Below are positions 1 to 64,000 of a stretch of DNA of 64,000 nucleotides, in pieces. The position numbers were made by a program, and so were the translations under genes. Source of the DNA: Zootoca vivipara (Eukaryota); the NCBI RefSeq assembly GCF_963506605.1, contig NC_083281.1, positions 57,164,001 through 57,228,000 on the forward strand. The letters run 5' to 3'. Below the pieces are notes generated by a model, which worked only from the letters and a program-made list of their open reading frames with translations, did no database searches and was not told the DNA's origin. Positions within the stretch are counted from its first letter, which is position 1; every line of letters begins with the position of its first letter.

Positions 1-12839: not shown

Positions 12840-12949
12840 AGCCCCGCAGGACGACAGCTCTCCCACTTGCTCCAGGATCGACCACCGACCTCTCTTAAGA
12901 GGAGCAGCAGCCGCAGCAGCAGCAGCAGCAGCGTGACCGGCCGGCCGAG
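12840..12949 (+). other. Candidate first exon, probably 5' UTR; start approximate
   Basis: Consensus donor GAG|GTAAGG at 12949|12950 inside the CpG island. No recognisable protein in any frame. Confidence 0.55.
12903..12932 (+). repeat. Interrupted (CAG)n trinucleotide tract
   Basis: AGCAGCAGCCGCAGCAGCAGCAGCAGCAGC is directly visible. Confidence 0.9.
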
Positions 12950-13022
12950 GTAAGGCAGCGGCGGCAGCAGTGAGAGGGGGCGCCTCCTCCTCCTCCACTC
13001 ACCGGCTGGGCCTGATGTGAAT

Positions 13023-13186
13023 ATGCAAATAGGCAGCCTGCCCGACACGTGTCTGCCCGCCCCTCCCTCTCCCCCCCTCCCACCGCGCAGGGTCCTTGGC
13101 TCAGCCGTGCTCGGCTCAGGGCGCTATTGCCGTGTAAAGCCAGAGCGGCAAAGCGGGTGTTTGTTTGTTTATTCGCTCATTTGCAT
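13023..13186. promoter_or_regulatory. Inverted pair of POU octamer motifs with a forkhead-like tract
   Basis: ATGCAAAT at 13023-13030, ATTTGCAT at 13179-13186, TGTTTGTTTGTTTAT at 13158-13172. Confidence 0.55.
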
Positions 13187-15052
13187 GTTGGAGTGTGGGG
13201 AGGCGGAGGTGTGAGGGCCCGTGAGATGACAGGAGAATCATGCGACAAATTAAATGTGATGGTAGTGGTGATCCCTCCTGGGTGAGGATCTGATGCAGGG
13301 GAGGCGGCGCCCCCCTCTTTTTAATACCCCCCCCCTTCGCTGTTGATTGAGGTGGGGGTGGTTTGGCATCTTTTTTAATGGTGATGATGACGATGATTTC
13401 AGGCTTCAGCCCCCCTCGGGAGCCTGGAGGGAAAGGTGGTCAACTTTGAAAATGCCATGTGGGGAGAAAGTTGAGGCATTTGGCACCCCGAGAATTGCAT
13501 TGCCACCTCCCCCACCCTCTCGATTGCCCTGCATTGCTTGTTCATGAATTAGGGGTGCTTGGATTCTCCAAGAAATAAAACTAAGCCTGTTCCATTTTTT
13601 AGAGGAGGAAGCAGCTGGATGCAGCTTTTATTTCGCAGGGTGCCTATTTTTTGCCCATTGACATCCCCTGAAATTCTATTTTGTTTCTTTTGCTACTTTC
13701 TTCAGCTACGTTTTAAGAAAAGGCAGTTCGCAAAGCAGATCCTGGAGCAGCCGTGGGGATCGGGCGCTTCTCAGTGGCTGGGTCTGAATTCTGGTTTGAG
13801 CGAGCGCACGCTCTGAGCCTCTTCTTCTGAGCCTCCAGGCTGTTTTACTTGCAAAAGAGGGAACAAGGCAAGGAAGCAGCGATTATGAGCAGAATTAAAT
13901 AGGAGGAAATGGGGGGAATGCAGCTGGAAGTGTAAATATTTTTTTTCTCTGTAGCAGATTTCGGAGCTTCTAACAGAATCCCGATTCCTCTTCCCTTTTC
14001 CTGCTTGTCTTCCTGATGAAACTTCCTAGCCTGGTGTGCCCCCCCCATCCCCTTTAATCTATTTTAAATCCACGCAAGAGACCTGGAGAACCCTTCTCAC
14101 TGCTGTCTCTTTTTGTTGGGGATGGGCTCCTGCTACTTTGGAGGATTCAACCCCCCCCCCCCCACACACACACTTGGAAAAAGGAAAATACCAGTCCCAA
14201 CTGAACTCCCGGTTCTAGGATAAATTAAAAGCAAGAATGGCTGACTAACCATCACTGAAGGGAACAGAAATGAAGAGAAAATGCCACCTTTTGTGGAAGT
14301 AAAAGAGGGACCAGTGCACATGCCGAAATCCCCTCACCAGGCTAATTTTTCCGACCCTAAAACTAATAATTGCTCCTTCCCCCTCTGCCTGCACAGCCAC
14401 TCCATGTTCTCCCCTGTGCCTTCTTGACACAACCGCCTATTTCTTGTGTTCCTGATCTGCCTTGCCTTGCCTCCTGTGCTCAAGGTCTGGGTGGCGGGGG
14501 ATGCATTCCCCCTCAGGTGGCTTCTATCTCATGTGCACCATGTTGATTTCTGGGTTCCACCATGGCTTAAGCGTGGTACTTGAAGGGCCTGTCAGGGCAA
14601 GCCAAAGAGCAGGCAGGCAGAGCATTGAGCCAGCTTGGCCGTTGCAGCAGTCGGTGGTTGCCCAGTTGCCTCTGGTGCTAAGGGCTCTCCCTGCCTTCAG
14701 TGCACCTGGGGTGCTGTGCACGGACCGCATCCTGCTTTCTGCAGGCCTGGCTCTTGTGTGCCAATAAAGAAGAAAGGCAGGGATAAGGATTGTTGCTATT
14801 GATCAGCCCAAGGGGATCATTAGGCCTCGGTTACCATCTACAAATCAAGAGCCTGGTGTCTCTTGCCTGGGCACTCATTGCCAATTTGTTCCTATTAGAT
14901 AGCCTAGCCCGGAGGTGTCTGATGATGAGCAGATTGGGTCTTTATCTCGGCAGCGGCAGGGCTGGAGAGGAGGCCAGCAAACATCGAGGCAGCGCAGCCC
15001 TTCCAGATTTGGGGACTGTGATTTGTTGGACTTGCTGAGGATGGCAGCTTCT

Positions 15053-15108
15053 TTGCCTACATTGGGAAGGGAATTTCTGGTTGCCTACATTGGGAAGGGA
15101 ATTTCTGG
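15053..15108. repeat. 28-bp perfect tandem duplication
   Basis: TTGCCTACATTGGGAAGGGAATTTCTGG x2. Confidence 0.9.
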
Positions 15109-16070
15109 AAGGGAAAATCTAGTTCCATCCATGTCTCCCCAATGAATAGGATGGGAATTAAGGAGCAATCATTAACGAAGCCACTGTGTTTTAATAATAT
15201 GTGGTTTATTTCCCAGTGAAATAAAATATATTTTATGATACAAATGTATTCCTGCTTAGGGCCCTTTGTCAGCATTTTCAGACCCCTTGACTTGGAAGCC
15301 ATTTGGCCCCCAGACTTTGCAGGCTGTTTAAATCCACTGGAGGACAGTCCCAAATGCTCCCGGACATGAATGATGCAAAGGAAATTATTTCAAATAATCT
15401 ATTTAAAAACAACAACAGTAACACAGATTTTTATATACAGTATAAACATATATAGTCCTAGAATTATCACTTTGTTTTGTCCAGCATTAATGAGTCCAGG
15501 CTCAATTTGCATTTCATCCTCAGTCTGTGATTTTTTTCTGTATTGTGCAAAGATGCGAAGGGAAAGCAAAGTTCTCTAGGGTGTCATTTTTTGGGACTTT
15601 GAGCAGGGAGGAAAGGAACGGCAGCCCCTTGTAGAAGTATTTTTTGGTGGTGGGTGATTTCTATGATCAGCCATGTCTCCCTTGCAAGGTGGTTCTTCAG
15701 CGCAGTTCCAGTGCATGTTCCACACACTTGTCTGTTGCAGCCACCTTTTTGGGTTTTACTGAGCTTTTCATTCAAAAGAGTTTGTTGAGGGCTTTAACCG
15801 ACTAGGCCAGGATTTGAGTCTCAGAAGAATTTGCATGCCTATACCTTGAATCTCTTACCTGAGCTCCCCAAAGAGACATTTCTAGCTTTGATTGGCACAT
15901 TACCTCGTCTGCCCCAAAGCGGATGGGATTTTCAAGCTTGTGAAAAGTGTATTCACCCAAAGAGAAAATTATAATTTTATCCATTGGTTAGAAAGCACGC
16001 TAATATAATCTCTGACTCCATTTTGGTTGTAAGCCAAATTTGGAGTATGAAGAAGAACATTCTAAGTGCT

Positions 16071-16126
16071 TTTGCCTTGTTTTTTAGGAGCGCACAAGTT
16101 TTTGCCTTGTCTTTTAGGAGCGCACA
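16071..16126. repeat. 30-bp tandem duplication
   Basis: TTTGCCTTGT(T/C)TTTTAGGAGCGCACA at 16071 and 16101. Confidence 0.9.
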
Positions 16127-16959
16127 TTCTCCCCCATTTAATTTCAAGAGAGAAATTCTCCTCATTTAATAACCTCATAATTGTATCTTTTGCTCAGTGA
16201 TCAAGTACATCTCTTTGGTGCCTGTGACTTGTAGCAGAAAAATAGGTTTAATTTATCATAGGCTAACATAACATCCAGCTTGCTTTGATCTGTATGTTGC
16301 ATGGATCAAAATCAATTGGCATGTACTCAGAGGGTTTTTCTCTCTCTTAAGATTGCATTAATTTATATGTACATATTTATGTACTCTTCTAATGCTAGAG
16401 TGTATATTTCAGTTGTTAGCATTTTTTATTAGCAGATTTCATTTAAAGAAAACATTGTTAAACACTACAGTTCAGTTAACTGTGACTAAAGTTCCTTAAA
16501 TGCAATTCATAAAGATCCATCGCTGTCTTACGCGTAATCTAGGATTTGTCTCAGAGTTCCTATCAAAACCTTTGCAGATTGAATAAAAACAAACAAACAA
16601 ACAAACAAACGCATAAAGTATGAAGAGGAGGCTTAGCCAGGGCATTTACATGCCACAGATTTAGTATTTCAGGTTCATGTCAGCTTTATGTTTTAACAGA
16701 GAGACCTCAGTCTGTTGCGTTGTTTTTTCTGCTGCTGTTTTAAATATGACAAATCATCCTCCCCGTTTATATCTCTCTCTGTCTATCGCTTGGGTTTAGG
16801 GTGAATTTCACATGTGAAATTTCTCCATGTAACATCTGATATGTTCTCCGCATGCTGGGAAGGGGTGGGGTGGGGGATCCTTTTTAGATTAATGGTCAGT
16901 GTCTCATACACACAAATTTGTGTTAGGATGCTACAGAGAAGGTGCGAATTACTGACAAG

Positions 16960-17200
16960 ATCTAGAATAATTCCTAATGCTGTAGAAGGGTTCATTTTCT
17001 CCTCCACATGATGGATGAGGCATAAGAAGTGCTTTTCTGAGATCATTAATGCGCATCATTCTCTTAAGTGTTATTAAAGTCCGTCTGTCTGAAGCTGCAG
17101 GAACAATATCTTCCCCCTCATTTCGCCTGCTGTTTTTTTTAAAAGAATAAATCACCCTCTACCTATAGATGTTGCCTTTTTGTAAATTCATTGTCAAAGG
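16960..17200. promoter_or_regulatory. Candidate intronic enhancer
   Basis: TGATGGAT (PBX-HOX type TGATNNAT), palindromic CATTAATG and TTATTAAA in a repeat-free context. Confidence 0.35.
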
Positions 17201-19117
17201 GTTATTTATTTCAGAACGGTGCACACTTTCCAGAACTACACTTCCCCTACCTTCTTTTTTAAAATATTTGATTGCTGCTTGTGAGTCCACATGTAATTTC
17301 AGGAGTACATGATTCCTAACCTTTACAATTGCAACATCAGCCCTCGAAAAGCAAGCTTGTTAGGCTCTTTCCTTGAAGGTATTGTTCTAAGAGAGCGCTC
17401 TCATTCCGCACTATATCTGGGCAAAGCAGCCCTCCTCTTAATTTTGGTTTGAATGTGGCAGGCTGTGGTGTGTGAGGCAAAGAAGAAGAATACGGCAACA
17501 CGCTGGCAGGGACAGTTGTGCTGATAGTAACCCCACCGCACTTTAAACGTGTTTGCTGCCCCTCCAGAGAAAGTATTGGCATGTTCCTGAGCTGTGGTCC
17601 AGCTGGGGGCAAGGCAGGGAGGTCACAGACAGGTAGAGGCCAGGTGCCACCGTCTCGTATTGGGAAACAGAAACCATTCTTTTTGAAACGTCTTTTTGAA
17701 ACATCTTTTTTTCAGCCATTTTATTTCCACCTATTTAAAAAAACTTTGGCCCTTTACTTTTTTGGGGGGGGGCTGGAAATGCAAATTGAGCCATGGTGTA
17801 AGTGGGGGCAGGGTGGTGGTGGTATCAGTAAGGCCAGCAGGGAAGAGGAGGGGTGTATGCCAGGTACTGATTGCAGATGGATCATATTAAATCAAAAGCA
17901 ATTTTAGCCAAACAGGAGAATTCACTTTAAAGCTTTTTTAACCTTCCTTAAGAGCCAATTTTCCCCCCTCAAAGCCCTGAGATAATAAAATACAATATAA
18001 TTTATGGAGCGCTTTCCGTGGGTCTACATTCCTAACTCTCTCCCTCTTTTTCTTTTACTGTAAGATAAAACATACCCAACCACTGGGATGGCAATCAAGA
18101 CAAAACAAAATGCAGCTGATCATAAAGTCGTTTCAAAATGCCACACTCCTTTTGAAAGAGGCTTACCTGGAAAGGGTCCCCGATACACTTTTAATAGAAT
18201 TTTTAAAAGTTCGAAGCACAGCTGGGCAAAAGCCACAGCTGGGCTCTTGAACATTTAATTTGAGATTTGAATAATTCTCCAGATTGAGCTAGAATCATGA
18301 ACGCCATATAAAAAGACCACTCCCCACCCCCATTCCTAAATTACATTATTCCACAGATGTGCAAATACTTCAGAGGGAAAAATTACATTGATCAGATTTT
18401 AATACCCCCCATGTCACCCTTCAGTCAAAGGAGGGAAAAGCTCCCCCCAGTCCTTTTCGTCTTCAGAAAGGTGCTAGATTATAAACATCTGAAGGAAATG
18501 AAAGGGGGGTTGGCCAGTCCACCCCCAAATTCTTTCCAGATTTTCATTCCTTTCGCCAGAAGCCTTCTGTTCTCAGAGATGAGGGAGGGTTGGGGGGGGG
18601 GGAGACTCTGTTTCTTATTTAAGACTGAAAATCAAATACATTGATTATAGAGGTTACTAATTTTGATTTGGCTAATTTTGAGGGCCTTGGACCTGAACCC
18701 ACAAGGGCCAGGGTTGGGGCTTTCTGGGAATAGGAGCGACCCCCTTTCTTTGGGTCTGTATCTTCCTGAGAGTTTGGGAGCCCTGGCAGGCGCAACCAGA
18801 GCCATGAGTTCATAGCAAACACGTGTCTTCAAACTGCTTGGCAAAAAAGAAGGTTTGGCGGCCAATTTTTAATTCTTTACAGGAGACAATGAGGAGCAGA
18901 TAAGCCATGCATATCAAAGCAGAAGCTTTGCCTCAGTTTTCATTTGTGAACGTGCAGCCACAAGCTGCAGCCTGCATGTGAAAGTGAGAGAAGTGGCGTT
19001 GAAGCGCCTTATCTTCTTGGCTTGAGTGAAAGCGCCTCGTAGGCCCAGGCTGTTCACAAAGCCTCTATAAGGCCAGGAGGGAATGGCCAGTCCAGGTTAC
19101 GGCAGGAAGTTGTTCTA

Positions 19118-19118
<1 letters not shown>

Positions 19119-19148
<30 letters not shown>

Positions 19149-19205
19149 AATATACCGCCCTATACCGGGAGGTCTCATGGCTGTTCACAGAACGAAATCA
19201 AAAAC
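19119..19205 (-). mobile_element. L2-type 3' tail fragment with (TCAA)n tail
   Basis: (TTGA)n followed by TATACCGCCCTA...GTTCACA, a typical reversed L2/SINE 3' end. Confidence 0.5.
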
Positions 19206-20033
19206 AACAGGTGCTTTTGTATAAAAACAGAGTAGTTCTGAATGAGATTTTTGCAGAGGCGTTGCTTGGTCTATATGGCTGGTGATGCATTCTCGAAGTG
19301 AGGAATTAGCCCATGCATTTTAACACTGCTGTACATTGTCTCAAGACTTGACGTAGGAAGATAAACAATCAATAAGATTGGTCACCCACTTGAATTGCAT
19401 CAGTTTTGCAAAGATGGCCTCTCCTGTTGAACTGAAGCGTGGCCCCAAGGCCTCCCCCGCCCAACCTCCATTCGCGGTTTGCTCAAGTAGTAGTAGTAGT
19501 TGTTGTTTTTAAAAAGAAGGCAAAATCAAGCCTGGCACCGTGGTTCCTTGCCTTTTGCTGTTCTGAAAAACTGAAAAGCCCCAGTAAAGAGGCGAAAGCA
19601 AAAGAATGCAGAGCCGATCACAGCACTATGGAAACTGCTCCACAAAAATGTGGAACGAAAGCTTCGCTGGAGTGTGGTTCATGTATTGTAACAGCTGTGA
19701 CAGCCTGGTACCGTTTAACACTTGTTCAATTATAAGAAGGAGGGGGAAATTCAAAAGGAAGCTTGATTTATAGAAGACACATAATAATCTTTCAAATGTA
19801 TAATGTAACTGTCCCCCCTGCAAAAAAGGAAAAGGAAAAAAGAGAACCCACCCCCTCTCTTCCACAGTCTTGCCCCCCAACAGTGCATGGTCTGTTTGAC
19901 AGTCTGCGGAAATTCCTCTCCCGTACAGCTCCTCCGCCTTCTGGCTTGAAATAATGTTTCCCAGGGCTTGTGCTAATAGTTATTTGCAAAAGTATTTTGG
20001 GCCTAGCAAGGATTCTTGCAGAAACACATAGTA

Positions 20034-20034
<1 letters not shown>

Positions 20035-20081
<47 letters not shown>
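20035..20081. repeat. (ATT)n microsatellite
   Basis: Directly visible. Confidence 0.95.
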
Positions 20082-20083
<2 letters not shown>

Positions 20084-20507
20084 TTTATTTTTATTGCCTT
20101 TCTCTAGAAATTATTATATTGCTATTGCATTAATGTGATTATTTTAAAAAGTGAGCGTGGCATGAGGTCACCAGCTCTGGCCTTTTCTGCTGAGGTGTTT
20201 TGGATCCTTTGTGTGGTGGTCAGCTAACAATTTGCAGAGATGTACCACAGCAGCATTTGCTGCAGGAAAAAGAGTCGCTGAGTGAACACAGTAAATATAT
20301 AATTTTAGGCCAGTAATAATTCTTCTCCTGTTTAAGTTTATTGCATCAGCTGTGTCAAAATATTTAGGGTTAAGATTCCCCTAAGACTTGTACTTAAATA
20401 TTTACTATTGTTTGCTACTATATTTGTGGTATAAAAACTGTGAAAATATGTATCCTTTGATTCAGGCAAACTGTTTAGTCTAGAGATAAGGTCAGCCCTG
20501 TGCTTTT

Positions 20508-20733
20508 NNNNNNNNNNNNNNNNNNNNNNNNNNNNNNNNNNNNNNNNNNNNNNNNNNNNNNNNNNNNNNNNNNNNNNNNNNNNNNNNNNNNNNNNNNNNN
20601 NNNNNNNNNNNNNNNNNNNNNNNNNNNNNNNNNNNNNNNNNNNNNNNNNNNNNNNNNNNNNNNNNNNNNNNNNNNNNNNNNNNNNNNNNNNNNNNNNNNN
20701 NNNNNNNNNNNNNNNNNNNNNNNNNNNNNNNNN
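20508..20733. other. Assembly gap (226 N)
   Basis: Run of N. Confidence 1.
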
Positions 20734-22349
20734 CTTGCCCTCTTGCATATCCCATATTTCTCTTTGATCTTCAGCAAAAATAGTCATATAATAAATGTTT
20801 GCATAAGGAAGCACACTTTGTGAGCAAAGGTCACTCACTGACTGCCGTTGACGAGAGTTGTGGGATAGGCAAGCAGGCAGTATTTCAGGCCCACCCCCCC
20901 AATATTATCAGACCTGCATAGCATAAAAATCACTGTGTGGCTGAATGAACAGAAACTTTCTGACTGCACTCCATGCAAATTAGACATGAAAATAAATAAA
21001 TGGCTGTAGGGGAAGTCAAATCAATTTATCTCATGCCGATGGACTTCTGATACTAGAAATCCCCTTAGCTCCTCGCATGTTGGGGCAGTGCCCAGATGCC
21101 TGTAGGTGCTCTGCATTTAGCGCCCCCCCTCCCCAGGTCCATCTATCTGCATGGAATCATCTGCCCCCCCCCAGCTCCTTTGCCCCCACCCCCACCCCGT
21201 GTGGGGACCGTTTCCCTCCCTGAAGGAGACAATGATAGGGTCCTTTTTCCTTTGTGTCCGAGGCCTCCTCATACACACTTGGCTTGTCAATCAACTGAAT
21301 TACAAACATAGTAAATAAGAGTGGCAAATGAACTCACCTCCCACCCACCCCCTTGGTGTAAATAATTCAAACTCCCCCACCCAGAATCTCGCATGGCTTG
21401 ACAAACTCAGCTTGGACTTGACTGAAACCAGGAGACTGCCGAGACTGCGAAGGCGGTTAAAAATAAATAAATCTCTGACCGCAAACAGAGAAGCCTTCGA
21501 GAGAAAACCTGTTTGCTATAAGCCATGCGAAAAGGAGGGCCAGCAGAAGAGCATGGTGGTTTTCTCTTTCTTCTTATTCAACCTCCCCACCCACCCCCAA
21601 ACATGCATACTTCTATGCTCCTACCCTCACCCCCCCTGAAATGTACAAGACAGTCCTGGCAGTGTGCAGGGCGGGGAGGGGGGGGAAAGAGACTTTTTCA
21701 GGGCTTCCCAACAAAAATAGAATCGTTTCTTCGTGTATATTATTACGACCAAGTGGATGGTTTCCAGCTCCCTTGTCTGTTGTGCAGATAATCCGTTTCC
21801 TTATAATTCCTTCTTCCTCCTTTGCAATATCAGCCAACCGCCCAAGTAGCAGTCCATTGAAATCCTACTGAAGCCTGTTTATTGCTAGATAATGGGGGGG
21901 GGTCCCCCAGCAGCTCCTTTTAAAGGATGCAAAAGGTGCCAGAGTTGCCCATCCCGTGTTGCATGATGGAAGGAGACACAGACATGCTATGAGGGTAAAC
22001 TGAGCCAGGTGGGGTGAGCTGACCATGTTGTCTTTCAGACCAGGGAGGTAGCCTTAGATTAGGAGAAGGATTTTGCAGCAGCTGATGAATTAGCTGGCTG
22101 GTTGAATTTCAAATGTTAAAATCTCAGTAAAAGTGAATTTTTGGTGATGTATCATTTAATAAACAAAAGCAAGCAGCCATCGTTAGAAAGGAAGGCTATT
22201 TTTATCCCACATACTGTACGCTCAAACACCAGAGCCAAGATGGATCCAGCAGTATAATGCAGTAAGCCCTTTGGGTCGGTCAAAATACTTCCCACACATC
22301 TTGTTCTAATCTTCCTAGCAACCTTGCAAGGTAGGTCTCACTCTCAGGA

Positions 22350-22745
22350 AGCAGTGGAAATTTGATTCAGTTTGCATTTAAAGATGAACTCTCTGAAATA
22401 CAGTGAAACAGAACTATCTTTTGAAATGTGCACTTTCTTGATTTTTTTCAGTGCAGTTCTCTGGCCAGGAAAATGTGTACATTTTGATAAAGTGTGCATT
22501 ATAAAGCTTGTGTAATGAAAATAACAAAAAAAAATTGGGGGAAATCGCTTTGCAAAAATGTGTGAATTAGGCAAAATTGCATACATACACGTGTATATTG
22601 GTAGAAATTCATTCTAAAATGCTGGTTGATTTTCAGAGGAGTCCTCTTTTAAAAAATCTGCAAATGGATGTGGAAATGGGAAGAACTGAATTTAAGACTG
22701 GAAAAATGAGAAACGAAAATAAACTGAAATGGACACATTTGCCCA
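22350..22745. mobile_element. Degenerate AT-rich non-autonomous DNA-transposon-like repeat
   Basis: Ends GAAATTTGATTCAGTTTGCATT.. and ..AAACTGAAATGGACACATTTGCCCA are weakly inverted. It resembles a common lizard interspersed repeat, from recall only. Confidence 0.45.
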
Positions 22746-22896
22746 TTTTTTTTTTACTCTCCTAGCCAGGAGGTGCAGGCCTTAGGGGCCCTGTTCAGTG
22801 TGGCTGCTCCTGCTAGGCACAAGCAGTGCCAGTGGGGGAAAGTGTGAACCTTGCAGCGTCAGGGGCCTTGCACTGCTGGCAGGCTGATCACTTGCG

Positions 22897-22899
<3 letters not shown>

Positions 22900-22932
<33 letters not shown>
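22900..22932. repeat. (GT)n microsatellite
   Basis: Directly visible. Confidence 0.95.
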
Positions 22933-22934
<2 letters not shown>

Positions 22935-25210
22935 TGCAGCGGAGTCATAGGCCAGAAATAAATAAATCATCTACACAGGGTCTGTGCCATTCTCCAGCCA
23001 AAAAGCTTCTCCCTTTTTCCCAACAGCAGAAGATGGCTCTTCTACTTCCTAAGGGTGCTGCTGGCAGGCAGGACAATGCAAGGAAAGAAAGCAGGCCGAC
23101 AGTCCAGAGAGATCTTCCTTTGCTGGCTCCCCATTGTTCTTTTGTTTTCTGTTCCTTTTGTCATCTCATTGTTTTATTCTCTTGCTCACTTTCTTTTCTC
23201 CTTACTCTTGGAATTCTCCCTCACTGTTTTATGCTCCCTACCTGACATCTCTTCCTCCTCTTCCTCCCCCAAAATATCTCCGCTTGATTTTTTTATGACT
23301 TCCAAAGAAAACTATATATATATGGGGGAAAGTGACATTAAAGATTCCTTTGTTCCTCCCCACCATCCCTGACACCCCCCACTTTTGTCATGTGTCAGTT
23401 CTTTGTTTGTGAGTCTATTAGCAAGGACATATTTTTAAAGGGGGAGGGGGCTTAAAAATAAACTTAGAGCCCTACAAGTAAATAAATAACTGTAGGTAAT
23501 AAGTGCCTAGATACGACCCATCAGGACTGTAACAAAAAGAAGTGGCAGTTGTGTAAGAAGAGCCAGCCTGGGCCACCCCTACTATTACAGCAGGTGCGAA
23601 ATATTCTTGGTGGATTGGGCCCAATACCAGCAGCCAAAGAGCAACAAATAATCATTAGTTTTCCTCTTCAGATGTGTTGTCTCCAGCTCCCCACGAGGTT
23701 GGTGGCCGCCTCTTTGTTGTGTTTTGTTTCCATTCTAGTGATTATTTCCTTCCAATATTCATCCAGCCTTTTGTGGACAGGAGCAGCCCTGTAAATAGCA
23801 GTGAGAGAGAAATAATATGTGTGCCATTTCATGACGGGGCCAACTTTCCTCCAATCTGCCTTGAGGACTCTGGCCAGCTAAGAGCATCCCCTGGAGAGTA
23901 CCCTCCATACACCATGACAAGAAACTCTGGTTGGCACCAAAGGGGCAGCATTTGAGAAATGAAATATGTAGGAAAAAATAAATGGAGGTCAAAGGTAGGC
24001 AGAGAGGTGGGTCTGCCAGTGCCAAAGTCTAGAGGACTTTCCTGGTGAAAGCAAACTACCTCCAAAGGCCACCCTTTTCAGACATTTCCAACCAAATCAG
24101 GGGATTTAACTGGTCAGCCATTTCTGTGGTTTCCTTGGAATGTTATCATTCATGCTGATCATGTTTTAGAGTTTCAGATGTATTTTAGAGTTGCAGTTGT
24201 TAGCTGCATAGCGCTTGCTGGAATATAAGTGGGGTAATGTTTATATTAAACAAACGGAAATGATTCTGCAAGGCAGATATCTGGTTCTGTCCTTCTCAGA
24301 GTAAATGTTTCCTACCCACCCCAAAATCTGGCGTCATAGTTTTCTTACCCAGCAAACAACTGCTTTCAAGCGGTCTGTGCCAGATGGGAGCTGTTGTCCA
24401 AACCATCTTCAGAGCACCTAGGTTGCTAACAGGAGGGGCGGGCTGTCTACCTGTTGCCTGGATTGGCCTGTTCAGAGGAGACCTTTCAGGAAATCCCTTC
24501 TTCCAAACAGGATAGTGGAACGTTGGACCAGGACTTAATAGGGGCCATACAGTTCTTTCCCCCAAAATGGAGGGTGGGAAGATGGCAAACTGTGGGCCCT
24601 TTGCAGAGTCCTGGGGAAGGACAAACGTGAGGGCCATGTGCAATTCCCCTGCCTCCTTCCTGGCTCTTTGGCATGAGGCTGGCACGGATGGCGGAGATGT
24701 CAATGAAGTTGCTCCTACGATGTTGGCGCTGCCTGCTGATTGTGTGCCACCCCCCACTTTTCCCTACTTGAGATCTGAAGATGAGTGCTTGGAGGAAGGG
24801 GGGCAGTCACAAGCCCAAAGACTGAGGAGGGCAGCCGCCCACGTGATTATTTTCCTTTGAGTTGTTCTCTTGGAGCTCAACATGCTTGGAAGGAGCTGAA
24901 AAGAGAATCTTTAGCTGAGAATTAAGAAGGAAAACACGAGGGGGGGGTGTTGATGTCAGGAGCAGAACAGGATGCTTTACAAAGGGAAGTGATGCATACT
25001 CCAGTGACTTCTCTTTTACTTCACTTTGGTGAAGGAGATTGCTAGGCTGGGCATGTCTCCAGCTAATTTTCCAGCCTTTTTGAAATGCCAAGAGCGCCTT
25101 CCCAGGGCGACTTACCTCTGCTTTCCCAGTAGATGGCATTGCTGTCTGTTCAGTAAGACCTGGCTCCTATTTTGCCTTCTGCTAGTGCTTATTTTCATTA
25201 AATGCTGGCT

Positions 25211-25253
25211 GTGTGTGTGTGTGTGTGTGTGTGTGTACACACACACACACACA
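25211..25253. repeat. Self-complementary (GT)13(AC)8 compound microsatellite
   Basis: Palindrome centred at 25236|25237. Confidence 0.95.
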
Positions 25254-28159
25254 GCAACATGTGTGTATTTTTTTCCTTGTTACCTGTAACTGCAAGTAGT
25301 AAAATCTACTTTTAATATCTATGTTTCATATGACACCTATGTGTCATAGGAGGGAACACATGTATTCATGCAAAGGGGTGTGTGTGTGTGTTTTTAATTT
25401 TTTTTTAAAAAAAAATCAGGATTTGTCCACATGAGAGATGGTCTTTCCAGTCTCTTCCATTCCGGACAGTCCTTCATGGAGTCTCTGCAGAACATGTTTC
25501 CTCCAATATGCTGTTGGGTGGAGAACTCACTCGCCTTGATTCTGGAGCTTAATTTATTTTATTTCAGTTTCTAAGGAGACCTTTTTTTAGAGCAAAGGTC
25601 AGGCAGGGCAGGGGATCCAGCCAGTGACAGACTGACTCCTGAAGTGGAATCCATTTTGGAGTGCAAATTATTTGGAGGAGGGCAGCAGGAAAGTTCGGTG
25701 GGGTCAAGGTCAAATTCAGGCTTCTATCAGTTGTTTCCCTGCACATACACTTTCTTGTTTCCCCTCCTCAGCCTGCAAATACCTGATAGAACTGTAAATA
25801 GAGGGGAAGTAACACAAGAGCTGGTGTTCTCAGGGTAGCTTGGCTGATGCCAGATCTCTTGTGAGTTTAAACACCCACCTCCAGATGGGCTCCCCTGGGA
25901 AGGAGCAAAAAACAAATACACACCCCACAGTCATGAAATACATAAACAGAAATGCTGGCCTGGCTCTCGCCATCCTGCTTGCTTGCTGCTGCCGCAACTG
26001 ACTCCCCCCCTCTTCCTCCCCCCACGTTCCTCCAGGCTTATGTGTCTCCCCCACCCCTTCAATGACTGAACCTGCAGTTGATCCTTTTCAAAAACGGAGG
26101 TTAGCATAGAGGGTTGGAACAGGAAACATCTGCCAAAGGGGAGAGATGGCACCTTTGCACAAACAGGCCAAATGCTTCCCTTGATCTTCTCGGCTGTGTT
26201 TTCACCTGCATTTTCAACACTGCTATGCGTGTTTAATGTTAGTTTTGCAGCCTCTCTAAAACATGTATTTAGCTGCTGTTAATTGAGGACAGCATAAATT
26301 GGTTTCTCCAGCTTTCCGCTGAAACAAGATAGCATCCCCATATCAGGATTAAGTCCCCCCCCCTCTGTATCAAATGGCTTAAAAATACTGAACTCAATTC
26401 CTTTTGAATTAACTGAGCCTTATTTTATCCCCCCACCCTCCAATATCACCTATCACCATAGTAACCACTAGCTGTCAGTTCAGTTTCTGACATTTTTCTC
26501 ATTTGCTAAGATTTCAGAATTGCCATCCTCGCTGCCAACATGTCATGAACAAGGGAAAAAAAATTGCATGAAAAATCTAATGGGTGTCTGGTCTGATTGT
26601 CCTCACTTGTGGCAGGAAAGACAAAAACTGATGAATTGTGAAATGTATTCAGAAGGATTCAAGAAAAGCAAGAAGGCGCTCGGATCCCCCTCCCCCCTCC
26701 CCTCTGGCAACACCTCCTCGTTTTCATCTTGTTTTGCTTGATGCGCCGTACATGTTTGCCCTGACACTGGGGGTAGGTGGGTGGGTGTCAAAATTTAAGA
26801 GGAGCAGCCTTCACCGTCACCCTGCTGCTGGCTTCCCTCCACCCCCACCCCACCCCACTTTTAAAAAAGTCATCATTAGAAAATAAAGTTAGCCTGGCTT
26901 GTTATTTAGCAGCAGCTATTCCCACTCTATCAGTGCCCAACAAAATTTGCTTCGGTCACTGATTACAGACAATTCTGTTGATTTTCTCAGTTTTTTTGAA
27001 AAGCTGCGTGTATTTGTATTCATCCAACAGAGGGGGAACCCCACCCTCAAGCAGAAAAAAAAGGAAATATGAAAGACAGATGACCTAGAAAGGGGCAAAA
27101 AGTCTTTTTAAAAGAGGACATTGATGAGCACTACATTCCTTTTTAAATTCCTTTGTGTGTTGTCTTTAAGAGCCTGCTAAAGAAAAATCACACTTAAACC
27201 CATTTTTTAAAAGTCTCTCTTCCCATACACACATATACACAATGGTTCTTTAATCATAAAAGTGGTGCTTCTGTTTTTATTTTTTGTATGTACATTATTT
27301 CGATAAAATAATGAAGACTTTTCTTCCACCATTGAAATCAACACATTTGATACTGAGGAGGGAATGAGGGAATCCACCTGTCCATTTTCATGCGTGGGCA
27401 GCACTTGAGATACTACCTGTGCCCGATGGGCCAGCCACCTTCCCACACCGGCGCTTCGTCCAACGTGGTGTTCGGAAATGCATCCATGTCTCCAACAACT
27501 TGTTTGGGGGGCAAGTGCAATCTTATCACAGCCTCTGTGTGTTTCCCTGGCTGTCTACAAATTCTGGCTCAGCGGCAGGAACTCATTTCAGAAACATAAA
27601 ACTGGCTTGATAAGCAGCTGCTGCTCAGCTTGGCTCCTTGAGGAGTCTTGGGGTTGTGATCGCCTCTGCCGAATGCCACCAAATTGTTTCTCTTTCGCAT
27701 TCCAGATGCTGCTTCTGAAGCTTCAACTGCTGAAAAACATGCAAGCGGATAAAGGGGGGGGGTTCAGTGGGGATGGGAAGACTCCGAGAAATATAGAACA
27801 TTATAACAGTTTGCGAGTGCGGTGTGGGAGAGATAAAACAATTTCTTATCGCTGCACATAATACACATGTATTCCATGTTTCCAGGTGTCGAGTAAAAGC
27901 GCAGGGGCCTGGAGACAATTCTATGAATATGCAAATGTAAACGTTAGAAAATAAAATCCACATTGGTATTTTTGGTAACGTGAGATTGGGGTTCCAATCT
28001 GGCCACATGCTCTGATTCGCGTTGCATTTTATTTTTCAGTGTTGACCCTGTGGCTTCTTAGTATTCTCTGAAACGGCTGAGTGCCTGCGGGGAGCCTCTC
28101 TTTGCAGCTGCCCACACCTGCATTTGTCGGATTTTGTGCCTGTGTGCTTGGGATGCAGG

Positions 28160-28860
28160 CAGGCAGGAGGAATTTGTGAGGTGTAATAATTACTCAGCTT
28201 GCCCAAAATTATCAGCGTTTTGGAATGAAAGTCAATAGTTTCTGTACAGTTCCTTGCTTTCCCTGAGACATCAAGCATGATTATTGATTGTAAACTGCCT
28301 ATTTCACTTTTGGTAAAACAGATGCTGTGTTGATTTCAAGGAGCCAAGAACCTGGAAGCCTGTACACATTTGGATAAGCAGCCGCTGTATGTTACACTAC
28401 CAAATGCACAGCACGGGTAGAAGCATTTCTAGATGTCCTTCTGGGCTGTAATATTTCCCCTAATCAGCAAGCCTTGCAAGGTTGGCCGTGGCCGCCTCTG
28501 CCCTCAAGCCATCGCTCCTCTGGTTAATTGTAAAAATTCCACACACTTTGGGAAATGGGAACGCGTCATTTATATTCCGCTTCTGTCAGGTGTATAAATA
28601 TTAAAATATATTAGCCCCAAAATGGCTGATTATCCCTCAAACATTTTGCGATAAATCTCACCTTTTTATGGTGTGGGAGGGGACTCTTGTGCCTAAATAT
28701 TTTATGATGTTTGGAAATATTCTTTAAACAACCTGGATTTATTATTAATGGTTTAAACATTTATAACAGCCTTAAAAATTCCGAGGTGCAGCTCACATTA
28801 CACTCATCTACCAAGATAAAGTTATTTTCCCATGCAAAATGTATACCGGCGACTGAGATG
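28160..28860. promoter_or_regulatory. Candidate enhancer cluster
   Basis: AT-rich, TE-free, many TAAT/ATTA, TGATTATTGATT and TTTATGG (HOX/CDX-type) motifs with retained CpGs. Confidence 0.35.
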
Positions 28861-29173
28861 ATTTTCTGTGATGTGGTGTGTGTGTGTGTTTGGAAAACAT
28901 ACCGTGTGGCTACCAGGCAGAGATTGCTTTCAAATATCGAGGTCTTCTCAACAGCAATGCAGCATTAGACATGAAGTCACACAGAAGCACTGATAGTCAA
29001 TATGTTAATATCTGTGTGCGCGTTTGTGTGTACGCCTGCTTTGTATCAGCCATGCTTACGTTTCCCATTTTATGTAGGAGTTGCATGGAGCCTGAGGCAG
29101 ATGGGCCTTTTGGTGCAGTTAGGAAAATAGCCTTGGTAGTTGACACCTTGCAATTTTACTGAATCTACCTTTA

Positions 29174-29218
<45 letters not shown>
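29174..29218. repeat. (AAT)n microsatellite
   Basis: Directly visible. Confidence 0.95.
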
Positions 29219-29219
<1 letters not shown>

Positions 29220-30894
29220 CCCACAATTTTTTTCTGATAGGTTCCGGGGGTAGGGAAGCTGGAATAGACACGTGTGTACACAATTTGTATCTCATATAGT
29301 ATTCGGGACAAAGTTATGAATACGTAATGCAGGCAATGGATAGAAAAGAGGGTGATACATATTTATTGACCCCCAACGTAAGTGTGTGTTTAATGAGCAA
29401 AGGGCCATCAGGCTGTGCAAGGGGAGGCAGTGTCAGACCAGGGTCTGGTAAATCTACATTCAAATAAAATAAAATAAAAATAAAGCTTCACCTTGCCTTG
29501 ACAAGCTGACTTGGGGTTTGTGACACAGTCAGTTCATTTGATTCTCAGAACTCAGCTGGGGGTTAAATTGGAATCCAGACATCAAAGAATTCTTCCAGCA
29601 GACCCAAATTTTGCCCATATAATTTTTTTTCTTCCAGTTGTCATAATTTTAGCTAATTTCACAGTGCAATACATTTTTTTTTGCCTTTGAAGTATTTCCC
29701 AAACATATAGCACCGTTGTAGGCAAAATATCACAAGCTGCCTTTTGCACATACATACAGGTCTCTTCTCCTAGGCCTTCCTTGCTGGATGTGTGTGCGCC
29801 CTGGTCTCTTTGTGTGCGTGCGTGTGTTTCGCACGTGTGTCTGACGTTACCCGAGGATTTCGCCCCCTCAGACCACTGCAGCAGCTGCATCATCATCATC
29901 TCTCAGGGCCTTCCCTGGCTTTTGCTTGCTCTCTCGTTGCCCCCCAATTGTGGTGTCATAAACCCCTCCAGACATGTGGAGCGGCGTGTGCAGGGAATGC
30001 TCAGGCTGCGGCTTGGCTTCTTATCGAAAGGTCAGGGCTAAGGGAATACATCAGGCTGCTATTGGGGATGGTGGCCGCTTGCCATTTAGCCTCCCCGCCT
30101 TTTATCAGATCACTTTTGTAACACAGACCTAATAAAAGAAGGAACCGTTGGCAGTGGCTGGGGGGGGGCAGGACAGAGAGGAGGAACCTAAGCAGGGAGG
30201 AAATCTTGTCCTGGTTTTGCTGCCTTTCCCAGCCCTTTCTAGTGTGCTTATGTTCTTGCCTTTGGCCTTTTTCTCTGGTTCTGCCTCCTCCACCTTTGCA
30301 TCCCTTTAATTGTGCTCTCGTGTAAGAGAACTGAAATTTCATTTTGCTTAAACAATCACTCAGGAAGGGGAAAAGACACCCTCCTCTTTTGTGTTGTCTT
30401 GACATTTTTGGCCGGGGGGGTGGGTGGGTGGTGGTGGTGGTCTGGGAGGGGATTAGCACAAACGCTCTTGGATGCGAAGCCACCATTAATATTTTCTGCG
30501 AGGCTTAGAAGGAGAAAAAACGGCGACGTTCGCTGGGCAGAGGAACTTTCCTTCTGCATATATTTTATTGTGTGGGGTTTTAAGGCATCTTTGAGGCTGA
30601 TCAACAGCCCTGTTGTTGCAGAACCATTTGTATGGCTTTGAGGCTGTCCTTTAATTGGAATGCCGCAGCCTGCTGGACACCCAACACAATTTAGCAAGGC
30701 CGGCGGGGCTGGGGCTGGGCTAATGTATCGCTGCATTTACATTCTTTATGGAACACCCAGATGGCTTTTTAGCGGGTAAACTGGGGAGATGAAAGAGAGC
30801 AAAGCCCAGTGTCCGACGGCCATCACTTTCGAGCGTGCAGGTTGGTGAAAAGGGCAGCTGAGCCAAACTGAGCTGAGCTGGCCACATTTCCCGT

Positions 30895-30941
30895 GGGGTG
30901 GGGAGGGGAGGGGAGGGGAGGGGAGGGGAGGGGAGGGGGGG
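30895..30941 (+). repeat. (GGGGA)n tract, G-quadruplex/triplex-prone
   Basis: Consecutive G4 runs with 1-nt loops. Confidence 0.9.
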
Positions 30942-31524
30942 CAAAAGCTTTGCTGAGACTCGGTTCCTGCTGGATGAATCAACTTCAGCTGGCTCTCGCG
31001 TATCCTGCTGCCTGCCTGCCGGTTGCAATGCTTTATGGCATTTCTCTTTTCCACGGGGGGGGGGGGGCCTCCCTCCCCCCCCCAGTCCAAGCAAATTGCA
31101 TCTCATTTTATGCCTGTTGCTTCCTTGGGCATGAAGAAAGCTTTTCTGAAATTTCAAAGCTTCCACATTCTCTTAGTCTCCAGTTTGAAAAGACAGAAGG
31201 AGGGAAGCAGGCAGGGACCTGGCCAGCCAAACGAGGGTGCCTGGCCGGAAGCTCAGCATCCTCACGGAGACACAAAAGGCATCTTTGGACCACCCCTAAC
31301 AGCCTAGCTCCTTCTGGGGGGAGGGGGAGAGCGGATGGGTGGAGGAAGCCAAGTCTGAACACTTTGAGCTCATTCAGGTAGCTGGAAATTGCCTCTCGCT
31401 TCCAGGCAGTTATTAACGGATCTATTTGAGGAGAGCCGGTGTCCCAGCTGTGGTCTTAGCACAAAATGTTTTGCTTATTACTGCCTCGTGGCAGGAATTT
31501 TGTGCCATTCTCCCCCAACTGGAG

Positions 31525-31526
<2 letters not shown>

Positions 31527-31560
<34 letters not shown>
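31527..31560. repeat. (GT)n microsatellite
   Basis: Directly visible. Confidence 0.95.
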
Positions 31561-31562
<2 letters not shown>

Positions 31563-31784
31563 TGGTGGAGGGAGAGTACACCCTGGTCTGGATGTGAAGG
31601 AGGGATTGCCATGTGTCTCTTTTGTTGGAAACAAACCTTACCCTTTCCATCTTTATTACTCTGTTGCCAATTTATGTGACTATTAGCCAACCAAGGTGGA
31701 TGGCGGCTGCAGAAGCGCCAAGGTGGGTCTGATGGTCCTTGTGGCTATTTCGGGCAATGTCAGAAGCGCTCACACAGACATTCT

Positions 31785-31964
31785 NNNNNNNNNNNNNNNN
31801 NNNNNNNNNNNNNNNNNNNNNNNNNNNNNNNNNNNNNNNNNNNNNNNNNNNNNNNNNNNNNNNNNNNNNNNNNNNNNNNNNNNNNNNNNNNNNNNNNNNN
31901 NNNNNNNNNNNNNNNNNNNNNNNNNNNNNNNNNNNNNNNNNNNNNNNNNNNNNNNNNNNNNNNN
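31785..31964. other. Assembly gap (180 N)
   Basis: Run of N. Confidence 1.
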
Positions 31965-32619
31965 ATAGCCTCAGTGGCTGACACAAGTCTTTTCAGCGGG
32001 GATGACAGCTTTTCAGATCTTAATAGGCTGTTCCTTTCTGGCCTGTGCGTTTTCCACATTTCTCCTTTCGGAGCCAGGCTGTGACTTGATGGCTAAAATC
32101 TGACATGTAGAAGGTGCTGTGTCTGCCGCAGCAGAAGGAAAGTAAAAAAACAAAACAAAAGCCTTTATTCGTCCTTAGAAAATGGGATGCCTGCAAATTG
32201 GCAACAATCAGCAAACAATTAAAACTTAAGAAAAGGGTTCCTTTAAAATCACCGGCTTTGACTCATTTGACCCAAATGCCCATTTTATCCTATTTATTTA
32301 TTTATTTATTTATTGGCACAAACCATCTCTCCAGAGATATGGGTGGGTGCTTGCAAATCTGAATGGCTTATCTTTTTGGACAAGAACTGGTCAAATTTGT
32401 TGGCAATGTTTTGCTCCATTGAATTTTATACAAGACTAAACGGAAACGGCAGGTGACAGATTACAAAGCAGCCTTTTTTCTTGAATGCCGTTTTAATTTC
32501 ACTTCACTGTTGAGCTTTGGGAGGCAGCAGCGAAGGCGAGAGAAAGGGAGGCTCCCGGATACACTTGGCTTTAGTTTGAGGGGTGTGATCATGTCCAGTA
32601 GAGACAAGAGTGACTCTCG

Positions 32620-32735
32620 ACTGGCAAAGAATCCTGGGAACTGTAGTTTGTCAAGGGTGCTGGGAATTGTAGCTTTGTTGGGTGCAAACTACAGCATGCG
32701 GGATACTTTGGGGGAAGCCATGCGCTTTCAATGTG
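32620..32735. mobile_element. Degenerate MITE-like repeat (GGGAACTGTAGTTTG family); reverse copy at ~46945-47000
   Basis: AAAGAATCCTGGGAACTGTAGTTTGTCAAGGGTGCTGGGAATTGTA matches the reverse complement of TACAGTTCCCAGCAACCCTTCACAAACTACAGTACCCAGAATTCTTT. Confidence 0.6.
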
Positions 32736-34199
32736 CCGTAGTTTTGCTCCAAGTGTGTACGATCCACAGGAGAGATGCAACATCCCAGAGAGGGCTGGGT
32801 GGGCCTGATGAGCTTGAGCTCTCTTCCCAAGGTAGGAAGGTTAATGCTCGTTCACAGGTGCTTCCTGTTGATGAGTTGCCTTCTCCTCCAAAAGAGGAGC
32901 TCCCCAAAGGCCTCCTTGTCCACTTATGTCAAGGCTTCTTCCCTTCCTTCCTCCCTCCCTCCCTCCCTGCCTGCCTGCCTGCCTGCTGCGATCATACTGT
33001 GTGCATGTTGCCCACATCAAAGCTCATACTTGTTTCTTTTGTTTGTGTGTGTCCCTGACATACTCTGTAGCCCACTTGTGCCTGACCCTGGTCCAACTGC
33101 TCCAAGTCCCTGCCCCTGCCAGGACCTGCTCTGCCCCATCTCTTAGCTGCTGCCTTAATGGTGCTAGCATTAGTCTCCTGAGCCTTCACCACTTCAATCA
33201 TTCATTTGTAATTTTATTTGTATGACATTTTTCAATACAGAGAATCATGCTCAAAGTGCCATACAACAAAGCAAACAGGAATACATCTCAAACTCAGGCA
33301 TCGCTAGAACAATGGAAAAGAACATAAAAAACCAACATAATAGTAAACATACAAATAATAATAATAATAATTCAGTACTATAAATGCAACAATAGGAGGC
33401 TAACAACATCACACCTCCTGGCAACAGCAAAAATAACAATGGAGCTTGACAGTTTTACTTTGGTCCCGAAAACACCTCTCCCAAGATGTTGTACTTCCAG
33501 TTGCAATTGCCTTGGGCCCAGAACCATGGACTTCTGTACAGCAAGGGCGATGGGTCAAGGGGAGCAGCTCTCTCCCCAGCCCCGCTCCCAGCCAAGAGTC
33601 ACAATCCCCAGGTTCCCAGCTTTCTTTTCTTTTCTTTTTTTTAAAAAGGACATTTCTGGCATCTGTAGAACCTGAGATACAGTGCCCAATACGCAGTCTA
33701 CTATTCACATTTGTTTTGTGAGAAACTCACCTCCCACTTCAGTATTTTAGCCCATTTACTTGGAAAGCAGATCTAGTCAAGGTTAGAGGGAGACTCTTGC
33801 TACTAGCAGACTCTAGAGAGGGAACTTCTTGGTATGTTTGCAAAAAAAAAATATCCGCTGGTGGAGAAGGCATTGCTGCTGCCGCCCACAGAAAACAATG
33901 CAGGGATGGGGGGTTTTAGTGTAGCTGAGCTTGGAGGCTAATGTGTGTCAGCTAAAAAACAAAAGGGGGCTGCAGAGGCTCATGATCTTTCTGACAGGTC
34001 TTATTTAAGAGAGAATGAGAGATGGTAAATGTTAAAAAAATTATTCTACTAATACCAATGCAGCCAAACTCCATTGTTACTGTAGTATACCCATATTATT
34101 TTTTTTGAAAATGAAGAAACAAGAAACAGTACCAAAGCAAATAGCCCCCCACCCCCTGTCCTAAGCCCATCTCACAATTTTATTTTATTTTTTAACAGA

Positions 34200-34855
34200 T
34201 CAAGTCCTATACATAGCTACCCTTTTCTTGAACTATATATTTTTTTTACATAACGTGAAGTAGTCCACACAAACACCTGAAACATCCAATTCTCTCTTTA
34301 CCTAAGATGTTAACTGACAGCTTTTTATATAATTCTTCTTGATAATTAACTTGGTTCTTTAGCATTGCTGACAACTTAATCAAGCTCAGTTGTTCCCAGA
34401 TCTTTCTGGCGATATCCTGCTTTGTTAGTTTACATGTAATTGGCATAGAACAGCCTTGCAATGGTCAAAACATGTACTGTATAATCTGGATCATGTAGGA
34501 ACACGGTTCTAATGATAACTCAACTTGCAAAGCTTCCCCTTATTATTTTAACCACACAGTTCTAAAACCATTTTTCTTTAATACACCCCCAACACAAATG
34601 GGAGAAATTTCCCTTTGTGGCTTCACAAAACCAAAACTTTCCATCACCAGTGCTCCTCCTCATCTTTGGGTTTCTGGGCAACTGGAGATGCCATTGGGTA
34701 GCCACCTGAATACAGTTTTCTTGATAATTAGTTGATAGAGAAAAGGAGGATCCTGAACTGAAAAGATGACACCATATTTCTTTTGGAATATTTATTCAGA
34801 GGTCTTTATTTTCAAAGAGGTATAGATAAAAGAGGATCATCCAGTTTTGATGATG
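34200..34855 (-). mobile_element. L1-clade LINE ORF2 C-terminal relic (decayed zinc knuckle)
   Basis: Manual minus-strand translation near 34640-34500 gives GKFWFCEATKGNFSHLCWGCIKEKWF*NCVVKIIREAL, matching the L1 CWxC..G..H..WxC..FW pattern. KTVFRW lies upstream and RKIWEQLSLIKLS downstream. Confidence 0.7.
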
Positions 34856-34859
34856 TTTG

Positions 34860-34930
34860 TTTTCCACACTCAGCCATGAAACTTCCTGGGTAACTTTGGG
34901 CCAGTCTCTGTCTTTTAGCTGAATCTAAAT
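34860..34930 (+). mobile_element. MIR/Ther1-derived SINE fragment
   Basis: CCACACTCAGCCATGAA..CTGGGTAACTTTGGGCCAGTC is the reverse homolog of 47845-47890. Confidence 0.55.
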
Positions 34931-35171
34931 GGGGAGGTGGGTAGGCTGAATCTCCCTTTAAAAAGCTCAACAACTCTTGGGGCATCCTATACCACTTTGG
35001 GGGAAAGTTCCATGAGGTTCGCAATAACAAAACTACAATTAAAACCAGTGTTCTGATAACATAGAAACAGGCGAAGAAAACAGTAATGAAAGCAACAAGG
35101 AAACAAAACTGAACCTTACATTTCTACCCCAGAATTTAATTGTGCAACATCAGCTGATATTAACAGCAGTA

Positions 35172-35450
35172 CAGTGGTGCCTCGCTTAACGAATGCCCTG
35201 CTTAACGAAATTTCCACTTAACGAAAGGATTTTTCGAGCGGAGTTTGCCTCGCTAGACGAATGCGTTTTACGAAAAATTCGTCTAGCGAATCGCGGTTTC
35301 CCATAGGAATGCATTGAAATTCAATTACTGTAATGCGTTCCTATGGGCAAAAAAAATTCAATGCATTCCTATGGGATTCGCTAGACGAATTTTTTTGCTA
35401 TAAGAAAAGACCCGTGGAACAAATTAAATTCGTCTAGCGAGGCACCACTG
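35172..35450. mobile_element. Tc1/mariner superfamily (Tigger/pogo-like) MITE, 279 bp
   Basis: TA|CAGTGGTGCCTCGCT...AGCGAGGCACCACTG|TA: perfect 15-bp TIR and TA TSD, internal inverted repeats (CCCATAGGAATGCATTGAA / TTCAATGCATTCCTATGGG). Confidence 0.92.
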
Positions 35451-35452
35451 TA

Positions 35453-35760
35453 TGTCTCCCCTTCAAATTCACCAGAGGGGACCTGCTTGCAATCCTGCAA
35501 CATTATATCCTTGAAGTGACGTGGAATTGGAAGCATGATCCATAGAAGCAGGGGTGTGTCTTGCAGAGAAGGGGAAGGCCTCATTGCTCTCTGTAGAGAT
35601 GACATTTTTTGGAGTGTTCCTAAGAAGTGGCTTCTGTTCTTCAGCATCTCCCTCCTGAATATTGCTAATCTTGCAGTATCGGAAACTGAAGAGGTCAGAC
35701 CTGTTTCCAAGTCCAGTTTCATTCTCTGATAATCTGATCCTTCTCTCAACCAGGGGAACA
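35453..35760 (-). mobile_element. Probable L1 ORF1 relic, continuing left of the MITE to ~35135
   Basis: Minus-strand frames give KLDLE/NRS..KISNIQEG and LQRAMRPSP..KDIMLQ..EFEG, then LLISADVA beyond the MITE. This resembles L1 ORF1p DLENR..NI.I.GIPEG / ERAHR..KE.IL..YEG..I..D motifs. Confidence 0.5.
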
Positions 35761-35831
35761 TCAAGTGCTAGCTTCACCCCTTCATGTGTGAAGATGCTCG
35801 CATGCGGGGGCTAACGAGTCTCATCCAAGGC

Positions 35832-36000
35832 CACAGGAACATGGGAAGCTGCCTTAAACCAAGTCAGTCCCATCGGGAAGTCAGGATAGCCTACACTGGT
35901 TGACATCAGCAGCTGCTCTCCAGGGTCTCGGGCAGGCAGAGGTTGCTCCCTGTCGCACCTGGAGATGCTGCTTGGGATTGAATCTGGGTGCTCTGCCATG
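35832..36000 (-). mobile_element. Old tRNA-derived SINE
   Basis: GGGATTGAATC (reversed B-box-like) and a GGAAGCTGCCTTA..AGTCAG tail typical of squamate SINEs. Confidence 0.55.
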
Positions 36001-37419
36001 TCATGATAGCCTCTTTCTTAAGGGCAAACAAGGCTTGTGAGGAGGACACTTTGGAGGCGACGGAGAAGACTGTGGTAACCAACACTTAGCCAGACACTCA
36101 GCAGTTGTGCAAGGGGGAGAAATGAGAAGAGGGGTTAGCGATGAAGTCCTTCATTCTTTGAACAAGGAATTCCAGGTTGCTACCGACCTGGGACCCTTTC
36201 CATCCAGCTCCAACTCTCAGATGAATGGAGACAGGTTGTGGCAACCATCTGGTGAGAAAAAATGCTTGTGTGCAGAGGCCCTCTTTTCTTCTACATGTGC
36301 CACTGCTTTGAAAACAGGTGTGGAGGCTATGCACTAGCGGAATTAGCAGCACAGCAAGCTGACTGACATTTCTTGCCCAAGTGGCGTCTGTGGGAGGAGA
36401 GAGGGATGCAGGGTTCAGCAGCAGCAGCGGCTGCCGCCTTTGAGATGAAGTAAACATAAAGCAGGCCGGAGCTCTGTTTGGGATCTCCATTCTTCCCTTT
36501 CCCTCTTCTTCTGTTTTGGTGCTAAAGTATAAGTGAGACCTCCTTACAAAGCCCCATAATGGGACTCTGAGAATTGCTAGACTAAATGAGTGGTGCCTGC
36601 TGAGTATTAGAAACATATGTTGGGAGGCCAGAGTAATTTCCCTCACAGACAAGGAATCTCAAGATGAGCTTGAACAAACATTCTGAGCCTTGCTTAAAAA
36701 TAGCAATAAGGCAGATATGCAGAAGAGCGTCTTCTAAAGCTGGCAGCATTAAATGCATATTCAGAATGCCCAGAAACTGGTTCTACTTCCTGGGATGTTT
36801 TTATCAAAGCACAATATGTAAAAAGCAAGGGCAGGGATATGTAAATTATTTGTGACCAGTTTCAGGGACTTGACAGTTTCTCAGCAGTTGGACTTTTAGA
36901 AGGGCATAGCTACTGTGTTTTGAGTCCTGAAGTTTGACTGGAGGCGAAGAGGAATGACTGTTTATTCCCCTTATTTTGCAGCAACCTGTGTTGCATCTTC
37001 AGGGGCAAGTGCAATGTTCCACAACTCCTGTCATCAGCTCCCATTTTGCTTTCAATTTTTTACATTAGCTATCATTGCTGGCACTTTGACTATGGGCTGC
37101 AGAAGAAGCTCCTCAAATGAAAATATCATTCTTTCCCCCCACCAAGCCTGCACCGAAATCACGTGAATGTTTTGCAATTTTGTATATTAATAAAATCTGA
37201 AACTCTTAAATCCCACATGAGTGAAGCTATGGCATTAGTTCTTTAACTATGTACCTTCAAACATGACAATCTGGCCTTTTCACATGGAGTCGCACAATGT
37301 GCTGTGAATTATTTTCTGACAGCCAAATAATCCCACGCAGGTGACTAAAGTGCATTGAGACACCGTTCCAAAGGTTGTAATAATGGCTTCTTTTCAGAAT
37401 GGAAACATGGCACTAATAG

Positions 37420-37557
37420 AGCCTTCGACAACCAGATACCCTCCAGCTGGTTTGGTCTACAATTCCCATCACCCCCAGCATCATATGGCCGTGCTGGCTA
37501 GGGCTGATGGGAGTTGTAGTCTATAACAGCTGGAAGGCTGCAAACTGGTGAAAGCTG
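37420..37557. mobile_element. Older palindromic hAT-type MITE
   Basis: CCCTCCAGCTG..CTACAATTCCCATCA / TGATGGGAGTTGTAG..CAGCTGGA inverted arms. Confidence 0.7.
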
Positions 37558-39181
37558 ACCTTGTGCAAAAAAAATGTGGCTAGAATCCTCAGGAATTCAC
37601 CACAGGCCGTCTCAGATCCACAGCATCAAAGGGTGGCAATAAAGTTATTATTGAAATAGCCTGCTAAAAGCTCCTTTTGTCATGGAATTGGATTCTTTCT
37701 TTCTCTTTTCATTTTTAGCCTTGTTAGATTAATGGGAGGCAACGCCTGAATCTGCATCTCTTTTGCTGATATTGTGTGGAAGCCAACCCTGGCAATAGAG
37801 AACTCAAGGGGACCCCGGACATTGTTGCTTTGCTGGTCCTTTCCTGAACGTATTTCATTTCTGTATTATTGTATGAAAACTAAGTTTTAATACCATACCA
37901 CAGGATACTAAGGACCCTATTCAGAGATTGTTTGTGTCCCGTGGAAGGGGCTTTTAATGTACTTCAAGTCTGATTTGAAAAACCAGCCCTCCATACGACT
38001 CTCTGGCAAACGGGAACTCAGAAAATCGGGCCGTTACTGAGATTGTCTTGGCATTCGTGCCGGCTCCTTTGACGTGCCTGCCGCAAGCCCGATAGGGGCT
38101 TCATTGTGCCACTTCCACAAAGAAAGGGAACGTTGCCTCTTTTCTTCTCTGTCAGTGGCTGACATAAGAAGGTTTTCGGAACAAAGGGCACAGTTGTGCC
38201 AAGGAGCAGTCCAAGAGGATTAGCACTTCCGAACAGCGAAAGGCCTCACTCGCCAACCTGCCTCGTTCCTGCTCTTCACTGCATTTTTGGGTTTGGGCTT
38301 ATGGCAATTTCAAGAGAATGATGCATTCCTTCTCCGCACAAATCTTATTTCTAAACTCTAATTTAATAGCATTAAACCCTAAGCTGCCTTGGTTTTAAGA
38401 GATAAAACTCCAAAGTTGATAACTGCATTTAGGAATAGTTCAGGTATTGAGTTTCTAATTTGCTTCCTGAGCATGGAAATCCCTCAGATAGTCAATATTG
38501 ACGACCTTTAATTGGTAGCCGGAGCCTCCCGCTGAGCAAATGTTTTTCTCTCCAGCAGAAGGAAGAGGTTCCAGGTGGCTGGCAAGGCATCCTTGGCTGC
38601 AGCTACTCAGGACCACACTCCTCCAGGCAGGTCAGGCTTTGAGCAGGGCATCCTCTCTTCAGCTGCTGCTGTTGATCTTTGCTCTTGCTTCCAGGCAGAG
38701 CTGGAGGGGATTGCCCAGAGCAGTGCCACCAGACACCACCTGCCCTGTGAGGAAAAAGAAGAGGGCAGACACAGGCATCAGGCCTGCTCCAGCCACACTG
38801 TCCCGCCGCCAGCCAACTTTAAAAGCTATACCATTTGTATAAACTGCAAACCACCTTGGGTGCCTTTGGCAGAAAGGGGTGCATTTGGCAGAAAGGTGGT
38901 ATATAAATGCAAGGAATAAATAAATGAATGCCTGCTTCTGCACAGCTAAAGCTAAAGCCAACTTCCTTCACTGTCATTCCTTGGGAATCCAACGCTGATT
39001 CCCCATTTGTGAGATGAGGAGGAAAGCCCAGCCTACAACCAGAGGCTGCTTGTGGGTTTGAAGAGAGGCCTGCCTTAGCCCTGCCCTCTGGAATGTGCCA
39101 CCTGGGTAAGTTTATTTTTAATCATCAAAGCAGCCAGCTCCTGATTGGCTCCCTGATTATCCCTGCCTATAAATGCTTCTG

Positions 39182-39519
39182 CAGACCCTCCAAGTGTCTG
39201 TTTTCCAGGGACGTCCCTAATTTAGAGAAGCTTTCCCAGTTTCTTATTTGATCCCAGAATGTCCCACTTTTCCTTAGAATGTCCCTATTTTCATTGGAGA
39301 AATGTTGGAGGCTATGGAGTCCCGAGCCATCTGAAGGCAATCCTGTATAGGGAAGGGTTTTTCAAAAATGTTTAATGTTTCATTGCGTTTTTATAGGGGA
39401 GTTGGAAGCTGCCCAGAGTGACTGGGGCAACCCAGTAAGATGTATGGGGTATAAATAGTAAAATTACCATTATGGAGTGGGACGTCCTTATTTTCACCAG
39501 AGAAATGTTGGAGGGTATG
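39182..39519. mobile_element. Composite non-autonomous DNA element with an internal L2 tail
   Basis: TIRs CAGACCCTCCAA / TTGGAGGGTATG, flanking CTTCTG direct repeat, right-end block duplicated internally. Confidence 0.75.
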
Positions 39520-40602
39520 CTTCTGTTACTATCCTGAGACCCAGCTTTGCGCAGCTTGGCTTGTGAGTGTAGGCTATGGGCACTGCCAACTTTGCTGGGG
39601 TGGGTATTGTTCCTTGAGTTCTTGGATTCATAAAAGGGTGGGTCAATTCTTTTTAAGAGCTGTATTCCACTGAACTGTCTAGTTTTTATTTTATATTTTT
39701 GGTGCGGGGAGAGAACCTTTCTTCATCCATGGCATGTCTGGATTTTTTATAACTATTTGTATGAAACCTGCCTATAGCCCCTACCTACAAGATTTCCACT
39801 GACCATCACAAAGGCAGGATGATTTCCCAGCTAAAGGGATAAAGGTGTGGGGTTTTTTTTTAATCAGAAGCTGTTGGTGGTTTTGTTGTGTGAAGCCCTA
39901 CCTGGATGAAAGATCTTGACGGCAGCCTTGGACAATTGTGAATATTTCTCATGAATTGGCGAGGCTTGCTCAGTTAATATTTTCTTTTGAAAAGGTGTCA
40001 AAGGGTCATTTGGAAGTGCTGGCTACCAAGTGGCACCCCAGGGTTCAACTTGGCTGGCTGGGGTGGTAGTGGGGAGAGAATGAAATCTGTCCCTCTCCTT
40101 TCATAAACTGTGGGGTATCCTTCTCCTTTGCCAGAGTGAGCTCTACAGGGCCTATAGGCTTTGAAGAGCTGCGAAAACTTACCAGTACCTGCCTGTCAGT
40201 ATCCCTTTCTGTTAGTCCAGACATTATAAGGAGCAGCGCCAAGAAGTTAGTGCCTACCTGCGGCCACACCTGGAAGCAAGGCCCTGACCAAGGAGAAGAC
40301 CTGGCATAAGGAGCAGCCAGCCAGCATCAGCCAAGGCCTGGCAATGGATGCCTGTAAAGACAGAGGGACACGTAAGGGCCTTTCCCCTACCTTCAGCCAT
40401 CACCTCTGTGTATATTAAACATTAGTGCCAATGAAACATATGCGTCTATTTCCTTTTTTCTTTTTTCTGCTTCAGATACAAAAATGTCTTCAGGTCAGAG
40501 GACATCCACTTCCCACCAATATACGACTGATGGAAATGGGGACATTATTGGACCACTCCACCTGTTCTCATCCCACTCCTAAGTGACACATTCATGCTAG
40601 AG

Positions 40603-40738
40603 CAGGCACCCCCAAACTCAGCCCTCCAGCTGTTTTGGGACTACAATTCCCATCATCCCTGACCACTGGTCCTGTTAGCTAGGGATGGTGGGAGTTGTAG
40701 TTCCAAAACATATGGAGGGCCAAGTTTGGGGGTGCCTG
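40603..40738. mobile_element. hAT-type MITE, 136 bp
   Basis: TIR CAGGCACCCCCAAACT...AGTTTGGGGGTGCCTG. Exact TSD TGCTAGAG (40595-40602, 40739-40746). Confidence 0.95.
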
Positions 40739-42814
40739 TGCTAGAGCTATAGAGTGGGTCCTATAGCTCAGAATAGATCCACTGATGTTAATGGACATTA
40801 CTCGGGTTTATTAATGTCATTCTTCTTACCCTGGCCCCCACCTGGGAATATCCCTCATTCTCAGGTACTCCTGCTTGTTCCCAGTGGTTGTAAGAGACGA
40901 TGGCGATGCCCTCCATATCCTCTTTCTGAGCCTGATATTATCTCCCCCTCCCTGGCCTCTCCTCTCCAACCCATGATGACTCGAGAAACTTTTGCCTCTT
41001 TCGCTCACATCCCCTTTCCTGCCTGGCCTGGTCTTTGCTACATTATTTTAAACTCATTTCCCTAATCCTGGAAGAATTCTGACTGCTGTTGGACAGAACT
41101 GGAAGGCAACAAGGCAGTGGATGGGGAGGGAAGAGGCAATCGCCTCCTTTCTGTCCCCCTCGAGCCTTTGGCTTGTGTTTTCTGGAATGTCCAGAGGCCA
41201 AAGGGGAGCTGCTGTATGCAGCAGAGAGCAGCCTCCACGTGCTCTCCAATTACTCCCGGCTTGGCAACTGAGGGATGCTGCCCTCTCCGCCGCCCCTGAG
41301 GCTGATGTTGTCTAGGGAGGGAGCTTGCCGGGGCTGGAGAGTTTGAACTGCAATTGTCTTTGTGTGTCACACGCAATCTACAAATGGTCTCGGTGAGATT
41401 CTGCAATGCCAGCCATGGGACCTGAAATGACCTCTAGAAATGACTTGGTGGTTGTGTAGGATAGGCTTGGAAGAGGAGGAGGGGGGAGCCTCTGCCAAAA
41501 TATCCTCCTGGTGCATTTTGCTGCTGGACCTGCAAAACCACCCTCAACCAGGAGGGTTAAGAAGCAATATCCAACTGAAGGGCATCACTAATGAGTTCCA
41601 GAGTGCTGGGTGTGTTGGGGCCAAACCAGAGATGCCCATCTCAGAGGCTGATCTGCATCAGGACCACATAAGAGGGCAAAAGGTTGAAGCCCTCCTGTAC
41701 ACACACACACACCAGAGTCCCAATCCAGATTGGACCCCTTGCCCCTACATCTGCACAACTGCTAATTGCATGAGCAACATCTTGTATAATCTGGTACAAC
41801 AACAAAGCATCCCGTATCACCTTAAAGACTATGACCCATTTCTAATGACAAAAGATTTAATGGGCTGGGCCACAGGGGTGGGCAGAGTGCAGCCATTTCA
41901 CATGACGGTGACAGAGAACAGGGTGCCTTCGGGAGGCCACAGACGGCTGAGGAATCTCGTCCGAGTGACTGGATGATGTCCACCCAGCTGCTGCCAGCTT
42001 CATTTTTTATTAAAAGAGGAACGTTTCCAGTCCCATGTTGCTGCCCCCCTCATGACAGCTTTCCTTCTCCTTAACCCTTTTTGGGGTAGCTGTTTGGCCT
42101 ATCAGCAGTTGCAAGTGATAAATAGATCAATATTGGCTAATGTTATGATTCACTAGCATTTATCAGATACACTCGGAATGATTTATAGAAGACAGCATTT
42201 CAGGCCTGACCCTTGATGGTCTCCAAAAGCACTTAAAAATAAATTTACCCTGGCCTCACTCACCCCATTTCAAAAAGGGTGACAAAGATGAAGTAATTTA
42301 TAAGTCACACTTTTATTAATGCTTTTAACTTTCATATACTTGGCTTTGCAGCCCTTTGAGTGGCAGAAGTGCAGCTCCTGGTTGCAGGGTAACCTCTGCT
42401 ACTTTGAGGGGGCCTTTGTACAAATGATCGGCTCGTAAATAGGTGCTGTGCTCCACATTATCCCCTCGTAAATCCCCAGGCCCTTTCTGCATTGAGAGCG
42501 AGAGAGAAAGAGAGGCTCCCACAATGATGTTTCTGAGCTCCGGAGGGTCTGGGTTGCTGCCCTGTGGAGAAGCAGCTGGCCAGCGGGTGCTCTGGTGACT
42601 GGTGCTGAATGGGCCTAAGAGGGGACCCTGGGTGTTGAGTCAGTGTCAGGTGGTGAGCTGAATGGACAAAGCAGCACCCTTGCAGGTTAGGGAGGCAGAC
42701 TCACTTCACATCAAGCGAGGGGGGAAGAGGAAAAGTGGGCTTTGGAGCAAGCTTGGGTGTGTCATGCTCTCAGCCTGATTACCTTTCAGGGTTGTTGTGA
42801 GGATAATGCAATGT

Positions 42815-42920
42815 GGGATGGTCATCTGTGAGGGATTCTTTAGTTGTGAAGCTTGCATTGCAGGGGGTTAGACTAGATGGCTGTTGGGGGTTCCTCCCCA
42901 CTCCCCATGGTTCTATGAAT
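42815..42920 (+). mobile_element. CR1 LINE 3' end fragment
   Basis: GCATTGCAGGGGGTTAGACTAGATG..TTCTATGA matches the CR1 3' terminus. Confidence 0.7.
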
Positions 42921-43044
42921 TAATCCCCACAAAAGCCCCATGAGTAGGCTAGGCTGAGAGACTGCGCCTTAGCTTCTCAGGCCCCAGTCCAGCATGTTGA
43001 CCACTATGCCACCCAAGCAGGAAGAGGGATAAGGAACTCCTCCC

Positions 43045-43195
43045 CAACTTATGGAATATGCAGAAATATGGTGAAACTTATATATATATATTTAAAGTAG
43101 GTGAATAAATCTGGATATGCAGAAGATATTAAAAATAATTTTAAGGAACCACAGAAAGAGGGGGAAGGAAGTCAAATTTTGAAATGATTGTAAGA
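43045..43195 (+). mobile_element. L1-type 3' fragment
   Basis: CTTATGGAATATGCAGAA encodes LMEYAE, a reptile L1 ORF2 terminal motif, followed by an A-rich 3' UTR. Confidence 0.45.
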
Positions 43196-43197
43196 TT

Positions 43198-43557
43198 AGG
43201 TAAAAGTAAAGGGGCCCCTGACCATCAGGTCCAGTCGTGTCCGACTCTGGGGTTGCGGTGCTCAACTCGCTCTATAGGCCGAGGGAGCCGGCGTTTGTCC
43301 GCAGACAGCTTCCGGGTCATGTGGCCAGCATGACAAAGCCACTTCTGGAAAACCAGAGCAGCACACGGAAAGCTGTTTACCTTCCCACCGGAGCGGTCCC
43401 TATTTATCTACTTGCACTTTGATGTGCTTTCGAACTGCTAGGTGGGCAGGAGCTGGGACTGAGCAACGGGAGCTCCCCCTATTGCAGGGATTCGAACCGC
43501 CGACCTTCTGATCAGCAAGCCCTAGACTCTGTGGTTTAACCCACAGCGCCACCTGGG
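43198..43557 (-). mobile_element. Sauria SINE, near full length
   Basis: Minus strand: A-box TGGCGCTGTGG, B-box GGTTCGAATCC (43488-43498), Bov-B-like 3' part and ACCTTT-type tail. Confidence 0.92.
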
Positions 43558-44506
43558 CTATATATCCCCTCCCCTCCCATTGCTCTTCCACCCTGATTCC
43601 TCCTCCTGTTTTGTGTGGCCAGTATAGCTGCCATTTGTTGCAGAGCAACCCGACATTGGGATGCCTGGCTTAAATGCTCAGCCTTGTATGGAAAGCCGGA
43701 GAAATGTCTGCTCTGAGACCAAACACAAACTCTTAACTCATAACTAACCGTAATGTGGAGTTCCTTTCTGTTTGCCCATTCAAATCAATACCTTGCCGCA
43801 TGTCAGAATGTTAGTTTAGTTTTTTTAAAGCTGCCTGTCCTGGGGTTTCCCAGTCAATGCAGTTCCACTGTTAATAATTTGAATGATGAAGTGGACTTGC
43901 TAAGAACAACAGCTGTAAAGCAAACGGAGCTGTGGGGAGGAAGGTGGGGCAGGGCATAAATCCACATTCGCCAAAGGCTCCAAATGCTCCCAACACCAGA
44001 GTGAGTAGCCAATGCCAGGTGGGAAATGGTGGCTGCTGCCCTGAAGAAATGCCACGGCTTCAGCAGGGGCTTCAGAGATGATTTGGCCTCATGCTGCTCA
44101 GAGCTGTTGGGAGGGTTGCAAAAGCCACCTATCCCCCCCCCCCAGTGTGGCTTTCTACTCACTACTAGCCTCATCTGCCCTCCACAAAGGTCAGCCCCCA
44201 GAGCCTGTCCCCCCACTCAGGGGGTTACAGGAAAATCAGACAACTCATGCAAGTAAGCCCAGCTCTATGTGAGAGATGGGCAGGTGAAAGGCCTTCCTCC
44301 GCTTTATTTCCATCCAGTTCAAAAGCAACACTCTACCTAGTTGGGCTGCAGTGCTTGATTAATTAACTGGTTTGTTCAGACTTACCCAACCTGGTGCCCT
44401 CCAGATGTTTTGGACTACAGATTCTACCAGCCTCAGCATTAGTTCTTTTTAAAGACATGTACATACTATCGTACCAAGAAAAAAAATCAAAGAGGTTTAC
44501 AACCAT

Positions 44507-44871
44507 AGGTAAGGTAAAGGACCCCTGGACAGTTAAGTCCAGTCAAAGGCAACTTTGGGGTGCGGTGCACATCTTGCTTCAGGCCGAGGCAGCCGGTGTT
44601 TGTCCACAGACAGCTTTCTGGGTCATGTGGCCAGCATGACTAGACTAAACCGCTTCTGGCACAATGGGACACTGTGGCGAGTGCCAGAGTGCACAGAAAT
44701 GCCGTTTACCTTCTCACCACACTAACTTGCACTGGTGTGTTTTTGAACTGCTAGGTTGGCACAAGCTGGGACAGAGCAAAGGGAGCTCACCCCACCACGC
44801 AGATTCGAAACGCCAACCTTCTGATTAGCAAGCCCAAGAGGCTCAGTGCTTTAGACCACAGTGCCACCCAT
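44507..44871 (-). mobile_element. Sauria SINE, older diverged copy
   Basis: Colinear with 43198-43557. B-box remnant TTCGAATC. Confidence 0.88.
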
Positions 44872-44875
44872 GGCC

Positions 44876-45280
44876 TTTTACAGCAATAGAAACCATATAA
44901 CAAGATCATTTTTAAAAAGTTTAAATTAACTATTGTGGAAGGATATACTGTATTCTTAATTGCCTGCACAGGCTTGGTGGAATAGAAATCTTTTCAGACG
45001 GTATATAAAAGTTGGCACAGAAGGTGCCCGCTACATCTCTATTGGCAGAGTATTCGACATGACCAGGCTGAGGATACTAATGGCTTGGATTATTCTTGTT
45101 GTCAAACAAGCCTCACCAACTTGGGGAATGACCAACAACACCCCTGCAGATGATCCCAGTGACTGAGCTGGAATATAAGGGTTCAGGCAGCCCCCAAAGT
45201 ACCCTGGAGCTAAGTTGTTCAGTGCTTTGTAAATTAATACAAGAGCCTTGAACCTGGCTTGGTAGTAAGTGGGCAGATTA
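44876..45280 (-). mobile_element. L2-clade LINE 3' fragment
   Basis: Minus-strand peptide ARFKALVLIYKALNNLAPGY..NPYIPAQSLGSS..LLVIP. Confidence 0.85.
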
Positions 45281-46583
45281 TATATATGGATTGGGGAAGA
45301 CAAATGAGTTAGGTGAATCTTTTGGCCAACAAGCAAGCAAGCAGAGGCTCCCATTATATTGACAGCACCATTTTTAATATGCTGCTTTTTAAATATAAAA
45401 GTTGCAAGTGGCAAAAAGTACCACCTCAAAAGAGGTTCCCCCCCCTTTTCTCTCACAATGGAGGGAACCACCTAAAAATAGGGGAAGATTTGCTTTTGGA
45501 TGCTTCCAGATGTTTTAGAGTCTGGATCCTGTCATCCCTGACCTCAGGTCATGCTGACTGCTGGGAGTTGTAGTTCAGCACCCCTTTGTGGGAAGCCTGG
45601 GTTAAGTTATACGCCTAATGTGCATAAAATGTAATGTTTGTATGGGTTTGAATTTACAAAGAGAAGTTTGCATTAAGCATGGGAGGTTTCACTCTGGCAA
45701 ATGTGGCAGAAAAGGTTAGATGTTTCCCTTTCAGGCTTCAGGTTAATTGATGACTCATCCCAGAAAACAGAACTGCAGGAAGGTGAAACCTGTGAACACA
45801 TTGATGAACCAAACTTAGGATACAGTATCTCTCTGGGATCAGAGAAAGCAAAGTTTAGTGGACTATACCTATTAAGGACTAAAAAGAAGATGGGACCACA
45901 TTACTTGCTTGTTTAACAGCAGTGTGTTACTTTGTATCATATAACGTTTATTTGTAGCTATCTTAAGATTGTTTCCAGTAAAGCTTTGAAATTCACTCTT
46001 GTGGTGGAGAGCAAATTCATTTCTACTCTGCACAAAGTCCAGATCACTGCAGCAACTCTAGCAGCCTGCTCTTAGGAGTACCTGGGCAAACCCTCAAATT
46101 TGGTCTTGTCTCTGCCTACTTTCCCCCACTGGCCTGGGAAATTTTGACTGCATGTCACCTCTGCCTCTCCTTCCCAGCTGCAAAATGTGACCAATAGCTT
46201 TTCCCTATGCACATCAACTGCTTGCAAAACACTTTGCATTTTTTAAAAAACAAAAATCAACCCCCAAATTTGTGTGAAGAAAAGGAGGCTGGTTGAGATG
46301 TCTTAGCCACCAATTCCTGACAATTAACAGACAATGGTTTAGAGAAGGGGGGAGGTCCAGCTCTTAGGAGCCTTTTTGTTCCATTTTTTTCTGGGGGGGA
46401 GGGGAGAGTGCTCATTAGGAAGTGGGCTGGGATCACAGGTCCTGGAAGCCAACTGCAATATTGCACAGGGGAGAAACTGCATCATGACAGTATGGAAAGG
46501 AAGAAGGGACTGGTAGGGGCTGTGGTTCCCTCTTCCCTTTGGAGTGGGAGCCCTCAACAGGCTTGCTTTGTTGCTTTTTAAGC

Positions 46584-46586
<3 letters not shown>

Positions 46587-46626
<40 letters not shown>
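46587..46626. repeat. (CA)n microsatellite
   Basis: Directly visible. Confidence 0.95.
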
Positions 46627-46631
<5 letters not shown>

Positions 46632-47725
46632 ATGCTCTTCTTTTCTGCCTCATACTGTGTTGGTTGCTTTGGGAATGACACAAAGGAATAGAATGAACAA
46701 GGAAATGAAAACGTAGCAAACATTTCCCAATTTAGATTCTTGGTGCCATTTCCCAGCTCCTTCCTCAGCTGAATTTGGGGTGTCAGCCAGAAACTGGCTT
46801 GCTGGGCTCCTGTGACACACCATGCTGGGTTAGAGGCCCCTGAGTGGCTTCACCCAGGCAGACTGGTGTCTTTTCCTTCTCTTGGCAGCACAAAGACATT
46901 TGAAAGGAGGCTGATAGTGGGAGTTCAAAGCACATTTGAAGCAGAGTTACAGTTCCCAGCAACCCTTCACAAACTACAGTACCCAGAATTCTTTGGGGGG
47001 GGGAGAGTGCCTCAAGGGAGGACCTGAGGCAGATAGTAGTAGCAAGTCAGGACAGCTCCTCCTCCCTTCAATTTTACCCTCCTTCATCCAGATCCCTGAG
47101 CACTAAGGCTGCAACTGGGCTTTTTACTGCTCAAGGACAGATTGGCTTCTCTTTTGCACCCTATCAACATTCCTGGACTACATGTTCAAGCACTCCCTAC
47201 TCTTGATTTAACACCTATTTAAATTGCTCTGCAGGCGTGAAATGCCTTTGGAGGACTTTCAGTTTGAGAACCATTTCCTGATCATGAGCAGGGGAAATGC
47301 ACAGGGAAGTCCACATTTTACTGGGTTCCTGTTGCACATCAGTTCACTTGGTAATTGAACTTCCTTGTTTTCAGGGACGGCCACAGTTCCACCATCACTC
47401 CATTGTGCATTTTGCAGTTTCAAGGCTGCATAAACATTCCTGCACTTGCATTACCCCATCCCAGAACATTTAGTGCAAAAGAGAATCTGGCAACCGTGCT
47501 GACACTTTGATTCCTAAAGGCTCACAGATCAGGAGAATGTGGAAGAGATAGGAACGGAAAGGTTGCAATATCAGAAGAATGCAGGCATCCCAGGAATATG
47601 CAGCATCGATTCATATTAAGAAGGGCTTGTACTGTAAGCTGATTTTGGGATGGTCATGAAAAGGGCCCGATCTGCCTTCAGAGTGATAGACTTGCAATTC
47701 GCAATCCAAATTTCATTTACGTAGC

Positions 47726-47925
47726 TATTTATTGCATTTATAGCCCACTTTTTATCCAAGGAGTTCAAGGTGGTGCACATGGTTCTCTTTTCATTCAGTT
47801 CCCACAACAAACCTGTCAGTTAGCTTAGGCTGCAAGTGAGTGAGCAGGCCAAGATGACCCAGTAAACCTCATGGCTGAGTGGGGATTTGAACCTGGGTCT
47901 CCCAATAGTCTTACCTCTACACTCT
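47726..47925 (-). mobile_element. MIR/Ther1-derived (CORE-type) SINE, old
   Basis: GGGATTTGAACC B-box (reversed), CCAAGATGACCCAG core, CACAACAAACCTGT and an L2-like tail. Confidence 0.75.
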
Positions 47926-48669
47926 CAATTTGGTGGGACGTGTGGGTTTTGGCTTGACCCTACACCCCAGCCAAACCATCTGGGAATTGCCTGATTTCAG
48001 TTTCTGGGGTTCCTAGATATAGGAGCGCCACACCTGGACCTGGCACCCTTCTGATGCCTGGAGGAGAAATCAGCCTTGCCCTCCTTCCCTTCCCCCAAGT
48101 ATAAAACCAAGAAATGCAACCCTTGGCCTCCGAGAGATATTCTGAGGGATGGAAGCAGCCTCTTCATGGAAGTTTGAGATCTCAGTGACTCCGTGTCCTG
48201 CTAGAAGAGCCTGGCTGCTCTCTCTTTGTTCCTTCCCAGCTTACATTTAAATATATTAGATGCCTTTTGTATTTGGCCTTTTGTGCAATGCAATGCATAA
48301 TTGGATCAATGTCTGCTGAGGGAAACGTTCCTGCAGGCTTTCCCCATGGATTGGATTCCTCTCTCAGCCAAATGGGACCAGACAGGTGCCCTCCTCGCCT
48401 GCGGTGGGGAGAGAGAAAAGGAGCTGGGGAGGCAGCAGTCTCTCCCCATCTGTAGTGCCTCTGGTGCTCCCACTTTTGCAGTGGTGTCTCTAGACTTGAC
48501 TTGCGGTGCTTGGCACTGTGTGGGATGTGTGGTCTCTGAACCTGTCCTTTGGCACCCTTCCCATCACCAAACCATGGGTGTGCTTGGCCCAGTCCTGGCC
48601 AAACAGCAGATACGGCTGCTCACCTTGTTTTTGTTCATTATCAGAGTTCTCTTCAAATGGTTCTGGCCA

Positions 48670-48960
48670 CATAAGTACGTAAGAAGACCCTGCTGGATTC
48701 GGCTCTTGGCCCATCTAGTTCAGGACCCAGTAGCCAACCAGATGCCTCTGGGAAACATGCAAGCAGGATCCAAGCACAAGGGCACTCTCCCCTCCAGGGG
48801 TTTCAAGAAACTGGCATTCAGAAGCATAGTTGCTTCCAACCATTGATGCAGAGCAATAGCCATCATGGCTAGTGATCAATAGCCATGAATTTGTCTAAGC
48901 CTCTTTTAAAGCCTCCTGTGGGAATGAGTTCCATAGTTTTGTGCTATGTGAATAAGTACT
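48670..48960 (-). mobile_element. CR1-type LINE 3' fragment
   Basis: CATAAG..TAAGAAGA..CTGCTGGAT..GGCCCATCTAGT start and ATGAATTTGTCTAA..CTTTTAAAGCC are typical of a reversed reptile CR1 3' end. Confidence 0.7.
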
Positions 48961-51368
48961 TTCTTCACCCTCCCCCCCAAAAAAATATCCACCTGCTTCT
49001 TCCACTCTTGTAATGAATGGCAGTCCCACGAGAGTCTCCTTCCCACTCCTTCTCTTGCTGCTCCTGCTCATGTCATTGGGGACAGAGAAGACTCTGTGGT
49101 GGCTTTTGCTTTCTTGGGATTAGAGAGGCAGGACTAGTGAGGGGGGGGCAGTCATTCTCAAACAGCTTCCAAAGCCAGTTTCTCTGGGCCACCTGTGTTG
49201 ACCCCCACCTCTGTGGCCATCAGCTGGAGCCTCCTTGGCTGCCCTTGGCTTTGGGAAGTCTCACTCCAGAATTCCTCCCCCACCCCCCACCCTGTGGGGC
49301 TGCGTGCAAAAACTGTGGGCCTGGAGCGTCTTAGTGCCAGCAATGACAACGGCTGCCCTTGCGGGGCAACTGGGGCTGGCCTTGACGTTTCATTATGTTG
49401 ATTTTTACTGGCATGAGGAGAAGTTGCAGACAAGGAGGAGAAAAAGGGAAAAGGAGGAGGAGGAGGGGAAGCAACCCATAAATTAAAAGAATAAGAGTAT
49501 GGGCCAACAAACAGCCCCCGCGTGCCACAAACAAAGTCATTCTGATAAATACATTTGCTTTGATTTACGCTACTGTGGTAATCCTCGGAGTCATCCATTT
49601 CTTTAGTTGGTTGTTTTGTTTGGTGATGAAGGACAAAATCAATGTTAGGGCTTTTCATTCTTTTAATAAGGAGACGAGAATTCCCTCCATGTGCTCTGCC
49701 AGTCTTGGGACTTGCCTTCAGAACCCATATAGATCTGCAGTCTTGCTGGGCATCCATTGGACAGCAGTCTTCCCTCCCTTCTTCTTCTTCTGGAGGAGGA
49801 TTTGCCTTGAAATTACTTTGGCTCATAAACCTGCTTTTCTACCACTAACCTCTTTGCGTCCTTCATGTTTCTGTAAACAGAGTCCACAATTACAGGTCTT
49901 TTGGTGATCTAATGCTTGGCCATGTTGTGTGTGTTTGTGGGCAACTTGTGATGGCAGAAAGCAAGGGAAGGTGCTGGATAATAAATATGTTTTCAGATGA
50001 CAACTTAGTAGGACCTCAGGGGCACAAATATTCACCTGCCCCTCACAGGATCATTTTTTAATTTTTTAAGAACTGCTTCTTACCCATATATGATTACCTT
50101 AAGCCCACGTTTCTAACCATCTCCCAGGAAGATTAAAAAACAACCACCCCTGTACTGTGCATTGTGAAGTCTGGCTTTATCTAGTGTTGCTTATATGGAC
50201 CAGGACCAACACAACACATCTTACAAAGGTGACAACCCTTGCTGTTCAGAGAAGTTGGGTGGTCCTGGCAAGAATGGTGTTTCCATTTCTTGCTCCTGCT
50301 TGGCAGAGAGACTCTGTAAGAGTTTGCTAGCACCCTTGTCCCTTGGGGCAGAAGGAGGCCACGGCATCCCCTCAAAGACCATGGCATCCCTCTGTGCCAC
50401 CAAGGCCACTTGACCCCATGCTTGTGAGGTGAGAACGCTTGGTTCAGAACCAGTTTTTCTGGGACTGCTGAAAGAGGCCTGCTCTGGCACTTCTCCCTGC
50501 CGTGGCCTTTAACCCAGGGAGATGAGTTTTCTCTTATTGCAAGAACAGCAGAGCATAAGCCTGCATAAAATCAAACAAATGTTGATGCTGGTGGCGCTGC
50601 TGCATTATAAAGAGCCAATCTTGAGCTGGGTAACTCTTGAGTAATGGGCCCGGCCTGTGATGTCAAATAAGTCCAAGCACCACATAAATAAGTCCAGTCA
50701 CGCCCCTCCCCCCTAGAGCTCCCACCCAAAGGTCACCCCACGTTGAACCTCTGCTTGCATCTCAAATTAAGAATGTGTTCAGAGTCAAGGTTAAAGGGAT
50801 GGGATCGTCTTTCAAAAGCCACATGTCACAGTCTCTGCAGAGATTGATAAAGAACATTCAAGATGGGCTATCAATTTTCACTGCTCCCCCCCCCCCCGCC
50901 GTGCCTCTCTTGTTATTGTTGTTGTTGTTGTTTAACCAAAATCTGCTTGAAGATTTTGCCCCTTTGGAATAAGTAAATGCTGCATAGCCCAGCCCAAGGT
51001 AAGAGGGTCTTTCCATACACTTGAGACTTAAAGGGGCTCTGGCTGGCCAAGATGCTGATTTGCATGACAAATGCTTCTTCTGCACCTCCTTTTCTGTATG
51101 AATCTAGTAGATCTTAAATACTCCCAGAGAGGCTCAAAGGCCAATTCAGCATCATGGGTGAAAAATGCCCTTGACGTATTTCTGCTGCCTTCTTTTCTTT
51201 GAAGGAAAAAGGGGAAAAGAAGGCCCAGCCTCAAGGGAATCAGTCCCAGAGCCTTGGCGGTGGCAGCAGCTTTTTAACCATCTTGTGCTTGTATGTTTTG
51301 TAAACCCCTTCGAAGCCTGCTGGGCACTGAGCGGTAAATAATAAAGATTAAAAAGCAAGCAAACTAGG

Positions 51369-51624
51369 GAAGAGGAGGAGGAGGAAGAGGAGGGGGAGTT
51401 TGGACTTGATATCCCGCCTTTTACTCCCTTTAAGGAGTCTCAAAGCAGCTAACAATCTCCTTTCCCTTCCTCCCCCACAACAAACACTCTGTGAGGTGAG
51501 TGAAGCTGAGAGACTTCAGAGAAGTGTGACTAGCCCAAGGTCACCCAGCAGCTACATGTGGAGGAGTGGGGAAGCGAACCCAGTTCACCAGATGACGAGT
51601 CCACCGCTCTTAACCACTACACCA
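51369..51624 (-). mobile_element. Ther1/MIR-derived tRNA SINE (Squam3-like), full length, (CCT/CTT)n tail
   Basis: Minus strand: A-box TGGTGTAGTGG, B-box-like GGTTCGCTTCC, core CTGGGTGACCTTGGGCTAGTCAC. Confidence 0.85.
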
Positions 51625-51787
51625 TGGGAGACCAGTGATGACGCCATGAATTGCGCCTTGTGGCAATACCTCGACAGAGACTTGGACCTGATGCAAGAAA
51701 TGTTTGTAGCCCAGGATATTCCAGTCATGTTTCTCCATAGCACCAATTGTTAGATGCATTTCTTAAATATCCTGAATGGGACAAAAG

Positions 51788-51956
51788 CACATGCAGCTGC
51801 TGGGTGACCTTGGGCTAGTCACACTTCTCTGAAGTCTCTCAGCCCCACTCACCTTACAGAGTGTTTGTTGTGGGGGAGGAAGGGAAAGGAGAATGTTAGC
51901 TGCTTTGAGACTCCTTCGGGTAGTGATAAAGCGGGATATCAAATCCAAATTCTTCT
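51788..51956 (+). mobile_element. 5'-truncated copy of the same SINE, inverted orientation
   Basis: Reverse complement of 51397-51561. Confidence 0.88.
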
Positions 51957-52109
51957 GCTCACCCACACAGCTTCTTGTGGCAGAGAGAGTGCAAGCAGAG
52001 TTTGGGCTCAGTAAGCCAGCCATTCTTTGGGGTGTAGCAGGTTGCCTGTTTGTGTGGCTCTGATGTAGCAGCCGTGGCCTTTCAATTGCCTGCCGGAGTG
52101 CTTGTGCCA

Positions 52110-52248
52110 TCCTTTGCCATCCTGGCACTCTCCAGATGTGATTGGATTACAGCTCCAAACAACCCCAGCATCATGTGGCCATGCAGATTGGGGATGATGG
52201 GAGTTGTAGTCCAGCAGTGTCTGGAGGGCCCCAAGTTGTTGAAAGCTG
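52110..52248. mobile_element. Older palindromic hAT-type MITE
   Basis: CTCCAGATG..GGATTACAGCTCC / GGGAGTTGTAGTCC..TCTGGAG inverted arms. Confidence 0.65.
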
Positions 52249-54503
52249 GCATAATCTCAGCCTCCACCTGTGGGCAACCTGCGTCCTTTGTATGTAATTA
52301 GGCCTCCAGGGACCTCCTCCCACAGGCAACTAAAGCCTGGTAGGGGCCCTGTGAATCTGTGGCATTTATTGAAGCTTTCTTTTTGGAAGTGGTCCAAGTT
52401 TAGATTTGTAGAATGCCTCTTGCAATTTGGAAATATTTATTTGGCATTGTTCCGTCTGTTTTCATTTCTAATTTCTACGGTGATCTTTTGCAGCTTTTTG
52501 GCATCCTTTGTATTGTTTCTTTTAAAAAAATACATTGGAATGTATATTTTAAAATGACTGCTGGGAATGCTGAGTTTAACCACTTGGGTGGAGGTTTTCA
52601 GACCATACAGTTCCAGCTGTCACCAAAAGAAGCTCTCAAACCTATTCTTACTTTATTCAAAACATTTATACCATGCTTCTAAAATGCAGGGACTCATACA
52701 GTGGGTTGCAAATATAAGGGCACATTTCCAACCATTTGCTCTTTCCAGATTCTGAAAGCCGACCATGGGCAGAACACCCACATAGGGTGCTTCCAGAAGG
52801 CCACTCTGTTCTGGTGGGATTCAATCACATACCAGCAAATTCAGGTTTCAAAATTAAAGTTTGTCTGGTGCTTTTGCACAATAAACCTGCTTCCACCCCC
52901 GCACCCCCATCAGGCTTTCTTGGAATGAGGAAAGTACTGGAAAACACACTAGAAAGTGTGGGATAGCGACTGTTTGACACAGCATTGTATAACCTCCCCA
53001 CAAACAAATCAGAAGAGATGCTTAATAAATAGCCAGTGATGTTGTCTAACCTCCCATGAACTTTGTGCAAAGATGCTGAGTCAACAGGTGGCCTGGAAGT
53101 GACTTGGGTTTTGTAGTTTTTGTGTCTGCCCTAAAGAAACCTGTTGGTGTGTGTGTGTGGTGTGTGTTCTGCATCCCATCTGACAGGGGAAGAGGGGCAA
53201 ATGCTAAGCTGGGTGTGATAACTAGGGCCCGGAATAGGAATCCCAGAAGAGGAAGAGCAGGAATACTGAGCTCCTTCTCAGCACTCTTCCTCCTGCCTCA
53301 CTCAGCCTCAGCCACCACTAAGGCTTTCCTGGTGTACGGGACTCCTGGGGCCGGTGACGTTTTGGGCTGGGTCCTGCTCGCTCCTCAGCCTCTGATTCTG
53401 CAGAAGTCGTGACATCTGTTTTGCCTTTGTTCGTGAGGCAAACAGGAGGCGGGGTGCTCTCCGTGGTCAAGGGCCAAAGTACATGTCATATTTCATTACC
53501 TTCAGTGGCTACTATAGGGAGGGCAGTGAGGGAAAGGGTTCATTAACTCTTTAGTAGCCAGCTGCTGCTCCCGACCCTTCCTTTTCTGAATCTGCTTGCC
53601 GCTGCGTGATTGAAGAACCGGGCCTCCCTTTCCAACCAGGCTTCGCCTTCTTAATGTCAAGGAGGCAGAAAGTTGCTCTCGCCTGCTTTTAAGGGAGCTG
53701 CTCAGAAACATCTGGAGCCTGTTAATGAAGGCGCTTATAGGAAACCCAAAAGGGAAAGTGTGCCTAGGTTTAAGAAAACTTTCCTTTTTAGATTTTGGCA
53801 GCTGTTTGCTTTGCTTTTCCTGCTATGTGTTATTGTTTGGTTGTGGGGCTTTCCCAAGCATTGCCTCCTCCACATGGACTTCTGCTTGATCATGGGGGCT
53901 TTGGCACCCAGTTCTTGCATGGGATCTGGGACTCTTTTCCTCCAGGAAGTGCATGTATTGTGGTGATTATTAGTGGGGAAATGTGCCTTCACATTCCCTC
54001 TTTAGCAGAACAACTAGTAGACTGAGCACTGCAGGGCGCTGCTCATGACATCATGTTGATGTGAAGGATGAACTGAAAACCTGACCCAGGCCAGGCATGA
54101 AGGCTTTCATTTTGTTCTAACCCGTGGAAATCCGGGGCTGGTTGTGGATGTCTTTTCTTAACATTTTATCAACAAACTTTGATAGTGGGCTAAAAACTGG
54201 GAAGACAAGCTTCAGCCTGGAGCAAAGTTTTATGGATGAATTATAAACCCCTAAATATGGGGGTCTGTAGTGGAAATGCTGACACAACCTTAACTCTGGC
54301 AGCCCGAGTGCCATGTGAGAATAAATGAGGCAGACCAGCAAAATGCTGCTTTTAATTTATCATTTAGCAGGAGGAAAAGGCTTGTTTACTTCATCTTCTT
54401 TTTCATCTTCTTCTCTGCTCCTAAGACTTTCAGCCATTATTTTGAAATGCATTTTATAATAAATCCACAGTGGTTGTGTTGCCTAGGGCTTTAGTGCTCT
54501 TTT

Positions 54504-54506
<3 letters not shown>

Positions 54507-54562
<56 letters not shown>
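54507..54562. repeat. (AG)n microsatellite
   Basis: Directly visible. Confidence 0.95.
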
Positions 54563-54566
<4 letters not shown>

Positions 54567-55893
54567 TTTAAGCTGTTCGTAAAGAACGGAAAGTAAACAT
54601 CTTCTGCTGACCGATTACTTGCAACTTTGCAATGTTTTTATTACAACTGGACTTTTGCAAGATTCCCCCACCCCAACTCTAAAATTCTTAACAAATGTGT
54701 CGTCCCAAATCCAGGTTTTTCCTGGTCGCATTAATGCAGAGGAGAATTTCTATCTGATTGTTCTCCTCTGCACTAAAACCCCTAACTTGTCCCCTAGCCC
54801 CACACCTGCAGTCTTCCTGCCTAATTCCACTCACAGTTTAAAATGCTTCCACTTCCACTTTGCTCTTTCCCACACCTTCTCACTTTCTGTGGCATGAAAA
54901 GATCATTCCTGCATTTGACTTGCAGGAAACATGCTCAGTTTGTGTAGGATGTAACTTTCAGGATGTCTGCAAGCCTCTGGGAAGTGGCCTTTGGCCTTCT
55001 GTACTATTGGGACATCAGGGCATGTAGTTGTGAAATGTGACTTCTTGTTTCTGTTTGTGCATCTTGTACTCACACCTAATAGTATCACCGGATGAAGTCC
55101 TCCTGTGAAGCCATGTTTTCAAAATACAGCCAGGCCTCAGAGGTTGCTCTGAGCCTCCCTTTTAGTTGGGAGAAAGTGTGGGGGACGGCATGCCTCTTGC
55201 TGTCAGGCTAAGCTTAAGGATCACCTGTGTGGTGCAGGCTGCAGAGCCATCTACTTCAACTTTTTATTGGAAAGATGATCACCTGGATCTTGAATCTAGC
55301 TACATCTTGAAAGATGATCACCTGGATCTGTTTGTGAGTGTCCAAGAACAAACAACAATCTCTCAGATATTTTGAAAACTCAGTCGCTCCTGCAAAACGG
55401 CCTCATAGGTGACCCTCCTTTTTCCTTTGGAGATGTAGCCATCCTATTTGGAAGCAATTAAGGGCCTGTCCACACTCCTGTTTGTCCTGCGCTTTCGTAG
55501 AATTTGCATCGGATCAGTAGCACTGGTCTGAAAGCTTTTCATTTAGATCCCAACACAGGAACATGAAAAACTGCTTTTTCCTGCCTGGGAATCATCACTG
55601 CCCTGAGAACAAGATGGAGGCATCTTTGTTTCAGCGGTGGAGGAAGCAGAGGCAAGAGAGGGTCTGCTTTGCATTAAGGCTGGCTGATGAAGCTTAAGCC
55701 TGCTCAGTCACTGGATGCTCTTGTGATGTGAAGCAGAGGGCTGGGCCCGGGGAAGCACAAATCTTCCTGACTTGTGCCTTCCAGTCAAGAGAAAGGGCTG
55801 CCTTTCTGGCTGCCTCTGCAGACAGCTGGCCCCCCACACCTTAAGAAGCAGAGAGGGGGCTTCAGGCAGGGATATAATAAGGGCCAGGAAAGA

Positions 55894-56025
55894 NNNNNNN
55901 NNNNNNNNNNNNNNNNNNNNNNNNNNNNNNNNNNNNNNNNNNNNNNNNNNNNNNNNNNNNNNNNNNNNNNNNNNNNNNNNNNNNNNNNNNNNNNNNNNNN
56001 NNNNNNNNNNNNNNNNNNNNNNNNN
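55894..56025. other. Assembly gap (132 N)
   Basis: Run of N. Confidence 1.
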
Positions 56026-56804
56026 AGCCCACATCCCAATCCCCCTGGTCTGAGCTTGAGAGCTGCACTTCAGCACTATCGGGATTCTGCTTCTAATTTC
56101 ACCCACCCACTTTTGGTCCAGTGCATCCCTTGAAATTAACATGACTGCATTATTATTTGTGTCTGGGTGTGAAACGCGTCTTGATAGGTTTTTCTTTTTC
56201 ACTTTTATTTCATTATTACTTCCTGCTGATCTATAGAATCGGAGGCTTAAAGGAGCTGGTGGTGGGAATAAGGATATTTCTGGGAAGAGGGACAAAGATT
56301 AAGAGACCTTATGAAAATGCCATGTCAAACATCAACCCCAAGAAGTGAAAAACCTTGATTTTTGAGACTGTAATCCTCCAGCGACATGTAAACCAGGGTA
56401 GTAAACCTGTAGCCCTCCAGATGTTGCTCTCATCATCCCTGATTATTGGCCAGGCTGGCTGGGGCTGATGGTCCAGGGCCATCTGAGAGGTACCATATTA
56501 GCTACCCTAGCATTGAATATCTGACTCTGTGTTGCCACATTCACTAGGCCTCTAGTTAATGGCCAGTTAAGGTGGGAATAGGGGCCCCGAGCTGACATCT
56601 AGCCATATTGTCTTGGCAGCTTCTACAGCACAGGTGGCTAATTGGTGACCTTCCAGATGTTGCTGAACAGCAGTGCTTCCAGTACAAATGACCAGCTTAA
56701 AATGTAGCTAGGTCATTTCCCCCCTCAATTTGGATAGTAGCTAGTTTGGAGGGAAGCACATCAAAATGCAGTATTTCACAAGAAACTACAGGATACATGT
56801 AGAC

Positions 56805-56940
56805 CAGGCATCCCCAAACTTCGGCCCTCCAGATGTTTTGGACTACAGTTCCCATCTTCCCCGACCACTGGTCCTGTTAGCTAGGGATCATGGGAGTTGT
56901 AGGCCAAAACATCTGGAGGGCTGCAGTTTGGGGATGCCTG
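56805..56940. mobile_element. hAT-type MITE, 136 bp, young copy
   Basis: Same TIRs as 6684-6819. Exact TSD ATGTAGAC (56797-56804, 56941-56948). Confidence 0.95.
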
Positions 56941-57123
56941 ATGTAGACTGTGGTCAATGTCATGTGCACACCATTCATTGTGTGGGGTGAGCAAATGATG
57001 AACCGGAAGATTTATAAACACCCCACAATATAAGCCAAGCTCTGTGTAAGCTTTGTACAACAATTCAGGATGGAGAAACAGGTTGCCTGGGGGGGACCTA
57101 CTGCTCCCTCCATCCATGACTAG

Positions 57124-57245
57124 AGGTTTGCCAACATGGACATGTTTTGGACTACATATCCCATCAGCCCCAGCATCATAGGACAGGGAGCCTGATGGGA
57201 GTTGTGGTCCTAAATATATGGAAGGCACCAAGTTGGCAAAGACTG
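57124..57245. mobile_element. Older palindromic hAT-type MITE
   Basis: TTTGCCAAC..GGACTACA..TCCCATCAG / CTGATGGGAG..TCC..GTTGGCAAA. Confidence 0.65.
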
Positions 57246-58260
57246 CCTTAGGAGAATTAGGCTGCTGAACTCTGATGCCTTTTCACAGGCACACATGTAC
57301 ATCCCATGTGAAAAGACACTCTCACCTGCCCTGCACATGTTGGCAGTCAGAGACACTCCAGATGTCAACAGGCACACAGGAATATTTGAAACAGGAATGG
57401 TGGACAACTTTGGTGTCCCTGCAGTCTTTGTCAGAGGACTCCTAAAAGTTCTCTTTTTGTTTCGCAGCATCAGTTTTATGGCCCTCTCTTGTCTGTTAAG
57501 TCAGGTCTGTAGGAATTTAAGTGCCAGGCACAAAACAAGAATTTAGTACATTTGGTTAGTTGGCTGAGGTGCTTTGAAATATAGGGCAGTATTTTTTCCA
57601 CACAGTAGGCTGCTATCAGGTGGATCGGATCCAAGAGAGCAGAAGCCAGGTCAAGGAATGGTCAACCTTTGCAAAACAGATGGGAGAGCAAAAGGAGGAG
57701 GGGGCTCTGATTAGAGGCCAGTTTGTCATGGGATCCCCCCCGCCCAGCCTGCCCCTGCCTTCACCTGCTATCATTATTACGTGGCATTTTTACGAGCTGC
57801 CTTTGAAGTCAGTTTCTCAGGACTAGTGCAAGCACTGCTCAGGCCATGGCTGCATACACAGGGCTCAGATGCAACAGGGATCAGGGCAGCCAGCTCTCTC
57901 CCCTGGACTGTGGGGACCAGGCAGGCAGGTAGGGGCAGGGCTTGTCACTCTGATCCCGCCCCCACCCATTCCACAGATGCTCACCATCATCCATGTACAA
58001 TCATCCTGTGAGCTCTTGAGGTTTGCCAACCTTGTCAGGCTGATAGGCACATTTGGATTTTTTAATGAATGTTGTAGGCCCCATTCCCTCTAGTCACTTC
58101 TCCTCCCCCACCCCTTCCTCCATATTTCCTCACTGCAGTTGGCTCCCTTCATTCTGGTTGGCACCTCTGCCCTTGTGGCTTCAACATATAGTCAAGGTCA
58201 GTAGCTGAGGAAAGGAGATGGTCCTCCAAGTTGAGTTTCCCTTCACCCCCTCTGGGTAAA

Positions 58261-58400
58261 TTGTAGAGTTGGAAGGGACCCTGAGGACCACCTGGTCCAA
58301 CCCCCTGCAATGCAGGAACATGCAGCTGTCCCATATGGGGATCGAACCTGCAACCTTGGCATTTTCACCACTACACTCTGACCATCTGAGCTATCCAGGC
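58261..58400 (-). mobile_element. Short SINE with a tRNA-derived head and CR1-like tail
   Basis: Minus strand: GCCTGGATAGCTCAGATGG..GGTTCGATCCCC, then CCTGCATTGCAGGGGGTTGGAC..CCCTTCCAACTCTAC. Confidence 0.85.
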
Positions 58401-60117
58401 TGACCGAAAGAAATTAAGTCAAAAGATCTGTCTCTCCACCCCAGGTAATAACAACAATGAAGCTGTAAAGCAATATGCACATTTTTAATGTTGTGGAGTG
58501 AGCCTTATGTGTAAAACAGACGTCTTGCTGCAACCAAATCAAATGCTCTTGTTCAGCTGGAGTTATTCTGAGGCACCTCCTAAGGTGGCATCTCTGACAG
58601 GGACCTGGAGGCAGCATGGAGCTGCATGCTCAAAGACACCTTTCAGGGGTGGAAATGAGTGTGAATGCAAAGGTGGGGTTCTGCTGCTGCTGCTGAAGAA
58701 GAAGAAGAAGAAGAAGCCTCAGCCATGGCAAATATTAAAAATATGTGACTCTGTGTAGACTTGCTGGTGGTGCAGTGGGTAGGTCATCCTTGGCATGCAT
58801 TGTTGTTTTAAGCAGCACATCTACTTGCTCCCAGAAAGGGAAAGCTCTTACCCTCAAGCAGGCTGTTCCATATAGAGAGGCAAGCCTTTCCTGCAAAATC
58901 AAATGCTCTAATGTATCATTTGAAATAGCTCCTTGCATGTACTGCAACTTTAATGCAATTGTAAAACCTACTTTGGCAAGGAAGTGCGTATGATTTAAAA
59001 ATGGCTCTGTGCCACTTTCTGTCCTGCAGCAGCGGCAGTGTTTACATTTTGGCTCTGCCCAGCAACTGGTATTCAGAGATACCAGCAGACTGCCTCCGAA
59101 CACAGAGTTTCCATACTCAAGAAGTCACCAAACTTTGCCATTCTTTGGGATGGTGAGTAGTGGGCCCTGAAAATTGCTTCAGGGCCTGGGGAAATCCCTC
59201 TTCATCATCATGATCCACACTGCACAAGTTGGGAGCTGAAGTCTGGTAATGTTTTGGAGCAATGTCAGGGTGGAAGGAGGCCCCCAGCCCAGCCATCAAC
59301 TTTGCTCCTGTGAGCTCTCCACTTTCCTTCAAACATCAGCAGCTCTAATCCAGCAACTGCTGCAGCCAGATTTCTTAGCTTGTTCATACTTACAAATTCA
59401 GGGGTGAAACTAGGCTTTATTTCACCCGGATCAAAGACCCAGTTTGGCACACACCCCACGCGTATTTGCATACAAACACAAAGAGGCTGGGAGCCTCAAT
59501 GGTGCCCCTCTGGAGGCTTCACCTAGGGCACAAAAACCTGGTTAGCCGCCAAAGCTATGGCACATGCATGGATCTGCCTTATTATTTCCAGTTTGGCACT
59601 TAGGATTCCTGGTTCTTCTGGAGTCATACTCATATATCTAAACAGAATTTGATGCCTCCCCACCCCCGCCACCCCACCATATCTCTCCCCAACATGGGTT
59701 TGCTGCTAGTTGACAGACAGGGAGCAGAGTGTAATTATGATTAGTAAGGCCACCGAGTGACGAAGAGTATTAAGCAAAGCACTTCAGGGATCAATGCAGG
59801 GCCTTCAGTTTATTATTTAACATTTTCATTAAGATCTTGGAGAAGGTGCAAATTCAAATGTGATTAATTTTGAGGTGAAGCCACGAAAGGGAGCCCCTGA
59901 GGGGATAAGAGCTGATGGCCATGACTGAAGAAAGCAGTGTGGTGGGTCGGATTCTTCTGCTCAGACTCATCCAAGCTCCTGCGCCAGGGCAGACCAGAGA
60001 TCCCAAGGGCAGTCACAGAGACATCTACATTCAAAACTCTTCCTCTGGGCAAAGGGGACCCCTGCTCTTGAGCACCTCCCATGCACTAGTAGTAGTTGCA
60101 GTAGAAGCAGTAATAAA

Positions 60118-60340
60118 ATTAATAATAATAATAATATATGCCATCCATCTGACTGTGTTTCCCCAGCCACTTTGGATGGCTTCCAACAAATTATAAAACT
60201 ACAATAAAACATCAAACATTAAAAACTTCCCTACACAGGGCTATCTTCAGATGTCTACTAAAAGTCAGATACTAGTTGTTTATTTCCATGACATCTGACA
60301 GGAAGATGTTCCACAGAGCGGGCACAACTACTGAGAAGTC
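60118..60340 (-). mobile_element. L2 3' fragment, same family as 10009-10417
   Basis: CTTCAGATGTCT..AAAAGTCAG..GTTGTTTATTTCC.TGACATCTG is shared with 10134-10185. Confidence 0.85.
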
Positions 60341-61549
60341 AGTACAGTATTTTATTTTATTTTATTTTGCTTTGTTATGTATTTGTTCAATTCGTTAACC
60401 TCCCCTCCTTGTTTAGGATCCCAGGGCGGTGTTCAAAAATATTGTCAATCAATTCAGCCCTAATACACCCATCACTTTAATGTGACCCAAAACCGGACCA
60501 AGCCATCGGCCCTCAAACAGCCTCTGCCTCTCCTGTAGGAGCGACTGAAGAGCTATGGATTGAGACGTCTCCAGAAACACACCAGTGAGGGTGACAACCA
60601 AACCTCCTGGCGTAGGGCATCCCATAGGCGGGGTGAAACCACTGGGAAATCCCTGCTTCACATCCCTGCACAACTGGCTTTTCCAGTTAATCAGACCATG
60701 AACCTCACCACCTCTGCCCCTCCCCTTCCAGCTGGTCTCAAAGCCTTGGCGGGCAGTTTGATGGCACCTGTGCAAGAGAACTTTCTGGAACATTGCTGCT
60801 TTCTTCTCACATTATAACCAGGGTATATTTTTGCTTTTTAAAAGGGCAACCAGGTAGTGACTCACTCAAAAAACAAAATAAAAAAATCATCCCTCCCCCT
60901 TTGCTTCTAATTGCCTGGGTATCAACCTGAACCATTTGATCAACATTCCTTCTAGTGGTGCAGCAATGAAATGCTAGAACTTCTGCAAAAGCAAAGCAGG
61001 GCCTGGTATGGTTTCCGGGACCTCTACATCTTATTCTGTAATGATGCCATCCTTAAAAGTCTGGCCTGTTAGGTTTGTTCACAGTGCTTGCATTCCACAG
61101 GTTTCATTTTAACATAGGGTAGAACTAGCGTGAACAAATATTCATACATCATATTCTACATTGAATTACAATCTGGTAACCTGTCAATTTATTGATATAA
61201 TTAAAGATGGATTAGTGGGGTGGATTATGTAATTTAAAAAAAGACCTTTGGGGCCTCCCTGGCTCGCTCCTCTCTCTCCAGGTTCTCAGCTCACTTTTTT
61301 ATTTTATTACAGGATTGTGCCTGTGAAGTCTGACTATACTTTGTGTCCCTTTGGCTTCCCCGACTATTTTCTTTCCAAAGAGCTCTTCCAAGGATGCTAC
61401 TGAATAGTTTCAAAGGCCCCAGAGAAAGCAAACATGCCCCATTTCACCAAAGGGCCTTGCAACATCCTTGTGCCGTAAATGTGCACAGTATTTCCCCTCT
61501 GTTACTCCAAGCAGCAGGCTTTTTTTTTTTTGGCTGGGATAAGGCATTG

Positions 61550-61745
61550 GTGGGCAGGGCCGGCTCTAGGGGTAGGCTGGGTGGCGCGGTGCGCCAGGGC
61601 GCTGGGTCAGCAGGGAGGCGCTGCACGGCAAAGCCGTGCGGAAACCACGCTGCGCCCGCCCACCAGCCGCGGGAAGAAACGGGGTGGGGTGGGGGCGCCG
61701 GAGCGACGGCGCCCGGGCACCCGACCCTCTTAAGACGGCCCTGTT
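61550..61745. promoter_or_regulatory. Small isolated CpG-rich patch (candidate alternative promoter/enhancer)
   Basis: Abrupt GC/CpG-dense ~190 bp in a depleted background, with a GC-box-like GCCCGCCC. Confidence 0.5.
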
Positions 61746-62453
61746 GGTGGGGAACCTACTGTGGCCTTCCAGATGTTGTTGGACTTCAACTCCCATCAGT
61801 CCCAGCCAGCATGGCCAACAGCCAAGGAAGGTGGGAGTTAGGGCATATCTAACAACAGGGCTAGGTATAGACTCTAACTGGGACTTCTGGAGTGCACATG
61901 GGGTAAATCTGCATCCTGCAACTGCAGTCCAATGAAAGACCTCAAGACATAGCAACTTAATCTGATTTTTAGGTAGTTTAAACATTATTATCATTGTACC
62001 TTGAACTTTATAAAGTCAGCTAATTGTGCTTCCCTGCTTTACAGATTTTAACTTGCAAATCTCCATGATGGACTTTAATGGAATTGCTCCAGTGTAAGTG
62101 ATTTTATGATTGCAGCTATTTTTATCCCCAAGCCGACACTGGTTATTGACATTTGTTTGTGTTTTCTTGATAAAGCAAAATAAATAAGGAACAGCAGCTT
62201 ACATAACACCTTCTCTTGTGCCGAATGCGCTGCGCTGAGCCTCCTGTTCTCCTTCTTGCTTTCCACATAATTCCTTCCCATTGAATAGCTGCTTGAGTCT
62301 TTCCCCAGATACATTAGCCTGCATTATCCAGCTTGTAGCTCATTTTATTGCCTGTCAATATTTCCAACTTCCCTGGGTTGCTTTGTATAATTTCTTTCCT
62401 CCTTGGTATTTCTAACACTTCTGAGTCCCCCCCCCCCTTCCTGCTTTCCACAG

Positions 62454-62584
62454 GCTTGCTCATTACCCTTCAGAGTGGTAATTAAATTAAAGGTGTTAAC
62501 TAAGGCTCAGTCACCCCACACCCCTTGCTGTTCATCATGATTGCTGCCTTTTGTTTTGGTGCTTTCAAAACTTGCTCACCAAGG
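62454..62584 (+). other. Candidate internal exon (131 nt), non-coding or ATG-bearing
   Basis: Branch-like TCTAAC (62411), long polypyrimidine tract, CCACAG|G acceptor, AGG|GTGAGC donor. Stops in all three frames from the acceptor. Confidence 0.45.
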
Positions 62585-63129
62585 GTGAGCACCTTTCCCA
62601 TTCCACTCCGGTCTAGAAAGAACATGTCCGAAATGGCAGCTGCATTTCCTTTCGGCTTCATCTCAGCAGGATGGAAACTGGCACTGCCAAGCAGATATCC
62701 AGAGGCAGGTAGATAAGGGATGTGGCTTTGGGACCCAGGAACCTGGAGGAACACCTGCACCCAGCTGCCTGCCACACTATGGCCACTTTTAGAGGCCCCA
62801 CCTGCTTGAGGGGAGGCAAGTGGTAAAGACCTCTTTATTTGTGGGAGCCCAGCCATCAAGAAGCTCTCCTGGTTCCTACAGTTTCTGTCCTTCTAGCACT
62901 AGGCAAAGGCTCTTTTTTACTTTCTCAGGATTTTTGAACCTCCTGTGATGCTGACTTTAATGCTGCTAAAGCAAATGCGTTTTGCTGTTTTAGGCAAAGT
63001 CCAAACCATGGCACTGTCCTGCAGAGATCCTAGAGCATCCAAGCTGAGATCCATCAACATGGGCAGTTGAGCAGACACAGCACCTCAACTCTGCTGCCTT
63101 TTTATACTTTGCATGCTGGCTGCAGCATC

Positions 63130-63317
63130 TGTGATACAACACGAAGGCACAGAAATAACCAAAGTCTAAATATATTGACAGGAAATAAGGTGAACGCAAA
63201 GTACATGCGATACAGGTTGGGTCAGTCGCATGTACTTTGCGTTCACCTTATTTTCTGTCAATATATTAAGACTTTGGTTGTTTCTGTGCCTTCGTGTTCT
63301 GCCTGTGTTGTATCACA
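63130..63317. repeat. Long near-perfect inverted repeat (73-bp stem, 15-nt loop)
   Basis: 63138-63210 pairs with 63226-63298 with 3 non-Watson-Crick positions. 63130-63142 also matches 63305-63317. Confidence 0.97.
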
Positions 63318-64000
63318 TTTGAACTCTGCACGTTTTGGCAGCATTGGCCCATTGTTTTGGCTTTGGCTGCAGCATCTGGGCTTGATGTAGCATGTGACCC
63401 TCACCTGTTCCAAGCCTTCTCCAGCTGAGGAATCACACCCCTCCTCCCAGAGCTAGTGAGCCCCAGCTGGCCAGCTAGTGAGCTGGGCTGTGGGCCCTTG
63501 CCTGCTTCAGCCCTGCCCGCTGCTCCCCTCTTCTCAGAGCCCACCGTGTTTGTGGAGACAGGGGACCCTCTGGCTGAGGCGATGGGTTCTGCTGCTCTGG
63601 TTCCTGTGCACTGATCCCCATCTCCTCCTCATCCTCTGTCACCCTGTGAGTACTTCCTACACCAATCTCTCCTTTTCCATCTCCAGCTTGCCCCAGTGTG
63701 TCCCAGTCCCGGCTACAGCCCTTGCTGGGATCCTCTTCCTCCTCTTCCTCTTCCCTGTAGTCTTGCCAGTTAATGGCACTCTGAAGAACCTATTAGTGTA
63801 TTAATTAAAAAACAAAATAGAGCTAGTTTAATATTGGCAAAACTGAACATTCTCTTTGTTCGTGTTGATAGATATACATTTGCTGCACATGTAGACTCTG
63901 TCATTTAAAACAAACAAGTGTATTTTATCACCAGAAATTAATTCCCTGTTTTGAAGGCATTTTTTTTCTTCTGGTGGTTTTTAAAAACATTTTATTTAAA

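Follow-up and report, generated by a model that had tools for sequence, protein, structure and literature searches.

The hairpin and its parts

The window analysed here is a 64,000-nt stretch of the Zootoca vivipara assembly GCF_963506605.1 (contig NC_083281.1, positions 57,164,001 to 57,228,000 of the forward strand), and close to its right-hand end lies a long hairpin inside an older repeat (Table 1). The geometry of the hairpin is as the preliminary description gave it: two 73-nt arms (63138-63210 and 63226-63298), 96% complementary and spaced by a 15-nt loop (63211-63225), deviate from each other at exactly three sites (63156/63280, T:G; 63168/63268, A:A; 63182/63254, G:T) and are extended by an outer 8-bp stem across an 11-nt bulge (63299-63309). 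The 15-bp direct repeat said to bracket the structure (63117-63131 and 63364-63378) is also present, twice in the window and nowhere on the other strand. Caution had been advised over the wobble pairs, and rightly so; two transitions would produce G:U on a chosen strand with a probability of one in four, and these pairs hold no signal.

Two features had been overlooked. The element ends at 63366, 68 nt past the right arm, and what had been called the "loop" is simply the next stretch of the same family sequence, on the minus strand. Given that 63226-63366 matches a dispersed family and that the loop continues it on the minus strand, the insert consists of two copies of one end. We consider it very probable that a Penelope-like family left two of its 3' ends here, joined head to head in a 232-bp insertion between the copies of a 15-bp target-site duplication (TSD); the insertion likely arose in a single event and is likely inert.

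Table 1. Coordinates of the insertion, its target and the comparable sister-family site
Feature	Position	Strand	Remarks
Host repeat, left part	62990..63131	.	older, high-copy, LTR-like; left boundary approximate
Left TSD copy	63117..63131	+	last 2 nt also compatible with the element end; single in 11/11 host-repeat paralogues
Left arm, inverted tail-less pseudo-LTR (pLTR) 3' end	63130..63225	-	includes the 15-nt "loop" 63211-63225
Private 11-nt deletion, left arm	63137/63138		between two GTGTT repeats
Right arm, second copy of the pLTR 3' end	63226..63317	+	reaches the point at which a tail-less copy would end
One-sided tail, about 45-49 nt	63318..63366	+	spans the interval separating the two end points that the family prefers; final 3 nt equally compatible with the TSD
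Right TSD copy	63364..63378	+	junction in X1 contig
Host repeat, right part	63364..63779	.	joined to the left part in paralogues
Sister copy L056, in another copy of the host repeat	L056:700-713 and 2988-3002		G000:C3:49341123-49345436

The bulge reflects the left-arm deletion. Where element and target meet, two to three bases on each side are compatible with both, and the central junction is blunt, with neither microhomology nor a palindrome. Divergence between the arms amounts to 3 of 81 sites (95% interval 0.8-10.4%). One variant (63264/63172) is common to both arms and absent from all 35 other arms, so the two arms share one source; no other exact match to the left-arm stretch was found. 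The three mismatches all belong to the right arm, and two of them agree with the family copy L002, a pattern that both later mutation and a second template would fit. The left arm is nearest to copies L021 and L034, and the outer right arm to L002. The window copy contains no ribozyme; it ends some 10-20 nt before the hammerhead-like motif described below would be reached.

Short-read contigs support both outer junctions. The left junction is bridged without differences in a contig from a second individual of another study (X5, 63081-63167; depth 41, against 48 in unique flank), which also carries the 11-nt deletion of the left arm, and the right junction is bridged in a contig of X1 (63337-63423; depth 31, against 29.5), possibly the same sample as the assembly. 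The notion of an assembly artefact, or of a local replication-slippage inversion of unique DNA, could appeal to the central junction, for which no bridging contig was seen among the pieces listed. Both outer junctions, however, occur in short-read contigs, one of them from an independent sample; the arms differ by three sites and the 11-nt deletion, each arm abuts its own TSD copy, and the same build recurs at 11 other loci, leaving this account with a negligible probability. The local template-switch duplication of unique DNA that had been offered earlier as one of two origins is likewise unsupported, because the arms, the loop and the right extension all match a dispersed family.

A dispersed family of Penelope-like elements

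A search of the genome, in which all 34 candidates were scored, returned 79 matches at 30 places including the window, and a second query added no further family locus (eight duplicate loci are left out of all family counts). Window positions 63226-63366 are about 89-96% identical to the 29 other loci. Judged from the sequences linked to it, the repeat is the 3' end (pseudo-LTR) of a Penelope-like retrotransposon. A same-sense GIY-YIG ORF lies upstream of it in 6 of the 29 other loci (tblastn); a GIY-YIG domain scores above the Pfam cut-off in two of these sequences (L031 and L042), and in L042 it is preceded by reverse transcriptase (RT) motifs with a weak RVT_1 hit (E 0.001, below the Pfam cut-off). 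In a sister family that is 80% identical over 1.3 kb, RT and GIY-YIG are both above cut-off within a single ORF. Among the loci recovered, none is an intact, full-length member of the exact family seen in the window, and the RT/GIY-YIG ORF is missing from the truncated window copy. The 870-aa ORF of L033 was considered as the family's own and rejected, as it belongs to another element nested in a family copy; this nested element (L033:2159-4984) has an open RT plus GIY-YIG frame and a hammerhead-like motif of its own.

The ORFs of L031, L042 and L046 carry, by eye, a CX2-5CxxC linker. Such a linker between RT and nuclease is described as a trait shared by Neptune and Nematis (PMC8557442); it would thus fit Neptune, but does not separate Neptune from Nematis.

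The family has moved through RNA. A 96-nt GT-AG intron is exactly excised in 13 of the 29 loci, kept in 10 and not reached in 6, and such exact excision implies an RNA intermediate for the family. The pLTR region of several copies (the L031 3' UTR, L014, L016, L013 and others) has two introns; the ORF-linked copies that were checked retain the second, which most short stubs lack, a pattern that copying of stubs from the 5' end of spliced RNA would produce.

Upstream of the matched part, a hammerhead-like core with three helices can be read by eye, with 99% of cells paired and two compensatory changes, both from a single sister copy. Its score was equalled in 4 of 500 shuffles, for a structure derived from these same sequences, and a comparison of 10 loci with Rfam detected no hammerhead at E<=1.

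The sister family (L046-L060, L080-L109), for which the best 40 of 268 first-look candidates were scored, is young, with many copies 99-100% identical at the pLTR end, and forms tandem and head-to-head arrays. Its copies also have an upstream 250-aa ORF that overlaps the RT-GIY-YIG ORF in another frame and has no Pfam hit. A further open frame, of 1,091 aa and LINE-like by eye, lies some 7-10 kb downstream on the minus strand of L039 (equivalent to window numbering 70709-73981).

Head-to-head ends across the family

The build of the window copy is a habit of the family. Two outward-facing ends occur head to head in 11 of the 29 other loci, and the tail is restricted to one side in all 11, as it is in the window. 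Of the 41 ends at the 29 loci, 20 map to 63350-63368 and 16 to 63310-63330, one of these 16 being a break that a nested insertion caused; the other 5 lie elsewhere. Among the 11 head-to-head loci, the TSD measures 14-17 bp in nine, is degenerate in one and was not found in one; over the family, a 14-17-bp TSD is seen at 14 of the 29 other loci and no clear TSD at 14, where some far ends may fall outside the fetched stretch. Inner lengths run from 63 to more than 2,300 bp with 5' truncation, many copies are single-ended, and arm identity in the other copies is 94-100%. The pLTR repeats are inverted in 11 of 29 loci, and tandem units occur in the sister family. Of eight sister-family pairs, seven have the tail on a single side and five have an adjacent 11-15-bp repeat.

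These observations bear directly on whether the hairpin could instead be a MITE or foldback DNA transposon whose long terminal inverted repeats are flanked by a long TSD. Inverted arms, a TSD and dispersed copies would suit such an element; its ends, however, would not be expected to be unequal and variable, nor its lengths to vary with 5' truncation, nor many copies to be one-ended, and above all introns have been spliced out of copies, and the linked ORF encodes RT and GIY-YIG and no transposase. The spliced copies and the linked ORF refute this reading, which we regard as having almost no chance of being correct. The preliminary description fared well on this point. Its suggestion of an unrecognised foldback insertion with a long TSD holds, the insertion now being identified as a Penelope-like stub, and its separation of the hairpin from the hAT and Tc1 MITEs is likewise supported. 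It had also named many copies of a known MITE family as a sign against its reading; in substance that sign is present, the many copies belonging to a Penelope-like family in place of a MITE.

Target site and host repeat

The 15-mer is a true TSD: it is single-copy, with the two halves of the host repeat contiguous, in 11 of 11 fetched paralogues of that repeat, which serve as the equivalent of an empty site (the best 40 of 781 first-look candidates were scored). The host repeat itself is probably LTR-like, as suggested by the TG...CA ends with short inverted repeats in its paralogues. An orthologous empty allele was not seen in the contigs searched. A 247-bp skip at 85% likeness (X1, X5 and X12) was weighed as an empty allele and rejected; as it is not listed at 96% in X1 or X5, it is taken to represent host-repeat paralogues. 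Contigs of two relatives gave no cover over 63155-63325 at 85% likeness, which in contigs does not show absence, and no relative's contig bridged the orthologous site.

A second copy of this host repeat was hit by a sister-family element, L056, which follows the same nucleotide as the window insertion, shares its orientation and has a 14-bp TSD. By rough arithmetic on a pattern noticed after the fact, the chance of such a coincidence is near 2 in 100,000 (30 ends, about 750 repeat copies as a lower bound, 3 positions, 1.44 Gb, both strands). It is tempting to speculate that these Penelope-like families prefer a tail-mimicking site in an abundant LTR-like repeat, and that the stub may also record priming by two RNAs, and yet we hold this to be improbable. 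A match of at least 6 nt to the tail motif was found in 8 of 19 flanks, against a background of about 25% (P 0.08); the test omits 5 of 24 rows, namely the two sites from which the idea came and three sister pairs that lack a true TSD. None of the other 29 loci of the family lies in the host repeat, which holds a single one of the 30 sister ends, and a search for further sister-family junctions at the shared site gave a single match, L056 itself. A thin literature search found no preference of Penelope-like elements (PLEs) for this kind of repeat, the named PLE targets being microsatellites and 28S rDNA in the sections of PMC8557442 that list them. If true, a target preference for another repeat would extend the few cases of targeted PLEs.

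Is the hairpin a small-RNA locus?

The preliminary description considered that, if the hairpin lies in a + strand pre-mRNA, about 550 nt after a candidate exon, it would be a strong Drosha/Dicer or ADAR substrate and a possible newborn miRNA or endo-siRNA locus. The predicted hairpin is indeed highly stable on both strands. Positions 63100-63400 fold at -166.8 kcal/mol on the + strand (z -21.7) and at -147.7 kcal/mol on the - strand (z -14.7), with none of 100 shuffles equal in either case, and folding as DNA gives z -23.8. Co-option of the stub as a hairpin-RNA locus in a + strand transcript could further draw on the left junction being near full depth in a second individual, and on small RNAs reported from Penelope copies in a rotifer (PMC3846280). 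Nevertheless, several observations speak against it. No host gene was identified: none of 105 stop-free frames of at least 55 aa within some 6 kb on either side had a Pfam hit, a scan that short exons would escape, and the acceptor AG of the candidate exon (62452-62453) is changed by G>A in another individual of the species. The 96% arm identity is ordinary for the family (94-100%), the hairpins of L014, L005, L016 and L003 are far more stable (-287 to -546 kcal/mol, against -136 kcal/mol for the window copy), and the Rfam miRNA match is generic, at 74 bits against a gathering score of 211. Two RNA runs chosen by species label (X22 and X23, about 6 in 100 reads each) had no reads on 62000-64000, which counts neither for nor against transcription, as the comparison covered that stretch alone. 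A small-RNA role of the hairpin is possible but unsupported, and we rate co-option as very unlikely.

Another family copy, L014:1003-1635, is 98% palindromic over 600 bp and carries a pair of opposed hammerhead motifs. As a source of double-stranded RNA, it would be a far better candidate than the window copy.

A possible order of events

The layout of the window copy probably arose as follows. The GIY-YIG nuclease would have nicked both strands of the older repeat about 12-15 bp apart, and the reverse transcriptase would likely have extended both freed 3' ends on pLTR RNA. The left arm would have been primed from the tail-less start and the right arm from a start about 45 nt further on, hence the tail on that side. 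Both copies would have halted after about 100-140 nt, before the hammerhead motif, and would then have been joined back to back, with the stagger filled in as the TSD. Such an order of nicks and primings finds a parallel in PAc, an element that, in the in vitro work described in PMC11167929, cuts and extends both target strands and has two adjacent internal RT start sites, by which the tail is defined. The choice of start site in vitro is, however, described as alike on both strands (PMC11167929), and so the one-sided tail in 11 of 11 loci is not explained by that alone. A further point against this order of events is that the right-arm mismatches, two of which match L002, fit a second template less simply than one.

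Alternatively, element and insertion may be the ones described and the second arm the product of self-priming or fold-back, in which the first cDNA, or else an antisense RNA, primed on itself and was copied. The variant common to both window arms and found in none of the 35 others would suit such copying, as would the arm pairs of L016 and of L032, in each of which both arms share private variants, and the short palindrome at the junction of L017; self-priming has been suggested for palindromic junctions (PMC3846280). Shared variants are equally expected, however, if both RNAs came from one source locus, and the window junction has no palindrome. Moreover, the right arm has the 49-nt tail and 11 nt that are missing from the left, and the left has 15 nt that are missing from the right, so that neither arm is a plain copy of the other. 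On balance, self-copying appears rather unlikely, and we favor separate priming of the two arms at the two nicks.

Comparison with known systems

Priming at both nicks is familiar from LINE-1 elements, in which twin priming leaves an inverted segment inside the TSD. The two segments of a twin-primed LINE-1 are different parts of one RNA, and hence form no hairpin. In the window copy, by comparison, the same 90 nt have been copied twice, and there is no poly(A).

Among PLEs the layout is already described, and the present instance is ordinary. An inverted pLTR, a one-sided tail and a TSD make up the typical Penelope footprint as portrayed in PMC3846280 and PMC8557442. A close likeness is to insertions of endonuclease-bearing PLEs such as Pen2a_Av from the rotifer Adineta vaga (PMC3846280; a general scheme is given in Fig. 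2 of PMC8557442), in which a 5'-truncated copy directly adjoins an inverted 5'-truncated copy; insertions of this type, as described in PMC3846280, also share a tail at one end only, a TSD of variable length and an internal deletion bounded by microhomology. Unlike those insertions (PMC3846280), the window insertion has both copies cut to about 100-140 nt, so that no ORF and no hammerhead are left, and its junction is without a palindrome. The TSD of 15 bp compares with 8-10 bp in the rotifer examples given there (PMC3846280), and the tail of about 45-49 nt with the 30-40 nt quoted for such insertions (PMC3846280, PMC8557442).

PAc, a Poseidon element of Anolis carolinensis, resembles the present family in having two end points about 45 nt apart in genomic copies, which in PAc match its two internal RT start sites (PMC11167929). 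PAc also has a hammerhead in the pLTR (PMC11167929), with which the motif read by eye here may be compared. The PAc starts lie inside the ORF, and the sister-family tail stops, by eye, immediately ahead of the upstream ORF's first methionine. In contrast to PAc as described in that source (PMC11167929), the TSDs here are not markedly AT-rich, and the ORF carries the CX2-5CxxC linker, a Neptune/Nematis trait.

In Schistosoma, truncated PLEs are described as leaving minimal hammerheads that oppose each other at distances of 100-700 bp (PMC4209133). Short head-to-head pLTR remnants are common to that case and the present family, in which the longer copies L014 and L005 have two opposed hammerhead motifs; the window copy has no ribozyme.

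In the genomes of non-mammalian vertebrates, a long perfect hairpin accompanied by direct repeats of 14-16 bp can be a Penelope stub, and not a MITE or a new miRNA. The formation of inverted PLE structures is still called open in PMC8557442, and the 30-copy family described here, together with its young sister, provides a natural data set on how such structures form, with clean TSDs, a one-sided tail, and spliced and unspliced copies to compare.
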